A DNA stretch of 64,000 nucleotides from Parachlamydiales bacterium (GTDB lineage: Bacteria > Chlamydiota > Chlamydiia > Chlamydiales > Rhabdochlamydiaceae), in the NCBI GenBank assembly GCA_963705295.1, contig OY970065.1, positions 608,001 to 672,000 of the forward strand, given 5' to 3'. The notes beneath the pieces were generated by a model. The model did not search any database. It was not told the DNA's origin and was given only the letters and a program-made list of their open reading frames with translations. The translations under genes and the position numbers were made by a program. Of this stretch, positions 1 to 64,000 are shown piece by piece; within the stretch, counting starts at the first letter, position 1, and every line of letters starts with the position of its first letter.

Positions 1-77
1 ACATTATAGAATTGAGGTTGGTATTGAGCAGCCCGTGCATCCCACTCGGGATTAGTTCCATGAATCAAATGTGACAT
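1..77 (-). CDS. N-terminal part of a hypothetical protein running off the window edge (MSHLIHGTNPEWDARAAQ...)
   Basis: ATG at 77 preceded by GAGGA and open to the window edge. Its upstream context mirrors that of 2758..3147, which is divergent from the second NB-ARC gene. Confidence 0.5.
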   Translation of the reverse strand, partial: MSHLIHGTNPEWDARAAQYQPQFYN

Positions 78-98
78 ACATCCTCGCGCTGATTTATA

Positions 99-279
99 TT
101 AACCCTCCACGCAAAAAAGAGACAACCTGCTGGCTGCACCCCCCCTGTCAGATAGGGGCAGATCGATCCTCCTCCTCGGCCTAGCCTCCGGCTATGACCC
201 TCGTCGGTCGGACCGCTGACGCTTCGATCTGACAGGGGTTCGCTTACGCATCTTGTCTCTTTTTTGCGTATCGGGTTAA
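99..279. repeat. Palindromic MITE-like element, copy 1
   Basis: Ends TTAACCC...GGGTTAA. Arm ACGCAAAAAAGAGACAA pairs with TTGTCTCTTTTTTGCGT. Inner stem CCCCTGTCAGAT/ATCTGACAGGGG. Motifs shared with 15618 and 54801. Confidence 0.8.
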
Positions 280-334
280 TTTAACATAATTTTAACATAA
301 AAGTTGAGTTGTTGTAATATATTTTCTGGTTTTT

Positions 335-2767
335 ATGCCGAGTATTCCGCCGCTGGATCCAAATTTCGAAACCTCTATCGAAGAATTATGCAAGCCACTT
401 CCCAAAAAGAAGCGGTTTTCTAAAAGATTTTTTTTGATCTTGATTCCGATTGTTGCAATTTTCATCCTAATAGTTTCTAGGAATCATGAAGTTTCTAAAC
501 CTTTAGTCTTTCTAAAAGGGCCATGTCCCGATTTTGTCGGAAGAAAAGAGATCTTGGATATTCTTTATCAAGATCTTCTCCAAGGGAAAACCAAAAAAGA
601 ATATCAACACTCTGCTTTAACCAAAGTCCTTAGGGGCATGGGAGGATACGGGAAGAGTGAAATAGCCATCGAATTCGCCAACCGGTATCTCTCTCAATTT
701 TCACTCATTTGGACATTCTATTGTGATAGCCAGGAACACATCGACCAAGGGTACCGTTTATTGGCGCAAAAATTGGGACTTCTCAATCCGGCGGAATCGT
801 TAGAAAAAGTTAAAGAAAGGGTTCATTTCTATCTGGAAAATGATGCCCATTCTTTGCCTTGGCTTCTCATTTACGATAATGTGGAAGAGGAATTTACCGA
901 TCTCCCGCAAAGAGGAGGAGTCGTTTTGATTACCTCTCAGAAAAAGATTTTGAATCCGGAATATCTCCTTGAAGTCACTCCTTTTAAGAAAAATGAAGCG
1001 ATCCAGCTTTTGGAAAAGATTACAGGTGAATCCCAGACTCCGATAATGGAAGAGCTTGTGAATGATTTAGAAGGAATTCCTCTACTCTTAAATTATGCAG
1101 CTCACTACATCAAAGCAACACCCGGTTGTGGTATCGACGACTATCAACAGATCTTTTTGTCTAATCTCCACCTTTATAACACGGGTGATGTCAATCAACG
1201 GTATCTCAAGAGTTTAGCAACCTCCTGGCAATTTCCTTTAAAAGCTTTGGAAAACAAAAATCCTGTAGCTTTAAAGTGGCTCTATGTTTGTAGCTACTTA
1301 TCTCCAGAATACATTCCCGAGTATTGGATCGATGGAAATCCCTCGAGTAAAAAGGAAATTCTTTCAGCGCTCCGCAATTTTGGAATCATCCGTTATGATG
1401 CCGAAACAAAAACTTTTTCCATCCATAGATTTTTCCAGTATATGATCCGTGAAAGTCGGAAAAATAATATCGAAGAAGACTTAACCCAGGCAGTTGAACT
1501 TCTTTCAAATCATGCAAAAGACTATAAATTTTCGGAACTATCAACTTGGGCTACCGGCAGACTCTGGTATCTCCATGCATGCGAAGTTGTAAAATGGTTT
1601 GAAAAGCTTAATTCAAAAACAATGAAACTCTCAGAAGCCCTTCTTTTTGATGGTATTGGGGAATGGTGTTCCTTTAATTCTCGCTACTCTGAAGCGGTTA
1701 GAACACAAGAAAAAGCTTTAGATTTAAGACTTTCCGTTTTACCCCCAAATGATCATAGCATAGGTAATAACTATGTCTGTTTGGCCTGGTCACTGATCAA
1801 TAGTTCTCGTTTTAAAGAAGCACTCGAACCTGCTGAAAAAGGGGAAGAAATATTAAAAAATGGAAGTTTTTTAGACTTTGCCGAAGCTCTTCATATCAAA
1901 GCCATGGTACTCCGATGTTTGGGTCGAGTAGAAGAAGCTATTGAATATAATTTAAAAGCCCTTTCTATACGACTGGAGGAAATGGGAATATTTGAATCTG
2001 ATTTCGAACAGGTTAATAAGAAAAGAAAAGAGGTCATTGCGCTGCGGGAATTGAACCGTTCCCACGAAGCCCTACTTTTGCATGAAAAAATTGTTGATAT
2101 TGGAAGAAGTCTTGGCAATCTAGGCCTTTGTTTTCATAAGATTGGAAAGCATCAAATAGCAGCAAAATATTTCGAAAATTGTGCTTCGATTTATGAATAT
2201 AATTGTGGTAAGACTCATCCCCTTTTTTCTCGTTCTTTAAGAAGCAGAGCTTGGAATTCCTTAGAACAAGGTCAATATGATTTAGCGCAAAAGTTTTTTG
2301 AACAAGCAATAACACTTCAGCAAAAAGATTCTGTAGAGATTGCCTATACATATAGTGGGTTGGGTTGGTGTTTTGTTTACAAGGGTGATTTTAAACAAGC
2401 CTTAAGATACTTCAAAAAGACTAGAAGTCTTTTAAAACATCATCCAGATGAATACCTTTTTCTTCAGGCAAAGGAAAAATTTTTCCGCGGTATGGGACTT
2501 TGTTATTTGAAATGCGGTCGCATTGAAAAGGGTTTAAAATATTTAGTTAAACAATTACGGAGAGCCAAAGAACTTTATGCAAATACACCCAACATGCTTC
2601 TTTATTTAGACGAATTTCATACTGATTTGAAAACAGCCCATAGCGCAACTTTAGAGCAGCTTCAAAAGGCTGCTACAGTCGGTTATCAAATAAGCCTTGA
2701 AACCTTAGGAGAGGGCCATCCTATAACGAAAGATCTCCACAATTTCCTGACTCAGAATTATACCTGA
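335..2767 (+). CDS. Membrane-anchored NB-ARC (STAND) NTPase with C-terminal TPR repeats
   Basis: N-terminal hydrophobic helix FFLILIPIVAIFILIV, FVGR motif, Walker A GMGGYGKS, Walker B WLLIYDNVE, GIPL motif, TPR-like repeats. Confidence 0.85.
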   Translation: MPSIPPLDPNFETSIEELCKPLPKKKRFSKRFFLILIPIVAIFILIVSRNHEVSKPLVFLKGPCPDFVGRKEILDILYQDLLQGKTKKEYQHSALTKVLRGMGGYGKSEIAIEFANRYLSQFSLIWTFYCDSQEHIDQGYRLLAQKLGLLNPAESLEKVKERVHFYLENDAHSLPWLLIYDNVEEEFTDLPQRGGVVLITSQKKILNPEYLLEVTPFKKNEAIQLLEKITGESQTPIMEELVNDLEGIPLLLNYAAHYIKATPGCGIDDYQQIFLSNLHLYNTGDVNQRYLKSLATSWQFPLKALENKNPVALKWLYVCSYLSPEYIPEYWIDGNPSSKKEILSALRNFGIIRYDAETKTFSIHRFFQYMIRESRKNNIEEDLTQAVELLSNHAKDYKFSELSTWATGRLWYLHACEVVKWFEKLNSKTMKLSEALLFDGIGEWCSFNSRYSEAVRTQEKALDLRLSVLPPNDHSIGNNYVCLAWSLINSSRFKEALEPAEKGEEILKNGSFLDFAEALHIKAMVLRCLGRVEEAIEYNLKALSIRLEEMGIFESDFEQVNKKRKEVIALRELNRSHEALLLHEKIVDIGRSLGNLGLCFHKIGKHQIAAKYFENCASIYEYNCGKTHPLFSRSLRSRAWNSLEQGQYDLAQKFFEQAITLQQKDSVEIAYTYSGLGWCFVYKGDFKQALRYFKKTRSLLKHHPDEYLFLQAKEKFFRGMGLCYLKCGRIEKGLKYLVKQLRRAKELYANTPNMLLYLDEFHTDLKTAHSATLEQLQKAATVGYQISLETLGEGHPITKDLHNFLTQNYT

Positions 2768-3147
2768 TTTAAAATTTGTTCTACCCTCTCAGCAAGAAGA
2801 AGATGAGAAGAATCTTTCAAAACAACGAATTGGCCAGGATGAATCAGTCCGGCATCCATTAATACCATACTAGGATTTTTAGATTTTTGTTCATTCAGTC
2901 GATTGGTATCCCCTAAATAGATAACCTGAATAGTTTTCCAGTCTTTTAGTTGGATTTCACCGCGACTTAGACCTTCTGCGATGCGGCCGAGGTTGTCGCC
3001 CTGTTGAACGATGCGAACATTGATATGATTTGCTAAGACTTTTGACCCGATATCAGCTGCAAGTTGTTTGGAAGCCTCTGGAGTCCAGTCTTTAGGATTG
3101 GTTTTCCTCACACTGTCTCCAATGTAGTTGATTGGCCTTGTAGACAT
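2758..3147 (-). CDS. Small LysM-like domain protein
   Basis: IVQQGDNLGRIA ... LIHPGQFVVL resembles both ends of the LysM consensus with an enlarged middle. GGAGG RBS upstream. Confidence 0.55.
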   Translation of the reverse strand: MSTRPINYIGDSVRKTNPKDWTPEASKQLAADIGSKVLANHINVRIVQQGDNLGRIAEGLSRGEIQLKDWKTIQVIYLGDTNRLNEQKSKNPSMVLMDAGLIHPGQFVVLKDSSHLLLAERVEQILNQV

Positions 3148-3212
3148 AATTCCTCCGCTTTAACAAAGTTTTAACATAAAAGTAGAATTATTGTATTATA
3201 CCTTCTGATTTT

Positions 3213-5675
3213 ATGCCGAGTATTCCGCCGCTGGATCCAAATTTCGAAACCTCTATCGAAGAATTATGCCAGCCCCTTCCCAAAAAGAAGCGGGTTTTGA
3301 AAAGGTTTTTTTTACTTTTTGTCCCGATCGTTGTTATTTTTACCATTTTACTTTGCACGAAACATGAAATTTCTAAACCTTTGGTTTTTCTAAAAGGTCC
3401 GTGTCCTGATTTTGTTGGAAGAAAAGAGATTTTGGATATTCTTTATCAAGATCTTCTCCGAGGGAAAACAAAAAAAGAATATCACCACGCTGCTTTAATC
3501 AAGGTCCTCTGGGGAATGGGAGGCTATGGGAAGAGTGAAATAGCCATCGAATTTGCCAACCGGTATCTCGCTCAATTTTCCCTGATTTGGACTTTCTATT
3601 GCGATAGCCAGGAGCATATCGACCAAGGGTATCGTTTATTGGCGCAAAAATTGGAACTTCTCAATCCAGGTGAGTCGTTAGAAAAAGTCAAAGAAAGGGT
3701 TCATTTCTATCTAGAAAATGAATCTCAATCTCTGCCTTGGCTCTTAATTTACGATAATGTGGAAGAGGAATTTACCGATCTCCCGCAAAGAGGAGGAGTT
3801 GTTTTGATTACCTCTCAGAAAAAGATTTTAAATCCGGAATACCTTCTTGAAGTCACTCCCTTTCAGAAAAATGAAGCGATTCAGCTTTTGGAAAAGATTA
3901 CGGGAGAATCGCTGAGTCCCATGATGGAAGAGCTTGTGAATGATTTAGAAGGGATTCCTCTACTCTTAAATTATGCGGCTCACTACATTAAAGCAACTCC
4001 GGGCTGCGATATTGAAGACTATCAACAGATCTTTTCCTCAAATCTTCCTTTATGGAATCACATCGATGTTAATCAGCGGTATCTAAAGAGTTTAGCGACC
4101 TCTTGGCAATTTCCTTTAAAAACTTTGGAAAAGGTCAGCCCACTGGCTTTGAAATGGCTCTATGTTTGTAGTTATTTATCTCCAGAATATATTCCTGAAT
4201 ATTGGATCGATGGAGAGGCACGCATTAAAAAAGACATTCTATCTGCTCTATGTAATTTTGGAATTGTACGGTACGATGCCGAAACAGAAACTTTTTCTAT
4301 CCATCGATTTTTTCAATATATGATCCGTGAAAGTCGGAAAAACTATCTAGAAGAAGATCTGAAGCAAGCTGTAGAGCTCCTTGCAAAGCATGCAAGGGAT
4401 TATAAGTTTTCAGATTTCTCGACTTGGAACCAGGGACGTCTGTGGTATCTCCATGCGACAGAACTTTTAAAAAGATTAGTCTCTTCCTCTGTACATCATT
4501 CCCTTACGCTCGAAAAAGCCCACCTGTTTGAAGGAATCGGAGAATGGTGCGCTTTTAATTTCCGTTTTGAGGAAGCGGTTCATGCTCACCAGAATGCCCT
4601 TCAATTACGAAAATCTTCACTACCAGAAAATGACATCGATATCGGTCTTAGCCATGCGAGATTAGGCTGGGCTCTCTATAATGCTTCTCGTTTTGAAGAG
4701 GCACTTCAAGCATGTCAAAATGCTCTCCAAATTTTACCACGCTATTCTGATCACCGAAATTGGGTTGCAATAATATTTAACATCAAGGGACTAACCTTGG
4801 GTGATCTTGGGGAATATGAAGAGTCTCTGAGGTGCCATTTGAAAGCTCTGGATATTCGTCTCAAGATTTTAGATATTCCAAACTTGGAGAATGACATCAT
4901 TGTAAATGCGTTAATAAAAATAAGGGAAAAAGTGATCGATCTCCGGCGATCCCAACAGTTATCAGAAGCTCTTCAATTGCATGAGAGGATTGTCGATGTT
5001 GCTAGAAGTTTGAACAATATAGGCCGTTGTTACGGTTATTTAAAAAAATATGCGCTGGCTTCAGAATTTCTCGATAGCGCACTTCAAGTCTATGAAAAGA
5101 ATTGTGGGAAGGAACATCCTTTATATTCGAGAACTCTGAGAACCAAAGGTTTTGAACTTATAGAACAAGGAAAATATTCCCAAGCTTTAAAAATTTTTGA
5201 ACAAACACTATCGATCGGTGTTCCTAAGACGGGTAAAAATTTCGCGGAGTTGAGTTATTCATGGATTGGGATTGGTTGGTCGCATTTTTACCAAAAGAAT
5301 TACAAAAAGGCTTCAACTGCTTTCAAAAATGCTCGGAACATTATGAAAGATCATAATGAAAAAATTCTCTATGAAATCAAATGTTATAGGGGTCTTTGTT
5401 TGAGTTATTTGAAAACAGGACATATCGATAAAGGTCTAAAATATTTAACTCAATGGATTGAAAGATGTTCCACGGTTTTTCGAACCTCTCCAAAAATGGA
5501 GAATTGTTTTAAAGAATTTCTAGAAGCATTGAATGAAGCCAAGGCAGCTGGAGCTACAAAAGAACAACTCACCGGACCCTTGGTCTTAGGGCAAAAACTG
5601 TGTCAAGAGGCTTTTGGAAAAGACCACAATTTAACATTTCAGCTATCTGAACAGCATTTAGGGCAGCCCCTTTGA
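3213..5675 (+). CDS. Membrane-anchored NB-ARC/TPR protein, paralog of 335..2767
   Basis: Near-identical N-terminal/NB-ARC half (GMGGYGKS, WLLIYDNVE) with a diverged TPR half. Confidence 0.85.
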   Translation: MPSIPPLDPNFETSIEELCQPLPKKKRVLKRFFLLFVPIVVIFTILLCTKHEISKPLVFLKGPCPDFVGRKEILDILYQDLLRGKTKKEYHHAALIKVLWGMGGYGKSEIAIEFANRYLAQFSLIWTFYCDSQEHIDQGYRLLAQKLELLNPGESLEKVKERVHFYLENESQSLPWLLIYDNVEEEFTDLPQRGGVVLITSQKKILNPEYLLEVTPFQKNEAIQLLEKITGESLSPMMEELVNDLEGIPLLLNYAAHYIKATPGCDIEDYQQIFSSNLPLWNHIDVNQRYLKSLATSWQFPLKTLEKVSPLALKWLYVCSYLSPEYIPEYWIDGEARIKKDILSALCNFGIVRYDAETETFSIHRFFQYMIRESRKNYLEEDLKQAVELLAKHARDYKFSDFSTWNQGRLWYLHATELLKRLVSSSVHHSLTLEKAHLFEGIGEWCAFNFRFEEAVHAHQNALQLRKSSLPENDIDIGLSHARLGWALYNASRFEEALQACQNALQILPRYSDHRNWVAIIFNIKGLTLGDLGEYEESLRCHLKALDIRLKILDIPNLENDIIVNALIKIREKVIDLRRSQQLSEALQLHERIVDVARSLNNIGRCYGYLKKYALASEFLDSALQVYEKNCGKEHPLYSRTLRTKGFELIEQGKYSQALKIFEQTLSIGVPKTGKNFAELSYSWIGIGWSHFYQKNYKKASTAFKNARNIMKDHNEKILYEIKCYRGLCLSYLKTGHIDKGLKYLTQWIERCSTVFRTSPKMENCFKEFLEALNEAKAAGATKEQLTGPLVLGQKLCQEAFGKDHNLTFQLSEQHLGQPL

Positions 5676-6621
5676 GAAGTTGATCGCCAACGATCCAGAA
5701 TTCGAGGGTATTCGGATGGGAAATATCGGCTCGGATCCGGCCGACAAAAACATCATCTTTGCCGGAGGCATCGAGAGGCATGGGAAACCGGTTTTGCTCC
5801 CAATCCTCTAGGAGGGTGACTCCAGGAGCACTGAGGAGGATGTCTTTAGCCATTTCTGGAGAGATGGGATGGTTGAATTCGACATTGAGTGCCATAGCAT
5901 GGGCTCTTAAAATGGGGACACGGACGCACGTCATCGTCATGCGAAGATGGCCATCTTCTAAAATCTTTCTCGTTTCATCTAAAACTTTGTTTTCTTCTTC
6001 ATTATAACCCGAAGGTGTCATGGGGGCGTTGTGAGAAAAGAGATTAAACGCATAAGGATGGGGCATGATGGTTCTGTTATACGGTTTTTGTTGGAGGAGA
6101 GCCAGAGTCTCTTCTTGGAGCTCTTGCATGGCCTTAAAACCGGCTCCGCTGGCAGCTTGATAGGTTGCTCCAACGATACGGCGAATTTTAAATTTTTTAT
6201 GGAGGGGAGCCAGGGGCATCAGCAGAATGGAGGCGACACAATTGGGTGAGGCAATAACCCCTCGGTGGTGCTCTAGGGCATGCGGATTGACTTCAGGGAT
6301 AACTAGGGGGACATCGGAATGGAGCCGGAAAGCTGAGCTACTATCGATGACCAGAGACCCTTCCTCGACGGCTCGTGGGACAAAAGTTGAAGAAATTCCT
6401 TTCCCGGCACAAAAAAAAGTGACATCAAGCCCCCTGAAACACCCCGGGGAAAGAGATTCGATGGGAATAGAATTTTCTTTAAATAAGAGGATTTTTCCCT
6501 CGGATTGAGGCGAGGCAAAAAGTCGGAGGTTTTTAATGGGAAAATTCCTTTTTGCCAGAACTTGGAGCATTTCCTGCCCAACAGCCCCCGTAGCCCCGAC
6601 AATTGCTATTCTTGACCCCAT
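5569..6621 (-). CDS. asd: Aspartate-semialdehyde dehydrogenase
   Basis: GATGAVG, IASPNC catalytic Cys, YQAASGAG, CVRVP, DQLLKGAALNAVQIAE. Confidence 0.95.
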   Translation of the reverse strand: MGSRIAIVGATGAVGQEMLQVLAKRNFPIKNLRLFASPQSEGKILLFKENSIPIESLSPGCFRGLDVTFFCAGKGISSTFVPRAVEEGSLVIDSSSAFRLHSDVPLVIPEVNPHALEHHRGVIASPNCVASILLMPLAPLHKKFKIRRIVGATYQAASGAGFKAMQELQEETLALLQQKPYNRTIMPHPYAFNLFSHNAPMTPSGYNEEENKVLDETRKILEDGHLRMTMTCVRVPILRAHAMALNVEFNHPISPEMAKDILLSAPGVTLLEDWEQNRFPMPLDASGKDDVFVGRIRADISHPNTLEFWIVGDQLLKGAALNAVQIAEMLNCGLFQKPLDTVFALRPRVR

Positions 6622-6661
6622 AGCTTATTAATTTAACTTGGCATATCATTAAAGTACTAGT

Positions 6662-7240
6662 ATGCAAGCAAAAATTTTGAGAGCTGTCGATGATGGGGTT
6701 CGAGCGATTGAGTTCCTCAAACGGCCGGAGAGTCTTTCGTTTATTCAAAGTGCTGCCAAGATCATTGCCGATGGCTTTCGACGGGGGAATAAACTGTTGA
6801 TTGCAGGCAATGGGGGAAGCCTTTGTGATGCGATGCATTTTGCCGAAGAGTTGACAGGAGTTTTTCGGCACCACCGGAAAGCACTTCCGGCAATTGCTCT
6901 TTCCGATCCAGGTCATTTAACCTGTACGGCCAATGATTTGGGGTATGAAGGGGTTTTTGCAAGAGCTGTTGAGGCTCTGGGCCGTGAAGGAGATATTTTT
7001 GTTTCCCTGACGACAAGCGGCAATTCTTCGAATCTTCTCAAAGCCGTTCCAACGGCCAAAGCGATGGGGTTGAAAACCATTTCTTTTCTTGGGAAAACCG
7101 GTGGAAAGATGAAAGGACTTTCCGATTTAGAATGGGTGATCGATGGTTTTTCGTATTCGGATCGGATCCAAGAAGCCCATATGACTGCGATCCACATCAT
7201 CATCGAAATGATTGAACACGAGCTTTTTGATGCAACTTGA
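6662..7240 (+). CDS. gmhA: D-sedoheptulose 7-phosphate isomerase
   Basis: GNGGS, DAMHFAEEL, TSGNS, RIQEAH. Confidence 0.95.
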   Translation: MQAKILRAVDDGVRAIEFLKRPESLSFIQSAAKIIADGFRRGNKLLIAGNGGSLCDAMHFAEELTGVFRHHRKALPAIALSDPGHLTCTANDLGYEGVFARAVEALGREGDIFVSLTTSGNSSNLLKAVPTAKAMGLKTISFLGKTGGKMKGLSDLEWVIDGFSYSDRIQEAHMTAIHIIIEMIEHELFDAT

Positions 7241-8243
7241 AGCCTTTATTTTAGATGTCATGGAGGATCGGCGCCGAGGAAAATCGGTGCTCCATTTTCT
7301 CAGCTATCTGTATCAAGGCGGTATTGCTCTGAGGAATCGATTCTATGATCGAGGTTGGATTAAAAGTGTCGACATCGGACTTCCTGTCGTGAGTGTGGGA
7401 AATATCGTTGCAGGTGGGACTGGAAAGACTCCTCTCGTCAAATTGCTGGCCGAGATATTTCAGGAAACAGGGAAGGTTGCTATTCTCTCGAGAGGTTATA
7501 AGTCTGAAGCAGAAAGACGGGGTGAGACGATGCTGGTTTCATCAGAAGCGGACGTTTTCCAATGTGGAGATGAGCCGTTTTGGCTATCCAGTCAACTTCC
7601 GCGGGTGCAGGTTTGGGTCGGAAAAAATAGGATTGTATCGGCTTTTAGGGCCAAGCAGGACGGATGCGACTTAATTATCTTAGACGACGGAATGCAGCAC
7701 CGGGCCCTCAAAAGAGATTTTGAAATTGTCGTCGTCGATGGAAAAGACCCGTTTGGGAAAGGTTTTTTTCTCCCAAGAGGATTTCTGCGGGACTCTCCAG
7801 ATCGTCTGAAGAACGCCGATCTCATTGTGGTGATCGAACCGACTCCGGAGATCGAGAAAAAGATTCGGATGTACACGGATGCTCCTATGGTTTTCATGCA
7901 AATAAAAACCCCGGTGAAACTCCAAGGAAAAAAAGTCGGAGTCTTTTGTGCGATCGGCCGTCCGGAGAGATTTTTAAAAACCGTTCAGGAGGCAGGTGGT
8001 GAAGTTATTGCTTCCTTTTTCAAACCCGATCATGATCGTTTTCATCCTGAAGAACTGTTCCGCTTTGCTGAAAAATCAAAAGCCGACATGCTTCTTTGTA
8101 CAGAAAAAGATTATGTGAAGATACCTGTGAATTTCTCTTGCGGTATCCCTTTGCAGCGGATTCCAAGTCAGTTAAAAATCATGCAAGGTGAAGAGACTTG
8201 GGAAAAATTTTTAACAACCATTCAAAAAAGAATAAAAAAATGA
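7230..8243 (+). CDS. lpxK: Tetraacyldisaccharide 4'-kinase
   Basis: SVGNIVAGGTGKTP, LSRGY, GDEP, LDDGMQH, CTEKD. ATG at 7230 chosen as start. Confidence 0.95.
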   Translation: MQLEAFILDVMEDRRRGKSVLHFLSYLYQGGIALRNRFYDRGWIKSVDIGLPVVSVGNIVAGGTGKTPLVKLLAEIFQETGKVAILSRGYKSEAERRGETMLVSSEADVFQCGDEPFWLSSQLPRVQVWVGKNRIVSAFRAKQDGCDLIILDDGMQHRALKRDFEIVVVDGKDPFGKGFFLPRGFLRDSPDRLKNADLIVVIEPTPEIEKKIRMYTDAPMVFMQIKTPVKLQGKKVGVFCAIGRPERFLKTVQEAGGEVIASFFKPDHDRFHPEELFRFAEKSKADMLLCTEKDYVKIPVNFSCGIPLQRIPSQLKIMQGEETWEKFLTTIQKRIKK

Positions 8244-9406
8244 CGGAAGAATATCAAATTGCACTCCCAAAACTTGGCGAAAGTATCGTCAGTGCGACGA
8301 TTGTCCAGTGGTTTAAAAAAGAAGGGGACCAGGTCAACCAAGATGAACCTCTATTAGAAGTTTCTACGGACAAGGTAAATAGCGAAATTCCATCCCCTGT
8401 CTCGGGTATCATTCAGAAAATTTTAGCAAAGCCTGATCAAGAGCTTCAAGTCGGAGAGTCTCTTGCCATTATCCAGGTCCACAAAGCCCCTTCTGAGAAA
8501 ATGATTTCGATGCCGAAAAAAGAAGCCCCTATTACAACTGGGACGACCGAAATGCGCGATTTTTTCTCTCCGGCCCTCCTTCGCTTGGCAAGAGAAAACA
8601 ATATTTCTCTCGATGAACTTGAAAAAATCCCCGCAACCGGTGCAGGCGGCCGCCTCACGAAACGTGACCTTGAACTGTATATCGAGAACAAAGTTCCTCA
8701 TGCCAATAAGCCGTGTCCCATGATCGAACGGGTCAAAATGACCGGCATGAGGAAAGCCATTGCAGATAACATGGTGAAGTCGTTTTATGAAGCACCTCAT
8801 GCCACCTTAGTGACAGAGGTGGATATCACCTCTGTTGTAAAGCTCATCCAAAAAGAGAAAGAGGCATTTTTATCCCACCATGGAGCAAAACTCACGATCA
8901 CGAGTTTTGTTGCCCGGGCGATTGCCCAAGCTCTCCGTGAATTCCCTTTCCTCAATTCATCGCTCGAAGATGACACGATCGTCGTCAAACGGTTTGTCAA
9001 CCTCGGCATCGCCGTCAGCGTCGAGCAAGGAATCATGGTTCCCGTGATCAAGAATTGTCAATCACTCGGCATTCCAGAGCTCGCAAAAACTGTAGCTGAT
9101 CTTTCCGTGCGTGCCCGCACGGGCAAGCTGACACCGGATGATGTCAAAGAGGGAACCATCACCCTCACCAATTTTGGGATTTCCGGCGTGACGATGGGTA
9201 TCCCTATCATCCGGTATCCAGAAGTCGCGATTCTTGGTCTCGGCGCCATCCAAAAGAAAGTCGTTGCACTCGATGACGACACCTTCGCCATTCGGTCTGT
9301 CATGTACGTCTCCCTCACCTTCGATCACCGCGTCATCGATGGGATGTACGGCTGCGGATTTTTGAACTCTCTGAAGGAACACCTCGAAAAAGAAGCTATC
9401 TTATAA
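8240..9406 (+). CDS. Dihydrolipoamide acyltransferase (E2 of a 2-oxoacid dehydrogenase complex)
   Basis: Lipoyl motif EVSTDKVNSEIPSP, E3-binding GAGGRLTKRD, catalytic FDHRVIDG. Confidence 0.92.
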   Translation: MTEEYQIALPKLGESIVSATIVQWFKKEGDQVNQDEPLLEVSTDKVNSEIPSPVSGIIQKILAKPDQELQVGESLAIIQVHKAPSEKMISMPKKEAPITTGTTEMRDFFSPALLRLARENNISLDELEKIPATGAGGRLTKRDLELYIENKVPHANKPCPMIERVKMTGMRKAIADNMVKSFYEAPHATLVTEVDITSVVKLIQKEKEAFLSHHGAKLTITSFVARAIAQALREFPFLNSSLEDDTIVVKRFVNLGIAVSVEQGIMVPVIKNCQSLGIPELAKTVADLSVRARTGKLTPDDVKEGTITLTNFGISGVTMGIPIIRYPEVAILGLGAIQKKVVALDDDTFAIRSVMYVSLTFDHRVIDGMYGCGFLNSLKEHLEKEAIL

Positions 9407-10409
9407 GCTCGACCGCTCGCATAATGTCTTCGATCGGAATGAGATTAGAAAAGAGAGCATCTGCTTGGGCTCCGTTGATAATCGTTTGAATGGAAGTAAG
9501 TCGAGGGTCTTTATAAACTCTTACATTCTGATAATGTTTCATTGCCGGGACCGTCACATTAAATGTATTGGGATAACAAACAAGACCTTCCCCGATACAT
9601 TTACCCGTGGTACCCAATAAACTTAAAAATCGAGATAATAATTCTTGGGCTTCCTTAGTCTCGGCTTTTGAATTTGTCAGTGTTAGGACATAGAGCTCTT
9701 TTTCTTCATCCAAATCTTTACAGAAGATAATGCTACCGACACGTTGATGATTACGGGACAAGATGATTTGCTCACTGTAAATGCTCACCGTTATAAAAAG
9801 TCTAAGAACTGTAGAACCGTCTTGCCCTTCCCAGAGAAGGCAGGGTGTCTGGTGCTGCATGAGTTGTTTTTTATAAAAAGCATATCTCTCTCGGCCTGAT
9901 TTTAGTTGAAGTTGACGTACTGTTTCCGAAGACAAGAGAGGAACTTTCCGGATTTTTTGAACGATATATTTAAAAATGAGAGCGGCGATTAAAACGCATT
10001 TTCGGACCGTCCATTTCTCCTTTAAGAATTTTGCATTCACTCTCTGGAACATCTCATTTCTAACTTTGACGACTTTCTCAACGTTTTCCAAAGCACGGAT
10101 GAGGTCATCGGTTTGTTTCTCGGGGAGTTCATGAATTTTTCCTTCAAGAACCTTCTGAATATCGGGGGCATGTGGTTGAAGAATCAGCCCGATGCATTGG
10201 TTAATAATCGTATCGATACCGATGCGCAGCGTATGAAAACCCCAGGGGCCGTATCCAAAAAAATGTTGGATTCGATCCCATCTCTTAAAAGAGGCACGAA
10301 CCGCCGATTTCTCAGATAAATCAATTCTCTCGTGATCGATACGGATCCAATTAGCTGGGATGAGTGAAACGGTATCTCGGAGTTGATAGAGGATAGACAT
10401 GATTCTCAA
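9396..10409 (-). CDS. Hypothetical protein
   Basis: 337-aa ORF abutting icd, with no recognised motif. Confidence 0.6.
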   Translation of the reverse strand: MRIMSILYQLRDTVSLIPANWIRIDHERIDLSEKSAVRASFKRWDRIQHFFGYGPWGFHTLRIGIDTIINQCIGLILQPHAPDIQKVLEGKIHELPEKQTDDLIRALENVEKVVKVRNEMFQRVNAKFLKEKWTVRKCVLIAALIFKYIVQKIRKVPLLSSETVRQLQLKSGRERYAFYKKQLMQHQTPCLLWEGQDGSTVLRLFITVSIYSEQIILSRNHQRVGSIIFCKDLDEEKELYVLTLTNSKAETKEAQELLSRFLSLLGTTGKCIGEGLVCYPNTFNVTVPAMKHYQNVRVYKDPRLTSIQTIINGAQADALFSNLIPIEDIMRAVELIR

Positions 10410-11827
10410 CCTTCCGAAGAAGAATAACCTGAAACGCCGTCGAAAGTATAGAGATTTTCTGTCTTGAAAACATCGTAGCCGGCTTTAATCATATGATCGA
10501 GAAGATCGAGGATGTCTTGAGGATGGACATCTTTGCCGATGAACCTGCACCGCCATTGCTCGATGCAAAATGTTTCAGGATGACCTTCTGGCCAAATACG
10601 AACGCCCCGATTGGTGATCATTTGGAGTTTGAAAGGAAGCGGGTTTAGGCTAGTAATTTTTTTTTGAAAAGACGCGGCTTTTTGCCGAGAATAAATGAAA
10701 AGATCGACGCCGACAAGTTTACGATCGATCTTTTTCTCAATTGCACTCAGAAGAGGTACGATTTTAGATGTCGCTTTGTAGACAGGAGCCTTTAATTTTT
10801 CTGGTTTATTGCCCAGATTTTTTACGACGGCTTCGGCAAATTCTTTTGTGCCGACTTTGATCTTGCTTGTTTCTGCTTTAAAAATATCGTAGGTATGAAT
10901 CCCTTCTTCAAGGGTGCAAAGCCATGCATTATGGATCCGGCTAGCGATTTCAGAATCTCCGAGATAGGCCATCATCATGACACTCGCGAGAAGAAGTCCC
11001 GAAGGATTGGCTGCGTTTTGTCCAGCACGACGAGGAGCCGATCCATGGATCGCTTCAAACATCGCACCCAGATCTCCAATATTTGCTGAGGGCGCAAGAC
11101 CTACCGATCCTGAAATTTGTGCAGCAACATCGGAGAGAATATCGCCGTAAAGGTTGGGAAGAACGATCACATCGAAAATTTCTGGAGTGTCTGCAAGCTT
11201 GGCCGCTCCAATGTCGACAATCCAATGCTCTTTTTCGATATCGGGATATTCTTTTCCAATTTCTTCATAGACTTGATGAAAAAGACCATCCGAAAATTTC
11301 ATGATGTTGTCTTTCGTGAAACACGTCACTTTTTTCCGTCCCAGGTGACGGGCATATTCAAAAGCGTACCGAACAATTTTTTCACTTCCCTGCCGGCTGA
11401 TGAGTTTATGGGAGACCATCACATCAGGAGTTTGTCGATATTCAATTCCAGCATAGAGATCTTCTTCATTTTCGCGGACAATGACCAGATCCATTTTAGG
11501 ATGTTTCGTTACCACAAACGGAACGTAAGAAACGCACGGCCGTATATTGGCATAAAGGCCTAGCGTTGTTCGAACCGTGACATTTAAACTCTTAAATCCG
11601 CCGCCTTGGGGTGTTGTGATCGGAGCTTTGAGGAAAGCTTCCGATTTTTTGATCATTTCCCAGGTGTGCGGTTCGATGCCTGTTGCAACGCCCCTCAAAT
11701 AGACTTTTTCTCCAATCTCCACTTCATGGATATCGAGATCGGCGCCTGCTTCTTTCAAAACATGGAGCGTTGCAGCCATGATCTCGGGACCTATCCCATC
11801 GCCCCTGGCAATTGTGATTCTGTGCAT
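10406..11827 (-). CDS. icd: NADP-dependent isocitrate dehydrogenase
   Basis: GDGIGPEI, KAPITTPQGGGFKSLNV, RENEED, KDNIMK, NLYGDILSD, FEAIHGSAP. Confidence 0.93.
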   Translation of the reverse strand: MHRITIARGDGIGPEIMAATLHVLKEAGADLDIHEVEIGEKVYLRGVATGIEPHTWEMIKKSEAFLKAPITTPQGGGFKSLNVTVRTTLGLYANIRPCVSYVPFVVTKHPKMDLVIVRENEEDLYAGIEYRQTPDVMVSHKLISRQGSEKIVRYAFEYARHLGRKKVTCFTKDNIMKFSDGLFHQVYEEIGKEYPDIEKEHWIVDIGAAKLADTPEIFDVIVLPNLYGDILSDVAAQISGSVGLAPSANIGDLGAMFEAIHGSAPRRAGQNAANPSGLLLASVMMMAYLGDSEIASRIHNAWLCTLEEGIHTYDIFKAETSKIKVGTKEFAEAVVKNLGNKPEKLKAPVYKATSKIVPLLSAIEKKIDRKLVGVDLFIYSRQKAASFQKKITSLNPLPFKLQMITNRGVRIWPEGHPETFCIEQWRCRFIGKDVHPQDILDLLDHMIKAGYDVFKTENLYTFDGVSGYSSSEG

Positions 11828-11879
11828 AATGTCACAATATCTACTTCTAGCAAAAAAGCCAATACACTATCATTCGCGT

Positions 11880-12851
11880 ATGCATGTCAATGTGATCCGT
11901 GAGTTGTTTGAAGATCAACGTCAACATCTTGAACATTTTTTCCAAAATATAGAGATCGATCAAGCCGAAGCCGTGCTCAAGGTCTGCTTACAGACAAAAG
12001 GGCTGATTGTTTTGATGGGAGTCGGGAAAAGCGGCATTGTCGCTGAAAAAATTGCAATGACTTTGATTTCGACCGGAACCAAGGCTCTCTATCTTCCACC
12101 GATCAATTTTTTACACGGCGATCTTGGGATCCTTTCTGTCGATGACACCGTGATTTTGCTCAGCAAAAGTGGAGAGACAGAAGAGCTACTCTGTTTGATT
12201 CCGTTTATTCAAAAGCGACGAGCTAAAATCATCGCCCTTGTTTCCAATCCTCAAAGCAGGCTGGCTCAATATGCCGATGTGGTGATGACACTTCCGATGG
12301 AAAAAGAGCTTTGTCCTTTTGACCTTGCACCCACCATCTCCACAGAAGTGCAACTTTTATTTGGAGATGTGCTCACCATTGCATTGATGAGACAAAAAGG
12401 ATTTACCTTAAACACGTATGGAGAAAATCATCCTTCTGGATCGATTGGTAAAAAAGCCACCACCAAAGTTCAAGAAATCATGATCCGTGGAAATGCACTT
12501 CCTCGATGTTTTTCCAAACAAAAGTTACGAGACGTTTTACCCGAATTTTCCGACAAACGTCTTGGGTGCCTCCTGATTGTCGATGAAAATAACCATTTTC
12601 AAGGAATTTATACCGATGGGGATCTCCGCCGGTCGCTCCAGACCCTCGGCTCCGATGTGATGCAAAAGAGTTTAGAAGAACTGATGACACGGACTCCGAT
12701 TTCCATCAAAAGCGACATTTTAGCCTGGGATGCCCTCAAACTCATGCAAAAAGATCCCAAACGGTGGATCATGGTCCTTCCCGTCGTCGAAGACTGCCAA
12801 GTTGTCGGCCTTGTCCGGATGCACGATATCATCCATGCAGGGGTTTCATAA
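11880..12851 (+). CDS. kdsD: Arabinose-5-phosphate isomerase (KpsF/GutQ family, SIS + CBS)
   Basis: GVGKSG, HGDLG, SKSGETEE, APT, HPSGSIG, TDGDLRR. Confidence 0.92.
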   Translation: MHVNVIRELFEDQRQHLEHFFQNIEIDQAEAVLKVCLQTKGLIVLMGVGKSGIVAEKIAMTLISTGTKALYLPPINFLHGDLGILSVDDTVILLSKSGETEELLCLIPFIQKRRAKIIALVSNPQSRLAQYADVVMTLPMEKELCPFDLAPTISTEVQLLFGDVLTIALMRQKGFTLNTYGENHPSGSIGKKATTKVQEIMIRGNALPRCFSKQKLRDVLPEFSDKRLGCLLIVDENNHFQGIYTDGDLRRSLQTLGSDVMQKSLEELMTRTPISIKSDILAWDALKLMQKDPKRWIMVLPVVEDCQVVGLVRMHDIIHAGVS

Positions 12852-14113
12852 TGGATTTATCGTATGTCATTCTATTGATCATTTTTGGCCTGGGTTACCT
12901 TTCGATTATTTTCGAGCATCCGCTCAAAATCAACAAATCGGCCGTTGCTCTGTTTATGGCCGTCGCTTGCTGGGCTGTTTTTATCTTAGGAAGCAAACAT
13001 CCCATTAAACTCGATATCGACTTTCTCAACACCCAGGTTTCGAGCGTCTCTCAAATTATTTTTTTCTTGCTCGGGGCCATGACCATTGTCGAACTGATCG
13101 ATTCGCATAAAGGATTCAAGGTTGTCACCGATCTCATCACCACGACTTCGAGACGAAAGATGCTCTGGATGATTTCTCTTATCGCCTTTTTTCTCTCCTC
13201 TATTTTGGATAATTTGACAACGACCATTTTGATGGTTTCACTCCTCCGGAAGTTGATTCCCCATACTCAGGATCGACTCCTTTTGGCATGTATGGTTGTC
13301 GTTGCTGCTAATGCGGGAGGAGCATGGACACCCATTGGAGATGTGACAACGACCATGCTTTGGATCCAAGGTCAGCTCACGTCGCTGGCTGTCATAAAGG
13401 CCCTCTTTGCACCCAGCCTTATTTCCTTGCTCGTACCGCTTATTTATTTTTCGTTCAAAGTTAAAGGAAAAACTCCCATCGATAAAAATATGAAGAACGA
13501 AGAGACGGAGCCGGGTGCCCGGTTGATCTTTTTCTTAGGTGTTGCTGGGCTTGTTTTTGTTCCCATTTTCAAAGCCTGGACGGGGCTACCCCCTTTTATG
13601 GGCATTCTCATCAGCTTATCCATTCTTTGGCTCATTACCGACGGGCTCCATCAAGCGCACGAGCAACAGAAACATTTAAGGGTTCCCCACATTTTAACCC
13701 GGATCGATATCTCAAGTGTACTCTTTTTCCTCGGGATTTTGCTCGTAGTTGGTGCTTTGGAGGCCGTCCATTTTCTCGATGATCTGGCCATTTGGATGAA
13801 CAACCATATTGGAAATCTCACCTGGATCGCCACCTGTATCGGGTTGATTTCCGCTGTCGTCGATAATGTCCCCCTCGTTGCCGCCACCATGGGAATGTAC
13901 CCACTCGATCAATTTCCCCCCGATCACTCCCTCTGGCACATGATCGCCTACGCAGCCGGAACCGGAGGCAGCATCCTCATCATCGGCTCTTCTTCCGGTG
14001 TTGCCCTCATGGGCATGGAGAAAATCGACTTCATCACCTATATGAAAAAAGTCTCCGTTCCCATCCTCCTCGGCTACCTCGCCGGGATGGGGGTCTATGT
14101 GATCACCCATTAA
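12851..14113 (+). CDS. nhaD: Na+/H+ antiporter, NhaD family
   Basis: NKSAVAL, LDNLTT, ANAGGAWTPIGDVTT, SAVVDNVP, GGSILIIGS; multiple TM helices. Confidence 0.9.
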   Translation: MDLSYVILLIIFGLGYLSIIFEHPLKINKSAVALFMAVACWAVFILGSKHPIKLDIDFLNTQVSSVSQIIFFLLGAMTIVELIDSHKGFKVVTDLITTTSRRKMLWMISLIAFFLSSILDNLTTTILMVSLLRKLIPHTQDRLLLACMVVVAANAGGAWTPIGDVTTTMLWIQGQLTSLAVIKALFAPSLISLLVPLIYFSFKVKGKTPIDKNMKNEETEPGARLIFFLGVAGLVFVPIFKAWTGLPPFMGILISLSILWLITDGLHQAHEQQKHLRVPHILTRIDISSVLFFLGILLVVGALEAVHFLDDLAIWMNNHIGNLTWIATCIGLISAVVDNVPLVAATMGMYPLDQFPPDHSLWHMIAYAAGTGGSILIIGSSSGVALMGMEKIDFITYMKKVSVPILLGYLAGMGVYVITH

Positions 14114-14162
14114 TTATTTTAATTCAAAAATCCAATTCGGTGAAATGGTATGATTTTACTCT

Positions 14163-15894
14163 ATGGTAATGGCTGTAAGTAAACTTCCTCAAGAAATGCT
14201 TTGTCACGTGTTTTCTTTTCTAACAGAAATGATCGACTGTGCCAGTGCAGCCCGTGTTTGTAGGTTATGGAGGCAAATCATTGTCTATGAAAAAGATCCA
14301 GCGATGGTTTCCCGCCTGCAACGACTGAGTCAAGGGGTTCAGGCATCGGCTCGTTTCTCCAGTGCTATAACTATTAACAATCAAAGCGGTTTTGGATTTT
14401 CTCGGGTCAATGAGAGTGGAAGTATTGTTGGTATCCATGATTCAAAAATTACCTACTGCCATTTTATACGCTCTACCCAAACAAGGCAAAAAATACATGA
14501 AAAATGCTTAGGATATAATCGAAGGTTTTCTTTTTGGAAATCATTGGCGAAATTAAATCGACTGATTGTCAGAGATGCAGAAACATTGCAACATGTCGCA
14601 GAAACAGATCTCAACTTGCCTTCCACCAAAGATATAACTTGTTTTCTTCTCGGGGCTTTTCCTATGCCTGAGTCAGAAACAAATTTTGTAACGGTTTCAC
14701 TGGGAGTTGTTGTTCAATGGGAACTCCATGGCAAAAATCTAGAAAAGCGGAAATTATTACGTCTATTTGAAAAGGCATGCACACCCAGGCGCAGAATTGC
14801 AAATGTTTTTAGAGTAGAAAATACACTCATTTTTAATGTCCTGGGTACTATTTCTGTTATTTTTGCGTCTAAGGAAAGAGAAGGATAACGTGACATTGGG
14901 ATTAGATCTCACTCAGTTTAAGCTCATCGATTTTAGGAGATCCTTGGGTCGTGTCATTGCTAGTCCCGAGCAACTTTATATGTGCGATCGCTATGGAGAT
15001 TTAAAAGCATATTCATTGCCAGAAAAATATGTAGAAAGTGAAGGGGTTTTGACCGGTCATTTAATGAAAAGGTGGGTTGCAAAATTGCCTTTTTTGCAAA
15101 AAGAGATTGTTATCGATGATCGATGGGATGTACTGATCAAAAAAGGGATGGACTTTTCTCAATTTGAAGTCGTCCATTCAAAGAATGGAAAATGCTTTTT
15201 CTCCTTTCAAGTTTCTAAAAGGCATGCGTGTTTTATCAAAGGCAACCTCCTTTTTATTGTGAGTGATGTGGGTGGTACTGATATTCGAATCTGCCATATC
15301 GCTACAAAGCAGATGTTACAATGGTCGATCGACCTACGACCTTTCTTTTCCGACCATAATTATTATAATTCTATCAATGATGCCATTGTAACCCCAACCG
15401 AAATTCTCTTTCTGAGCATTAATTCTGCATTGTCCACAACTGGAGAGAAGCCTTTTTATCAATTTCTACGAGTTCCTTTTAACAATAGTGATAGAGCAAA
15501 ATTAGTTCCCATTCCTACTTCATTTTCGATTGCGACTCATCTGCCAGCTCCCATTCCCCAAAATGTGCCGCCAGTTCCGCCTCCACCTCTTCCGGCTCAA
15601 CCACCCATGGCTAATTATTAACCCGAGAGGTCAAAAGGTGACAACCTGCTTGCTGCGGCTTCGCCATATCGATTCTCGCTCGGAATCCTTCGTATTCAAA
15701 AATGTAGTCCTCGCGAGAATCAATCTGGCTTTGCCTCGCAGCGCATCTTATCACCTTTTGACCTCTCGGGTTAATAACCGCCAAAAGTGCGCCTCATCAT
15801 TGCTGGGCTCTTATCAGCCGCTGTTGCCGCTATCGGTTTGTATGCCGTTGGAAGGCTTTTTGGTCGTTCTTTCCTTAGTATTTTCAGAAAGTAA
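14163..15894 (+). pseudogene. F-box protein split by a frameshift (~14860-14888) and by a palindromic insertion upstream of a hydrophobic tail
   Basis: F-box LPQEMLCHVFSFL...AARVCRLWRQI. Overlapping ORFs 14163..14888 and 14836..15621. In-frame tail 15778..15894 reads PPKVRLIIAGLLSAAVAAIGLYAVGRLF. Confidence 0.6.
15618..15774. repeat. Palindromic MITE-like element, copy 2
   Basis: TTAACCCGAGAGGTCAAAAGGTGA pairs with TCACCTTTTGACCTCTCGGGTTAA. Flanked by TA on both sides. Confidence 0.8.
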
Positions 15895-16144
15895 TTATTT
15901 GAAACCAGCCTTTAGGACATTTTAAATCAAAATTGTTGCAGAAAAATGCTGGCGTTTAGTATGTTGTTGGCTTCCTCAATGTGAACCATTGGGTGAATAT
16001 GCGATCTTCGAGTCGCAAATGCTGTTTAGACAAGTCAAGAGAAGCGATGTTCAAGCATATATAACAAGCTTGTGCGTCTAAGGTTGAGCGATCAATCTTA
16101 GATGCTTAACAATTTTTTAGAATTTTTATACAAAATTAAATTCT

Positions 16145-17711
<1,567 letters not shown>

Positions 17712-19975
17712 AAAGGACTAAATGGTGTCAACCCCTCATGGGTAAATATGACACCATTAGGTTGAGACAAGCTTGTTCGTTTGAATCATCGCTTCCCTTC
17801 TCTTGTCTAAGCAAGAGATGGAGTGGTTAACACTCTTTGTTATCTTGAAAGTTTGGATAAGATAAGTTTTAAATTAAGTATCAATATATAAGAATATATT
17901 AGAGCGCAATTTTCACTGATGTAAATTAGCGCTTGAGAATGAATTCATATAAATTAATTAATATACGGCGAATTAGCAGCTAAAGATTTTTGATCAAGTT
18001 GCTAAGGGCTGTTGGTGGATGCCTTGGTATCGACAGACGATGAAGGACGTGCAAACCTGCGATAAGCTCCGGGGAGCTGGAACGAAGCTTTGATCCGGAG
18101 ATTTCCGAATGGGGAAACCCAGTGAGAGTAATGTCTCATTATTGCAATCTGAATTCATAAGATTGCAAAGTTACACCTGCCGAAGTGACACATCTCAGTA
18201 GGCAGAGGAAAAGAAATCTAGAAGAGATTCCCATAGTAGCGGCGAGCGAAGTGGGAAAAGCCCAAACCGAGAATTTCGTATTCTCGGGGTTGTAGGGCCC
18301 ATCACATGCGTATTCCAAGTTTTAGCTTAACAACCTGAAAAGGTTGGCGACACAGGGTGATAGCCCCGTGAGCGAAAAGATGAGGAAGCGCGATGGGTAC
18401 CTGAGTATGACCGGCCACGGGAAATCCGGTCTGAATCTGGGGGGACCACCCTCCAAGGCTAAATACTAGTCGATGACCGATAGTGAACCAGTACCGCGAG
18501 GGAAAGGTGAAAAGAACCCCTGTTAGGGGAGTGAAATAGAACCTGAAACCAACAGCTTACAAACGGTCGAAGGCCTATGTCCTCTTTGAGGAAATGGCTG
18601 ACGGCGTGCCTTTTGCATGATGAGCCAGCGAGTTGCGTTAAATGGCAAGGTTAAGGGACTGAAAACGTTCTGGAGCCGAAGCGAAAGCAAGCGTTAATAG
18701 CGCGTTTAGTCATTTGATGCAGACACGAAACCAAGTGATCTATCCATGGTCAGGATGAAACAGGGGTAACACCCTGTGGAGGTCCGAACTAGTAACTGTT
18801 GAAAAAGTTTTGGATGAACTGTGGATAGGGGTGAAAGGCTAATCAAACTTGGAGATATCTTGTTCTCTCCGAAATAACTTTAGGGTTAGCCTTGGCGTTA
18901 ACTTCTTGGGGGTAGAGCACTGAATTCAATAGGGGGGCGACAGCCCTACCGACGGAAATCAAACTCCGAATACCAGGAAGAGTGCCAGGAGATAGACTGC
19001 GGGGGATAAGCTTTGTAGTCAAAAGGGGAACAGCCCAGACCGCCGATTAAGGCCCCAAATTCTATGCTAAGTGGGAAAGGATGTGAAGTTTCAAAGACAG
19101 TTGGGATGTTGGCTTAGAGGCAGCCATCATTTAAAGAGTGCGTAACAGCTCACCAATCGAGAGACTTCGCGCCTATAATATACGGGACTCGAAGTATAGA
19201 GCCGAAATCGCGGATGTACAAGCAATTGTACGTGGTAGGAGAAGCGTAGTATGTGCACTGAAGATGTACCGTGAGGAGCATTGGAGCGCATACTAGTGAT
19301 AATGCATGGCATGAGTAAACGATAAAGATAGTGAAAATCTATCTCGCCGAAAAACTAAGGTTTCCAGGGTCAAGCTCGTCTTCCCTGGGTCAGCCGGTCC
19401 CTAAGCCAAGGCGGAAACGCGTAGGTGATGGGAAGCAGGTTAAACATTCCTGCGCCGCCGTAGTTTATACGACGGGGTGACAAAGTAAGTTAAGCGTGCG
19501 GACCGTTGGATGTGTCCGTTTCGACATGGGGTTGGCTATTAGGTAAATCCGGTAGCGTAATACTCGGTGTTGGACAAGGGGAATCTTCGGAGGAACCGAT
19601 GACGTAGCGCGACACTTTCAAGAAATAGCCCCTAGTTTACGAAGGCGACCGTACCAAAACCGTCACAGGTGGTTAGGATGAATATTCTCAGGCGCGCGAG
19701 ATAACTCTCGTTAAGGAACTCTGCAAATTACCCTCGTAACTTCGGGAGAAGAGGGGCCTGTCTTTGTTATTGACTTCGCGTCAAGAAGCGTAGGCGGGTC
19801 GAAGAGAAATGGCCCAGGCGACTGTTTAACAAAAACACAGCACTATGCAAACTCGTCTAAGAGGAAGTATATGGTGTGATGCCTGCCCAATGCCAAAAGG
19901 TCAAAAGGAGGTGTTAGCCGCAAGGCGAAGCACTGAATTTAAGCCCTGGTGAATGGCGGCCGTAACTATAACGGT

Positions 19976-20186
19976 TAAATCCTTAGATGGCCGTTGTAAA
20001 ATCTGGCTATATGCTGGAACAACTGAGTATGTCATAGTACCAAGCAAAGGTAAAAATCTATGAACGCAGTCAATCAGCAGGAAAGACTAGTGTAAACTAG
20101 AATCCTCAGAGACTATACGCCAGAATCCCATTCTGTGGGATATGATATAGTCCGATCTAACTAGCGATAGTTAGCTAACATAAATG
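19976..20186 (+). mobile_element. Group I intron at 23S position 1923 (ORF-less, 211 nt)
   Basis: Follows exon U and ends in G. IGS GCCGTTG pairs with exon TAACGGT. P3 TCTGGC/GCCAGA. Core motifs AATCAGCAGG, CTCAGAGACTA, GATATAGTCC. Confidence 0.92.
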
Positions 20187-20194
20187 CCTAAGGT

Positions 20195-20817
20195 TAATAG
20201 CTAGCTTTAGTAAAACCAAACTATATGCGGGAAACTCCTCGAAAACTTTTTAGTACTCGCTCCTATTTTGGGGCAGTAAAAATCTAAGAGGCATGGGGAC
20301 AATCCGCAGGAAAGACTAGTTCAATGACTAGAATCCTCAGAGACTATACGTTTGGAGTTTTGTTATGAAATTAGAAGCAGAGTGGATTGTTGGATTTGTG
20401 GATGGAGAAGGTTGTTTTCATGTGTCGATCAATAAACACAATGAAATGACAATCGGCTATCAGGTATTGCCTGAATTCACAGTTGTCCAACACGAAAGAG
20501 ACGTCAAGGTACTTCATGCACTGAAAACGTTTTTTGGTTGTGGAGTGGTTAGAAAAAACCACGGCGACCGAATGGCGTTTCGTGTTAGAGGTTTACAACA
20601 TCTCTCAGAAATCATTGTCCCATTTTTCGAGAAACATCCGTTGATGACGATAAAGCAACTGGATTTTCTCAAATTTCGACGAATTTTGTTAAAAATTCGA
20701 AATGGCGATCATTTAACTCAGCAAGGGATCGAAGAGATTCGATCCATCAAAGAGCAAATGAATCGTTGCAAAACTAAGATAGAGTCCGACTCTTACGGAA
20801 ACATAAGAGACTGATCG
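20195..20817 (+). mobile_element. Group I intron at 23S position 1931 (623 nt) carrying a homing endonuclease
   Basis: Follows CCTAAGGT and ends in G before AGCGAAATTCC. IGS GCTTTAG. P3 CCAAAC/GTTTGG. Core motifs AATCCGCAGG, CTCAGAGACTA, GATAGAGTCC. Confidence 0.93.
20365..20814 (+). CDS. Single-motif LAGLIDADG homing endonuclease
   Basis: WIVGFVDGEGCF motif, FTVVQH, FFGCGVV, IVPFFEKHPL; located inside the intron. Confidence 0.93.
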   Translation: MKLEAEWIVGFVDGEGCFHVSINKHNEMTIGYQVLPEFTVVQHERDVKVLHALKTFFGCGVVRKNHGDRMAFRVRGLQHLSEIIVPFFEKHPLMTIKQLDFLKFRRILLKIRNGDHLTQQGIEEIRSIKEQMNRCKTKIESDSYGNIRD

Positions 20818-20860
<43 letters not shown>

Positions 20861-21252
20861 CTAACGATCTGGGCACTGTCTCGACGGGAGACTCGGTGAA
20901 ATTGTAGTAGCAGTGAAGATGCTGTTTACCCGCAACAAGACGGAAAGACCCCGTGAACCTTTACTATACTCTGATATTGGCTTCTGACTTTTCATGTGTA
21001 GGATAGCTGGGAGACTGTGAAAGTGGCTCGTTAGGGCTGCTGGAGTCAACGGTGAAATACCAGCCTTGAAGAGTCGGAATTCTAACATCTGCCCGTGAAT
21101 CCGGGAGATGGACAGTGTCAGACGGGTAGTTTGACTGGGGCGGTATCCTCCTAAAAAGTAACGGAGGGGTCCAAAGCTTCTCTCATCGTGGTTGGCAATC
21201 ACGAGTTGAGCGTAAAGGTATAAGAGAGGTTAACTGCGAGACCAACAAGTCA

Positions 21253-21284
<32 letters not shown>

Positions 21285-21311
21285 CGGTAGAAAGTGGAAT
21301 CGCCGTCGCTT

Positions 21312-21348
<37 letters not shown>

Positions 21349-21403
21349 GCCACCAAGAGTTCATATCGACGTGGCGGTTTGGCACCTCGATGTCGACTCA
21401 TCG

Positions 21404-21434
<31 letters not shown>

Positions 21435-21919
21435 TGGCTGTTCGCCAATTAAAGCGGTACGCGAGTTGGGTTCAAAACGTCGTGAGACAGTTTGGTCCCT
21501 ATCTGTTGTGGGCGTAGGATACTTGAGAAGAGCTGCTTCTAGTACGAGAGGACCGAAGTGGACGAACCAATGGTGTGCTGGTTGTATTGCCAAGTGCAAA
21601 GCCAGGTAGCTATGTTCGGAAAGGATAAGCGTTGAAAGCATCTAAACGCCAAGCCTCCTTCAAGATAAGGTATCCCATGAGACCCCCGGGAGATTACCGG
21701 GTTGATAGGTTGGGTGTATAAGCGTAGTAATGCGCTGAGCTAACCAATACTAATCGGTCGATTGACTTGATCTTCCTTTTTATTTTCGGCTTCGCTCTTA
21801 TTTTAAGAGCCAAGTCAATGATAATAAAAAGCTGAAGCGCCAATATTAGTTATGAATTCATAACCTACAAGCGCTATTTTACATCAATGATTTAAGACGA
21901 TAATTATCCAAACAATTTT

Positions 21920-22035
21920 ACCTGGTGGCTATTGAGAAGGGGAAATACCTGATCCCATCCCGAACTCAGCAGTTAAGTCCTTCATCGCCGATGGTACTGT
22001 ACGCAAGAGTATGGTAGAGTAGGTTGCCGCCAGGT
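21920..22035 (+). rRNA. rrf: 5S rRNA
   Basis: Terminal stem CCTGGTGG/CCGCCAGG, GATCCCATCCCGAAC, CGCCGATGGTACTG. Confidence 0.95.
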
Positions 22036-22045
22036 TTTTTCTTCG

Positions 22046-22077
22046 CCCTAGTTGGCTTTGCTGACTAGGGTTTTTTT
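22046..22077 (+). terminator. Intrinsic terminator of the rRNA operon
   Basis: CCCTAGTTGGC-TTT-GCTGACTAGGG followed by T7. Confidence 0.85.
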
Positions 22078-22093
22078 ATTTTAAAAATCAGCT

Positions 22094-22217
22094 TCAATTG
22101 TCTTGATCGAGTTCTGCCTTTGTCAAAAGACCCATGAAGGTTGGCATTGGCTTTTTTTTTGGCCACGAGCCTCAAACCAACAGAAGAGCATGTTGCCGTG
22201 GAATGGCTCACGCGACA
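22094..22217 (-). pseudogene. Degenerate C-terminal fragment of the Asp-box/BNR paralog family
   Basis: Translates with frameshifts as SREPFHGNMLFCWFEARGQK..ANAN..FMGLLTKAELDQDN*, versus family SRDPFFGNMLFSWFDARNQK...FMGILTKSELDQD. Confidence 0.75.
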
Positions 22218-22305
22218 AGAAAGGAGATTTATATTCCTACGTGGTTGAGTTGTTTGAGGAAAAGTGAGTTACCTTTAATCGGTATTTATTTATTATTTCT
22301 TAATT

Positions 22306-23556
22306 ATGGCAAGTCTTGTTGCGTCTTTAGAGGCGAGAGTGAGAGATAGTCGATTGATTTGGCGGGCGCAGCAACAGCTCGATCCATCTCTTCCTCATAA
22401 GCGGTATAAAATGTTAGAGCATGATCAGTGGCCTGAAGTCATGAAACTTGCTCGAATTTTTAATTCTTTTGTTTATGGCAAGTTAATGCAGAAGGTTCCT
22501 TCATTTTACAGAATTGATCGCCAGCAAGGGATATGTTATTTCCCTAGAACAACTGAAACACAAACGGAGCATCGACTCTTTGAGAACAGTTTCTTGGATC
22601 GCTTTACACATGTCATTTGTATACTTTCCCCGATGGAGTTTGTTTTGGTCGATTCCAAACACATGGCATATAAATTTCATGTCGATCCACAGACGTTATT
22701 GTGGAGTGTCACGAATCTTCCCAATATTCTAGATCGTATTTTACAATCGATTTTTCAGGCTTTTGGGCCCAAGCTGTATACTTCTGGTTTACTCCAAGGA
22801 TTGGACGTTTGGAAAATGCGGATCAGATCCATGGAACTTCAAAACCATTCGATCAACATCAGAATAAGAATTGGAGATTATGGTTCCTATTTTTTGGTGT
22901 ATGACTCAAGTCAGGAGACTTCATCCTGTTGTCTTGGACAATTGAGCCTTCTAGCTCACCAGATAGGTGGATCTATTAGAATTCATATAAGTGAAAAGAA
23001 TTTTTCCATCCCAGTGAGCGATAAAACTGATATGGAGCTTGTTCAGGTATCCAATAATTTTTTGGTCGTCACGGCTCATTTAGAGGATCGGGAGCACAAC
23101 GTGTCGCAGTACCGTTTTAATATCTATGATCTCATTTCGGGGTGTCTCATTTTTTGCTATATCCCCCACTCACAAAATGAAGACTATAAGCCTCAAAAGG
23201 TGTTCTTTTTTAAAAGATTTGCCCTTTTTTATTATCAAAGGTCAGATCGCCAGCTACGTGCAAATCTCATCGACCTTGAAAGGAAGATCGCTATTCCTTT
23301 GACAGAACTCACACAAGATCTATTTTGCTCTTTTGATACGATCACAGGTCTTGACTTTATAGAAACAAATCAAGGGACCGTACATGCTGTTTTAAAAGGG
23401 GAGCGCGATGATGAAACATATGTTATTGAAAGTGAAATCAACCCGTACCAAAACAATCCTCTTATCTATTTAGATCAAGGTTTAGAAGTCGTATCTAATC
23501 AAAAGAGCCCCGAAAACCGTCCCGTGCGGGAAAGTTGCGGTTGTGGCTATGCTTGA
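22306..23556 (+). CDS. Hypothetical protein
   Basis: 416-aa ORF with no motif recognised. Confidence 0.65.
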   Translation: MASLVASLEARVRDSRLIWRAQQQLDPSLPHKRYKMLEHDQWPEVMKLARIFNSFVYGKLMQKVPSFYRIDRQQGICYFPRTTETQTEHRLFENSFLDRFTHVICILSPMEFVLVDSKHMAYKFHVDPQTLLWSVTNLPNILDRILQSIFQAFGPKLYTSGLLQGLDVWKMRIRSMELQNHSINIRIRIGDYGSYFLVYDSSQETSSCCLGQLSLLAHQIGGSIRIHISEKNFSIPVSDKTDMELVQVSNNFLVVTAHLEDREHNVSQYRFNIYDLISGCLIFCYIPHSQNEDYKPQKVFFFKRFALFYYQRSDRQLRANLIDLERKIAIPLTELTQDLFCSFDTITGLDFIETNQGTVHAVLKGERDDETYVIESEINPYQNNPLIYLDQGLEVVSNQKSPENRPVRESCGCGYA

Positions 23557-23708
23557 TGGGAAGGATGTTTATGGTCACCCAGTTATTTTGCAGGCTCTTG
23601 TGGAGGAGCACCTATTTCAATTATCAGGCAGTATATTGAACAGCAAAATGCCCCAGCGGAATTGGTGCACCTTTCATCCTGGCCATGAATGGCCGGGTTT
23701 TCGGCGCT
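23557..23708 (+). mobile_element. tnpA: IS200/IS605-family remnant: TnpA C-terminus plus end hairpin
   Basis: WEGCLWSPSYFAGSCGGAPISIIRQYIEQQ (Y1 transposase catalytic-Tyr helix), followed by hairpin CCTGGCCATGAATGGCCGGG-TTTTCGGCG. Confidence 0.8.
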
Positions 23709-23768
23709 GAACGATAAAACCGCTCAAAAAAATCTATACAAATCTATGCAATGCATAGAGAACTAGAT

Positions 23769-23826
23769 ACGTCCTCCCGCACAGTTCTGTAAGCCTTGGA
23801 GGTGAAACTCCTCCATTCGACTCGAT
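23769..23826 (+). mobile_element. Possible group II intron 3'-end remnant (domain V half + domain VI)
   Basis: GCACAGTTCTGT...TGGAGGTGAAACTCCTCCA...ACTCGAT resembles bacterial group II 3' ends. It ends in AY exactly where BNR-gene homology begins. Confidence 0.4.
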
Positions 23827-23987
23827 TCGATATAGAGGGGAAGCTGGAAGGGCATGTTGAGGGAGGTATTGGTATTGTCGGCAAGGTCGAGCGTGATCGT
23901 ATCTTTCAAATTCTGATGAAAGATATCAGAGGAACCTTCAGCTCTTAATTGACAAAAGCCTACAAAAGCCAAAAACAACTTTTTCAT
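23827..23987 (-). pseudogene. N-terminal fragment of a BNR-family paralog (closest to 27440..29368)
   Basis: MKKLFLAFVGFCQLRAEGSSDIFHQNLKDTITLDLADNTNTSLNMPFQLPLYIE, then homology stops. Confidence 0.85.
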
Positions 23988-24034
23988 ATAACTCTCCCTT
24001 AAAGATTAGATTACATGGTATTTTTTTTTAAAAT

Positions 24035-24060
24035 GGAGAGGATTTATGAAAACCCTCTCC
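24035..24060 (-). terminator. Hairpin downstream of the BNR paralog (similar copy ~29435-29460)
   Basis: GGAGAGG...CCTCTCC stem, duplicated in both intergenic regions. U-tract is weak. Confidence 0.4.
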
Positions 24061-24071
24061 TGTAATGAAAT

Positions 24072-25973
24072 TTATTTTGTCTTCTTAGGTTTTTTGCCCA
24101 TATCTTGATCGAGCTCGCTCTTTGTCAAAATGCCCATGAATGTGTTGACATTGGCTTGGTTCTTTTGATTGCGTGCATCGAACCAGGAGAAAAGCATATT
24201 ACCAAAGAAGGGATCGCGGGACATGTTAAATTCTCCTCGGGCTTGGATGTGGGTATTTGCAATAGGTCTTGGGATGCTCCACGTTTGTCCATCATCATCC
24301 GTATGGAGTAGGCTAAGGGTCATATTCCCTGAAAAATCAGGCTGCATATCGACCACACCCACATAGAGGCGATTTAAATCGGGATCATTCGTTATACCGT
24401 AAGCATAACAATTGATATTACGGCTTGGCTGGAAAGGAATCACTGTGTCGGTTTTACTCACGTTTGAGAATGCGATGTCTTTGCGACCTCCAAAAGAATC
24501 GGGCCCTAAATTGACAATACCCGTAGGATTGACCAATAGAGATAAATGATTGCTATTGAATGGGGAATCGAAGGAATAACCCACTAAATATACTTTTCCA
24601 TCGGGTGTTACTGTAATTTCTGGCTCTACGGTCGATGGAAAAGGTGGAAATTTGCCAGCTGAAATCGGAGTATGAACGATTTTGCCATATTCCCCTTTTC
24701 CTGTGACGGGAATATAACTGATGTAGAGTTGTGCTCCATATCCATAAGGACTTGTAGGATCATCGAAATAATGGGTAAATGAGACCCAAAAAGCTTTTCC
24801 ACCTTGGCCATCGCCTCCAAAGGCAGCACGGGGATAATCAAAGTAGTTATATGTGAAATTTGGATGAGAAGGTACATTGATATTTCCCACTTTTTTGAAG
24901 GTGAGACCTCCATCCGTACTCACTGCATACACGATATCTACAAAATTTAAATTACGAGCTAGAGTAAGTTTTTTGTTATAAATGTAGGCAATCCATAAAT
25001 TGCCGAATTCATCAAATTGAGGTTCGATTCCATCACGAGGGTTTTTTGGAAGGCCAAATGTCCCATCTAATCGGGCAGTTTTCCATGTTTTTCCTCCATC
25101 AAAACTGACCCCTCGCCATAATTGGAAAAAGTTATTTACTTTAGGGAAATTTATTAAATTCGCTCCAAATGCTGTAGCGAAGAGGTGATTCGTATCTAAA
25201 GGGTCAATAACAACAGAACCTTCAAGGAAAAAGAAATTCTCATAGGGAGCTTTAAAAACTGTAACGGAGTCATTTAATTTTTTAATCTTACCTGTTGTTG
25301 TATTAAGAGTCCCTGTTCGAACAATCCAATCCATATGATTTCTTCCATTCGGAGAGTTCGCTATAGAATTATCAGGCCAGCAGACAGCAAATTTATTTTT
25401 TACAATAGAATTATCATAGAACTCTAAAAAATCTGCAGCAAATTCCTTACTATATTCCGTTAAGGTTGCATTCGAAGTTCCTTGACTCAGACGGATATTT
25501 GGAGGTGCTTTGAATCGGCTTCTAGGAGTCAGCAAATACGTCACCGTCGTCGCATGCGTGGTATAACTACCTGCCGGCAAAAATCCTCCGCCGATATCAT
25601 AGACGAGAAGGGATCCTGCATTCGTCACATAGAGATCATATCCGAGACCTGTTTGATCCGACTTGAGTGAAAAAGCTTGAGGAACCACATCGCCTGGCCA
25701 AATTCTACGGGGTAGGAAGCCAGCTTCGGTAAAGATATAACCATCGACGGGAAGGGTAAAATTAAACCCCGGAATATGGATCGAAACAGATTTGCCGATG
25801 ACTTCGATATCGAGGGGAAGTTGGAAGGGCATGTTGAGGGATGTATTGGTATTGTCGGCAAGATCGAGTGTGATCGTATCTTTCAAATTCTGATGAAAAA
25901 TCCCAGAGGGAGCTTCTGCTTTTAAGTAACAAAAACTCAATAAAAATAGAATCAAAGTTATCATTTTTTTCAT
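24072..25973 (-). CDS. Secreted Asp-box/BNR-repeat (sialidase-fold) protein, paralog 1
   Basis: Signal peptide MKKMITLILFLLSFCYLKA; Asp-boxes SFDGGKTW, STDGGLTF, TDDDGQTW. Confidence 0.85.
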   Translation of the reverse strand: MKKMITLILFLLSFCYLKAEAPSGIFHQNLKDTITLDLADNTNTSLNMPFQLPLDIEVIGKSVSIHIPGFNFTLPVDGYIFTEAGFLPRRIWPGDVVPQAFSLKSDQTGLGYDLYVTNAGSLLVYDIGGGFLPAGSYTTHATTVTYLLTPRSRFKAPPNIRLSQGTSNATLTEYSKEFAADFLEFYDNSIVKNKFAVCWPDNSIANSPNGRNHMDWIVRTGTLNTTTGKIKKLNDSVTVFKAPYENFFFLEGSVVIDPLDTNHLFATAFGANLINFPKVNNFFQLWRGVSFDGGKTWKTARLDGTFGLPKNPRDGIEPQFDEFGNLWIAYIYNKKLTLARNLNFVDIVYAVSTDGGLTFKKVGNINVPSHPNFTYNYFDYPRAAFGGDGQGGKAFWVSFTHYFDDPTSPYGYGAQLYISYIPVTGKGEYGKIVHTPISAGKFPPFPSTVEPEITVTPDGKVYLVGYSFDSPFNSNHLSLLVNPTGIVNLGPDSFGGRKDIAFSNVSKTDTVIPFQPSRNINCYAYGITNDPDLNRLYVGVVDMQPDFSGNMTLSLLHTDDDGQTWSIPRPIANTHIQARGEFNMSRDPFFGNMLFSWFDARNQKNQANVNTFMGILTKSELDQDMGKKPKKTK

Positions 25974-26054
25974 ACAAAACCCCTTTTTAAGCACCTTAAG
26001 TTATTTTTTTTTTTGCAAAATATTTTTATAGAGTAAAAAATTATCGTACCAAAA

Positions 26055-26092
26055 AGTAGGCTGCTGCCAGGTTTTTTCTTTGCCCTAGTTGG
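26055..26092 (+). repeat. 38-bp direct repeat of the 5S rRNA 3' end and first terminator arm (22018..22055)
   Basis: AGTAGGCTGCTGCCAGGTTTTTTCTTTGCCCTAGTTGG versus AGTAGGTTGCCGCCAGGTTTTTTCTTCGCCCTAGTTGG: 35/38 identical. Confidence 0.85.
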
Positions 26093-26111
26093 TTAGCCGG
26101 AAGGCAAACGC

Positions 26112-26140
26112 TTGACATTTATCCGATATATCGGATATAT
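26112..26140 (+). promoter_or_regulatory. Putative promoter with a perfect 18-bp palindrome (operator)
   Basis: TTGACA at 26112 followed by TATCCGATATATCGGATA at 26120-26137. Confidence 0.55.
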
Positions 26141-26174
26141 ATGGTGATTATATGTTCGTTATATCGGAGGGAAA

Positions 26175-27443
26175 ATGTTGGACATTCTTCATCTTTGGAA
26201 TCGTTGGGGATCGAATCCCCTTAAAAGCGGTATATTACGAGATATCGTCGCCAAGATCTTACCCTATCTCCACAACGAAGAAATCATCCCCCTGATTGGC
26301 CCTCGGAGAGCGGGAAAGAGCACCGTTCTTTATCAGCTCATGGATGTGCTTGAAAATCAAGGGATTCCTCAAGAAGCGATGCTTCACATCAATTTCGAAG
26401 AGCCAAAGCTCGCTCCTTATTTGAATTTGCCGGGTCTTGATCAGCTGTATGATACGTATCGTACGCATATTTATCCGAAAGGAAAAGCTTATCTCTTTCT
26501 GGATGAAATTCAAAATATTCTCGAATGGGAGCGATGGGTCCAGGCGAGGGCGCAAACTGAAAACGTCAAAATCTTTATTTCAGGTTCATCGGCAAAGTTA
26601 ATGTCGAGAGAACTGGCTACGCTTTTAACGGGTCGCCATCTTTGCTTTGAGATTTTACCTTTAAATTTCGGGGAGTATTTGCGATTTAAGGAGATTCCTC
26701 ATGGTCGTGTTGCTTCACATTCATTACGGAATGCTTTGGAGCAATATTTGAAGTGGGGTGGCTTTCCTAAAGTCGTGCTTGCAGACTCTGATCAGTATAA
26801 ACGGGATATTCTTTTAGAGTATTATGATGACATTCTTTTTAAAGATATCGTCTTACGTCATAACATCCGTGATGCCATGCTGCTCCGCAATCTCGCCTCT
26901 CATTTGATGACTCAAACAGGCAAGCTCCTCTCGTTTCAACGCTTGGCTAATATCATGCAAGTCTCCAATGATTTAAGCATTAGCTACTGTAGTCATATCC
27001 AAGAAGCTTATTTAGTCGAATTTTTATCGTTTTATAGTCTGAAAACTTCCATTCGCCAGAGACATCCTCATAAAATTCATGCACTCGATTTGGGACTCCG
27101 AAATGTGGTCAGCTTGGCTCACTCCGAAGATATGGGCCACTTGATTGAAACTGCAGTTTATGCAGCGCTGAGGCGTCGCTGGGGTGAAAGCGTGTTTTAT
27201 TGGCAAAATGAAGGAGAAATTGATTTTGTGATCCAGCAAGGGACACGGATAACACATGCCTACCAAGTTGTCGCTGATGGGTTGGATGAAGAAGAGATTA
27301 TAGATCGCGAATTAAGAGCTATGAAAGAAGCTGCTCATCAATTCCCAAAGGCTGAATGCACCCTGATTGTCAAACAGCTCCCTAAAAAACCTTTAAAACT
27401 ACCCTTCCAGGTGATCCCCTTGTGGAGGTTCTTGCTAGATTAG
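26175..27443 (+). CDS. AAA+ ATPase (AAA_14 + DUF4143 type)
   Basis: GPRRAGKS, LFLDEIQ, SGSS, LTGR, GGFP, DLGLRN, EIDF...QV. Confidence 0.88.
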   Translation: MLDILHLWNRWGSNPLKSGILRDIVAKILPYLHNEEIIPLIGPRRAGKSTVLYQLMDVLENQGIPQEAMLHINFEEPKLAPYLNLPGLDQLYDTYRTHIYPKGKAYLFLDEIQNILEWERWVQARAQTENVKIFISGSSAKLMSRELATLLTGRHLCFEILPLNFGEYLRFKEIPHGRVASHSLRNALEQYLKWGGFPKVVLADSDQYKRDILLEYYDDILFKDIVLRHNIRDAMLLRNLASHLMTQTGKLLSFQRLANIMQVSNDLSISYCSHIQEAYLVEFLSFYSLKTSIRQRHPHKIHALDLGLRNVVSLAHSEDMGHLIETAVYAALRRRWGESVFYWQNEGEIDFVIQQGTRITHAYQVVADGLDEEEIIDRELRAMKEAAHQFPKAECTLIVKQLPKKPLKLPFQVIPLWRFLLD

Positions 27444-29368
27444 TTGCCATTCTTAGACTTTTTAGCTACTTTTGTCCGCAGTGGTTTTTTGCCAGCACCT
27501 TGATCTAGCTCGCTCTTTGTCAAAATGCCCATGAACGTGTTGACATTGGCTTGATTTGTTCGATTGCGGGCATCGAGCCAGGAAAAGAGCATGTTGCCGG
27601 TAAAAGAATCACGGGACATATTAAATGTTCCTCGAGCTTGAGTATTTCTATTGGCAATAGGTCTAGGAATACTCCAAGTGAGGCCATCATCATCTGTATG
27701 GAGTAGGCTAAGGGTCATATTCCCTGAAAAATCGGGCTGCATATCGACCACACCCATATAGAGTCGATTCAAGTCGGGATCAAAAGTAATACCAAAAGAA
27801 TAAGTTAAGATATTTCGTTCGGGTTGATAAGGAATCACCGTATTTGTCTTACCGACATTGGAGAAAGCAATGTCTTTACGTTCCCCAAAAGAATTGGGAT
27901 TTAGATTGACAATCCCTGTTGGATTTACCAGAAGATACAGATGATTATTATTGAAATTACCATCGAAAGAATAACCAACTAAATAGACCTTTCCATCAGG
28001 AGTAACCGTAATTTCTGGTTCAACGAATCCTGGAAAGGGAGGGAATACTGCAGAAGCGATCGGTTTATGAACGACTTTGCCATATTGACCCTTTCCTGTG
28101 ACGGGAATATAACTGATATAAAGTTGAGATCCATATCCATAGGGACTTGTAGGGTCATCAAAATAATGGGTAAAAGAGACCCAAAAAGCTTTTCCGCCTT
28201 GGCCATCACCCCCAAATGCAGCTCGGGGATAATCGAAATAATTAAAGGTAAATTTTGGATGCTTTGGAGTATTGATATTTCCTGCTTTTTTAAATGTTAA
28301 TCCACCGTCTGTACTGACTGCATAGACGATATTGACTTGATTAAAAGCATCTTCCAGATTCGTTATGTAAATATATGAAATCCATAAATTACCAAAATCA
28401 TCAAATCGGGGTTCTATTCCATCGAAAGGAGTGAAAGGAAGCCCAAATCTTCCATCAATCCGTTGGGTTTCCCATGTTTTGCCTCCATCGAAGCTAACAC
28501 CAGTCCACATTTGGAAAGTATTTTTATTTTTAATCGAAGGGAAGGGCATAAATATCGAATTCCCATTGCCAAAGATTGAAGTTGCAAAAATATGATTTGT
28601 ATCTAAGGGATCGATGACAACAGAGCCTTCTAGGAAAAACGAATTCTCATGGGGAGCTTTAAAGACTGTCATGGGATCATTCAGCTTTTTAACTTTTCCT
28701 GTAGTGGTATCCAGAGTTCCAGTCCTGACGATGAAATTGGTATGGTCTCTACCATTCGGTGAATTCGCTTTAGAATTATCGGGCCAGCAAACAGCAAATT
28801 TATTTTTCACGATCGAATTATCATAAAATTCTAGAAAATCGAATTGATTATTAAAGATGGTTGCATTCGAAGTTCCTTGGCTTAAACGTATATTTTTAGG
28901 AGCTTTAAATTGACTTCTGGGTGTGAGCAAATAAGTCACTGTCGTTGCATGCGTGGTATAACTGCCTGCCGGTAAAAATCCTCCACCGATATCATAAACT
29001 AAAAGAGATCCCGCATTCGTCACATAGAGATCATATCCGAGACCTGTCTGATCCGACTTGAGTGAAAAAGCTTGAGGAATCACATCGCCTGGCCAAATTC
29101 TTCGGGGTAAGAAGCCAGCTTCGGTAAAAATATAACCGTCGACGGGAAGGGTGAAGTTGAAGGCTGGTATATGGATCGAAACAGATTTACCGATGACTTC
29201 GATATCAAGAGGAAGCTGGAAAGGCATGTTGAGGGATGTATTGGTATTGTCGGCAAGATCGAGTGTGATCGTATCTTTTAAATTCTGATGAAAGATATCA
29301 GAGGAACCTTCAGCTCTTAATTGACAAAAGCCTACAAAAACCAAAAACAACAAAAATAACTTTTTCAT
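27440..29368 (-). CDS. Secreted Asp-box/BNR protein, paralog 2
   Basis: Signal peptide, three Asp-boxes, paralogy. Confidence 0.85.
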   Translation of the reverse strand: MKKLFLLFLVFVGFCQLRAEGSSDIFHQNLKDTITLDLADNTNTSLNMPFQLPLDIEVIGKSVSIHIPAFNFTLPVDGYIFTEAGFLPRRIWPGDVIPQAFSLKSDQTGLGYDLYVTNAGSLLVYDIGGGFLPAGSYTTHATTVTYLLTPRSQFKAPKNIRLSQGTSNATIFNNQFDFLEFYDNSIVKNKFAVCWPDNSKANSPNGRDHTNFIVRTGTLDTTTGKVKKLNDPMTVFKAPHENSFFLEGSVVIDPLDTNHIFATSIFGNGNSIFMPFPSIKNKNTFQMWTGVSFDGGKTWETQRIDGRFGLPFTPFDGIEPRFDDFGNLWISYIYITNLEDAFNQVNIVYAVSTDGGLTFKKAGNINTPKHPKFTFNYFDYPRAAFGGDGQGGKAFWVSFTHYFDDPTSPYGYGSQLYISYIPVTGKGQYGKVVHKPIASAVFPPFPGFVEPEITVTPDGKVYLVGYSFDGNFNNNHLYLLVNPTGIVNLNPNSFGERKDIAFSNVGKTNTVIPYQPERNILTYSFGITFDPDLNRLYMGVVDMQPDFSGNMTLSLLHTDDDGLTWSIPRPIANRNTQARGTFNMSRDSFTGNMLFSWLDARNRTNQANVNTFMGILTKSELDQGAGKKPLRTKVAKKSKNGN

Positions 29369-29469
29369 AAAACTCTCCCTAATAAGATTAGGTTACAGGG
29401 TATTTTTTTTTTTGAGAAATGTTTTTAATAAAATGGGGAGGATTTATGAAAACCCTCTCCTGGCGAAAT

Positions 29470-31371
29470 TTATTTAAGAAGAGGCCTTTTGCCAGCACCT
29501 TGATCTAGCTCGCTCTTCGTCAAAATGCCCATGAACGTGTTGACATTGGCTTGATTTTTTTGATTGCGAGCATCGAACCAGGAGAAAAGCATGTTACCAA
29601 AGAAGGGGTCGCGGGACATGTTAAATTCTCCACGCGCTTGAAGGTGGGTATTAGCAATAGGTCTTGGGATGCTCCACGTTTGACCATCATCATCTGTGTG
29701 GATTAGGCTAAGGGTCATATTCCCTGAAAAATCAGGCTGCATATCGACCACACCCACATAGAGGCGATTCAAGTCAGGATCAAAGGTAATTCCATAAGAA
29801 TAGGTATCTAGATTTCGATTGGGTTGGAAAGGAATCACGGTATTTGTCTTTCCGACATTTGAGAATGCTATGGTTTTACGTCCCCCAAAAGAAATGGGAT
29901 TTAGATTGACGATCCCTGTTGGATTTACCAGAAGATAGAGATGATTATTATTAAAACCAGCATCGAAAGAATAACCAACTAAATAGACCTTCCCATCAGG
30001 AGAGACGGTAATTTCTGGTTCCTCAAAGCCGGGAAATGGAGGGAACGTGGGAAAAGCAATGGGTTTATGAACCAATTTGCCGAACTCCCCTTTTCCTGTG
30101 ACGGGAATGTAACTAATATAGAGCTGAGATCCATATCCATAGGGGCTATTGGGGTCATCGAAGTAGTGAGTAAAAGATACCCAAAAAGCTTTTCCACCTT
30201 GGCCATCACCCCCAAATGCAGCACGGGGATAATCGAAAAAATTAAAGGTAAATTTTGGATGAGAAGGAACATTGATATTACCCACTTTCTTGAAGGTTAG
30301 TCCTCCATCTGTACTCACTGCATAAACGATATCTATAAAATTTAAAAAAGGAGATTTTCCCAATTTTTTGTTATAAATGTAGGCAATCCATAAATTGCCA
30401 AAATCATCGAAAACGGGCTCAATTCCATCACGAGGTATTTTTGGCAGACCGAACGTCCCATCTAATCGGGCACTTTTCCATGTTTTCCCGCCATCAAAAC
30501 TGACACCTCTCCATACTTGGAAAAGGTTCTTTAAATTGTTAGGGAACTTTGTTAAATCCCCAGCTGTAGCGGTAGCAAATAGGTGATTTGTATCGAAAGG
30601 GTCGATAACAACAGAACCTTCAAGGAAAAAGAAATTTTCATAGGGAGCTTTAAAAACTGTAACCGAGTCATTTAATTTTTTAATCTTACCTGTTGTTGTA
30701 TTAAGAGTCCCTGTTCGAACAATCCAATCCATATGATTTCTTCCATTCGGAGAGTTTGCTATAGAATTATCAGGCCAACAGACAGCAAATTTATTTTTTA
30801 CAATAGAATTATCATAGAATTCTTGAAAATCTTGAGCAAATTCTTTACTAGCTTCCTCTATGGTTGCATTCGAAGTCCCTTGACTTAGACGGATATTTGG
30901 AGGTGCTTTGAATCGGCTTCTAGGAGTCAAAAGATAAGTTACAGTTGTTGCATGCGTGGTATAACTACCTGCCGGCAAAAATCCTCCGCCGATATCATAA
31001 ACCAAAAGAGACCCGGCATTTGTCACATAGAGATCATATCCAAGACCTGTCTGATCTGATTTCAATGAAAAAGCTTGAGGAACCACATCGCCTGGCCAAA
31101 TTTTTCGGGGTAAGAAGCCAGCTTCGGTAAAAATATAACCATCGACAGGAAGGGTGAAATTAAACGCCGGAATATGGATCGAAACAGATTTGCCGATGAC
31201 TTCGATATCGAGTGGAAGCTGGAAGGGCATGTTGAGAGAGGTATTGGTATTGTCGGCAAGGTCTAGCGTGATCGTATCTTTAAAATTCTGATGAAAAATC
31301 CCAGAGGGAGCTTCTGCTTTTAAGTAACAAAAACTCAATAAAAATAGAATCAAGGCTATCATTTTTTTCAT
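29470..31371 (-). CDS. Secreted Asp-box/BNR protein, paralog 3
   Basis: Signal peptide, three Asp-boxes, paralogy. Confidence 0.85.
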   Translation of the reverse strand: MKKMIALILFLLSFCYLKAEAPSGIFHQNFKDTITLDLADNTNTSLNMPFQLPLDIEVIGKSVSIHIPAFNFTLPVDGYIFTEAGFLPRKIWPGDVVPQAFSLKSDQTGLGYDLYVTNAGSLLVYDIGGGFLPAGSYTTHATTVTYLLTPRSRFKAPPNIRLSQGTSNATIEEASKEFAQDFQEFYDNSIVKNKFAVCWPDNSIANSPNGRNHMDWIVRTGTLNTTTGKIKKLNDSVTVFKAPYENFFFLEGSVVIDPFDTNHLFATATAGDLTKFPNNLKNLFQVWRGVSFDGGKTWKSARLDGTFGLPKIPRDGIEPVFDDFGNLWIAYIYNKKLGKSPFLNFIDIVYAVSTDGGLTFKKVGNINVPSHPKFTFNFFDYPRAAFGGDGQGGKAFWVSFTHYFDDPNSPYGYGSQLYISYIPVTGKGEFGKLVHKPIAFPTFPPFPGFEEPEITVSPDGKVYLVGYSFDAGFNNNHLYLLVNPTGIVNLNPISFGGRKTIAFSNVGKTNTVIPFQPNRNLDTYSYGITFDPDLNRLYVGVVDMQPDFSGNMTLSLIHTDDDGQTWSIPRPIANTHLQARGEFNMSRDPFFGNMLFSWFDARNQKNQANVNTFMGILTKSELDQGAGKRPLLK

Positions 31372-31417
31372 ACAAAACCCCTTTTTTAGTACCTTAAGTT
31401 ATTTTTTTTGCAAAATA

Positions 31418-33340
31418 TTACTTTTTCTTCTTGGATGCCTTGTTCAAAAGCGGCTTTTTGTCAACATCTTGATCGAGCTCGCTCTTCGACAAAATGCCCA
31501 TGAACGTGTTGACATTGGCTTGATTTTTTTGATTCCGTGCATCGAACCAGGAGAAAAGCATATTACCAAAGAAGGGATCGCGGGACATGTTAAATTCTCC
31601 TCGGGCTTGGATGTGGGTATTTGCAATAGGTCTTGGGATGCTCCACGTTTGACCATCATCATCTGTGTGGATTAGGCTAAGGGTCATATTCCCTGAAAAA
31701 TCAGGCTGCATATCGACCACACCCACATAGAGGCGATTTAAATCGGGATCATTCGTTATACCGTAAGCATAACAATTGATATTACGGCTTGGCTGGAAAG
31801 GAATCACTGTGTCGGTTTTACTCACGTTTGAGAATGCGATGTCTTTGCGACCTCCAAAAGAATCGGGCCCTAAATTGACAATACCCGTAGGATTGACCAA
31901 TAGAGATAAATGATTGCTATTGAATGGGGAATCGAAGGAATAACCCACTAAATATACTTTTCCATCGGGTGTTACTGTAATTTCTGGCTCTACGGTCGAT
32001 GGAAAAGGTGGAAATTTGCCAGCTGAAATCGGAGTATGAACGATTTTGCCATATTCCCCTTTTCCTGTGACGGGAATATAACTGATGTAGAGTTGTGCTC
32101 CATATCCATAAGGACTTGTAGGATCATCGAAATAATGGGTAAATGAGACCCAAAAAGCTTTTCCACCTTGGCCATCGCCCCCGAATGCAGCACGGGGATA
32201 ATCAAAGAAGTTATATGTGAAATTTGGATGAGAAGGGACATTGATATTGCCTACTTTTTTGAATGTGAGCCCTCCATCTGTACTCACTGCATAAACGATA
32301 TTGACAAAATTTAAAAAAGGAGATTTTCCAATTTTTTGATTATATATATAAGCAATCCATAAATTACCAAATTCATCAAATTGAGGTTCGATTCCATCAC
32401 GCGCCAGTTTTGGAAGGCCAAATTTACCATCAATACGCTGAGTTTGCCATGTTTTCCCTCCATCAAAACTGACACCTCCCCATAATTGATCAATATTTTT
32501 TGTAATGTGAGGTAACCCAGTTATATCCTGTCCTAGGGAGCTTGCAAAAAGATGATTTGAATCAAGAGGATCTATCACAACAGAACCTTCAAAGAAGTAA
32601 AAATTTTCGTAGGGAGCTTTAAAAACTGTTACGGGGTCATGCAGTTTTTTGATTTTGCCCGATTTTGGATCGATTGTCCCTGTACGAACAATCCAATTTA
32701 GATGATTTCTACCATTCGGTGAGTTTTTCTTAGAATTATCCGGCCAACAAACAGCGAAATTATTTTTCACAATGGAATTATCATAAAACTCCAAAAAGTC
32801 ATCACCGAGAATTTTGCTACCTTCTAAGATAGTGGCATTCGAAGCTCCTTGGCTCAGACGGATATTTAAAGTTGATTTGAATCGGCTTCTAGGAGTCAAC
32901 AGATAAGTCACTGTCGTTGCATGAGTGGTATAACTACCTGCCGGCAAAAATCCTCCGCCGATATCATAGACGAGAAGGGATCCTGCATTCGTCACATAGA
33001 GATCATATCCGAGACCTGTCTGATCCGACTTGAGTGAAAAAGCTTGAGGAACCACATCGCCTGGCCAAATTTTTCGAGGTAAGAAGCCAGCTTCGGTAAA
33101 AATATAACCATCGACAGGAAGGGTGAAATTAAACGCCGGAATATGGATCGAAACAGATTTGCCGATGACTTCGATATCGAGTGGAAGCTGGAACGGCATG
33201 TTGAGAGAGGTATTGGTATTGTCGGCAAGATCGAGTGTGATCGTATCTTTAATATTCTGATGAAAAATCCCAGAGGGAGCTTCAGCTTTTAAGTAACAAA
33301 AACTCAATAAAAATAGAATCAAAGTCGTCATTTTTTTCAT
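31418..33340 (-). CDS. Secreted Asp-box/BNR protein, paralog 4
   Basis: Start at MKKMTTL (GGAG RBS upstream); Asp-boxes. Confidence 0.85.
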   Translation of the reverse strand: MKKMTTLILFLLSFCYLKAEAPSGIFHQNIKDTITLDLADNTNTSLNMPFQLPLDIEVIGKSVSIHIPAFNFTLPVDGYIFTEAGFLPRKIWPGDVVPQAFSLKSDQTGLGYDLYVTNAGSLLVYDIGGGFLPAGSYTTHATTVTYLLTPRSRFKSTLNIRLSQGASNATILEGSKILGDDFLEFYDNSIVKNNFAVCWPDNSKKNSPNGRNHLNWIVRTGTIDPKSGKIKKLHDPVTVFKAPYENFYFFEGSVVIDPLDSNHLFASSLGQDITGLPHITKNIDQLWGGVSFDGGKTWQTQRIDGKFGLPKLARDGIEPQFDEFGNLWIAYIYNQKIGKSPFLNFVNIVYAVSTDGGLTFKKVGNINVPSHPNFTYNFFDYPRAAFGGDGQGGKAFWVSFTHYFDDPTSPYGYGAQLYISYIPVTGKGEYGKIVHTPISAGKFPPFPSTVEPEITVTPDGKVYLVGYSFDSPFNSNHLSLLVNPTGIVNLGPDSFGGRKDIAFSNVSKTDTVIPFQPSRNINCYAYGITNDPDLNRLYVGVVDMQPDFSGNMTLSLIHTDDDGQTWSIPRPIANTHIQARGEFNMSRDPFFGNMLFSWFDARNQKNQANVNTFMGILSKSELDQDVDKKPLLNKASKKKK

Positions 33341-33724
33341 AAATCTCTCCTTTTCCGAAGTTATAATTGTAAATTTTTTTTTGCAAATACTTTTTAAAAA
33401 CCCAGGTTGAGACGATTGCATAACTCAAGCAGCGAAGGACAAGTCAACCGAAGGCGAAGGTGCTATTAAATCCTTCGAGTGAAAAAGCACAAGATATCTA
33501 GATTAGACGCTTACCAATGTCATCACCGTCTTCCAGTTGCCGCAGGAAGCTCGGCGAATTTATGCTGTTTTTAACATAAAATGAAGTGACTACATTAAAA
33601 AATGTAATTATTGATTCTTAAGGATTAAACAATTGAGAGTGCGTAAGTAATTACTAAATCTGAAAATTGTTTTTTTTGCAGCTAAAGAAATTCCCGGCAC
33701 ACAAGAAGTACCGGGATAACTCTG

Positions 33725-34954
33725 TCAATCATTGACTCTGAAAAGATTAATATTAAAAATTCCATCAGGCGTTCCATCGTTGGTAGAAACAGGATCCCCT
33801 CCACACACCATGTACTTTCCATTCTTGCTGAATAAGACTAAGAAATTTTCAGGTGGAACGGTGAGTGCATTGCCCACGGCTTTAAATTGATCGTTTTTGT
33901 TGGTGGTCAGAAAAGTCAAATTAAAAGTATTCGCCGGAATATTGCTTCCTCGTATCTCATTAGCTTTGCTGATGCCTAAAGTTTTTCCATCTTTGAAGAA
34001 ATTTGAAACAATGGGTGAGCTATCTGTCATAGTCGTTGTAATGAGAGATAGAGTCTTTCCATTGAAACTATATTCTCGAATATTTTGATTGTCCCCAGGA
34101 ATAAATGTTTGGGCTCCACTCGTATTTTGAAAAATAGAAACCTCTCCAGGAAGTAGAGGAAGTACGGTTGCAACTGCAACTCGTGGCTTCAGTTTATTAT
34201 GACTATTTGCAAAGTAAGAGACAGGGAATTGAGGAAGTTCAACTTCATTCTTTAATACGAGTTTATTTTCGGAGACTTTATAAACTTGAAGGAGTGCAGG
34301 AGCTTCAAATTGGAAATTCGTGAGATCAAATACTGAAAATCCAAAAAGAAAAAAATTTTTTTCTTTGCAATTTTGTTTTAAAGTAAACGGCTGTGGCCCG
34401 TTCGAAAGCCCATTGATTGTAAATTCATCGAGGGTTTCTAGTTCGGTATTGAGAAGTTTAACCGTTGATATTGCACTCCCCTGTGATTGGGTGTTGGTGT
34501 AATTCATCATGATGAATTTTCCATCCCCTGTTATGTTAGTGTTTAGCACAAGTGGAACTACGTCATTAAAGAAAACTTTTTTTACAACTTTGAACGTATC
34601 TCCATCGAGTTTTAAAAGTCGAAGACGAGCTTTATTTTTTCCGTTATCATCCAAAACGCCAAACAGCTCAAAATTTTCATCGACAAAGCAGTCATCAACA
34701 TCACCATGGAAAGCAAAATTATCTAAAGGCAGGGTAGCTACCGATTGCAACTTCCCATCCACGTTTTTGAAGAGTTCTAATTCAGGGATAGTTTCATCTG
34801 CTGCGCCATAATAGACAGCTAAAATATATTTTCCGTCATTTGAAATAGCTTTCACCGTAACTCCAGCATTACGAAATAGCGCATCACTTAATGTCACATT
34901 AAAATCAGCCCAGAGCGAGCTCCAGAGTAAAATGATAAATCCAAGAAATTTCAT
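33725..34954 (-). CDS. Secreted hypothetical protein, probably beta-propeller-like
   Basis: Signal peptide MKFLGFIILLWSSLWA; repeated SxDGKY/F-type strands. Confidence 0.65.
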   Translation of the reverse strand: MKFLGFIILLWSSLWADFNVTLSDALFRNAGVTVKAISNDGKYILAVYYGAADETIPELELFKNVDGKLQSVATLPLDNFAFHGDVDDCFVDENFELFGVLDDNGKNKARLRLLKLDGDTFKVVKKVFFNDVVPLVLNTNITGDGKFIMMNYTNTQSQGSAISTVKLLNTELETLDEFTINGLSNGPQPFTLKQNCKEKNFFLFGFSVFDLTNFQFEAPALLQVYKVSENKLVLKNEVELPQFPVSYFANSHNKLKPRVAVATVLPLLPGEVSIFQNTSGAQTFIPGDNQNIREYSFNGKTLSLITTTMTDSSPIVSNFFKDGKTLGISKANEIRGSNIPANTFNLTFLTTNKNDQFKAVGNALTVPPENFLVLFSKNGKYMVCGGDPVSTNDGTPDGIFNINLFRVND

Positions 34955-34981
34955 AGAAAACCTCCATAAATAATTAAAATA

Positions 34982-36841
34982 TCAATTCTTTGTTGAGTTA
35001 AGTTCTTTTTTTGTTAAAATTGCCATAAAGGTATTGACTTCAGCTTGATCTTGTTGCCCCCTGGCATCGAACCAGCTGAAGAGCAGATTTCCAAAGAATG
35101 GATCACGGGACATATTAAATTCTCCACGCGCTTGAAGGTGGGTATTAGCAATAGGTCTTGGAATGCTCCACGTTTGGCCATCATCATCTGTATGGAGAAG
35201 ACTTAGAGTCATGTTGCCAGAGAAGTCGGGTTGCATGTCGACTAGACCGACATAGAGGCGATTCAAATCGGGATCGTAAGAAATGCCATAAGAATAACAA
35301 TTGATATTACGGCTTGGCTGTAAAGGAATTACCGTGTTGGTTTTTCCGACATTTGAGAATGCGAAATCTTTCCGACCACTAAAAGAATCGGGACCTAAAT
35401 TGACTATTCCTGTTGGGTTGACGAGCAGATAGAGATGATTATTATTGTAATTAGAATCGAATGAGTAACCCACTAAGTAAACTTTTCCATCAGGAGTAAC
35501 CGTGATTTCCGGTTCTTCGAATCCTGGGAATGGAGGGAATGTAGCGGAAGCAATGGGTTTATGAACGACTTTGCCATATTCCCCTTTTCCTGTGACGGGA
35601 ATATAGCTGATGTAGAGTTGCGATCCATATCCATAGGGACTTGTGGGATCATCGAAATAGTGGGTAAAAGAAACCCAAAAAGCTTGTCCACCTTGCCCAT
35701 CACCCCCAAATGCAGCACGGGGATAATCAAATAAATTGAGTTCAAAATTTGGATGAGAAGGAGCATTAATATTACCCACTTTTTTGAAGGTGAGTCCTCC
35801 ATCCGTACTGACAGCATAGACGATATTAATGGGATTATTATATTTTTCTATAGTTTTGCTATAAATATAGGAGATCCATAAATTTCCAAAATCATCAAAA
35901 ACAGGTTCAATTCCATCTTCTGGAATAAAAGGAAATCCAAATTTCCCATCAATGCGTTGAACATCCCATGTTTTACCTCCATCAAAACTCACAGCACCCC
36001 AGACGTGGGAACCGTTTTTGCTTGTAAAGAATATGGGTGCATAAATAGAAACAGCCGTCGCAAAAAGATGGTTAGAATCAAAAGGATCAATCACCACAGA
36101 ACCTTCGGTAAAAAAGTAATCTTCTTTGGGAGCTTTAAAAACGATGACAGGATCATTTAATTTTTTTATCTTGCCCGTTTTTGGGTCGATTTTCCCCGTC
36201 CTCACGATCCAATCTAAATGATTTCTTCCATTTGGCGAATTTGCTTTAGAATTATCTGCCCAACAGACAGCGAATGTATCTTTTACAATGGAATTATCAT
36301 AAAATTCAAAAAAGTCTCCCCCAAAGTCATTCAAGAGCGTCGCATTCGATGTTTGCTTTGTTAAACGTATATTTTTAGGAGCTTTGAATCGGCTTCTGGG
36401 AGTCAAAAGATAGGTCACGGTCGTTGCATGCGTGGTATAACTACCTGCCGGCAAAAATCCTCCGCCGATATCATAGACGAGAAGCGATCCCGCATTTGTC
36501 ACATAGAGATCATATCCGAGACCTGTTTGATCCGACTTCAATGAAAATGCTTGGGGTACGACATCGCCTGGCCAAATTTTTCGGGGTAAGAAGCCAGCTT
36601 CGGTAAAAATATAACCATCGACAGGAAGGGTAAAATTAAACGCCGGAATATGGATCGAAACAGATTTACCGATGACTTCGATATCGAGGGGAAGTTGGAA
36701 GGGCATATTGAGGGAGGTATTGGTATTGTCGGCAAGATCGAGTGTGATCGTATCTTTTAAATTCTGATGAGAAATGTCGGAGATATTGTCTGCTCTTAGG
36801 TTTAGAAAGAGAACCATGAAGAAAGCAATCCATTTTTTCAT
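34982..36841 (-). CDS. Secreted Asp-box/BNR protein, paralog 5
   Basis: Signal peptide, three Asp-boxes, paralogy. Confidence 0.85.
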   Translation of the reverse strand: MKKWIAFFMVLFLNLRADNISDISHQNLKDTITLDLADNTNTSLNMPFQLPLDIEVIGKSVSIHIPAFNFTLPVDGYIFTEAGFLPRKIWPGDVVPQAFSLKSDQTGLGYDLYVTNAGSLLVYDIGGGFLPAGSYTTHATTVTYLLTPRSRFKAPKNIRLTKQTSNATLLNDFGGDFFEFYDNSIVKDTFAVCWADNSKANSPNGRNHLDWIVRTGKIDPKTGKIKKLNDPVIVFKAPKEDYFFTEGSVVIDPFDSNHLFATAVSIYAPIFFTSKNGSHVWGAVSFDGGKTWDVQRIDGKFGFPFIPEDGIEPVFDDFGNLWISYIYSKTIEKYNNPINIVYAVSTDGGLTFKKVGNINAPSHPNFELNLFDYPRAAFGGDGQGGQAFWVSFTHYFDDPTSPYGYGSQLYISYIPVTGKGEYGKVVHKPIASATFPPFPGFEEPEITVTPDGKVYLVGYSFDSNYNNNHLYLLVNPTGIVNLGPDSFSGRKDFAFSNVGKTNTVIPLQPSRNINCYSYGISYDPDLNRLYVGLVDMQPDFSGNMTLSLLHTDDDGQTWSIPRPIANTHLQARGEFNMSRDPFFGNLLFSWFDARGQQDQAEVNTFMAILTKKELNSTKN

Positions 36842-36921
36842 AATAAAACCCCTTTATAATAAAACATTAAGTTATTTTTTTTTTTTTTGCAAATATTTTT
36901 TTTTAAAATATGCAGAGGATT

Positions 36922-38181
36922 CTAATCTTGATAAAGCCATTTGTAGAGAGGAATAAAGTGAATTGTCTTCTCTTGCAATGAGATTGTATCTTCGAGGGAT
37001 AATGTCAAAATTTTGCCAGAGGGAAGGTTGAGACTTTTTAAACATTCAAGCATGGCTTCTATTTCTCGATCGAATGTCGAGAGTGATTTCATATCTGAAT
37101 AGCAAACTTGAATCGCATCTGTAGGTTTTCCCAATTCAGTAATTATGAAATCAACTTCCTGATTTTGTTTAAAATAGAAAATCTGTTTAATTTGCCTTCT
37201 GAGTTGCAGATAAACTGCATTCTCTGCTAATCGGCCCCAATCTTCTCGAGCAGAGAGTAAAGAGACTGTCCGAAGGCCATTGTCGATGACATAAATCTTT
37301 TTAGGATCTCGTGCTTGGACTTTTAGATTAGGGTGATACCGATTCATCTCAAAAACAAGAAAAGCTTGAGTTAAATATTGTGTAAATGTTGATGCGAGTT
37401 CGATCGAAATTCCAAAGGCTTTTCTGAGTGCATTATAAGAATGGAGACAACTAAGACCCGATAAATAATAACTGACGAGTTGATGAAGAGCATGTTGATT
37501 TTTTATGGAATGTCTAGCTACGACATCACGGAGAACAATATCGACTAAATACTGTTTTAATAATAAAATCCTGTCACTTTCATCGGATGTGAGTACTGCT
37601 TTGGGAAAACCACCCCATCGTAAATAATTTTCTAATTCTCGAATCCAGAGTCCTTCTGTAGTTGGCTTTACATTTCGAAAAGTTAAAGTTTCTGCAAATG
37701 ATAAGGGCCAAATCGTTTGTTCAATCACCCGACCCGATATTGCCGTGGCAATTTCTGAACTTAGGAGTTGCGATGATGAGCCTGTCACAATGACTTGAAA
37801 TTGTCCTAAATCCACGGCTTTACGAACCCACCGTTCCCATCCCTGAATATTTTGAATTTCATCTAATATGACAAGCTTGGGACTGCTTCCTACTTCTTCT
37901 TCATAAAGGGAGATGAGTTGTTCAATGACTTCAACGGTTGCCCCAGGAAAAAAAATAGGATCTTCGAAATTAAAAAAGAAAGTTTGATCTAATACTCGTA
38001 AATCTGAAGCAAATTGAACGGTCATTGAAGATTTGCCAGACCGGCGAACACCTGTAAAGGCAAGACATAAATTGAGCCCTGTTCCTAAATGGAATCGCCT
38101 AGCAAGAACGAGCTTGCTATTTTTGTTAAACCAGACTTTCCAATCCAATAGAGCTTTTTTCAGCTCTCCTCTGCTAGCCAT
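36922..38181 (-). CDS. AAA+ ATPase (AAA_14 + DUF4143 type)
   Basis: GVRRSGKS, LDEIQ, TGSS, GGFP, KIYVIDNGL, EVDF...IQV. Confidence 0.88.
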   Translation of the reverse strand: MASRGELKKALLDWKVWFNKNSKLVLARRFHLGTGLNLCLAFTGVRRSGKSSMTVQFASDLRVLDQTFFFNFEDPIFFPGATVEVIEQLISLYEEEVGSSPKLVILDEIQNIQGWERWVRKAVDLGQFQVIVTGSSSQLLSSEIATAISGRVIEQTIWPLSFAETLTFRNVKPTTEGLWIRELENYLRWGGFPKAVLTSDESDRILLLKQYLVDIVLRDVVARHSIKNQHALHQLVSYYLSGLSCLHSYNALRKAFGISIELASTFTQYLTQAFLVFEMNRYHPNLKVQARDPKKIYVIDNGLRTVSLLSAREDWGRLAENAVYLQLRRQIKQIFYFKQNQEVDFIITELGKPTDAIQVCYSDMKSLSTFDREIEAMLECLKSLNLPSGKILTLSLEDTISLQEKTIHFIPLYKWLYQD

Positions 38182-38187
38182 AACCTA

Positions 38188-38244
38188 ATTATAATCGATC
38201 GGCCGATTATAATCCTAAAAATTTAATCACTCTGTCGATTAAAT
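38188..38244. promoter_or_regulatory. Two tandem inverted repeats (TAATCR-N6-CGATTA) upstream of the ATPase
   Basis: ATTATAATCG-atcggc-CGATTATAAT and ATTTAATCA-ctctgt-CGATTAAAT. Confidence 0.5.
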
Positions 38245-38357
38245 AATACAACTATTTAAGCATGAGTAATTTACGTGGAATTCCCAATGCCGAGGGTTTC
38301 ACATTTTAAAAATTATTTATTAATTATAAAGTTATTATTTGTTATAATTTTCACTAT

Positions 38358-40508
38358 ATGACGCAAATTACAACATTAAAAGAGCTTGCTAAGCCTTGGG
38401 GAAGGCATGTTCCGTCTATTGACCCCTCTATCGATGAGGGGGATGTTTCTTCGGAAACCGATTTACCCCGTCTTCTGACCATTGCGAGATGTGTCCGCGA
38501 TGCCTTTCTGAATCACACCTCGATGGATGTTCTCCCCTCAATTGCCCACAATTGCTGGATAGTCGCTCAACAACTTTCAAAACCGTCTAAGGTCTTATCT
38601 GCTTTAAGGATGTGCTCCGAACTCCTCCCTCGGGTGGAAACAGAGGAAGATAAAAAACATCTGAATCCGTTTCGTTTAGTCATAGACGGCCAGGTTCATG
38701 TCTATGACGGTTACATTAAAACCTTGCTCGCTACGACCAGTGAATATTTTAGAGGATTGTTTTTTGGTAGTTTCAAAGAGGGAAGTAGCGACAGTATTAT
38801 ACTGAGCGATGTATCTCTAGCTAATTTCCAGCGCATGTTACGCGTTCTCGAGCACGGCAGCTCGGCTTTCACCGATATGGCGACCGATGAACTCTTAGAA
38901 TTTACCTGCCAAGCACGGCTATGGATGATGACGTCTGTTTACCAAAAAGCGAGAAAATTATTGATGGAAACCATCGAAGGAATGACCCTCCAACATTGGG
39001 ATATCGCTTATACCATTTATCAGAGATTAGGGAATACGGATGATGAAATCAGAACAGCTTTATCTAAATATTATGAAAGGGCCCTTTATAAGTTCGAAAC
39101 GAGTGAAGAACTATTAAAATTTCTAGAAAAGCATACCACGAAGATACCTGTTGTTGTTATGAGTAGTATTCCTTTTCTCTCCGATGAGTTAGTAGGTAAG
39201 CTTTTTCTCCTTTGTTCCTCATTACAAACTCTCAAACTTTTTTCACCTCAAATTACTGATAAAGGATTTGGTGGTATCGATTTGCTTTCAGAATTGAAAG
39301 AACTGGATCTCTGGATCTCGGATGAAACCTTTTCGACTCTTTCTAAACTAACAAATTTACGGAAGCTTTTTGTTACTGATAAAACAGGTGAAATCAAAGA
39401 AGACAGCATACGCTCCTTATCACAACTCATGGATTTACAAGCGCTTCAGCTAAGGTATTTCCAGAATTTAAATGGTAATGTTGCAGCGGCCCTTTCAACA
39501 CTTACCACCTTGCGAGAATTAGAAATTGATAATTCCAAAAGTTTTGGGGATGAAGCTGCGCTCATTTTATTTTCTCAGTTGACCTATTTGTTAAGATTGA
39601 AACTCAGGACGTGTGATAAGATAACCCGAGCAGGATTTGCCGCTCTAACAAGCCTTAGAAACCTGCAAGAGCTTTATTGCAACAATCGGCAATTCTCCGA
39701 TGAAGATCTTACCTCAATTTCAGGATTAACCCATTTAAGAATACTCGATCTAACTTGTTGTCTGGGAATAAAATTTAGAGATGTACACCTAACGTCTCTT
39801 CAAAACCTCTCCCATTTAAGAACTCTCAATCTTAAAGGGTGTAATAACCTTTCTAATACGGTTGTTTTTCCAAAAATGAGTCGTCTAGAAAACCTTGATC
39901 TATCTTTATGCCAAGGACTCGAAGCTAAGGACCTGGCTGTAATTCTGCCGTCCGTATCTCGTCTAAAAAGGCTTAATCTATCTTGTTGCGCTAATCTTGA
40001 TGATTTGGCTTTATCGACAGTAGGTATACTTAAAAACTTGAGAGAACTTGATCTTAGCAATAATGAAGGATTGACAGATGTTGGTTTGATCCAATTAGCA
40101 CCCCTTTCAGGTTTGATAAAGCTAAGTATCCACAGTTGTAAACAAGTCACAGATGCAGGCTTAGGTTTCTTAGTCGGAAGGCTCGGGCAGTTAAAAGAAC
40201 TCGATGTCTCTTGTTGTTGGTACCTTACGGATCTAAGTTTGATGTGTATTTCAAAGCTTAAGATGCTACAACAACTAAAACTTGGTTTTGTTAAGAAATT
40301 ATCCGATAGAGGTTTTGCTTCCCTTGCAGATCTCTCCGAGTTGCAACTTCTTGATCTATCCTCGAGCGGTATTTCAAATGAAGTCTTGCTCAAGCTTATT
40401 CCTGCCTTATCTCAGTTAAGAATACTTATCCTTAATTTTTGTTCTCGATTAACTCGTGAGACCCTGGCGATTCTCCTATCCCTGGGTCTAGATTCTATTA
40501 AAGTTTAA
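38358..40508 (+). CDS. BTB/POZ + leucine-rich-repeat protein (eukaryote-like effector)
   Basis: LLATTSEYFRGLFFGSFKE...IILSDVS (BTB), then many LxxLxxLDLSxC..LTD repeats. Confidence 0.85.
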   Translation: MTQITTLKELAKPWGRHVPSIDPSIDEGDVSSETDLPRLLTIARCVRDAFLNHTSMDVLPSIAHNCWIVAQQLSKPSKVLSALRMCSELLPRVETEEDKKHLNPFRLVIDGQVHVYDGYIKTLLATTSEYFRGLFFGSFKEGSSDSIILSDVSLANFQRMLRVLEHGSSAFTDMATDELLEFTCQARLWMMTSVYQKARKLLMETIEGMTLQHWDIAYTIYQRLGNTDDEIRTALSKYYERALYKFETSEELLKFLEKHTTKIPVVVMSSIPFLSDELVGKLFLLCSSLQTLKLFSPQITDKGFGGIDLLSELKELDLWISDETFSTLSKLTNLRKLFVTDKTGEIKEDSIRSLSQLMDLQALQLRYFQNLNGNVAAALSTLTTLRELEIDNSKSFGDEAALILFSQLTYLLRLKLRTCDKITRAGFAALTSLRNLQELYCNNRQFSDEDLTSISGLTHLRILDLTCCLGIKFRDVHLTSLQNLSHLRTLNLKGCNNLSNTVVFPKMSRLENLDLSLCQGLEAKDLAVILPSVSRLKRLNLSCCANLDDLALSTVGILKNLRELDLSNNEGLTDVGLIQLAPLSGLIKLSIHSCKQVTDAGLGFLVGRLGQLKELDVSCCWYLTDLSLMCISKLKMLQQLKLGFVKKLSDRGFASLADLSELQLLDLSSSGISNEVLLKLIPALSQLRILILNFCSRLTRETLAILLSLGLDSIKV

Positions 40509-40673
40509 TCATTTTAAAATTATATTTTTATACAAATGTCTGTTTTAATTTAACACCATTCTTGATAAAATTTTGTGTCAATTATGGTATTACTCTGCGC
40601 ACATTACAGGTCAATAGCAAATTCCGCTAATAATTATTATAAGTCTGCAAATATATTATAGGAGGGTCTAGTT

Positions 40674-41987
40674 ATGGCAGGTTTTTTTATATGGGGTCTG
40701 AGTCGAGCTCAACTAGGGCGGGTTTATGAAATCGAGATGCCTGAAAAACTAGAGAATTATTCTCCTGATTTAAATCTTCCTTTAGATAAGCGGGTGGTCC
40801 GGGAATCGACGGATCAACCGAAAACGATCTTTGTTGTGGATAAGATTTTTCGGGTGGTGGTTGATAACGAGAGTGTGTGCCATCACTTAGATTTTTATCG
40901 GGATGCGCGTCATTTTTCCGTTGCTTATGGGATTGTGGCGGCTATTGGGACCACCTGCTTGTCGGGTTATCTTTTGAAGCATGGGAGGTCTTTGATCACG
41001 ATCGGGGCTTTGGTGGGGAGTGTTGCTGCCATGATCTTAGGGATAGGGCGGTATATCCAGGCAAGCCGTTTGGAAAATGATTTTCGAAGGTTCCTGCATC
41101 AGTTGCCTCAGAATTTTGCACGCGAAAGAAAGGCTCTTTATCAAACGGGCTTAACCGGTGCAACCACAAGGTCAAACTGTTTTCATCCAGAAGAAGTTAA
41201 AATCCTCTACAGAAATCACTTCCTTAGAGTTGTTGGAGAATTGCTGGATCAAAGTCCCGATAACCCAAGTGAAAAAAACCAGTGGATTTCTAGTTTATTG
41301 AATGCACGTCCTCATCCCATTGAAAATTACGATACGATTTTTACTAAAGACGATCGGAATGTCTTCACTCAAATTCGAGACGACTTTTTAAAGTTGAAGA
41401 GCTTTGTGAACACTTCGGAAGATGCCCGTGCAAGGTACCGAGGAGTTCTATCAGAGAAGGTCAATCAGGTTTCGGGTGCGATTGCAAAACGACTTGAAAT
41501 AACTGTTTTAAATTTAGGCCTCACTTCAAAATTAAGGCAGCTGTTTGAAGAGAGAAGGCAAAAACTTGCCAAACTTTCAGATGATGAAGAAAAAGTAAAA
41601 CTCTCACAAACTTGCTTAGCTACGGAAAATCGTTATAGGAAATACAGAACAATAGCTCTTAGGGCAGTCATTCAGCCCGAAGAACTCCCAGAACCAAAAT
41701 CTTTACAAGATGCTTTTGAAACGGCATCCAACGGAGTTGCTATTTATTACCCAACTTGGAGAGCTTTTCTATGGGCAGCATGGGAAGCTGTGAATGAGGG
41801 AAAGCCGTATCAGCATGAGATCAAGTTTGATGAGATCTTTGTCGACATCCCTGTACCCGACATCGGTACTTTTCAACTCCCCCCGATTGAAGATTTTTAT
41901 AGTAGAGCTGAAGCTTTAGCTCCAAAAGAGGGGATCGAACGAGAAGAGTATTTGCAATTTGTTCGTGGACTTAAAGATGTCAAATAG
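40674..41987 (+). CDS. Hypothetical membrane protein with bilobed hydrophobic segment (Inc-like)
   Basis: Two adjacent hydrophobic helices VAYGIVAAIG...ILGIG, followed by a coiled-coil-like region. Confidence 0.6.
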   Translation: MAGFFIWGLSRAQLGRVYEIEMPEKLENYSPDLNLPLDKRVVRESTDQPKTIFVVDKIFRVVVDNESVCHHLDFYRDARHFSVAYGIVAAIGTTCLSGYLLKHGRSLITIGALVGSVAAMILGIGRYIQASRLENDFRRFLHQLPQNFARERKALYQTGLTGATTRSNCFHPEEVKILYRNHFLRVVGELLDQSPDNPSEKNQWISSLLNARPHPIENYDTIFTKDDRNVFTQIRDDFLKLKSFVNTSEDARARYRGVLSEKVNQVSGAIAKRLEITVLNLGLTSKLRQLFEERRQKLAKLSDDEEKVKLSQTCLATENRYRKYRTIALRAVIQPEELPEPKSLQDAFETASNGVAIYYPTWRAFLWAAWEAVNEGKPYQHEIKFDEIFVDIPVPDIGTFQLPPIEDFYSRAEALAPKEGIEREEYLQFVRGLKDVK

Positions 41988-42426
41988 GGTGGGACGGTTT
42001 TTGAACCATCCGGCCTTTACTATGGGAATCATCCCTCATGATCCTTTGAGGGTAGGCCATTTTGCCAATAGGTCTCTTCGAGACCGCGTTCAAGTCCGTG
42101 AAGAAAATGGAATGTCCCAATTTTGCGTCGATGAGTTTCTTCTAATTCAGGTTGATGCCATTCAGCGGAATGTTGCTATGCCTCATTGGACGAGAATGAA
42201 GAATGTTGCTTGGAGATTTACGGCACTGAATCTCGTGTTGACTGGGGGTGCAGCTCTTTGTGCCTTTGCAGCGAGTCGATTTTGGGTGATTATGGCAGGA
42301 GTCATTTGCTCCATAGTCTTTGCTATTTTAACGGGAACCTGCTGGGGCCGATATGCGATCGCATCCCAGCAAAGAAATATTTGGGAAAATCCCGGCAGTT
42401 ATTTAATTTCATCTGGTGTAAACTAG
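41977..42426 (+). CDS. Short Inc-like membrane protein
   Basis: Bilobed hydrophobic stretch LNLVLTGGAALCAFAA...VICSIVFAIL. Confidence 0.55.
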   Translation: MSNRVGRFLNHPAFTMGIIPHDPLRVGHFANRSLRDRVQVREENGMSQFCVDEFLLIQVDAIQRNVAMPHWTRMKNVAWRFTALNLVLTGGAALCAFAASRFWVIMAGVICSIVFAILTGTCWGRYAIASQQRNIWENPGSYLISSGVN

Positions 42427-42448
42427 TACCCATAAAAAGTGAGGTGTT

Positions 42449-43561
42449 ATGTCCGTACTCAATGTGTTATTTCCAAGTTCCATCCCTAGACCGATGTTTC
42501 GAAGGGATGTAATTGAAGATGTTAAAGCAGACGTTACCCTTACTACCCTTGAAGAATATGGGCAGAAACCTCTCATCGAACGTTTCAAGAATAATGTCGT
42601 GGATGGGGCGTTCACGCTAAAAGCAGAAACCCCGGAGGACCGGACTCGAGCGGTCGCATTTTGGGCTCGATTCAAAACCGTCTGTGTTTTGACGGGTGTG
42701 GTCGAGCAAGGCTTGATTTATGGGCTGAGTTATTATCTATTTAAAAGGTGTTCTTCTTTGTGGGTGAAAGCGGCTGTGGGAATTGCTGCAGCGTTCATCA
42801 GTTATGCCAGGTTCAATCATTCCAAGATCAAATACAGAGAATCTAACTACGAAGGGATAAATTGGAGTTCTCAGCCGGGTATTTCCTTCATCGATAACCG
42901 TGACCATGTCAAACGATTAAAACATGAGGAATTATTTACACGTGAAAGAATAAACGGAGCAGCCTATCTCCATCCCAAAGAATTAGAAGACAGGTATGCC
43001 AAGAATCTGGAAAGTTTTAAAACTACTTTATTAAACCCCATAATGAACGATATGCATCTTTTGCCTCTCTTTTTTGAGAAAGGGTCCCTCGTGAATCCAT
43101 TTAATAGAAAAGTTATTAAAATTGTTTTTGGCAAAATGCCGCAGACACTTGAAAGCCGGGCTAAGACCTTTGAAACTTTATTTTATTTACATCTCAGAAT
43201 TAACGATGGAAATAATCAAAAACTGTTTAGTGGATTAGTAGAAAGGATTAAAAAAGCCTCGGAAGAACTTCCAGCATCACCTCATAAAGAGGTTTTTTTA
43301 CTGAGGGTTTTGGCTGGGCTAACAAGATACGAGTTAGAAGTGGGTCAAGAGGGTAAGATGGCCAGAATGGTGCGGCAATTTCTTAAAGAAGAATTGGATA
43401 TCCGACAAATCAGTGTAGCCGACATGATTCCTTTTAATATCACACGGAACTGGAATATCGAACGATTGAAAGCGCTTATTTTGGAATCGGCTCCTAAGGA
43501 AGCGATGCCCGAATATACTGCATATGTGAATGCGTTAAAGATAGAGGCCTTGTTAAGTTAA
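42449..43561 (+). CDS. Hypothetical membrane protein, Inc-like, distant paralog of 40674..41987
   Basis: Bilobed hydrophobic stretch; shared VVD and HPxE motifs. Confidence 0.55.
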   Translation: MSVLNVLFPSSIPRPMFRRDVIEDVKADVTLTTLEEYGQKPLIERFKNNVVDGAFTLKAETPEDRTRAVAFWARFKTVCVLTGVVEQGLIYGLSYYLFKRCSSLWVKAAVGIAAAFISYARFNHSKIKYRESNYEGINWSSQPGISFIDNRDHVKRLKHEELFTRERINGAAYLHPKELEDRYAKNLESFKTTLLNPIMNDMHLLPLFFEKGSLVNPFNRKVIKIVFGKMPQTLESRAKTFETLFYLHLRINDGNNQKLFSGLVERIKKASEELPASPHKEVFLLRVLAGLTRYELEVGQEGKMARMVRQFLKEELDIRQISVADMIPFNITRNWNIERLKALILESAPKEAMPEYTAYVNALKIEALLS

Positions 43562-43589
43562 CAAAGCCCCTGGGAGGTTCTTTCAGAGA

Positions 43590-43931
43590 TTAATAGCGGG
43601 AACGACGGTTTCCGCGATCTCGATCTCGGAAGCCACCACCTTCGCGAGGTCCACGTTCGCCACGCTCAGTTGGCGGACGAGCGATGCTGACGACGAGTGT
43701 TCTTCCACCGAGTTCAGATCCATTGACACCTTCGATCGCTTTTTGAGCGTCGTCGGCACTTTCCATTTCTACAAAAGCAAATCCTTTGGACTGGCCTGTA
43801 TCACGGTCGATGACAATCTTGATCGATTTAATAGGTCCGAATTGACTAAAGATCTGTTGGAGATCGTCTTCGGTAGTTTTATACGGGAGACTTCCGACGT
43901 ATAATTTTTGATTTTCTTGTTTTTGGTTCAT
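43590..43931 (-). CDS. RRM RNA-binding protein
   Basis: RNP2 LYVGSL, RNP1 KGFAFVEM, RG-rich tail. Confidence 0.93.
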   Translation of the reverse strand: MNQKQENQKLYVGSLPYKTTEDDLQQIFSQFGPIKSIKIVIDRDTGQSKGFAFVEMESADDAQKAIEGVNGSELGGRTLVVSIARPPTERGERGPREGGGFRDRDRGNRRSRY

Positions 43932-43949
43932 GTATTCCTTATATTGATT

Positions 43950-44300
43950 TTAACGATCGCGGAAACGACGTTGTTGTCTTTGACCGCCCCAGTTGCCTTC
44001 TTCTCGGTCGCGGGAACCTCTTTCACCACGTTCTGTGGGAGGACGCGCTACGCTAACGACGAGAGTTCTTCCGCCAAGCTCAGACCCGTTGACTCCTTCA
44101 ATCGCTTTTTGAGCACAATCATCGTTGTCCATTTCGACAAATCCAAATCCTTTGGATTGGCCGGTGACATGATCAGTCACGATTTTAACGGACTTGATCG
44201 CTCCAAATTGGCTAAAAATTTGATGAAGATCTTCTTCGGTTGTCTTGTAAGGAAGACTTCCTACGTATAGTTTTTGTTTTTGTTCATTCGTTTGATTCAT
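43950..44300 (-). CDS. RRM RNA-binding protein (tandem paralog)
   Basis: LYVGSL, KGFGFVEM. Confidence 0.93.
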   Translation of the reverse strand: MNQTNEQKQKLYVGSLPYKTTEEDLHQIFSQFGAIKSVKIVTDHVTGQSKGFGFVEMDNDDCAQKAIEGVNGSELGGRTLVVSVARPPTERGERGSRDREEGNWGGQRQQRRFRDR

Positions 44301-44505
44301 ATTTTTCCTTCATTTAAAACAGGTGTGTTTTCACCTAAGACTGATCGATTCTTCTCCCTATAGGCAAAACACATTGCAACTGGTAAGAAAGCTTTCAATC
44401 AATACTGCCTCTATTATACCTTGGTTGTCTATTGCTTAGCAAGATTTTCTTACATTTATAGAAAAAATTTGAATATTCAAATAGTTGATTATTAGGTAGT
44501 TAAGT

Positions 44506-45651
44506 ATGGAATTTTGTCATCATTTATCGGAATGTGGTGGATGCTCAATGCAGGAAGTTCCCTATGAGGAACAGCTCAAACAGAAGCAAATGGAAATAGA
44601 AAAGATCTTTTCTGGAGTTAGGGTTGAACCGATTATTCCCTGTATGAATCCATGGCGGTACCGAAATAAGATGGAGTTTTCTTTTTCCCAGAATAAGGCG
44701 GGCGACCGATTTTTGGGATTGATCATGAGAAAATCTCGAGGCAAGGTAGTGAATCTTCACGAGTGTTTGATCTCGCCATGTTGGTTTACGGAGGTTTTGA
44801 AGAGGGTCAAAAAGTGGTGGGAAGAATCTTCCCCAGCCTCACTAGCTGCATTCAATTTTCGAAATGGGGAAGGGTGTCTGCGGACCTTGACATTAAGAGA
44901 AGGTCGACGGACGGGTGACAGATTGGCGATGTTGACGGTGTCCGGAGATCCCCGTTTTGCTATGAAAAGAGGGGATCTCGATCGTTTTGTTGAAATCGTT
45001 GGTGAGATGTCGGTTTTTCTGCGCATTCAACAGGCACGGAAAGGGAAACCAACGGAATTTTTTGAAATGCATCTTAAAGGAGCCGATCACGTGCGTGAAA
45101 AGATGGAGATTCAGGGCAAGGTGCTCACGTTTAAGATCAGTCCAACCTCTTTTTTCCAGCCCAATACAGATCAGGCAGAGGTTTTGTACAATACAGCTTT
45201 GGAGATGTGCTCTGTGGGCTCTGATGCGGTCGTGTACGATCTTTATTGCGGAACGGCGACGCTCGGGATGGGATTTGCTCTCATGGCAAACAAGGTGGTG
45301 GGAATCGAGATCAATCCTCATGCGATTTTTGATGCGAAGGCGAATGCAGAGGAGAATCAGATTTCCAACATGGAGCTGATTTGTGGAGATGTCGGAACGG
45401 TGCTTTCTCAGATGAAAACTCCCGATCTTGCTATTGTCGATCCGCCTAGATCGGGATTAGATGGTCCGGCTCTAGAGGCTTTAAAAAAGTTGGCGCCCAA
45501 GAAAATTCTATATATTTCATGCAATCCCACAACCCAAGCGAAGAATATTGCAGAACTGACCTCGTATAAAATCAATACGATACAACCTGTCGATCAATTT
45601 CCCCATACACCTCATATTGAAAATATTGTTTTACTTGATTCTTCGGCCTAA
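44506..45651 (+). CDS. rlmD: 23S rRNA (uracil-5)-methyltransferase, RlmD/RumA family
   Basis: C..CGGC Fe-S motif, YRNK, SFFQPN, DLYCG, DPPRSG, YISCNP, VDQFPHT. Confidence 0.88.
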   Translation: MEFCHHLSECGGCSMQEVPYEEQLKQKQMEIEKIFSGVRVEPIIPCMNPWRYRNKMEFSFSQNKAGDRFLGLIMRKSRGKVVNLHECLISPCWFTEVLKRVKKWWEESSPASLAAFNFRNGEGCLRTLTLREGRRTGDRLAMLTVSGDPRFAMKRGDLDRFVEIVGEMSVFLRIQQARKGKPTEFFEMHLKGADHVREKMEIQGKVLTFKISPTSFFQPNTDQAEVLYNTALEMCSVGSDAVVYDLYCGTATLGMGFALMANKVVGIEINPHAIFDAKANAEENQISNMELICGDVGTVLSQMKTPDLAIVDPPRSGLDGPALEALKKLAPKKILYISCNPTTQAKNIAELTSYKINTIQPVDQFPHTPHIENIVLLDSSA

Positions 45652-45688
45652 ATCAGGCATCCTTATGGAAAACACATTTTGAGGAATT

Positions 45689-46063
45689 ATGTACAAAAAA
45701 TTGTTGGGTTTTGCCTTAGCTACAGGATCTTTGCTCGCGGATGAGGCGGCAGCTCCGAAAGAAAGTAATATTATGCAAACACTGATGCTTCTGGGTTTTG
45801 GTGTTGTGTTTTTCTATTTTCTCCTCTGGCGCCCAGAACAAAAACGACGTAAGAACATGGAAAAACAACGGAGCTCTCTGAAAAAAGGGGACCGGGTTAC
45901 AGCCATGGGGATTATCGGTTCTGTTGTTCGGATCCAAGATACTTCTGTGATTCTGAAGATGGTTGATGGATCTAAAATCGAAGTCTTAAAGGCTGCCATC
46001 ACCGATGTTCAACCAGGAACTGAGGAAGTCCAAGAAGTTCAAGTCGCAGAAACCGAAGCTTAA
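45689..46063 (+). CDS. yajC: Preprotein translocase subunit YajC
   Basis: FYFLLWRPEQKRRK, LKKGDRVTAMGIIG. Confidence 0.92.
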   Translation: MYKKLLGFALATGSLLADEAAAPKESNIMQTLMLLGFGVVFFYFLLWRPEQKRRKNMEKQRSSLKKGDRVTAMGIIGSVVRIQDTSVILKMVDGSKIEVLKAAITDVQPGTEEVQEVQVAETEA

Positions 46064-47367
46064 ACGTGGCATTTTTGAAGAAGCTCTAAGAATGACTCTT
46101 CAACTCGAGTAATCGTTAGAAGAGTTTGTTCTGTTTCTCGAAGATGTGATTCAATCACACCTTTATCTTTATCATCCGATACGAGTTTTCGATATAGTTT
46201 TGCAATTTCAGTCAGCCGATATTTTAATGCGGTCAGATGGCCTGCCATAAAGAGAAAGTCGTTCAAATGTTCGAACGGTTCCGTTGGTTGGATGTTTATT
46301 TTATCTAAAAACCGTTTAAAATCAATTTCTGTCTGGACTCTCAGCTGATTCACGCCCGTAACCGTTAAGGTTTTGATTTTTCTTCGCGAATTTTCAAATT
46401 CATTCCGATCTCCATCGATGATCTCTTTTCTTTTTCGGATTAAAAAACGACGGGCTCGCTCCAGATCTTTAGGAGAACCTCCAATCGTTTCAGAAGCTTT
46501 TCGAGCCGCTTCTTCCAGAGTTTCCTCCTTCTGAAGAAGTTGGATGAGGTTGATAAGAACAACCGGCCGGGCCTCTTTACTAATCTGATGCTTGCGTTGA
46601 TCTTGATTAGCCTCCGCGAGGCTTTCTTGCATTCTCGCCAACATTTGACCCAAAGAGGCGGGAGATGGAAGTGGACGAACTGGTGAACCGGCAGGAGACT
46701 CTACAGTAGATGGAGAAGGTTCTTGTCTTGTTTTTTCCAGAACTTTCTCGATTTCGACGATCCGCTCCCGTAAAGAACGATTTTCCTCTTCCAAACGGCG
46801 GACATGTTCCTCGGTTCGGAGTTCGACTTGGGATCGAGCCTCTTGGAGTTTTCTGAGTTCTTCTCTAAGTCGTTCGACTTCTCGGGCTCTTTCATCGTGT
46901 ATAGTTGCGTTATCTCCTCTGAGTTTAGAGAAAGATTCTTGGGCTCTTCTGAGTTCTTCTCTAAGTCGTTCGATTTCGGCATTTTTGGAAGTATCAATGG
47001 GGAGCGACCTTTGAGCTGCCTGGCGAATTTTTAGGAGGGTTTCATGGATGTCCGAAGAGATGGGGAGTGTGTCGGAAAGTGTGGTTTCAGATCCGTTTTT
47101 GATCAAAACCCATTTATTTGCTCTAAATTCGAGTCTTTGTTCTGATGAAGAAATATTTGAAAGGTTGAAAACAATTCTAGTTCTTGTAATATCTAAGATG
47201 TAAGTATCATGCTCACTGTAATGGAAGTATTGGGCAACAATGTTTCCTACAAGGAGAGTGATATCATAAGGGCCCTTTTGCTGGATCAATGGAAGTTGAG
47301 CAGCAGAGAGATTCTGAGGAGATTCAGAATTCGGGGTATAAGCACATTGATTGATTTGACTTAGCAT
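46060..47367 (-). CDS. Coiled-coil hypothetical protein
   Basis: Internal repeat EIERLREELRRAQE / EVERLREELRKLQE; S/P-rich linker. Confidence 0.65.
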   Translation of the reverse strand: MLSQINQCAYTPNSESPQNLSAAQLPLIQQKGPYDITLLVGNIVAQYFHYSEHDTYILDITRTRIVFNLSNISSSEQRLEFRANKWVLIKNGSETTLSDTLPISSDIHETLLKIRQAAQRSLPIDTSKNAEIERLREELRRAQESFSKLRGDNATIHDERAREVERLREELRKLQEARSQVELRTEEHVRRLEEENRSLRERIVEIEKVLEKTRQEPSPSTVESPAGSPVRPLPSPASLGQMLARMQESLAEANQDQRKHQISKEARPVVLINLIQLLQKEETLEEAARKASETIGGSPKDLERARRFLIRKRKEIIDGDRNEFENSRRKIKTLTVTGVNQLRVQTEIDFKRFLDKINIQPTEPFEHLNDFLFMAGHLTALKYRLTEIAKLYRKLVSDDKDKGVIESHLRETEQTLLTITRVEESFLELLQKCHV

Positions 47368-47433
47368 AATTTAGTTCTATTATAGTTGTTTTTTGAATTA
47401 ATTTGTATTAAATTCTAAATATTTAAAGATTAA

Positions 47434-48630
47434 ATGGTTATGAAGAGATTTTTTTGTTTCTTAGTCGCGCTGGTAGTCTGTGGGGGAGTTCTTTCTGGGG
47501 AAGAGCCTGCGGTCGTTTATCTCACATGGACACACGATCCATCGACCACGATGATGGTTCAATGGCACACGTCGAACTCTTCTAAAACCTCCAGGGTTTT
47601 TTATCGGCCTGCTAAGTCAGAGAAAGCTCCTTGGAAAATGAGTGAAGGGAGCATTGAAACGGTCAAGAAATCGACTCTGGTTCATACAGTGGAACTCGCT
47701 CAGCTTACCGCCGATGGAGATTACATTTTTCAAATTGATGGCAGCAGCGCGGAATATCGATTTAAAACGATGCCAAAGAAGCTGAATCGGCCTATTCGGT
47801 TTGTCGTCGGAGGCGATGTTTTCATGCCCGATAGACCGGCTCCTTTTTATAACATGAACCGTGTTATCTCTGAGACAGATCCTGATTTTGTCGTGGTCAT
47901 GGGGGATCTCGTTTATAATGCAAAATCAGAACCACGGAATAAACTCGAAAAACTGCAGCTTTTTCTGAAAGAAACCCAAGAGTCGATTCGAGGAAAAGAT
48001 GGCCGTTTAATCCCTCTTTTGATCGGTGTTGGTAATCACGATGTTCCTACACTCGGTTCAACCAAGCCGGGGGATATTGAAACCTTTTATCAAGTTTTTG
48101 CATTTCCGAAGCGTGAGCAGGCTTACCGGGCTTTCGATTGTGGCGATTATTTGAGTCTTCTTTTGCTCGATTCAGACCATACGGCGGCGATTAAGGGAGA
48201 ACAAACAGAGTGGTTAGACAAAGCATTGTCTGAAAGGCAAAAAACCCCATATATTTTACCTATTTATCACGTTGCAGCCTATCCTTCGTATTACCCTTTT
48301 GACGAAGCGATTCCAAAAAAGATTAGAATGTTTTGGTCGCCCCTTTTTGAGAAATACAACATCAAAGTGGCTTTTGAGCACCACAACCATTGTTATAAAA
48401 GAACCTATCCTTTGAAACAGGGTTGGAAAGATCCGACAGGGGTCACTTACATGGGAGACGGCTCATGGGGAGTTTCGCCCCGGAAACCGTGGTCTTCCAC
48501 CGAACTCTGGTACTTGGCAAAGTCGGCTTCATCGAACGCATGCTATTTTGTCACGCTTTACGAAGACCGATGGATCATTGAAGTCAAGGACCCTTCCGGA
48601 AAAGTGATCGACATCTTGCTGAATCCTTAA
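47434..48630 (+). CDS. Secreted purple-acid-phosphatase-like metallophosphoesterase
   Basis: Signal peptide, FN3-like N-terminus, GGD, MGDLVY, VGNHD, EHHNH. Confidence 0.85.
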   Translation: MVMKRFFCFLVALVVCGGVLSGEEPAVVYLTWTHDPSTTMMVQWHTSNSSKTSRVFYRPAKSEKAPWKMSEGSIETVKKSTLVHTVELAQLTADGDYIFQIDGSSAEYRFKTMPKKLNRPIRFVVGGDVFMPDRPAPFYNMNRVISETDPDFVVVMGDLVYNAKSEPRNKLEKLQLFLKETQESIRGKDGRLIPLLIGVGNHDVPTLGSTKPGDIETFYQVFAFPKREQAYRAFDCGDYLSLLLLDSDHTAAIKGEQTEWLDKALSERQKTPYILPIYHVAAYPSYYPFDEAIPKKIRMFWSPLFEKYNIKVAFEHHNHCYKRTYPLKQGWKDPTGVTYMGDGSWGVSPRKPWSSTELWYLAKSASSNACYFVTLYEDRWIIEVKDPSGKVIDILLNP

Positions 48631-50045
48631 AAATTCGCTAAAGGGTGATCGATATAGCTTCGTACATAGGGAATATACCGGCCGACATTGGGAATTTTTA
48701 AGAGGTTTGATAGATCTCGGTAGGTGGCATAGAAAGAATAGAGTCTGAGGAGAGTCGAATGATTTTCCATAATGTATCCTAAAGTCAAGAATAACGAAAA
48801 ATAATCTGACATGGGGTTCCTCAAAAAAGGGATGATTAAGCCAGCATTCAATCCGTAGCATAAGCTTTTGATCGATTCCCATACTAAGATCTTATTCGTC
48901 AGCATGACAAGAATCCCTTCCATTTGATCGAACTTTTCGAGGATGATAGGAGGAAAATTCTTTCCTAAGATCCAAGTGCAAAGGTAAGTCATTGTCACTA
49001 AATAAAAAGCTGCTCGTAAATAAGAGGTAAAGACTAAATTTCCCCAGGACAAGAAATAAGGTTGGATGAAATCGTCGATGCGAGAAACAAGATCGGCAAT
49101 TTCGTTCCACACTGCAGTGTGAGCACGAGATATCATTTGAACCAGTCGATTGTTGAGGGGTATTAACTTCGCTATTCTGATTGCAGTTAAATAGAAAGCA
49201 AATCCTAAAATTAATTTATTAGGAAGAGATTCAGGAATGTATTCAAAATGGGTTTGTAAATATGCATGATACATTCTCAGCTCGGAGATAAGAGGTGCTG
49301 TTCCAAGCCTTTCATGAATAGGAAACATCAAAGGAGAGTCGATCATACTAATATACTTAAGCAAGAAATTGTGAATTTTTAGCGAATAATTCAATATTAA
49401 AGAGCTATCCGTTTTGAAAAGTGTATCAATTGTTAAAATGGCATAATAACTGTGGACCGTAAAGATGGCAAAATGAATGAGATAACTGACAAGTTCGATG
49501 CATTTTTGTTGAATTTGCGTGAATTGGACGTGTGTACGGAGTGAACTGATTTGAAATTCCCCTGCGACTTCAGGATGGAGTAAATAGTGATTGGAATTTT
49601 CGTATTTAATGTAGCACCAAAACGCTTTCGAAACTGCGACATTGCTAACTCGAGTACATTTTGGACAGGTTCCTCTCGAGTGAATCCATGGAACGATCCC
49701 TTCTCTATCATAAAGGTGTAGTCCATCGGGATTAAAGTATCCTTCATTGTCTAAAAGTCGTTCATTGTTTGTAGCAAGAGGGCCTATCTTTGAACGAACC
49801 GTAGGATCGACGCTTAAGCCATCCATTGCGGCTTCAAACTGAATCCCTCTTTCGGTATACCAAGCAGGGTATTCTCCCGTTGTTCTTCTGGTTTCAAAAA
49901 TTTCCCTACAGATGCGATCGATCCATTGAGTTCTTGCTTCGGCTTCATTGCATGTTGTAAAAAAAGGTTCAGAAATTTCCCCCCAGGTAAGGGGACATTG
50001 TAGGTCCACAAATTTCTGAAATAGATTGGGGCGTTGGACACTCAT
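48627..50045 (-). CDS. U-box/RING-like domain protein with hydrophobic C-terminal helices
   Basis: CPLTWGEISEPFFTTC ... HLYDREGIVPWIHSRGTCPKC. Confidence 0.6.
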   Translation of the reverse strand: MSVQRPNLFQKFVDLQCPLTWGEISEPFFTTCNEAEARTQWIDRICREIFETRRTTGEYPAWYTERGIQFEAAMDGLSVDPTVRSKIGPLATNNERLLDNEGYFNPDGLHLYDREGIVPWIHSRGTCPKCTRVSNVAVSKAFWCYIKYENSNHYLLHPEVAGEFQISSLRTHVQFTQIQQKCIELVSYLIHFAIFTVHSYYAILTIDTLFKTDSSLILNYSLKIHNFLLKYISMIDSPLMFPIHERLGTAPLISELRMYHAYLQTHFEYIPESLPNKLILGFAFYLTAIRIAKLIPLNNRLVQMISRAHTAVWNEIADLVSRIDDFIQPYFLSWGNLVFTSYLRAAFYLVTMTYLCTWILGKNFPPIILEKFDQMEGILVMLTNKILVWESIKSLCYGLNAGLIIPFLRNPMSDYFSLFLTLGYIMENHSTLLRLYSFYATYRDLSNLLKIPNVGRYIPYVRSYIDHPLANF

Positions 50046-50048
50046 TTT

Positions 50049-51422
50049 TTAAATATTCGCTAGAGGGTGATCGATGTAGTTTTTTAGATAGGGAATATAG
50101 CGGCCGACATTGGGAATGTTTAAGAATCTTGATAGATCTCGGTAGGTGGCATAGAAAGAATATGCTCTGAAGAGTGTCGTATAGTTTCCAATCACATAAT
50201 CCAAAATGTCAAGCAGGCGGATGTAATTCATCAGAGGATTGACGAGAAAAGGACGGAGTTCCCCAGCTGTTAAAGTGTAAGCGAGGCTTTTTATCGATTC
50301 CCAAGCCAAGGTGTACTTTGCTATGAATTTCAATGTTTTTTCAGAAATTGCGATACCTTTTCTCAATGGAGATGGCACTGTTGTATTGAATATCCATACA
50401 GATAAACTAGCTAGGGTCCAGTAGTAAAAAAGAGTACACAAATAATACCCGAAAACTAAGAGCCCCCATCGTGTAAAATAGGGTTGAATGAAATGATCGA
50501 TTTTAGAAACGAGATCTGAAATATAATGACTCGCAGTTCGGTGAACTTGAATCACTCTGTTGTTAAGTTGTAGGTAATTTGAGATTTTGAGTGCAGCATA
50601 GTAAATGGCAAATCCGAGGATCACCTTTCGCGGAAGAAGGGCAGGAATCTCGTTAAAATGTGTACTTAAAAGTTCTCGATACATTCTGTAATGAGACAGA
50701 AGAGACATCACGCCAAACCGTTGATAAATCGGAAACACAAAGGGACCATTGAAATGATCGACAAATTTAATCAAGATGTTGTGGATAGTGAGTGCGATTT
50801 TCATTTTAGGAACGAGATTCGTTCGGAAAATGGTATCGAAAGCTGTGAGAAAATAATAAGCATTGATCGTGTGGATGGCAGAGGGAATCAGATAGTTGCG
50901 GAAAATCGTTTCGATACGGGTGACAATTTCCTGTCGCAAGTGAGTTCGTCGAACTCTGGTTTGGATGCTTCCGATTTCAGAATTAGGAAACCTTCCACTG
51001 ATATACCTGTAAAAAGTCTTAGAAACGGCAATATTGCTATTGCGTGTGCACTGAGGACACGTCGCTCTGTCTTGAATCCATCGGACAATCTCTTCTTTTT
51101 CGAAAAGATGGAGTCCAGCAGGATTAAAATACCCATCGTCCGTGAGCAGTCTTTGTGAGAGGCTTGCTTGAGGGCCAATTTTGGCTCGTATATCGTGTGG
51201 AATATGCAATGCTTCCATGGCTGCTTCGAATTGAATGCCTCTTTCTGTGTACCAAGGGGGAATTTTTTGTTCAAAAATTGCCAGGATGATACGATCGATC
51301 AACTGAGCCCGTGTCAAGGCTTCATTGCAGGTTGTAAAGACGGGCTCTGTGATGGGACCGTACGAAATCGGACACGTGGGTGCGCCAAATTTTTGGAAAA
51401 GATTAGGATGTTGAATGGTCAT
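50049..51422 (-). CDS. U-box/RING-like membrane protein, tandem paralog
   Basis: CPISYGPITEPVFTTC ... HLFEKEEIVRWIQDRATCPQC. C-terminus nearly identical to its neighbour. Confidence 0.6.
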   Translation of the reverse strand: MTIQHPNLFQKFGAPTCPISYGPITEPVFTTCNEALTRAQLIDRIILAIFEQKIPPWYTERGIQFEAAMEALHIPHDIRAKIGPQASLSQRLLTDDGYFNPAGLHLFEKEEIVRWIQDRATCPQCTRNSNIAVSKTFYRYISGRFPNSEIGSIQTRVRRTHLRQEIVTRIETIFRNYLIPSAIHTINAYYFLTAFDTIFRTNLVPKMKIALTIHNILIKFVDHFNGPFVFPIYQRFGVMSLLSHYRMYRELLSTHFNEIPALLPRKVILGFAIYYAALKISNYLQLNNRVIQVHRTASHYISDLVSKIDHFIQPYFTRWGLLVFGYYLCTLFYYWTLASLSVWIFNTTVPSPLRKGIAISEKTLKFIAKYTLAWESIKSLAYTLTAGELRPFLVNPLMNYIRLLDILDYVIGNYTTLFRAYSFYATYRDLSRFLNIPNVGRYIPYLKNYIDHPLANI

Positions 51423-53148
51423 TTTTTAGCAATTTTTCCAAGATTTGGTTCGATCTCTGAATAAATGTTGTCATCGACTTGGGTTCGATTTCTTTTTGAT
51501 CGAACGAGGCAAGGTCGAGGAGGTGGAGGGCGAGTTCACGGGCGAGGTCGGGTTTTGAATCTTGCATTTTGTAGATGGAAGAGACAATGGCGTTATTGGT
51601 GTTGACGATGAAGGTTTTTTTGGGGGTGAAGGAGTGGGTTTGATCGGAAAGGGTGAGGGCATCGCGGAGGCGTCGAGATTGTTCATCAAAGACGATAAAG
51701 GCGGGGAGAGAATCGGTGGTGAGGCTCTTGGCTTCGACGTCGATCTCGAGGGTTTTTCTAAAAAAGTCGGCGATTTTAGCCGCTTCTGTTTTGTCTCGGC
51801 TTGCATCAAGGATGGAAGGGTCGAGAGCTCCATCAATCCTCTGGAATTTGGTCGAGAGTTTGGTCTCTAGTAAATTGAAAACATGGGCATCGATGGGTGA
51901 ACTGGAAATGATCACTTCTTTATCTTTGAAAAGTTCGAGAATGGAAGCTTTCGCATCGGTTGTGTAAAAAACTTTTTCGGTGTTTTCTAGAGTGGTCCAG
52001 GTATCTTTGGTGGTTTTCCAGATGAGAAAATCTTTGGCACGGGCGAAGAATTTTTCATCCTGGAGGATGCCGAGTTTGATGATGGTTTCGATTTCAGGCC
52101 ACGCTTCTTGAAATTTTTCTTTTTCAAGGGTGTAAAATGAGGCGAGTTTGTCGGCGACTTTTTTGGAGATATGGGTGGCGAGTTGCCTGACGGTCTTGTC
52201 CATCTGGAGATAGCTTCGGGAGACGTTGAGAGGGATATCGGGGCTGTCGAGAGCTCCCCGGAGACAAATCAGGAAGTCAGGAATGAGATCTTTGCAGTTA
52301 TCGGAAACAAAAACCCGGCTGACAAAGAGCTGAATATTACTTTGATTCCAATCAAAACGGCGATTCAGTTTTGGAAAATAAAGAATTCCTTTGAGATGGA
52401 AAGGGACATCGACATTCAAATGGATCCAGAAGATCGGACCTGGCTCCATCGGATAGAGGGTGTGGTAGAAATCAAGATACTCTTTTTCTGTGCAGTCGGA
52501 GCTGTTTTTGAGCCAGAGAGGTTCTTTATCGTTGATCCGTGTTCCGTTCAAATAGATGGGGAAAGGAAGAAAGAGACAGTACCGGGTTAAGATTTGCCGG
52601 AGTCTGCTCTCTTCGAGGAATTCATCGTTTTCTTTGTCGATGAAGAGGGTGATCGTTGTTCCACGATCGGTCCGAGTTCCTGTTTCTAGGGTATATTCGG
52701 AAGAGCCCGAGCATGACCAAAAAGCTGGCTGCGAGGGCTGGTAAGATAAGGTATCGATGGTGACTTTTTCAGCGACCATGTAAGCCGAATAAAATCCAAG
52801 TCCAAAATGGCCGATGATCTGTTCATTGGTTTCATATTTATGGAGAAACTCTTCTGCACCCGAGAAGGCGATTTGGGCAATATACTTCTCGACTTCTTCA
52901 GCCGTCATCCCGATACCTGTATCGAGGAACTGAAGGGTCCGCCCGTCTTTGTTGATGTTAATTTCAATTTTTAAATCTTCATCTTTGACGTCGACGAGAT
53001 TTTGGTCGCGGAGGATTTGGAGTTTCCGGAGGGCATCGCAGCTGTTGGAGACAAGCTCCCTGACAAAAATATCTTTATCCGAGTAAAGCCATCTTTTTAT
53101 GATGGGAAGGATATTTTCAGTATGGATTTTTAGAGTTTTGTGTGACAT
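51403..53148 (-). CDS. htpG: Chaperone HtpG (Hsp90)
   Basis: LYSDKDIFVRELVSN, DTGIGMT, IGHFGLGFYS, GTTITL, PLNVSRS. Confidence 0.95.
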   Translation of the reverse strand: MSHKTLKIHTENILPIIKRWLYSDKDIFVRELVSNSCDALRKLQILRDQNLVDVKDEDLKIEININKDGRTLQFLDTGIGMTAEEVEKYIAQIAFSGAEEFLHKYETNEQIIGHFGLGFYSAYMVAEKVTIDTLSYQPSQPAFWSCSGSSEYTLETGTRTDRGTTITLFIDKENDEFLEESRLRQILTRYCLFLPFPIYLNGTRINDKEPLWLKNSSDCTEKEYLDFYHTLYPMEPGPIFWIHLNVDVPFHLKGILYFPKLNRRFDWNQSNIQLFVSRVFVSDNCKDLIPDFLICLRGALDSPDIPLNVSRSYLQMDKTVRQLATHISKKVADKLASFYTLEKEKFQEAWPEIETIIKLGILQDEKFFARAKDFLIWKTTKDTWTTLENTEKVFYTTDAKASILELFKDKEVIISSSPIDAHVFNLLETKLSTKFQRIDGALDPSILDASRDKTEAAKIADFFRKTLEIDVEAKSLTTDSLPAFIVFDEQSRRLRDALTLSDQTHSFTPKKTFIVNTNNAIVSSIYKMQDSKPDLARELALHLLDLASFDQKEIEPKSMTTFIQRSNQILEKLLKNDHSTS

Positions 53149-53166
53149 ACACAAAAATTATACCAC

Positions 53167-54801
53167 ATGAGAATTTTAGTTGCCCAGCTTGATCCGACTA
53201 TTGGAGATTTTTCCGGTAATCTTCAAAAAATTATTAATGCGTTGAAGCATGCCCGTGAAAAGAAGGTCGATATTGTCCTCTTTTCTGAGATGGCGATCTG
53301 CGCCTATCCACCCGAGGATTTGGTTCTCCATGACACGTTCATTTTGGCCTGCGAAGAGACTCTCCAAGAGATTGTGCCACATACGAAAGATTTAATGGTC
53401 GTTGTTGGACTAGCGCGGAGAAATTTCGCGCAGGGTGAAAAAACATTATTAAACAGTGCTGCCATCATTCAAGATGGGATGATTGTCGGTTTTCAAGACA
53501 AGGCGCTCCTTCCAACCTATGACGTGTTCGATGAGAGACGGTATTTTGAGCCAGGGAGTGAGTTCCGATCCTGGGAGTGGAGAGGAAAAAAAGTCGGCGT
53601 GCTCATTTGTGAAGATATTTGGCAGCATGCAGGCTACGTCGGTTATACCCGTTACGCCTGTGATCCCGTGCTGGAGATGCAAAAGCTTGGAATCGATCTC
53701 CTCCTCAATGCATCGGCTTCCCCTTACCAATTTAAAAAACCCGATATCCGCGTTAAAGTGTGTCAAAAAGCGGCCAGAACATTGAAATGCCCCGTGGTTC
53801 TGTGTGCACAGGTAGGAGGAAATGATCAGCTCGTTTTTGATGGGTACAGTGTCTATGTCGATCATAGGGGAGAGTTGCAACAACTGGCCAACGGATTTGA
53901 AGAAGATTGGATGGTGATTGATACAGAGGCACCTTCAAAACGGTTCCATTTTGAATACGACGCGGTCGGAGATCTCTATAAGGCATTGGTGCTGGGTGTT
54001 AGAGATTATTTTCACAAACAAAATTTTAGAAAAGCGATCTTAGGGCTGTCGGGCGGTATTGATTCGGCACTCACGGCTTGTATCGCTGTTGAGGCTTTAG
54101 GAAAGGAAAATGTTTTTGGACTGAGCATGCCTTCCCGCTTCAGTTCCGCAAGCAGTTTGAAAGATTCGGAAGATTTGGCCAAAAATCTCGGGATTCGGTT
54201 CGATGTGATCTCGATCGATGCCATTTATCAAAATTATTTGGATATCTTTCACCCGTTTTCCCAAGGAAAGCCGTTCGATATAACAGAGGAAAATCTCCAA
54301 GCCCGTATCCGGGGAAATATCCTCATGGCGTTTTCCAATAAGTTTTCTTATTTAGTTTTGGGTACCGGAAATAAAAGCGAACTCGCCATGGGTTATTGCA
54401 CCTTGTATGGCGATATGGTTGCAGGCCTTGGCGTTCTCGCCGATGTCAGCAAAACACAGGTCTATCAGCTGTCGCGCTGGATCAACAAACATCACCAGCT
54501 GATCCCACCGTCCACCCTCGAAAAAGCCCCTTCAGCAGAACTCCGACCTGGACAGAAAGATTCCGATACACTTCCCGCTTTCTCTATCCTCGATGCAGTC
54601 CTCGAAGCTTATGTCGAAGATTATTTGTCCGCCGATGAAATTGTAAAAAAATACCATATCGATAAAGAGATCGTCCTAGATCTCATCCACCGGATCCACC
54701 GAGCAGAATATAAAAGGCGTCAAGCTGCCCCCGGCATCCGCGTCACCAAAAAAGCTTTTAAAATAGGGCGCCTCTTCCCCATCGTCCAAAAATGGGCCTA
54801 A
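53167..54801 (+). CDS. nadE: Glutamine-dependent NAD+ synthetase
   Basis: Nitrilase domain (FDERRYF, ICEDIW), GLSGGIDS, ENLQARIRG, NKSE, PSAEL. Confidence 0.95.
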   Translation: MRILVAQLDPTIGDFSGNLQKIINALKHAREKKVDIVLFSEMAICAYPPEDLVLHDTFILACEETLQEIVPHTKDLMVVVGLARRNFAQGEKTLLNSAAIIQDGMIVGFQDKALLPTYDVFDERRYFEPGSEFRSWEWRGKKVGVLICEDIWQHAGYVGYTRYACDPVLEMQKLGIDLLLNASASPYQFKKPDIRVKVCQKAARTLKCPVVLCAQVGGNDQLVFDGYSVYVDHRGELQQLANGFEEDWMVIDTEAPSKRFHFEYDAVGDLYKALVLGVRDYFHKQNFRKAILGLSGGIDSALTACIAVEALGKENVFGLSMPSRFSSASSLKDSEDLAKNLGIRFDVISIDAIYQNYLDIFHPFSQGKPFDITEENLQARIRGNILMAFSNKFSYLVLGTGNKSELAMGYCTLYGDMVAGLGVLADVSKTQVYQLSRWINKHHQLIPPSTLEKAPSAELRPGQKDSDTLPAFSILDAVLEAYVEDYLSADEIVKKYHIDKEIVLDLIHRIHRAEYKRRQAAPGIRVTKKAFKIGRLFPIVQKWA

Positions 54802-54961
54802 TAACCAGGGGGATAAAAGGGTGGCAACCTGCTTGCTGCGGCTTTGTAAAATCTATTTCCAAATCGCAGGCCGTGGTGCAAGAACCCTGTTCCGCGATTT
54901 GGAAATCGATTTTACTTTGCCTCGCTTGCGCATCTTGTCACCCTTTTATCCCCCTGATTAT
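54801..54961. repeat. Palindromic MITE-like element, copy 3
   Basis: CAGGGGGATAAAAGGGTG pairs with CACCCTTTTATCCCCCTG. Inner stem ATTTCCAAATCGC/GCGATTTGGAAAT. TA on both flanks. Confidence 0.8.
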
Positions 54962-55881
54962 TAAATATCATTCCAGGAGAAAGGAAGGATTTCGGAGATC
55001 GATTCTTTCTTTAAATGGAGCATCAGAAGTCGATCGAAGCCGACGGCGACGCCGCACGAATCAGGCAGACCTTGTTCTAAAGCGGTGAGAAAATGTTCAT
55101 CGATGGGTAGAACGGTTTTGCCGAGCTTGTGCCGCTCTTCATTCGAATGGATGAAGCGGAGCCGTTGTTCAAGGGGATCAGTGAGTTCGTGAAAACCATT
55201 CGCGAGTTCAATTCCATCAAAGTAGATCTCGAACCGCTCAGCAACGACTCCTTCCGAAGTCGTTCTCAATTGAGCGAGGGCAGCTTGTGGTGGAGGAAAA
55301 TCATAGATGATATGAAGACCTTTCAATTGAGGTTCGATGATAAAGGCCATGATGAAGTGTAAAAGGGTATCTTTATCTTTGAATTGAGGTTCTGTTGTTA
55401 TCCTTTTGAGGTCATCTGGTGTTGCGGATCTGTAGTCGATGCCGACAAATTTTTCAAAAGCTTGTGCATAAGTATGGTATTGAACGGGGATTCGGTCTAA
55501 AAAAAGATGGATAAGGTCGAGGGTTTCATCGATGAGAAATTGGAGAGGAACTCCGACTCGGTACCATTCGATCATGGTGAATTCTGGATTGTGAAGCCTG
55601 CCCGATTCTCCAGCGCGAAAGACATGGGATAGTTGATAGATATCGCCGCTGCCTTGAACAAGGAGCCTTTTCATTGCGTATTCGGCCGAGGTGTGAAGGT
55701 ATCCTTTTTCTTGAGTCTGGACTTCCATCACTTCATTATGGATATCGATGGGAGCTGCGTGAGATAAAATCGGAGTGTCAACTTCCAGAACTTCTCGCTC
55801 AGCAAAAAAGGTGCGCACGCGGGCCAGCATGCGGCCGCGGTGTTGCAACAGAATTGTTTTAGACTCGAGAGACGTATTCAC
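54961..55881 (-). CDS. epmA: EF-P lysine aminoacylase EpmA (GenX/PoxA)
   Basis: LEVDTP, LHTSAEYAMKRLL, HNPEFTMIEWY, ELANGFHEL, GVAVGFDRL; adjacent to efp. GTG start assumed. Confidence 0.92.
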   Translation of the reverse strand: MNTSLESKTILLQHRGRMLARVRTFFAEREVLEVDTPILSHAAPIDIHNEVMEVQTQEKGYLHTSAEYAMKRLLVQGSGDIYQLSHVFRAGESGRLHNPEFTMIEWYRVGVPLQFLIDETLDLIHLFLDRIPVQYHTYAQAFEKFVGIDYRSATPDDLKRITTEPQFKDKDTLLHFIMAFIIEPQLKGLHIIYDFPPPQAALAQLRTTSEGVVAERFEIYFDGIELANGFHELTDPLEQRLRFIHSNEERHKLGKTVLPIDEHFLTALEQGLPDSCGVAVGFDRLLMLHLKKESISEILPFSWNDI

Positions 55882-56422
55882 CGGTACGGGTGTCGACTTT
55901 GATTTTGTCACCTTCTTCGACGAAAATGGGGACCTGAACTTTAGCGCCACTTTCTGTCGTTGCCGGTTTCAGAACACGGCCGGAAGTATCGCCGCGGACT
56001 CCTGGAGCCGTTTCGACAATTTTCATCTCCATGAAGGTGGGTGGTACCACTTCGATCGGAGCTCCTTTGTAGAAGATAATTGAATAAACAATTTCTTCCA
56101 TCAACCACGGCTGACGCTCTCCGATGATTTTTAAAGGAATGTTGACTTGTTCAAAGGTATTATCATCCATGAAGACACCATTGTCGCTATCGGTATAGAG
56201 AAGGCGCATCTTCGATTCAACGACATCGGCGAGAGCGAGTTTTTCTCCCGATTTAAACGTCCGCTCGATCACCCGTCCCGTGATGAGATGCTTGAGTTTT
56301 GTTCGATTAAAAGGTTGTCCTTTACCAGGTTTGACAAACTCATTGCTCACCATGGTATACGGCTCGCCATCGATCTCAACTTTTAAACCTGCTCTAAATT
56401 CATTCGTGCTAACTTGCGACAT
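55859..56422 (-). CDS. efp: Elongation factor P
   Basis: KPGKG, TFKSGE, PGVRGDT, KVDTRTGEYVSR. Confidence 0.97.
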   Translation of the reverse strand: MSQVSTNEFRAGLKVEIDGEPYTMVSNEFVKPGKGQPFNRTKLKHLITGRVIERTFKSGEKLALADVVESKMRLLYTDSDNGVFMDDNTFEQVNIPLKIIGERQPWLMEEIVYSIIFYKGAPIEVVPPTFMEMKIVETAPGVRGDTSGRVLKPATTESGAKVQVPIFVEEGDKIKVDTRTGEYVSRV

Positions 56423-56528
56423 AACTGAAAAAGAATGTCAGATCTCGATCTTTCCGGTCAAGGAAAGAAAAAATTCACAAAAAAACAAAAAAATGTTTTA
56501 TTTAATTCATAACAGTGAGGAGAAAAAA

Positions 56529-57590
56529 ATGTCACAACCAACCATGGCAGCTAAAATGGAGTTTTTTTTGTATAGGTTCTCAACGTTTTTTAAGTCATTC
56601 AAAACCCTTTATACATTACCTCCAGAGAAGATCGAGTCGTTCTTGAATTCTTATAATATCTACGATCACGATTGGGCCGATGAAGAACACCTCATTGCAA
56701 AAATGGGGAAAGACTATTACCAAGAAATCAAACGAAAGCTGGTCGACTATTACAGTGTCCTCAACCATCTTTGTGCTCTTGGCCAAGTCGAAAAGATGTA
56801 CATTCCTCCAGCGATCGATTTATCCGTCAGCATCATTGCGAACCAAGATCTTTTTGAAGAGAGAATGATGAAAGATCTCGGACTTAAAAAAGGGGGCAAA
56901 GTTTTGGATATCGGCTGCGGAAGGGGAAGAGTAGCCAGCCATATGGCCTCGAAGACAGGAGCTCAAGTTATCGGGATGAATATCGATCCGAATCAATTGG
57001 AGTCGGCAGAGAAGTTTGCAAAAGGAAAAGGACTGAGTCAGCAATGCGAATTCAAATTAGCCGACATGAACGATCTACCCCTCCCTTTTGGCGATCGATC
57101 CTTGGATGCTGTTTATCAAATTCAAGTCTTTAGCCTTTCCAAAGACCTCGAAAAACTTTTCAAAGAGATCTACCGTATTTTGAAACCAGGTGGAAAATTT
57201 TCATGCCTCGATTGGTTTTATTTAGACAATTACGATGATAAGAATTCTCATCATGTCGATCTCATGAAAAGGATCAAACCGTTAATCGGCGCGATCGGTA
57301 CCCCGTCCATTGATCGGTATGTAGAGCTGCTGAAAAAAGCCGGATTTGAGATCATCGTCAACGAAAATGCCAGTATGGATGGGCTGCAGGCACCGCTCAT
57401 AGAAAATGCTGACAAGTTCTTTACACGGCTCGCACGTCTGATTAAGTTGTTCGTTAGTTGCAAAGTGCTTCCGAAACATTTTAAAGTTCTTTTCGATCGT
57501 CTCACAAAAGATGGACAAGCTTTTGTGGAAGCCGATCGTCTAAAACTTGTGACGACAAGCCATTACATTGTCGCTCAAAAAAAAGGTTAG
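56529..57590 (+). CDS. SAM-dependent methyltransferase, sterol C-24 methyltransferase-like
   Basis: VLDIGCGRG, EIYRILKPGG, DWFYLDNYDDKNSHH resembling the SMT C-terminal segment. Confidence 0.7.
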   Translation: MSQPTMAAKMEFFLYRFSTFFKSFKTLYTLPPEKIESFLNSYNIYDHDWADEEHLIAKMGKDYYQEIKRKLVDYYSVLNHLCALGQVEKMYIPPAIDLSVSIIANQDLFEERMMKDLGLKKGGKVLDIGCGRGRVASHMASKTGAQVIGMNIDPNQLESAEKFAKGKGLSQQCEFKLADMNDLPLPFGDRSLDAVYQIQVFSLSKDLEKLFKEIYRILKPGGKFSCLDWFYLDNYDDKNSHHVDLMKRIKPLIGAIGTPSIDRYVELLKKAGFEIIVNENASMDGLQAPLIENADKFFTRLARLIKLFVSCKVLPKHFKVLFDRLTKDGQAFVEADRLKLVTTSHYIVAQKKG

Positions 57591-57655
57591 TAATTTTTTC
57601 TTTGAGATGGTAAAAAAGAAAATGTAATTTAACCCTTAAATAAGGAGATACTCGT

Positions 57656-58171
57656 ATGTGGAAATCATTGATAGCTGCTCTTCTCATCGCAATGCCATTT
57701 GCTGCGCAAGCAAAAGAAAAATCGTGCAATAACGGCCTGAAAAAGAAAGATATTCAGGGAACCTATGTTGCTTATGGATTTTCAAATAGCCTTCCTATTG
57801 TAGGAGAACCTACGAATTTTCAATCCATTGGTGTCATTTTTCAATCGGTTTTTAACAGAGATGGTACAGGAACGATTGTTGCACTCGATGAAGCAGCAGT
57901 CATTGGTGGACAAGCGGTGGATGTGATACCTGGGAATCCGGTCAATCTTCCTTTTACCTACAAATTAAATTATCTAGGTGTCAGTGGATATGCATTGATT
58001 ACCGTTCCTAACTTCCCTGCTCCCAATGTAACAACTCAATTTGTACAACATTTCAAAGTGCAAAATGGAGAAGTTGTCGGTTTTGTTCTCTTAGCACCGA
58101 CCAACCTTGCTCCTGCCACTCCCCCTTCAGCGGGTCTATGGCTCGTTGCAGAAGGGTTCAAAGTAAACTAA
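57656..58171 (+). CDS. Secreted hypothetical protein
   Basis: AAGGAG RBS; signal peptide ending AQA. Confidence 0.7.
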   Translation: MWKSLIAALLIAMPFAAQAKEKSCNNGLKKKDIQGTYVAYGFSNSLPIVGEPTNFQSIGVIFQSVFNRDGTGTIVALDEAAVIGGQAVDVIPGNPVNLPFTYKLNYLGVSGYALITVPNFPAPNVTTQFVQHFKVQNGEVVGFVLLAPTNLAPATPPSAGLWLVAEGFKVN

Positions 58172-58174
58172 GGT

Positions 58175-58546
58175 TCAGTGGGGTGAAGGGTTAATAAACT
58201 CCTTCACCTTCATGAGAATCGAGTATTCAGATTGACCGTCAGAACGAAAACCCGAATGTGTAACTGTAAATATATAATTCTGAAATTCTGGGATCATCGA
58301 TTGATCGCCGCGAATATGGAGCGCAGAAACTCTCCACCAAACCCACGTCACTGTTTCATCTAAAGGTGGAAGGCATTCAGCTTTCAAAACCCTTGTGACT
58401 TGCCAGTTTGTGAGGGGATTAATACAAACCGTCGAGAAGATGGAATCGGGGAAAAGGGTTGATAGACCACGTTCATCAATACGCAGCTCGGAAATTTCCT
58501 GAGCTGACATGGTATACGTTTTATTAAATTGTGTAGGTGTTGTCAT
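58175..58546 (-). CDS. Hypothetical protein
   Basis: 123-aa ORF with AAGGAG RBS. Confidence 0.6.
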   Translation of the reverse strand: MTTPTQFNKTYTMSAQEISELRIDERGLSTLFPDSIFSTVCINPLTNWQVTRVLKAECLPPLDETVTWVWWRVSALHIRGDQSMIPEFQNYIFTVTHSGFRSDGQSEYSILMKVKEFINPSPH

Positions 58547-58586
58547 AAATACTCCTTGAATTAATAATTTTATAACAATAATTGTA

Positions 58587-61500
58587 TTAACTCAAGTTTT
58601 CTAAGGCTTGTTTTTCTAATTCGGCGGGGGATTTGAAAGGTTTAATGGTAAATAATTTTTTGACAGTACCTTTAGGGGTTTGTTTTTCAGTATCTAAGGT
58701 GTGAGAATTGAACTTGAGGAAGATAAACCGTTTTTGGGCGGCGACGACGCGGATGCGGGTGAGATGGTAGAGCCAAAGGACAGGGAGGGGCGGTTTTCCG
58801 AATCGATCTTTCAGTTCTTCGAGAAGGGCATCGACTTCTTCGAGGGTTGTCGTATCTCCAAGGCGGTGGTAGATTTCTAAACGGAGAGAATTTTCTGCAA
58901 TGTAGTCTTCAGGAATGCGGGCATCGTAAGGGAACTCCATTTTGGTTTCGAGAAAGGTTGGTTCAAGTTTTTTCTTGAGCGCTTCGATGGTTCTTTTGAG
59001 GAGTTTGCAATAGAGATGAAAGCCGATGGATGAGACGTGGCCTGATTGTTGAACGCCGAGCATATCGCCGGCTCCGCGGATTTCGAGGTCGCGCTGGGCG
59101 ATTTTCATTCCCCCTCCGTAGCCTTGAGCTTCTAAAAGGGCGTAAAGGCGCTTGCGGGAGATTTCAGGAAGTTCGCGGAGACGCGGAACAAGAAAATATG
59201 CATAGGCAGGGCGGTTCCATCTTCCGACACGGCCGCGGAGTTGATACAGATCGGCAAGCCCAAATTTGTCGGCCCTGTCGATGAGGATGGTGTTGGCATT
59301 CGGAATATCGATTCCGTTTTCGACAATGGTCGTGGCGACGAGAATATCGGCGTGTCCGTTTTTAAAAGCATGAAAAACGGTATCGAGCTCATCGGATGAC
59401 ATTTGGCCATGACCTACCAAAACGCGGGCCTGAGGAACAAGCCGTTTGATTTCATCGGCGACGGAGGTGATGGTTTCGACACGGTTGTGAATGAAGAAGA
59501 CTTGCCCATCACGAGTCAGTTCGCGCAGAAGTGCATTGGTGACGAGCTGAGGATCTCTCTCAGCAATGATGGTCTTGATGGGAAGCCGGTCTTGTGGAGG
59601 TGTATTGATGATTGAAATTTCCCTGGCTCCGACAAGAGAAAGATAGAGTGTTCTGGGAATTGGTGTTGCTGTTAAGGTGAGGCAATCGACGCCGGCTTTC
59701 CGTGCTTTGAGATGTTCTTTCGAACGGACCCCAAACCGTTGTTCTTCATCGATAATGATAAGACCGAGATTTTTGAATACGACATCTTTGCTGAGAAGCC
59801 TGTGTGTGCCAATGAGAATGTCGACTTTTCCTTCTTTCGTCTCAGCCAAAATTTTCTTCACTTCTTTGGGTGTATGAAACCGGGAAACAACTTTTATGAT
59901 GAGGGGGTGATTGGCCATTCTCTCGGAGAACGTTTCAAAATGTTGGAGAGCAAGGACTGTGGTAGGAACTAAAACGGCAACCTGTTTTTTTCCTTCGACT
60001 GCGGCTTTAAAAGCCGCCCGCATGGCCACTTCGGTTTTCCCATAACCGACATCGCCACAAAGGAGCCGGTCCATAGCTTTGGTGGTGGTCATGTCGATTT
60101 TGATTTCTTCAATGGCTCTCAGCTGATCTTCTGTTTCGGTGTACGGAAATTCTTCTTCAAAAGATCGGATTTCATCCGAATCCGGCGGAAAGACGAAACC
60201 GCCTTGAACTTCCCGCTCGGCATTCATCCGGAGGAGGTCTTGGGCATAACCAACAATGGCTTTCTGAGCATTGGCCTTGGTCCGTTGCCAATATTTTGCG
60301 CCGATCGTATGGAGTGTGGGAGTCTCTTCTCTAGAACCGATATACCGACTGACGAGGTAGGCTTGCGATGCGGGGACAAAAAGTTTGCTTTTCTCGGCGT
60401 ATTCCAAAACGAGATATTCTGTTTCGATCCCAAGATGGTTCGGTCTTTTTTCAATCCCGAGATATTTTCCAATCCCTTGATGGAAATGGACAACGAGTTC
60501 TCCTGGAACGAGCTCGTGAAAATCAGAAGGAGGAGTGTGGTAGGTGCTCCGCCATTTTTCCCTCCGGATTTTTTGCTTATGGGTGATTTCGGTCATGGGT
60601 ATGAGGATCACTGGAGAATCTTTGAGCGCGAAACCATTGGTAAGATATCCCCGTTCGAAATGGGTTTTGGGAGGAGCTTTGATTTTTTCTTGGAGAGTTT
60701 TTTCCTCGGCTTCATTGGACGTGATGAAATAGACCTCAGAATCCGACCTGTCTAAAGTAGGAAGGTATCCTTGTACGGGAAGGAATGGATGATTCCAACG
60801 TTTGGCTTGAAAATGGGTGTTAAAAAATTCGAAGGAAACGACTTTTTTATCAACACGGACTTCGGAAAGTTCTTCCATCGGTTCTTCGGTCCAGTAGATT
60901 TTTTTGAGGGGTTTAATCTCTTTTAAAAGATCGTCGAAGGTGAGGAAGAATTTCGATTGGGATCCAGGAAGAGCTTTGAAAGAGACATATTTGTCTTCGA
61001 GTGCGAGGAGGTTATCGAAGATGACGACGGTGTCTGGCCCGAGATACGAAAATATCGAAGTCGGATCAGGATCTCTGTGGAGGAGGTCGGTTTCATAGAC
61101 CGGTGAAATGAAAGCTCGATCGATTTTCCCGGTCGATTTTTGGCCGATCGGATCAAAGGTTCGGATCGTGTCGATCGTGTCTCCAAAAAAATCGATACGG
61201 AATGGGCTTGGCGCACTCACCGGATAGATATCTAGAATTCCTCCACGGAGTGCAAATTCTCCTTTATCAGCGACAACGGCAGACCTTCGATAACCCAGAT
61301 AAGTGAGCCACTCTGTGAGAGAGAGAAAGGGAAGATTTTCTCCTTTTATAAGGGTTCGACAAAGAGGTCCTAAAAAAGCAGGGTTCGGGACTTTTTGAAG
61401 GGCTGATTGGAGAGGACAAACAACGACTTTTTTCTCATGGAGGAGCTGATGGAGAATCTGTAGCCGTTTTCCGACAATATCGGGGCTCGGCGCAATTTCT

Positions 61501-61733
61501 TCACCGGGGAGAGTCTCCCAGGTGGGGAATTCAACCATGTTGAAAATTTTAAAATACGGAGCATCATCGAGAAGTTTACTCACCCTCGAATCGGCTGTGA
61601 TGACAATGATATTTTTTCCACCCAGCAGATGTAAAAGAAGGGCCTTAGGAGCGTCCCAGAGTCCTTCAATTAAGATAGAGGGCTCTTTCGAGATGTGATC
61701 GCGAAACTGTTGCAGCGACGGGCTTTGAAACAT
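58587..61733 (-). CDS. mfd: Transcription-repair coupling factor
   Basis: RGGILD, VVHFHQGIG, MDRLLCGDVGYGKTEVA, DEEQRFG, QLRGRVGR, RDLEIRGAG. Confidence 0.96.
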   Translation of the reverse strand: MFQSPSLQQFRDHISKEPSILIEGLWDAPKALLLHLLGGKNIIVITADSRVSKLLDDAPYFKIFNMVEFPTWETLPGEEIAPSPDIVGKRLQILHQLLHEKKVVVCPLQSALQKVPNPAFLGPLCRTLIKGENLPFLSLTEWLTYLGYRRSAVVADKGEFALRGGILDIYPVSAPSPFRIDFFGDTIDTIRTFDPIGQKSTGKIDRAFISPVYETDLLHRDPDPTSIFSYLGPDTVVIFDNLLALEDKYVSFKALPGSQSKFFLTFDDLLKEIKPLKKIYWTEEPMEELSEVRVDKKVVSFEFFNTHFQAKRWNHPFLPVQGYLPTLDRSDSEVYFITSNEAEEKTLQEKIKAPPKTHFERGYLTNGFALKDSPVILIPMTEITHKQKIRREKWRSTYHTPPSDFHELVPGELVVHFHQGIGKYLGIEKRPNHLGIETEYLVLEYAEKSKLFVPASQAYLVSRYIGSREETPTLHTIGAKYWQRTKANAQKAIVGYAQDLLRMNAEREVQGGFVFPPDSDEIRSFEEEFPYTETEDQLRAIEEIKIDMTTTKAMDRLLCGDVGYGKTEVAMRAAFKAAVEGKKQVAVLVPTTVLALQHFETFSERMANHPLIIKVVSRFHTPKEVKKILAETKEGKVDILIGTHRLLSKDVVFKNLGLIIIDEEQRFGVRSKEHLKARKAGVDCLTLTATPIPRTLYLSLVGAREISIINTPPQDRLPIKTIIAERDPQLVTNALLRELTRDGQVFFIHNRVETITSVADEIKRLVPQARVLVGHGQMSSDELDTVFHAFKNGHADILVATTIVENGIDIPNANTILIDRADKFGLADLYQLRGRVGRWNRPAYAYFLVPRLRELPEISRKRLYALLEAQGYGGGMKIAQRDLEIRGAGDMLGVQQSGHVSSIGFHLYCKLLKRTIEALKKKLEPTFLETKMEFPYDARIPEDYIAENSLRLEIYHRLGDTTTLEEVDALLEELKDRFGKPPLPVLWLYHLTRIRVVAAQKRFIFLKFNSHTLDTEKQTPKGTVKKLFTIKPFKSPAELEKQALENLS

Positions 61734-61734
61734 A

Positions 61735-64000
61735 TCACGTCTTTAAAAGGGTGCGGACTTGACTGATCAGCTTGGGGAGATTTTCAGGAGATTTGCCGCC
61801 GGCTTGCGCTCCTTCTGGACGACCGCCCCCCGAACCTCCAACAAGAGGAGCCACTTCTTTCAAAATCTTATCCGCATGGATTCCCTTTTGAAGGAGATCG
61901 GGAGTCACACGGAGGATGATTTGACATTTTCCTTCCTGCTCAGCAGCAAGAAGAACAACGCCAGAAGTGATGCGCGTCATGACCTCTTCTACAAGTTGAG
62001 AGAGTTCACTGGGCTGCACAGAGACAACCGTTGCAAGTAAAGGGGTAGAACCGACGTGTTCGATTTTGTGGGTGAGGGTTTGCGCCATTTCTCGAAGAAT
62101 GGCACGCCGGGTTGTTTTGAGTTGATGTTCAATTTTTTTTGTCTCTTCGATTTGAGCCGCGATTTTCGCTTCGAGCTCTTTTTCATGGTGCCGGACAAAT
62201 TCTTCAGCTGCATGGCCGGTAATCGCTTCAATACGACGGACACCTGCAGCAATACTTCCTTCTTTCAAGATCCGGAAATACCCAATCGTCCCAGTATGCG
62301 ACGTGTGCGTTCCACCACATAGCTCTTTCGATTCTTCGATATCAATCACACGGACTTTCGCACCGTATTTGTCTCCGAAGAATTGTTTGATCTCAGGCAT
62401 TTTTTGGGCCTCTTCATAAGAAAGTTCATACGAGTGAACCGGTTTGTTTTCTCGAATCTTCTCGTTGACAAGGTTTTCAATATATTCGATTTCTTCCTTC
62501 GAAAGGGCTTTATGGTGGTTGAAATCAAAACGGAAACGGGAAGGTTCAACAACCGATCCAGCTTGACGAACATGAGGACCTAGAACTTTCATCAGTGCCC
62601 AGTGGAGAAGATGGGTTGCCGTATGATTATTTTGGATGTTTATTCTCCGAGCCACATCGACCTCTGCAACCACCGTTTCGCCGACATGGAGAATGCCGGA
62701 TGGACAGATGCCTATATGTGCAATCACACCAGGATAGGGAGACTTGCAATCGGTCACAACAAACTGATCGATATGTCCCGTATCTCCAATTTGCCCTCCT
62801 TTTTCTGCATAGAAAGGAGTTTGATCGAGCAAAATGACTCCTTGCTCACCTTCTCGAATGAGTTCGACAAATTGATTTCCTACCAAGATCGCCAAAATTT
62901 TGGCTTCGCTCCGAGTTTGTTGATAACCCAAGAATTCGGAACGAGGAGCGCTCGAGAGTAGATTTTCTTCAATGTGCTGCGCTTCTTTAACATGGGCTGC
63001 TTTCGACTTCTCCCTGGCTTGCTCTTCTAAGATTTCATACGCTTCGAGATTAATCGTGAGATGAGAATCTTTCGCAATGAGAAGAATTTCCTCAAAAGGA
63101 AGTCCATATGTATCCTTGAGTTTAAAGGCATCTTCACCCGAGATCTCTTTATTTTTTTGCGCCTCGAAAATAATTTTATTCAAAATATTGCCACCCCGTT
63201 TCAGCGTTCGGAGAAAAGCTTCTTCTTCGAGAGTAAGAATTTCTGCAATTCGATGCTCCGCTGTACGCAGCTCATGATAATCATCTCCCATGAGATCGAC
63301 AAGTCGTGGGAGTATTTTTGCCAGGAAAGGATCTTGAACACCGAGCATGCGTGCGTACCTAACAGCTCTTCTAAGCAATTTCCGAAGCACATAACCACGG
63401 TCCACATTGCTCGGTTGAGCTCCATCAGCAATTGCAAAGGCAAGTGAACGGAGATGATCGGCAATCACATGAAAAGCAGGACCGAGTTCACTATCTTGTT
63501 CATACTTTTTCCCTGTAATCCGTTCTGTCTCTCGTATAAGTTCTCCCAAAATATCAGTCTCAAAAACGTTTTCCACGCCCATCTTGAGAGCGACAACCCG
63601 TTCAAGACCACTGCCGGTATCGATCGATTGTTTCGGAAGGGGAGTGAGTTTTCCATTAAGGTCTCGGTTGAACTGCATGAAAACCAGGTTCCAGAATTCG
63701 ATGTATCTTTCGCCAGTTGTGTCATCTATCCAGAGTGACATCGCCGTATTTCGAACCTCTATCATAGTAAAGCTCAGAACAAGGGCCGCAAGGGCCGGTA
63801 TCGCCCATGGCCCAAAAATTATCTTTTTCTCCCATCCGAACAATCCGACTTTCTGGGACAATTTTTTTCCAAAGTTCAAACGCTTCGTCATCGTCACGAA
63901 AAACGGTGATCCAAATTTTATCGGGGTCAAATCCATAAATTTGGGTGGAAACTTCCCACGCATAGCCGATCGCTTTATCTTTAAAATAATCTCCAAAGGA
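61735..64000 (-). CDS. alaS: Alanine--tRNA ligase, 5'-truncated by the window edge, with an apparent frameshift near 63722-63745
   Basis: Frame A (64000..63722): SFGDYFK...[17 protein letters not shown]...*. Frame B continues [37 protein letters not shown]. Confidence 0.95.

Follow-up and report, generated by a model that had tools for sequence, protein, structure and literature searches.

Group I introns at positions 1923 and 1931 of 23S rRNA

A pair of group I introns at the two sites considered here has been tabulated for the archaeal contig KP308720.1, which has an IB4.7 intron at LSU/1923 (21440-21763) and an IB4.15 intron at LSU/1931 (21772-22514) (Nawrocki, Jones & Eddy, 2018; PMC6125680). 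By these published coordinates the archaeal introns are 8 nt apart and a short L1923 intron (324 nt) precedes a long L1931 intron (743 nt), as in the chlamydial gene described below; both archaeal introns are assigned to one subgroup. Unlike the present case, the host is archaeal, and in the part of PMC6125680 consulted the pair is tabulated with the micro-exon left undiscussed; the comparison is one of coordinates, not of sequence.

Two other tandem pairs have longer exons. In Coxiella burnetii 23S rRNA, the introns Cbu.L1917 and Cbu.L1951 lie around a 34-nt exon, and in Orf142 of phage Twort the introns lie around a 23-nt exon (PMC10136302). As here, these are tandem self-splicing group I introns on either side of a brief exon, and the choice between neighbouring splice sites is at issue. 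According to the portion of PMC10136302 consulted, such introns were shown experimentally to be able to skip the exon, distinct P1/P10 elements suppress the skipping, and no mechanistic analysis of natural tandem cases around short exons exists (Ueda et al., 2023). With exons of 23-34 nt, the upstream P10 and the downstream P1 need not use the same bases. Compared with them, an 8-nt exon wholly claimed by both ribozymes is a limiting case. The two Coxiella introns also belong to different subgroups (IB2 and IA3), and exon skipping, observed in Coxiella and Twort, is predicted to be disfavoured in the present gene.

Introns L1917, L1931, and L2593 interrupt the 23S rRNA of Synechococcus sp. C9 (Haugen et al., 2007; PMC1995217). 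Like the present gene, it holds several group I introns of the LAGLIDADG-encoding kind, two of them in H69-H71 (14 nt apart), and at L1931 both the intron and its endonuclease match the type seen here. However, the upstream partner is at L1917 and has an endonuclease gene of its own. The bacterial sites given in PMC1995217 are L1917, L1931, L1951, and L2593; L1923 is absent from that list, and with the present gene it joins the intron sites that the literature surveyed describes for bacterial 23S. Simkania negevensis has an L1931 intron of 654 nt with a 143-aa LAGLIDADG protein (PMC1995217, Table 1), at what has been called the 'I-CpaI target site' (PMC6019428). It shares phylum, site, and endonuclease type with the present case but is a single intron without an L1923 partner. 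A search of the non-subscription literature found no description of a bacterial L1923 and L1931 pair. The chlamydial pair is real, yet it is a further example of a known arrangement, the same two sites having been tabulated for the archaeal contig, and tandem rRNA introns around short exons are already published (Coxiella, Synechococcus).

The introns and their occurrence in the genus

The window, the whole stretch of 64,000 nt that was analysed, comes from a Chlamydiota genome that is a single contig of 2.13 Mb with one rRNA operon. The 3' part of 23S is present once in this genome, indicating one gene copy, and this sole 23S rRNA gene is interrupted by two group I introns. The gene runs ...AACGGT, intron 1 (19976-20186), CCTAAGGT (20187-20194), intron 2 (20195-20817), AGCGAAATTCC..., with these features:

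17992..21774, plus strand: 23S rRNA gene (Rfam LSU_rRNA_bacteria, 2657 bits, model 1-2925)
19970..19975, plus strand: end of exon 1, AACGGU, the 5' strand of intron 1 P1; U19975 is the 5' splice-site U (L1923)
19976..20186, plus strand: intron 1, group I, L1923, 211 nt, ORF-less (Rfam Intron_gpI, 68.0 bits, model 1-253)
19981..19986, plus strand: CCUUAG within the P1 loop, the P10 guide of intron 1 and complement of micro-exon positions 20188-20193
19989..19995, plus strand: internal guide sequence of intron 1, GGCCGUU, pairing with the end of exon 1 (19970-19975)
20187..20194, plus strand: 8-nt micro-exon CCUAAGGU, 23S 1924-1931, pairing partner common to both introns
20195..20817, plus strand: intron 2, group I, L1931, 623 nt, its P8 loop holding an endonuclease gene (Rfam Intron_gpI, 51.8 bits, model 1-253)
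20204..20210, plus strand: internal guide sequence of intron 2, GCUUUAG, pairing with micro-exon positions 20188-20194
20365..20814, plus strand: single-motif LAGLIDADG homing endonuclease gene, 149 aa (ORF; Pfam LAGLIDADG_1, E = 1.3e-26)
20818..20820, plus strand: start of exon 3, AGC, a weak P10 partner of intron 2 (GCU, 20200-20202)

The end of the upstream exon aligns to nt 1925 of the 2906-nt annotated copy of E. coli 23S, which we take to be U1923 when numbered by the 2904-nt convention. The two introns are as far apart (8 nt) as positions 1923 and 1931, matching the LSU/1923 and LSU/1931 sites in Table 1 of PMC6125680. A first-pass annotation of this DNA had assigned a group I intron to each of L1923 and L1931, as the Rfam Intron_gpI search bears out: both introns match the full model above the gathering score of 50, intron 1 over 19966-20174 and intron 2 over 20185-20808. 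Each has a U.G wobble at the 5' splice site in P1 (U19975.G19990 and U20194.G20204) and a terminal G directly before the next exon (G20186 and G20817). Judged by score, full model, splice-site U.G, and terminal G, both are genuine, homologous group I ribozymes inserted after U1923 and U1931. The Rfam P2 positions are deleted in both alignments, and the two introns look P2-less and IB4-like; the LSU/1923 and LSU/1931 introns listed in the consulted part of PMC6125680 are classed IB4.

In intron 1 the helices are P3 (20002-20007/20119-20124), P4 (20012-20017/20074-20079), P7 (20111-20117/20146-20152), P8 (20125-20130/20136-20141), and P9 (20157-20163/20168-20174), of which P3 was read by eye, the pseudoknot-free predictor not having recovered it. 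The P1 duplex has an energy of -10.0 kcal/mol and its pairs are kept in all five aligned L1923 introns; across this alignment of chlamydial introns, compensatory changes occur in 17 of the 59 predicted pairs. The ORF list of intron 1 holds no ORF of 60 aa or more. Its closeness to the L1923 intron of a congener (G005), with whose ribozyme part it is 84% identical, shows what is missing: the G005 intron encodes a protein resembling I-CeuI (PDB 2ex5, E = 2.9e-27), and here the gene is entirely lost, the P6 loop that houses it in G005 being only 6 nt long. The same match lends indirect support to the earlier identification of L1923 as the I-CeuI site.

The helices of intron 2 are P3 (20216-20221/20350-20355), P4 (20226-20231/20303-20308), P7 (20341-20347/20780-20786), P8 (about 20357-20362/20769-20774), and P9 (20790-20795/20804-20809). 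Its core elements are Rfam-aligned and conserved in 24 distinct sequences, and homologues occupy the same site in 21 other distinct sequences. The P6/P7 core is nearly identical in sequence between introns 1 and 2. A recent duplication of intron 2 as the source of intron 1 was nonetheless rejected, because this common core is conserved across L1931 introns of many phyla and because P1, P3, P4, and P8 differ between the two.

The endonuclease ORF has GGAG 7 nt upstream of its ATG, and its last 15 or so codons overlap the 3' strands of P8 and P7, and P9. The product matches PF00961 over residues 8-107 (93.9 bits against a cut-off of 23.1) and has one LAGLIDADG motif with an acidic residue (motif region WIVGFVDGEG). 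Its relatives in the PDB are the halves of I-SmaMI and I-OnuI (E = 5e-53), each half of these two-domain enzymes aligning to the whole protein. By these matches the 149-aa protein is a LAGLIDADG_1 homing endonuclease of the single-motif, homodimeric type. Relatives were found at 22 loci in many phyla, 17 of them confirmed introns exactly at L1931; the other five (L016, L017, L028, L031, and L032) were unclassified by the flank-motif script and stand outside the counts. The view that bacterial 23S group I introns are rare is thus outdated. CPR bacteria are rich in such introns, and activity has been demonstrated for I-ShaI, a CPR enzyme of the 23IS7 insertion class (PMC11270868); going by the sequence in which that paper lists the sites, 23IS7 corresponds to position 1931.

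The insertion site is assembled in 10 of the 19 genomes of the genus. Three have both introns, one has only the L1923 intron (G005, with its I-CeuI-like gene), one has only an L1931 intron, without an ORF, and five are intron-free. One genus thus offers all four natural genotypes, a ready comparison with which to study the avoidance of exon skipping by adjacent ribozymes and the interplay of two homing endonucleases whose targets overlap. The micro-exon is identical in all 10 assembled genes. The two congeners with the same twin and the same 8-nt exon, G015 and G016, are diverged in sequence (85-89% identity for intron 1, 79-81% for intron 2). In each of the three twins the endonuclease gene belongs to the L1931 intron, the L1923 intron having no ORF, and the gene is whole throughout (150 aa in G016, 138 aa in G015).

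The genotypes are scattered on the rRNA tree of the genus. In the exon tree each of the three twins belongs to a different group, all three groups being well supported, and G015 is sister to the intron-free G011 (96% bootstrap). Nor are the endonucleases of the twins monophyletic: that of G016 groups with the one from a single-intron locus, L012 (92% bootstrap), and that of the present genome (G000) is 67% identical to the G016 enzyme and 77% identical to the enzyme of G379, a member of another family. The P1 loop of intron 2 is also shorter in G000 than in G015 and G016. The nodes that part G000 from the clade of G015 and G016 in the endonuclease tree are weak (65 and 48% bootstrap), so that the twin may instead have arisen once and later been lost in some lineages. 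Divergence is greater in the introns (79-89% identity) than in the exons (92-95%), which fits long residence as well as transfer.

A micro-exon claimed by two ribozymes

The P10 guide of intron 1, CCTTAG, lies 2 nt 5' of the internal guide sequence and can pair without mismatch with the micro-exon bases CUAAGG (6 bp, -7.8 kcal/mol). For a random 13-mer of intron composition, the chance of a complement of at least 6 nt to the 8-nt exon is p = 0.0042. The guide is retained in G016 and reads CCUUAAG in G015. The internal guide of intron 2, GCTTTAG, pairs with CUAAGGU to form P1 (7 bp, including two G.U pairs; -6.2 kcal/mol as a duplex, -7.2 as a local hairpin). The P10 of intron 2 with exon 3 has only 3 bp (-3.0 kcal/mol). 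The P10 of intron 1 and the P1 of intron 2, called P10(1) and P1(2) below, therefore use the same bases with similar energies; they were compared by helix energies and not by a minimum-free-energy fold of the whole precursor, since P10 is a pseudoknot relative to P1. The first-pass description of the micro-exon as P10 partner of one intron and P1 partner of the other holds, coordinates included, and the overlap follows automatically from two such introns being 8 nt apart.

The exon would be covered end to end by either of two alternative helices, never both together: P10(1) would align the 3' splice site of intron 1 for exon ligation, and P1(2) would present the 5' splice site of intron 2. It had been argued from this exclusion that splicing must be ordered or involve a conformational switch. 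As it stands, that is not supported. Intron 1 needs P10 only for its second step, the chemistry allows either order, and the two helices can exchange because both are short and nearly iso-energetic (-6 to -9 kcal/mol). The conflict vanishes if intron 2 is spliced first, which would free the micro-exon for intron 1. If intron 1 went first, P10(1) would have to open the local P1(2) hairpin for a time, although the two are of similar stability, or the terminal G alone would guide ligation. The order of the two events thus appears not to be forced by anything seen here.

Since the 23S gene is the sole copy, both introns most likely self-splice from the pre-rRNA. In a search for RNA of this organism, 24 sequencing runs were listed, none of which had half of the query words. 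In four metatranscriptomes, coverage was confined to conserved exon parts and came from other bacteria, the intron bins having a depth of 0 to 29. Many joints from 19975 to 20818 were present in these data with micro-exon variants of 7-10 letters. They were rejected as evidence of splicing, their source being intron-less 23S rRNAs of other organisms.

On balance we consider it probable that the two introns are genuine self-splicing ribozymes, that the micro-exon is kept, and that the pair is a composite selfish element. The possibility that splicing order is obligatory and serves as a regulatory gate, competition for the 8-nt exon timing H69-H71 folding and 50S maturation, draws on the sharing of the same bases at similar stability and on two differences between twins and singles. 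P10(1) is strongest in the three twins (-7.8, -7.8, and -6.0 kcal/mol vs -4.5 and -2.9 in two non-twin L1923 introns), and the intron 2 guide has an extra G.U in 3/3 twins vs 3/21 singles, both in small, phylogenetically confounded samples; together they suggest a balance shifted toward P10(1). In addition, all of intron 1 has been transcribed about 620 nt before intron 2 has a complete catalytic core, making a kinetic 5'-to-3' order plausible. However, the guide of the single-intron G379 has the same weakened sequence as that of G000, either order can proceed chemically, and P10 is often dispensable in group I introns. The host does not need the arrangement, as half of the assembled congener genes (5/10) are intron-free, and a twin is sister to an intron-free genome. 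Such polymorphism within one genus is more in keeping with selfish mobile elements than with a regulatory device of the host, and we regard a gate on ribosome maturation, as first suggested for this locus, as unlikely. Knowledge of ribosome maturation is unchanged unless splicing order proves to matter.

Quite improbable too is that the introns stay in the 23S rRNA, or are spliced in part to yield fragmented rRNA. The same phylum offers a precedent, the Simkania L1931 intron, which Everett et al. in 1999 reportedly called 'unspliced' in their title. Against this, both ribozyme cores are conserved with compensatory changes, and three species have kept intact P1 and P10 helices, splice-site U.G pairs, and terminal G, which would be unexpected if splicing were not selected. 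Retention would also leave 834 nt of extra sequence where H69 meets H70 in the sole 23S rRNA, and an insert there would sit at the subunit interface. We give far less credence to the two introns cooperating as one large ribozyme, or acting stepwise with the distal site, so that the micro-exon is skipped. Their near-identical P6/P7 cores might permit it, and skipping between tandem group I introns is documented in the consulted part of the work on Twort Orf142 and Coxiella 23S (PMC10136302). But chimeric P3 helices would be unstable (-1.1 and +1.1 vs -10.9 and -7.8 kcal/mol for the cognate ones), on the same scale the intron 1 guide has no pairing to exon 3 (+0.2) and the intron 2 guide hardly any to exon 1 (-0.4), and a sole 23S lacking 1924-1931 would very probably kill the cell. 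With a strong, specific P10(1) guide and P3 helices that differ, the introns would stay separate ribozymes, directing intron 1 to the proximal 3' splice site so that the micro-exon is included; exon skipping is accordingly predicted to be disfavoured. Nothing was found in favour of an assembly artefact or chimeric contig, the chance of which we hold to be negligible. The genome is a single contig and the same arrangement recurs, in diverged sequence, in G015 and G016. Misassembly had been named beforehand as what would undo the finding, and these two twins effectively dispose of it.

Origin of the pair

If the pair is a composite selfish element, as we favour, an L1931 intron with an active LAGLIDADG endonuclease would have invaded alleles already holding an L1923 intron. 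The reasoning on endonuclease targets takes the registers of I-CeuI and I-CpaI as given and presumes that the I-CpaI register applies to the enzyme here. The cleavage centre of an L1931-type enzyme would lie downstream of its insertion site, so that an intron at 1923 leaves the core of the L1931 site unbroken. The L1923 (I-CeuI-type) target, on the other hand, would span 1931 and be destroyed by intron 2, making the L1923 endonuclease gene useless and leading to its loss. The ORF-less intron 1, about 12 bp from the cut site, could then be co-converted with intron 2. According to an indirect passage of PMC3413129, central positions -2 and -1 of the I-CpaI target are CG. The only nearby CG in exon 3 is at 20820-20821, and if this register applies the centre would fall about 4 nt downstream of where the intron is inserted.

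A more specific form of this proposal, which we put forward tentatively and regard as possible but doubtful, is that the pair is a single mobile composite whose two introns have co-adapted in RNA recognition. The L1923 ribozyme, itself ORF-less, would ride the L1931 endonuclease by co-conversion, and the L1931 enzyme could invade L1923-occupied alleles while the reverse would be impossible. Selection would have strengthened P10(1) and weakened P1(2), resulting in a preferred 5'-to-3' hand-over of the exon without skipping. If true, the pair would be a minimal natural system for exon hand-over between two ribozymes.

A metagenome scan with the 14-mer at the junction of exon 1 and intron 1 gave at least 118 stretches. 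No L1923 and L1931 twin was among the 118 listed. Five of the matches listed are in 23S context, and in two of these (L040 and L059) an endonuclease-bearing L1923 intron is followed by a further insertion near L1951.

Twin introns in the 23S gene

The bacterial rRNA operon is complete within the window (Rfam). Both introns lie in its 23S gene, where the order AACGGT / intron 1 / CCTAAGGT / intron 2 / AGCGAAATTCC can be read directly.

Features of the rRNA operon and the twin introns
16145-17711, 16S rRNA (Rfam)
17992-21774, 23S rRNA (Rfam)
19966-20174, Intron_gpI match 1 (Rfam, 68.0 bits, model positions 1-253)
19976-20186, intron 1, 211 nt
19981-19986, P10 guide CCUUAG in the P1 loop of intron 1, 2 nt 5' of the guide GGCCGUU
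20187-20194, micro-exon CCTAAGGT, 8 nt
20185-20808, Intron_gpI match 2 (Rfam, 51.8 bits, model positions 1-253)
20195-20817, intron 2, 623 nt
20204-20210, internal guide GCUUUAG of intron 2
20365-20814, LAGLIDADG_1 ORF, 149 aa, single-motif, in the P8 loop of intron 2 (Pfam E = 1.3e-26)
21921-22035, 5S rRNA (Rfam)

Both matches exceed the Rfam gathering score for Intron_gpI, 50, and they are the only two group I matches in the whole genome, a single 2.13-Mb contig with one copy of the 23S 3' part. In each intron the last base of the upstream exon is a U opposite the internal-guide G, and the terminal intron base is G. The exon end 5' of intron 1 aligned to nt 1925 of an annotated E. coli 23S copy of 2906 nt, which we take to be U1923 in the conventional 2904-nt numbering; intron 1 is at L1923 and intron 2, 8 nt further on, at L1931. 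The 23S exons share 82-87% identity with chlamydial MAGs and ~66% with other phyla, which places the host in Chlamydiota.

P2 is missing from the Rfam alignments of both introns. Their P6/P7 sequences are nearly identical, while P1, P3, P4 and P8 differ. Recent duplication was rejected as the source of the likeness, because L1931 introns of many phyla keep the same P6/P7 core, which is thus a family mark.

No ORF of at least 60 aa was found in intron 1. Either half of I-SmaMI and of similar two-domain enzymes aligns with the intron 2 protein over its entire length (E = 5e-53). The gene overlaps the ribozyme: a GGAG 7 nt 5' of the ATG lies over the P3 3' strand, the final ~15 codons (20769-20814) run over P9 and the 3' strands of P7 and P8, and the stop codon falls 3 nt short of the 3' splice site.

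Competition for the micro-exon

The first-pass annotation proposed that the micro-exon pairs with both introns, and the helix energies bear this out. CCUUAG of intron 1 forms 6 bp of P10 with CUAAGG (-7.8 kcal/mol), and GCUUUAG of intron 2 forms 7 bp of P1 with CUAAGGU (-6.2 kcal/mol as a duplex, -7.2 as a local hairpin). A complement of at least 6 nt is expected in a random 13-mer of intron composition with p = 0.0042. Both helices draw on the same exon bases and exclude each other, as also claimed there; the conflict arises because two such introns stand 8 nt apart. L1923 introns without an L1931 neighbor also have a P10 guide to these bases, but a weaker one (-4.5 kcal/mol in congener G005, -2.9 in G193). 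For intron 1, P10 would come into play at the second step alone. With intron 2 spliced first, the conflict would be gone; if intron 1 were first, an exchange between two short helices of similar stability would be required. Since intron 1 is transcribed in full ~620 nt ahead of the intron 2 core, a kinetic preference for its splicing is plausible.

Skipping of the middle exon is known from natural pairs of tandem group I introns, in Twort (23-nt exon) and the Coxiella 23S gene (34-nt), and is suppressed by distinct P1/P10 elements in an engineered system (Ueda et al., 2023, PMC10136302). In the window's twin, the cognate P3 helices have energies of -10.9 and -7.8 kcal/mol and the chimeric intron 1/2 helices -1.1 and +1.1, and the guides do not pair across (intron 1 guide with exon 3, the 23S part 3' of intron 2, +0.2; intron 2 guide with exon 1, -0.4). 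By these predictions the micro-exon is probably not skipped. Given the unstable chimeric P3 and the unpaired cross guides, we infer that the strong P10 of intron 1 is mainly a fidelity device for picking the proximal 3' splice site. Compensatory changes at 17 of 59 predicted pairs, in P5, P7, P8 and P9 of five aligned chlamydial L1923 introns, support intron 1 being a ribozyme under selection. That the introns stay unspliced is quite improbable in our estimate; in its favor, the one chlamydial L1931 intron that has been studied is reportedly called unspliced in its paper's title.

P10 of intron 1 is stronger in twins than in other L1923 introns, and an extra G.U in the intron 2 guide occurs in 3/3 twins versus 3/21 singles. 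The guide change of G016, a twin-bearing congener, costs only 0.3 kcal/mol, and the single-intron genome G379 has the guide of the window's genome (G000). In this small, related sample these are weak hints of co-adaptation, and none of our conclusions depends on them.

Distribution and possible origin of the twin

Searching 41 genomes of relatives gave group I matches at E <=0.001 in 7 and over the Rfam cut-off in 5. In the genus sample this 23S part is assembled in 10 of 19 genomes, among which intron states were counted. Intron 1 DNA was matched in 9 of 400 genomes sampled across the phylum.

Intron states of 23S genes
Genus, twin (3/10): G000, G015, G016
Genus, L1923 only: G005 (L154, 929-1621, minus strand), 675 nt, intact 178-aa LAGLIDADG ORF in the P6 loop
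Genus, L1931 only, ORF-less: G014 (L171), 238 nt, P8 a short hairpin
Genus, intron-free: G003, G007, G008, G011, G012
400-genome phylum sample, L1923 only: G193
400-genome phylum sample, L1923 plus an insertion in the L1951 region: G338
400-genome phylum sample, L1931 only: G074, G272, G379

For the 178-aa protein of G005, the match to I-CeuI (2ex5) has E = 2.9e-27, and its identity to the window's endonuclease is 32%. The G005 intron, with this I-CeuI-like gene, likely represents the endonuclease-bearing ancestor state of intron 1. The G014 intron is a clean case of a ribozyme kept and its endonuclease gene lost.

In an exon tree of nine genomes (G008, with too little upstream exon assembled, was omitted), the three twins fall in three separate groups (support 95-98%), and intron-free G011 is sister to twin G015 (96%). 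Identity among twins is 85-89% for intron 1, 79-81% for intron 2 and 92-95% for exons. Their L1923 introns are close relatives, unlike their endonucleases, which are not monophyletic: that of G016 groups with single-intron locus L012 (92%), then with G015 (92%). The window's endonuclease is 67% identical to that of G016, 75% to that of G015 and 77% to that of G379, from another family; the nodes parting it from the G016/L012/G015 clade are weak (65 and 48%). The P1 loop of intron 2 is shorter in G000 than in G015 and G016.

In all three twins the L1931 partner carries the endonuclease gene and the L1923 partner does not. An I-CeuI-type site is centered around 1926/1927 and spans 1931; an I-CpaI-type site is centered a few bases 3' of 1931. 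The latter position gains indirect support: the I-CpaI target carries a CG at its central positions, -2 and -1 (PMC3413129), and exon 3 has no nearby CG other than 20820-20821. An intron at 1931 would destroy the target of an L1923 enzyme, and one at 1923 would leave the core site of an L1931 enzyme unbroken. The ORF-less intron 1, ~12 bp from the cut, would then be co-converted along with intron 2. This asymmetry of targets fits the loss of the gene from one partner and its retention in the other.

Known systems and related introns

The same pair is already known from an archaeal contig, KP308720.1, where it is tabulated without discussion in the available text, with 324 nt (L1923) and 743 nt (L1931) by coordinates (PMC6125680 Table 1), the size asymmetry of the G000, G015 and G016 twins. 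Published bacterial examples of a 23S gene with more than one intron in the H69-H71 region are Synechococcus C9 (L1917+L1931, PMC1995217) and Coxiella (L1917+L1951, PMC10136302). L1923 is absent from the bacterial 23S site lists in the available parts of PMC1995217 and PMC11270868, and our literature search turned up no account of an L1923+L1931 twin in bacteria. The window's twin offers the shortest exon, fully contested, and a single genus with all four genotypes.

Endonuclease relatives occur at 22 loci in many phyla; all 17 that our script classified are single L1931 introns, the other 5 being unclassified by it. The close relatives (L012-L033, 48-77% aa identity) come from MAGs labeled Gemmatimonadota, Pseudohongiella, Acidobacteriota, Chloroflexota, Acidimicrobiia, Bacteroidota, Patescibacteria and others. 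The tree of these proteins is at odds with host taxonomy, a mismatch that indicates wide horizontal spread.

A further strong Intron_gpI match (72.7 bits) lies in a same-order genome at 1103-1307, minus strand, of L005 (G036 contig 92). No LSU rRNA match surrounds it in this 2.5-kb contig, and its host may be another gene. In L156 (G338, another chlamydial family) from 1476, and in metagenome contigs L040 and L059, an L1923 intron is followed by normal exon to ...GGGTAAG(T) and then by a further insertion in the L1951 region. The P4-P6 part of the G338 L1923 intron resembles its counterpart in L1931 introns, suggesting that the two intron lineages have exchanged modules.
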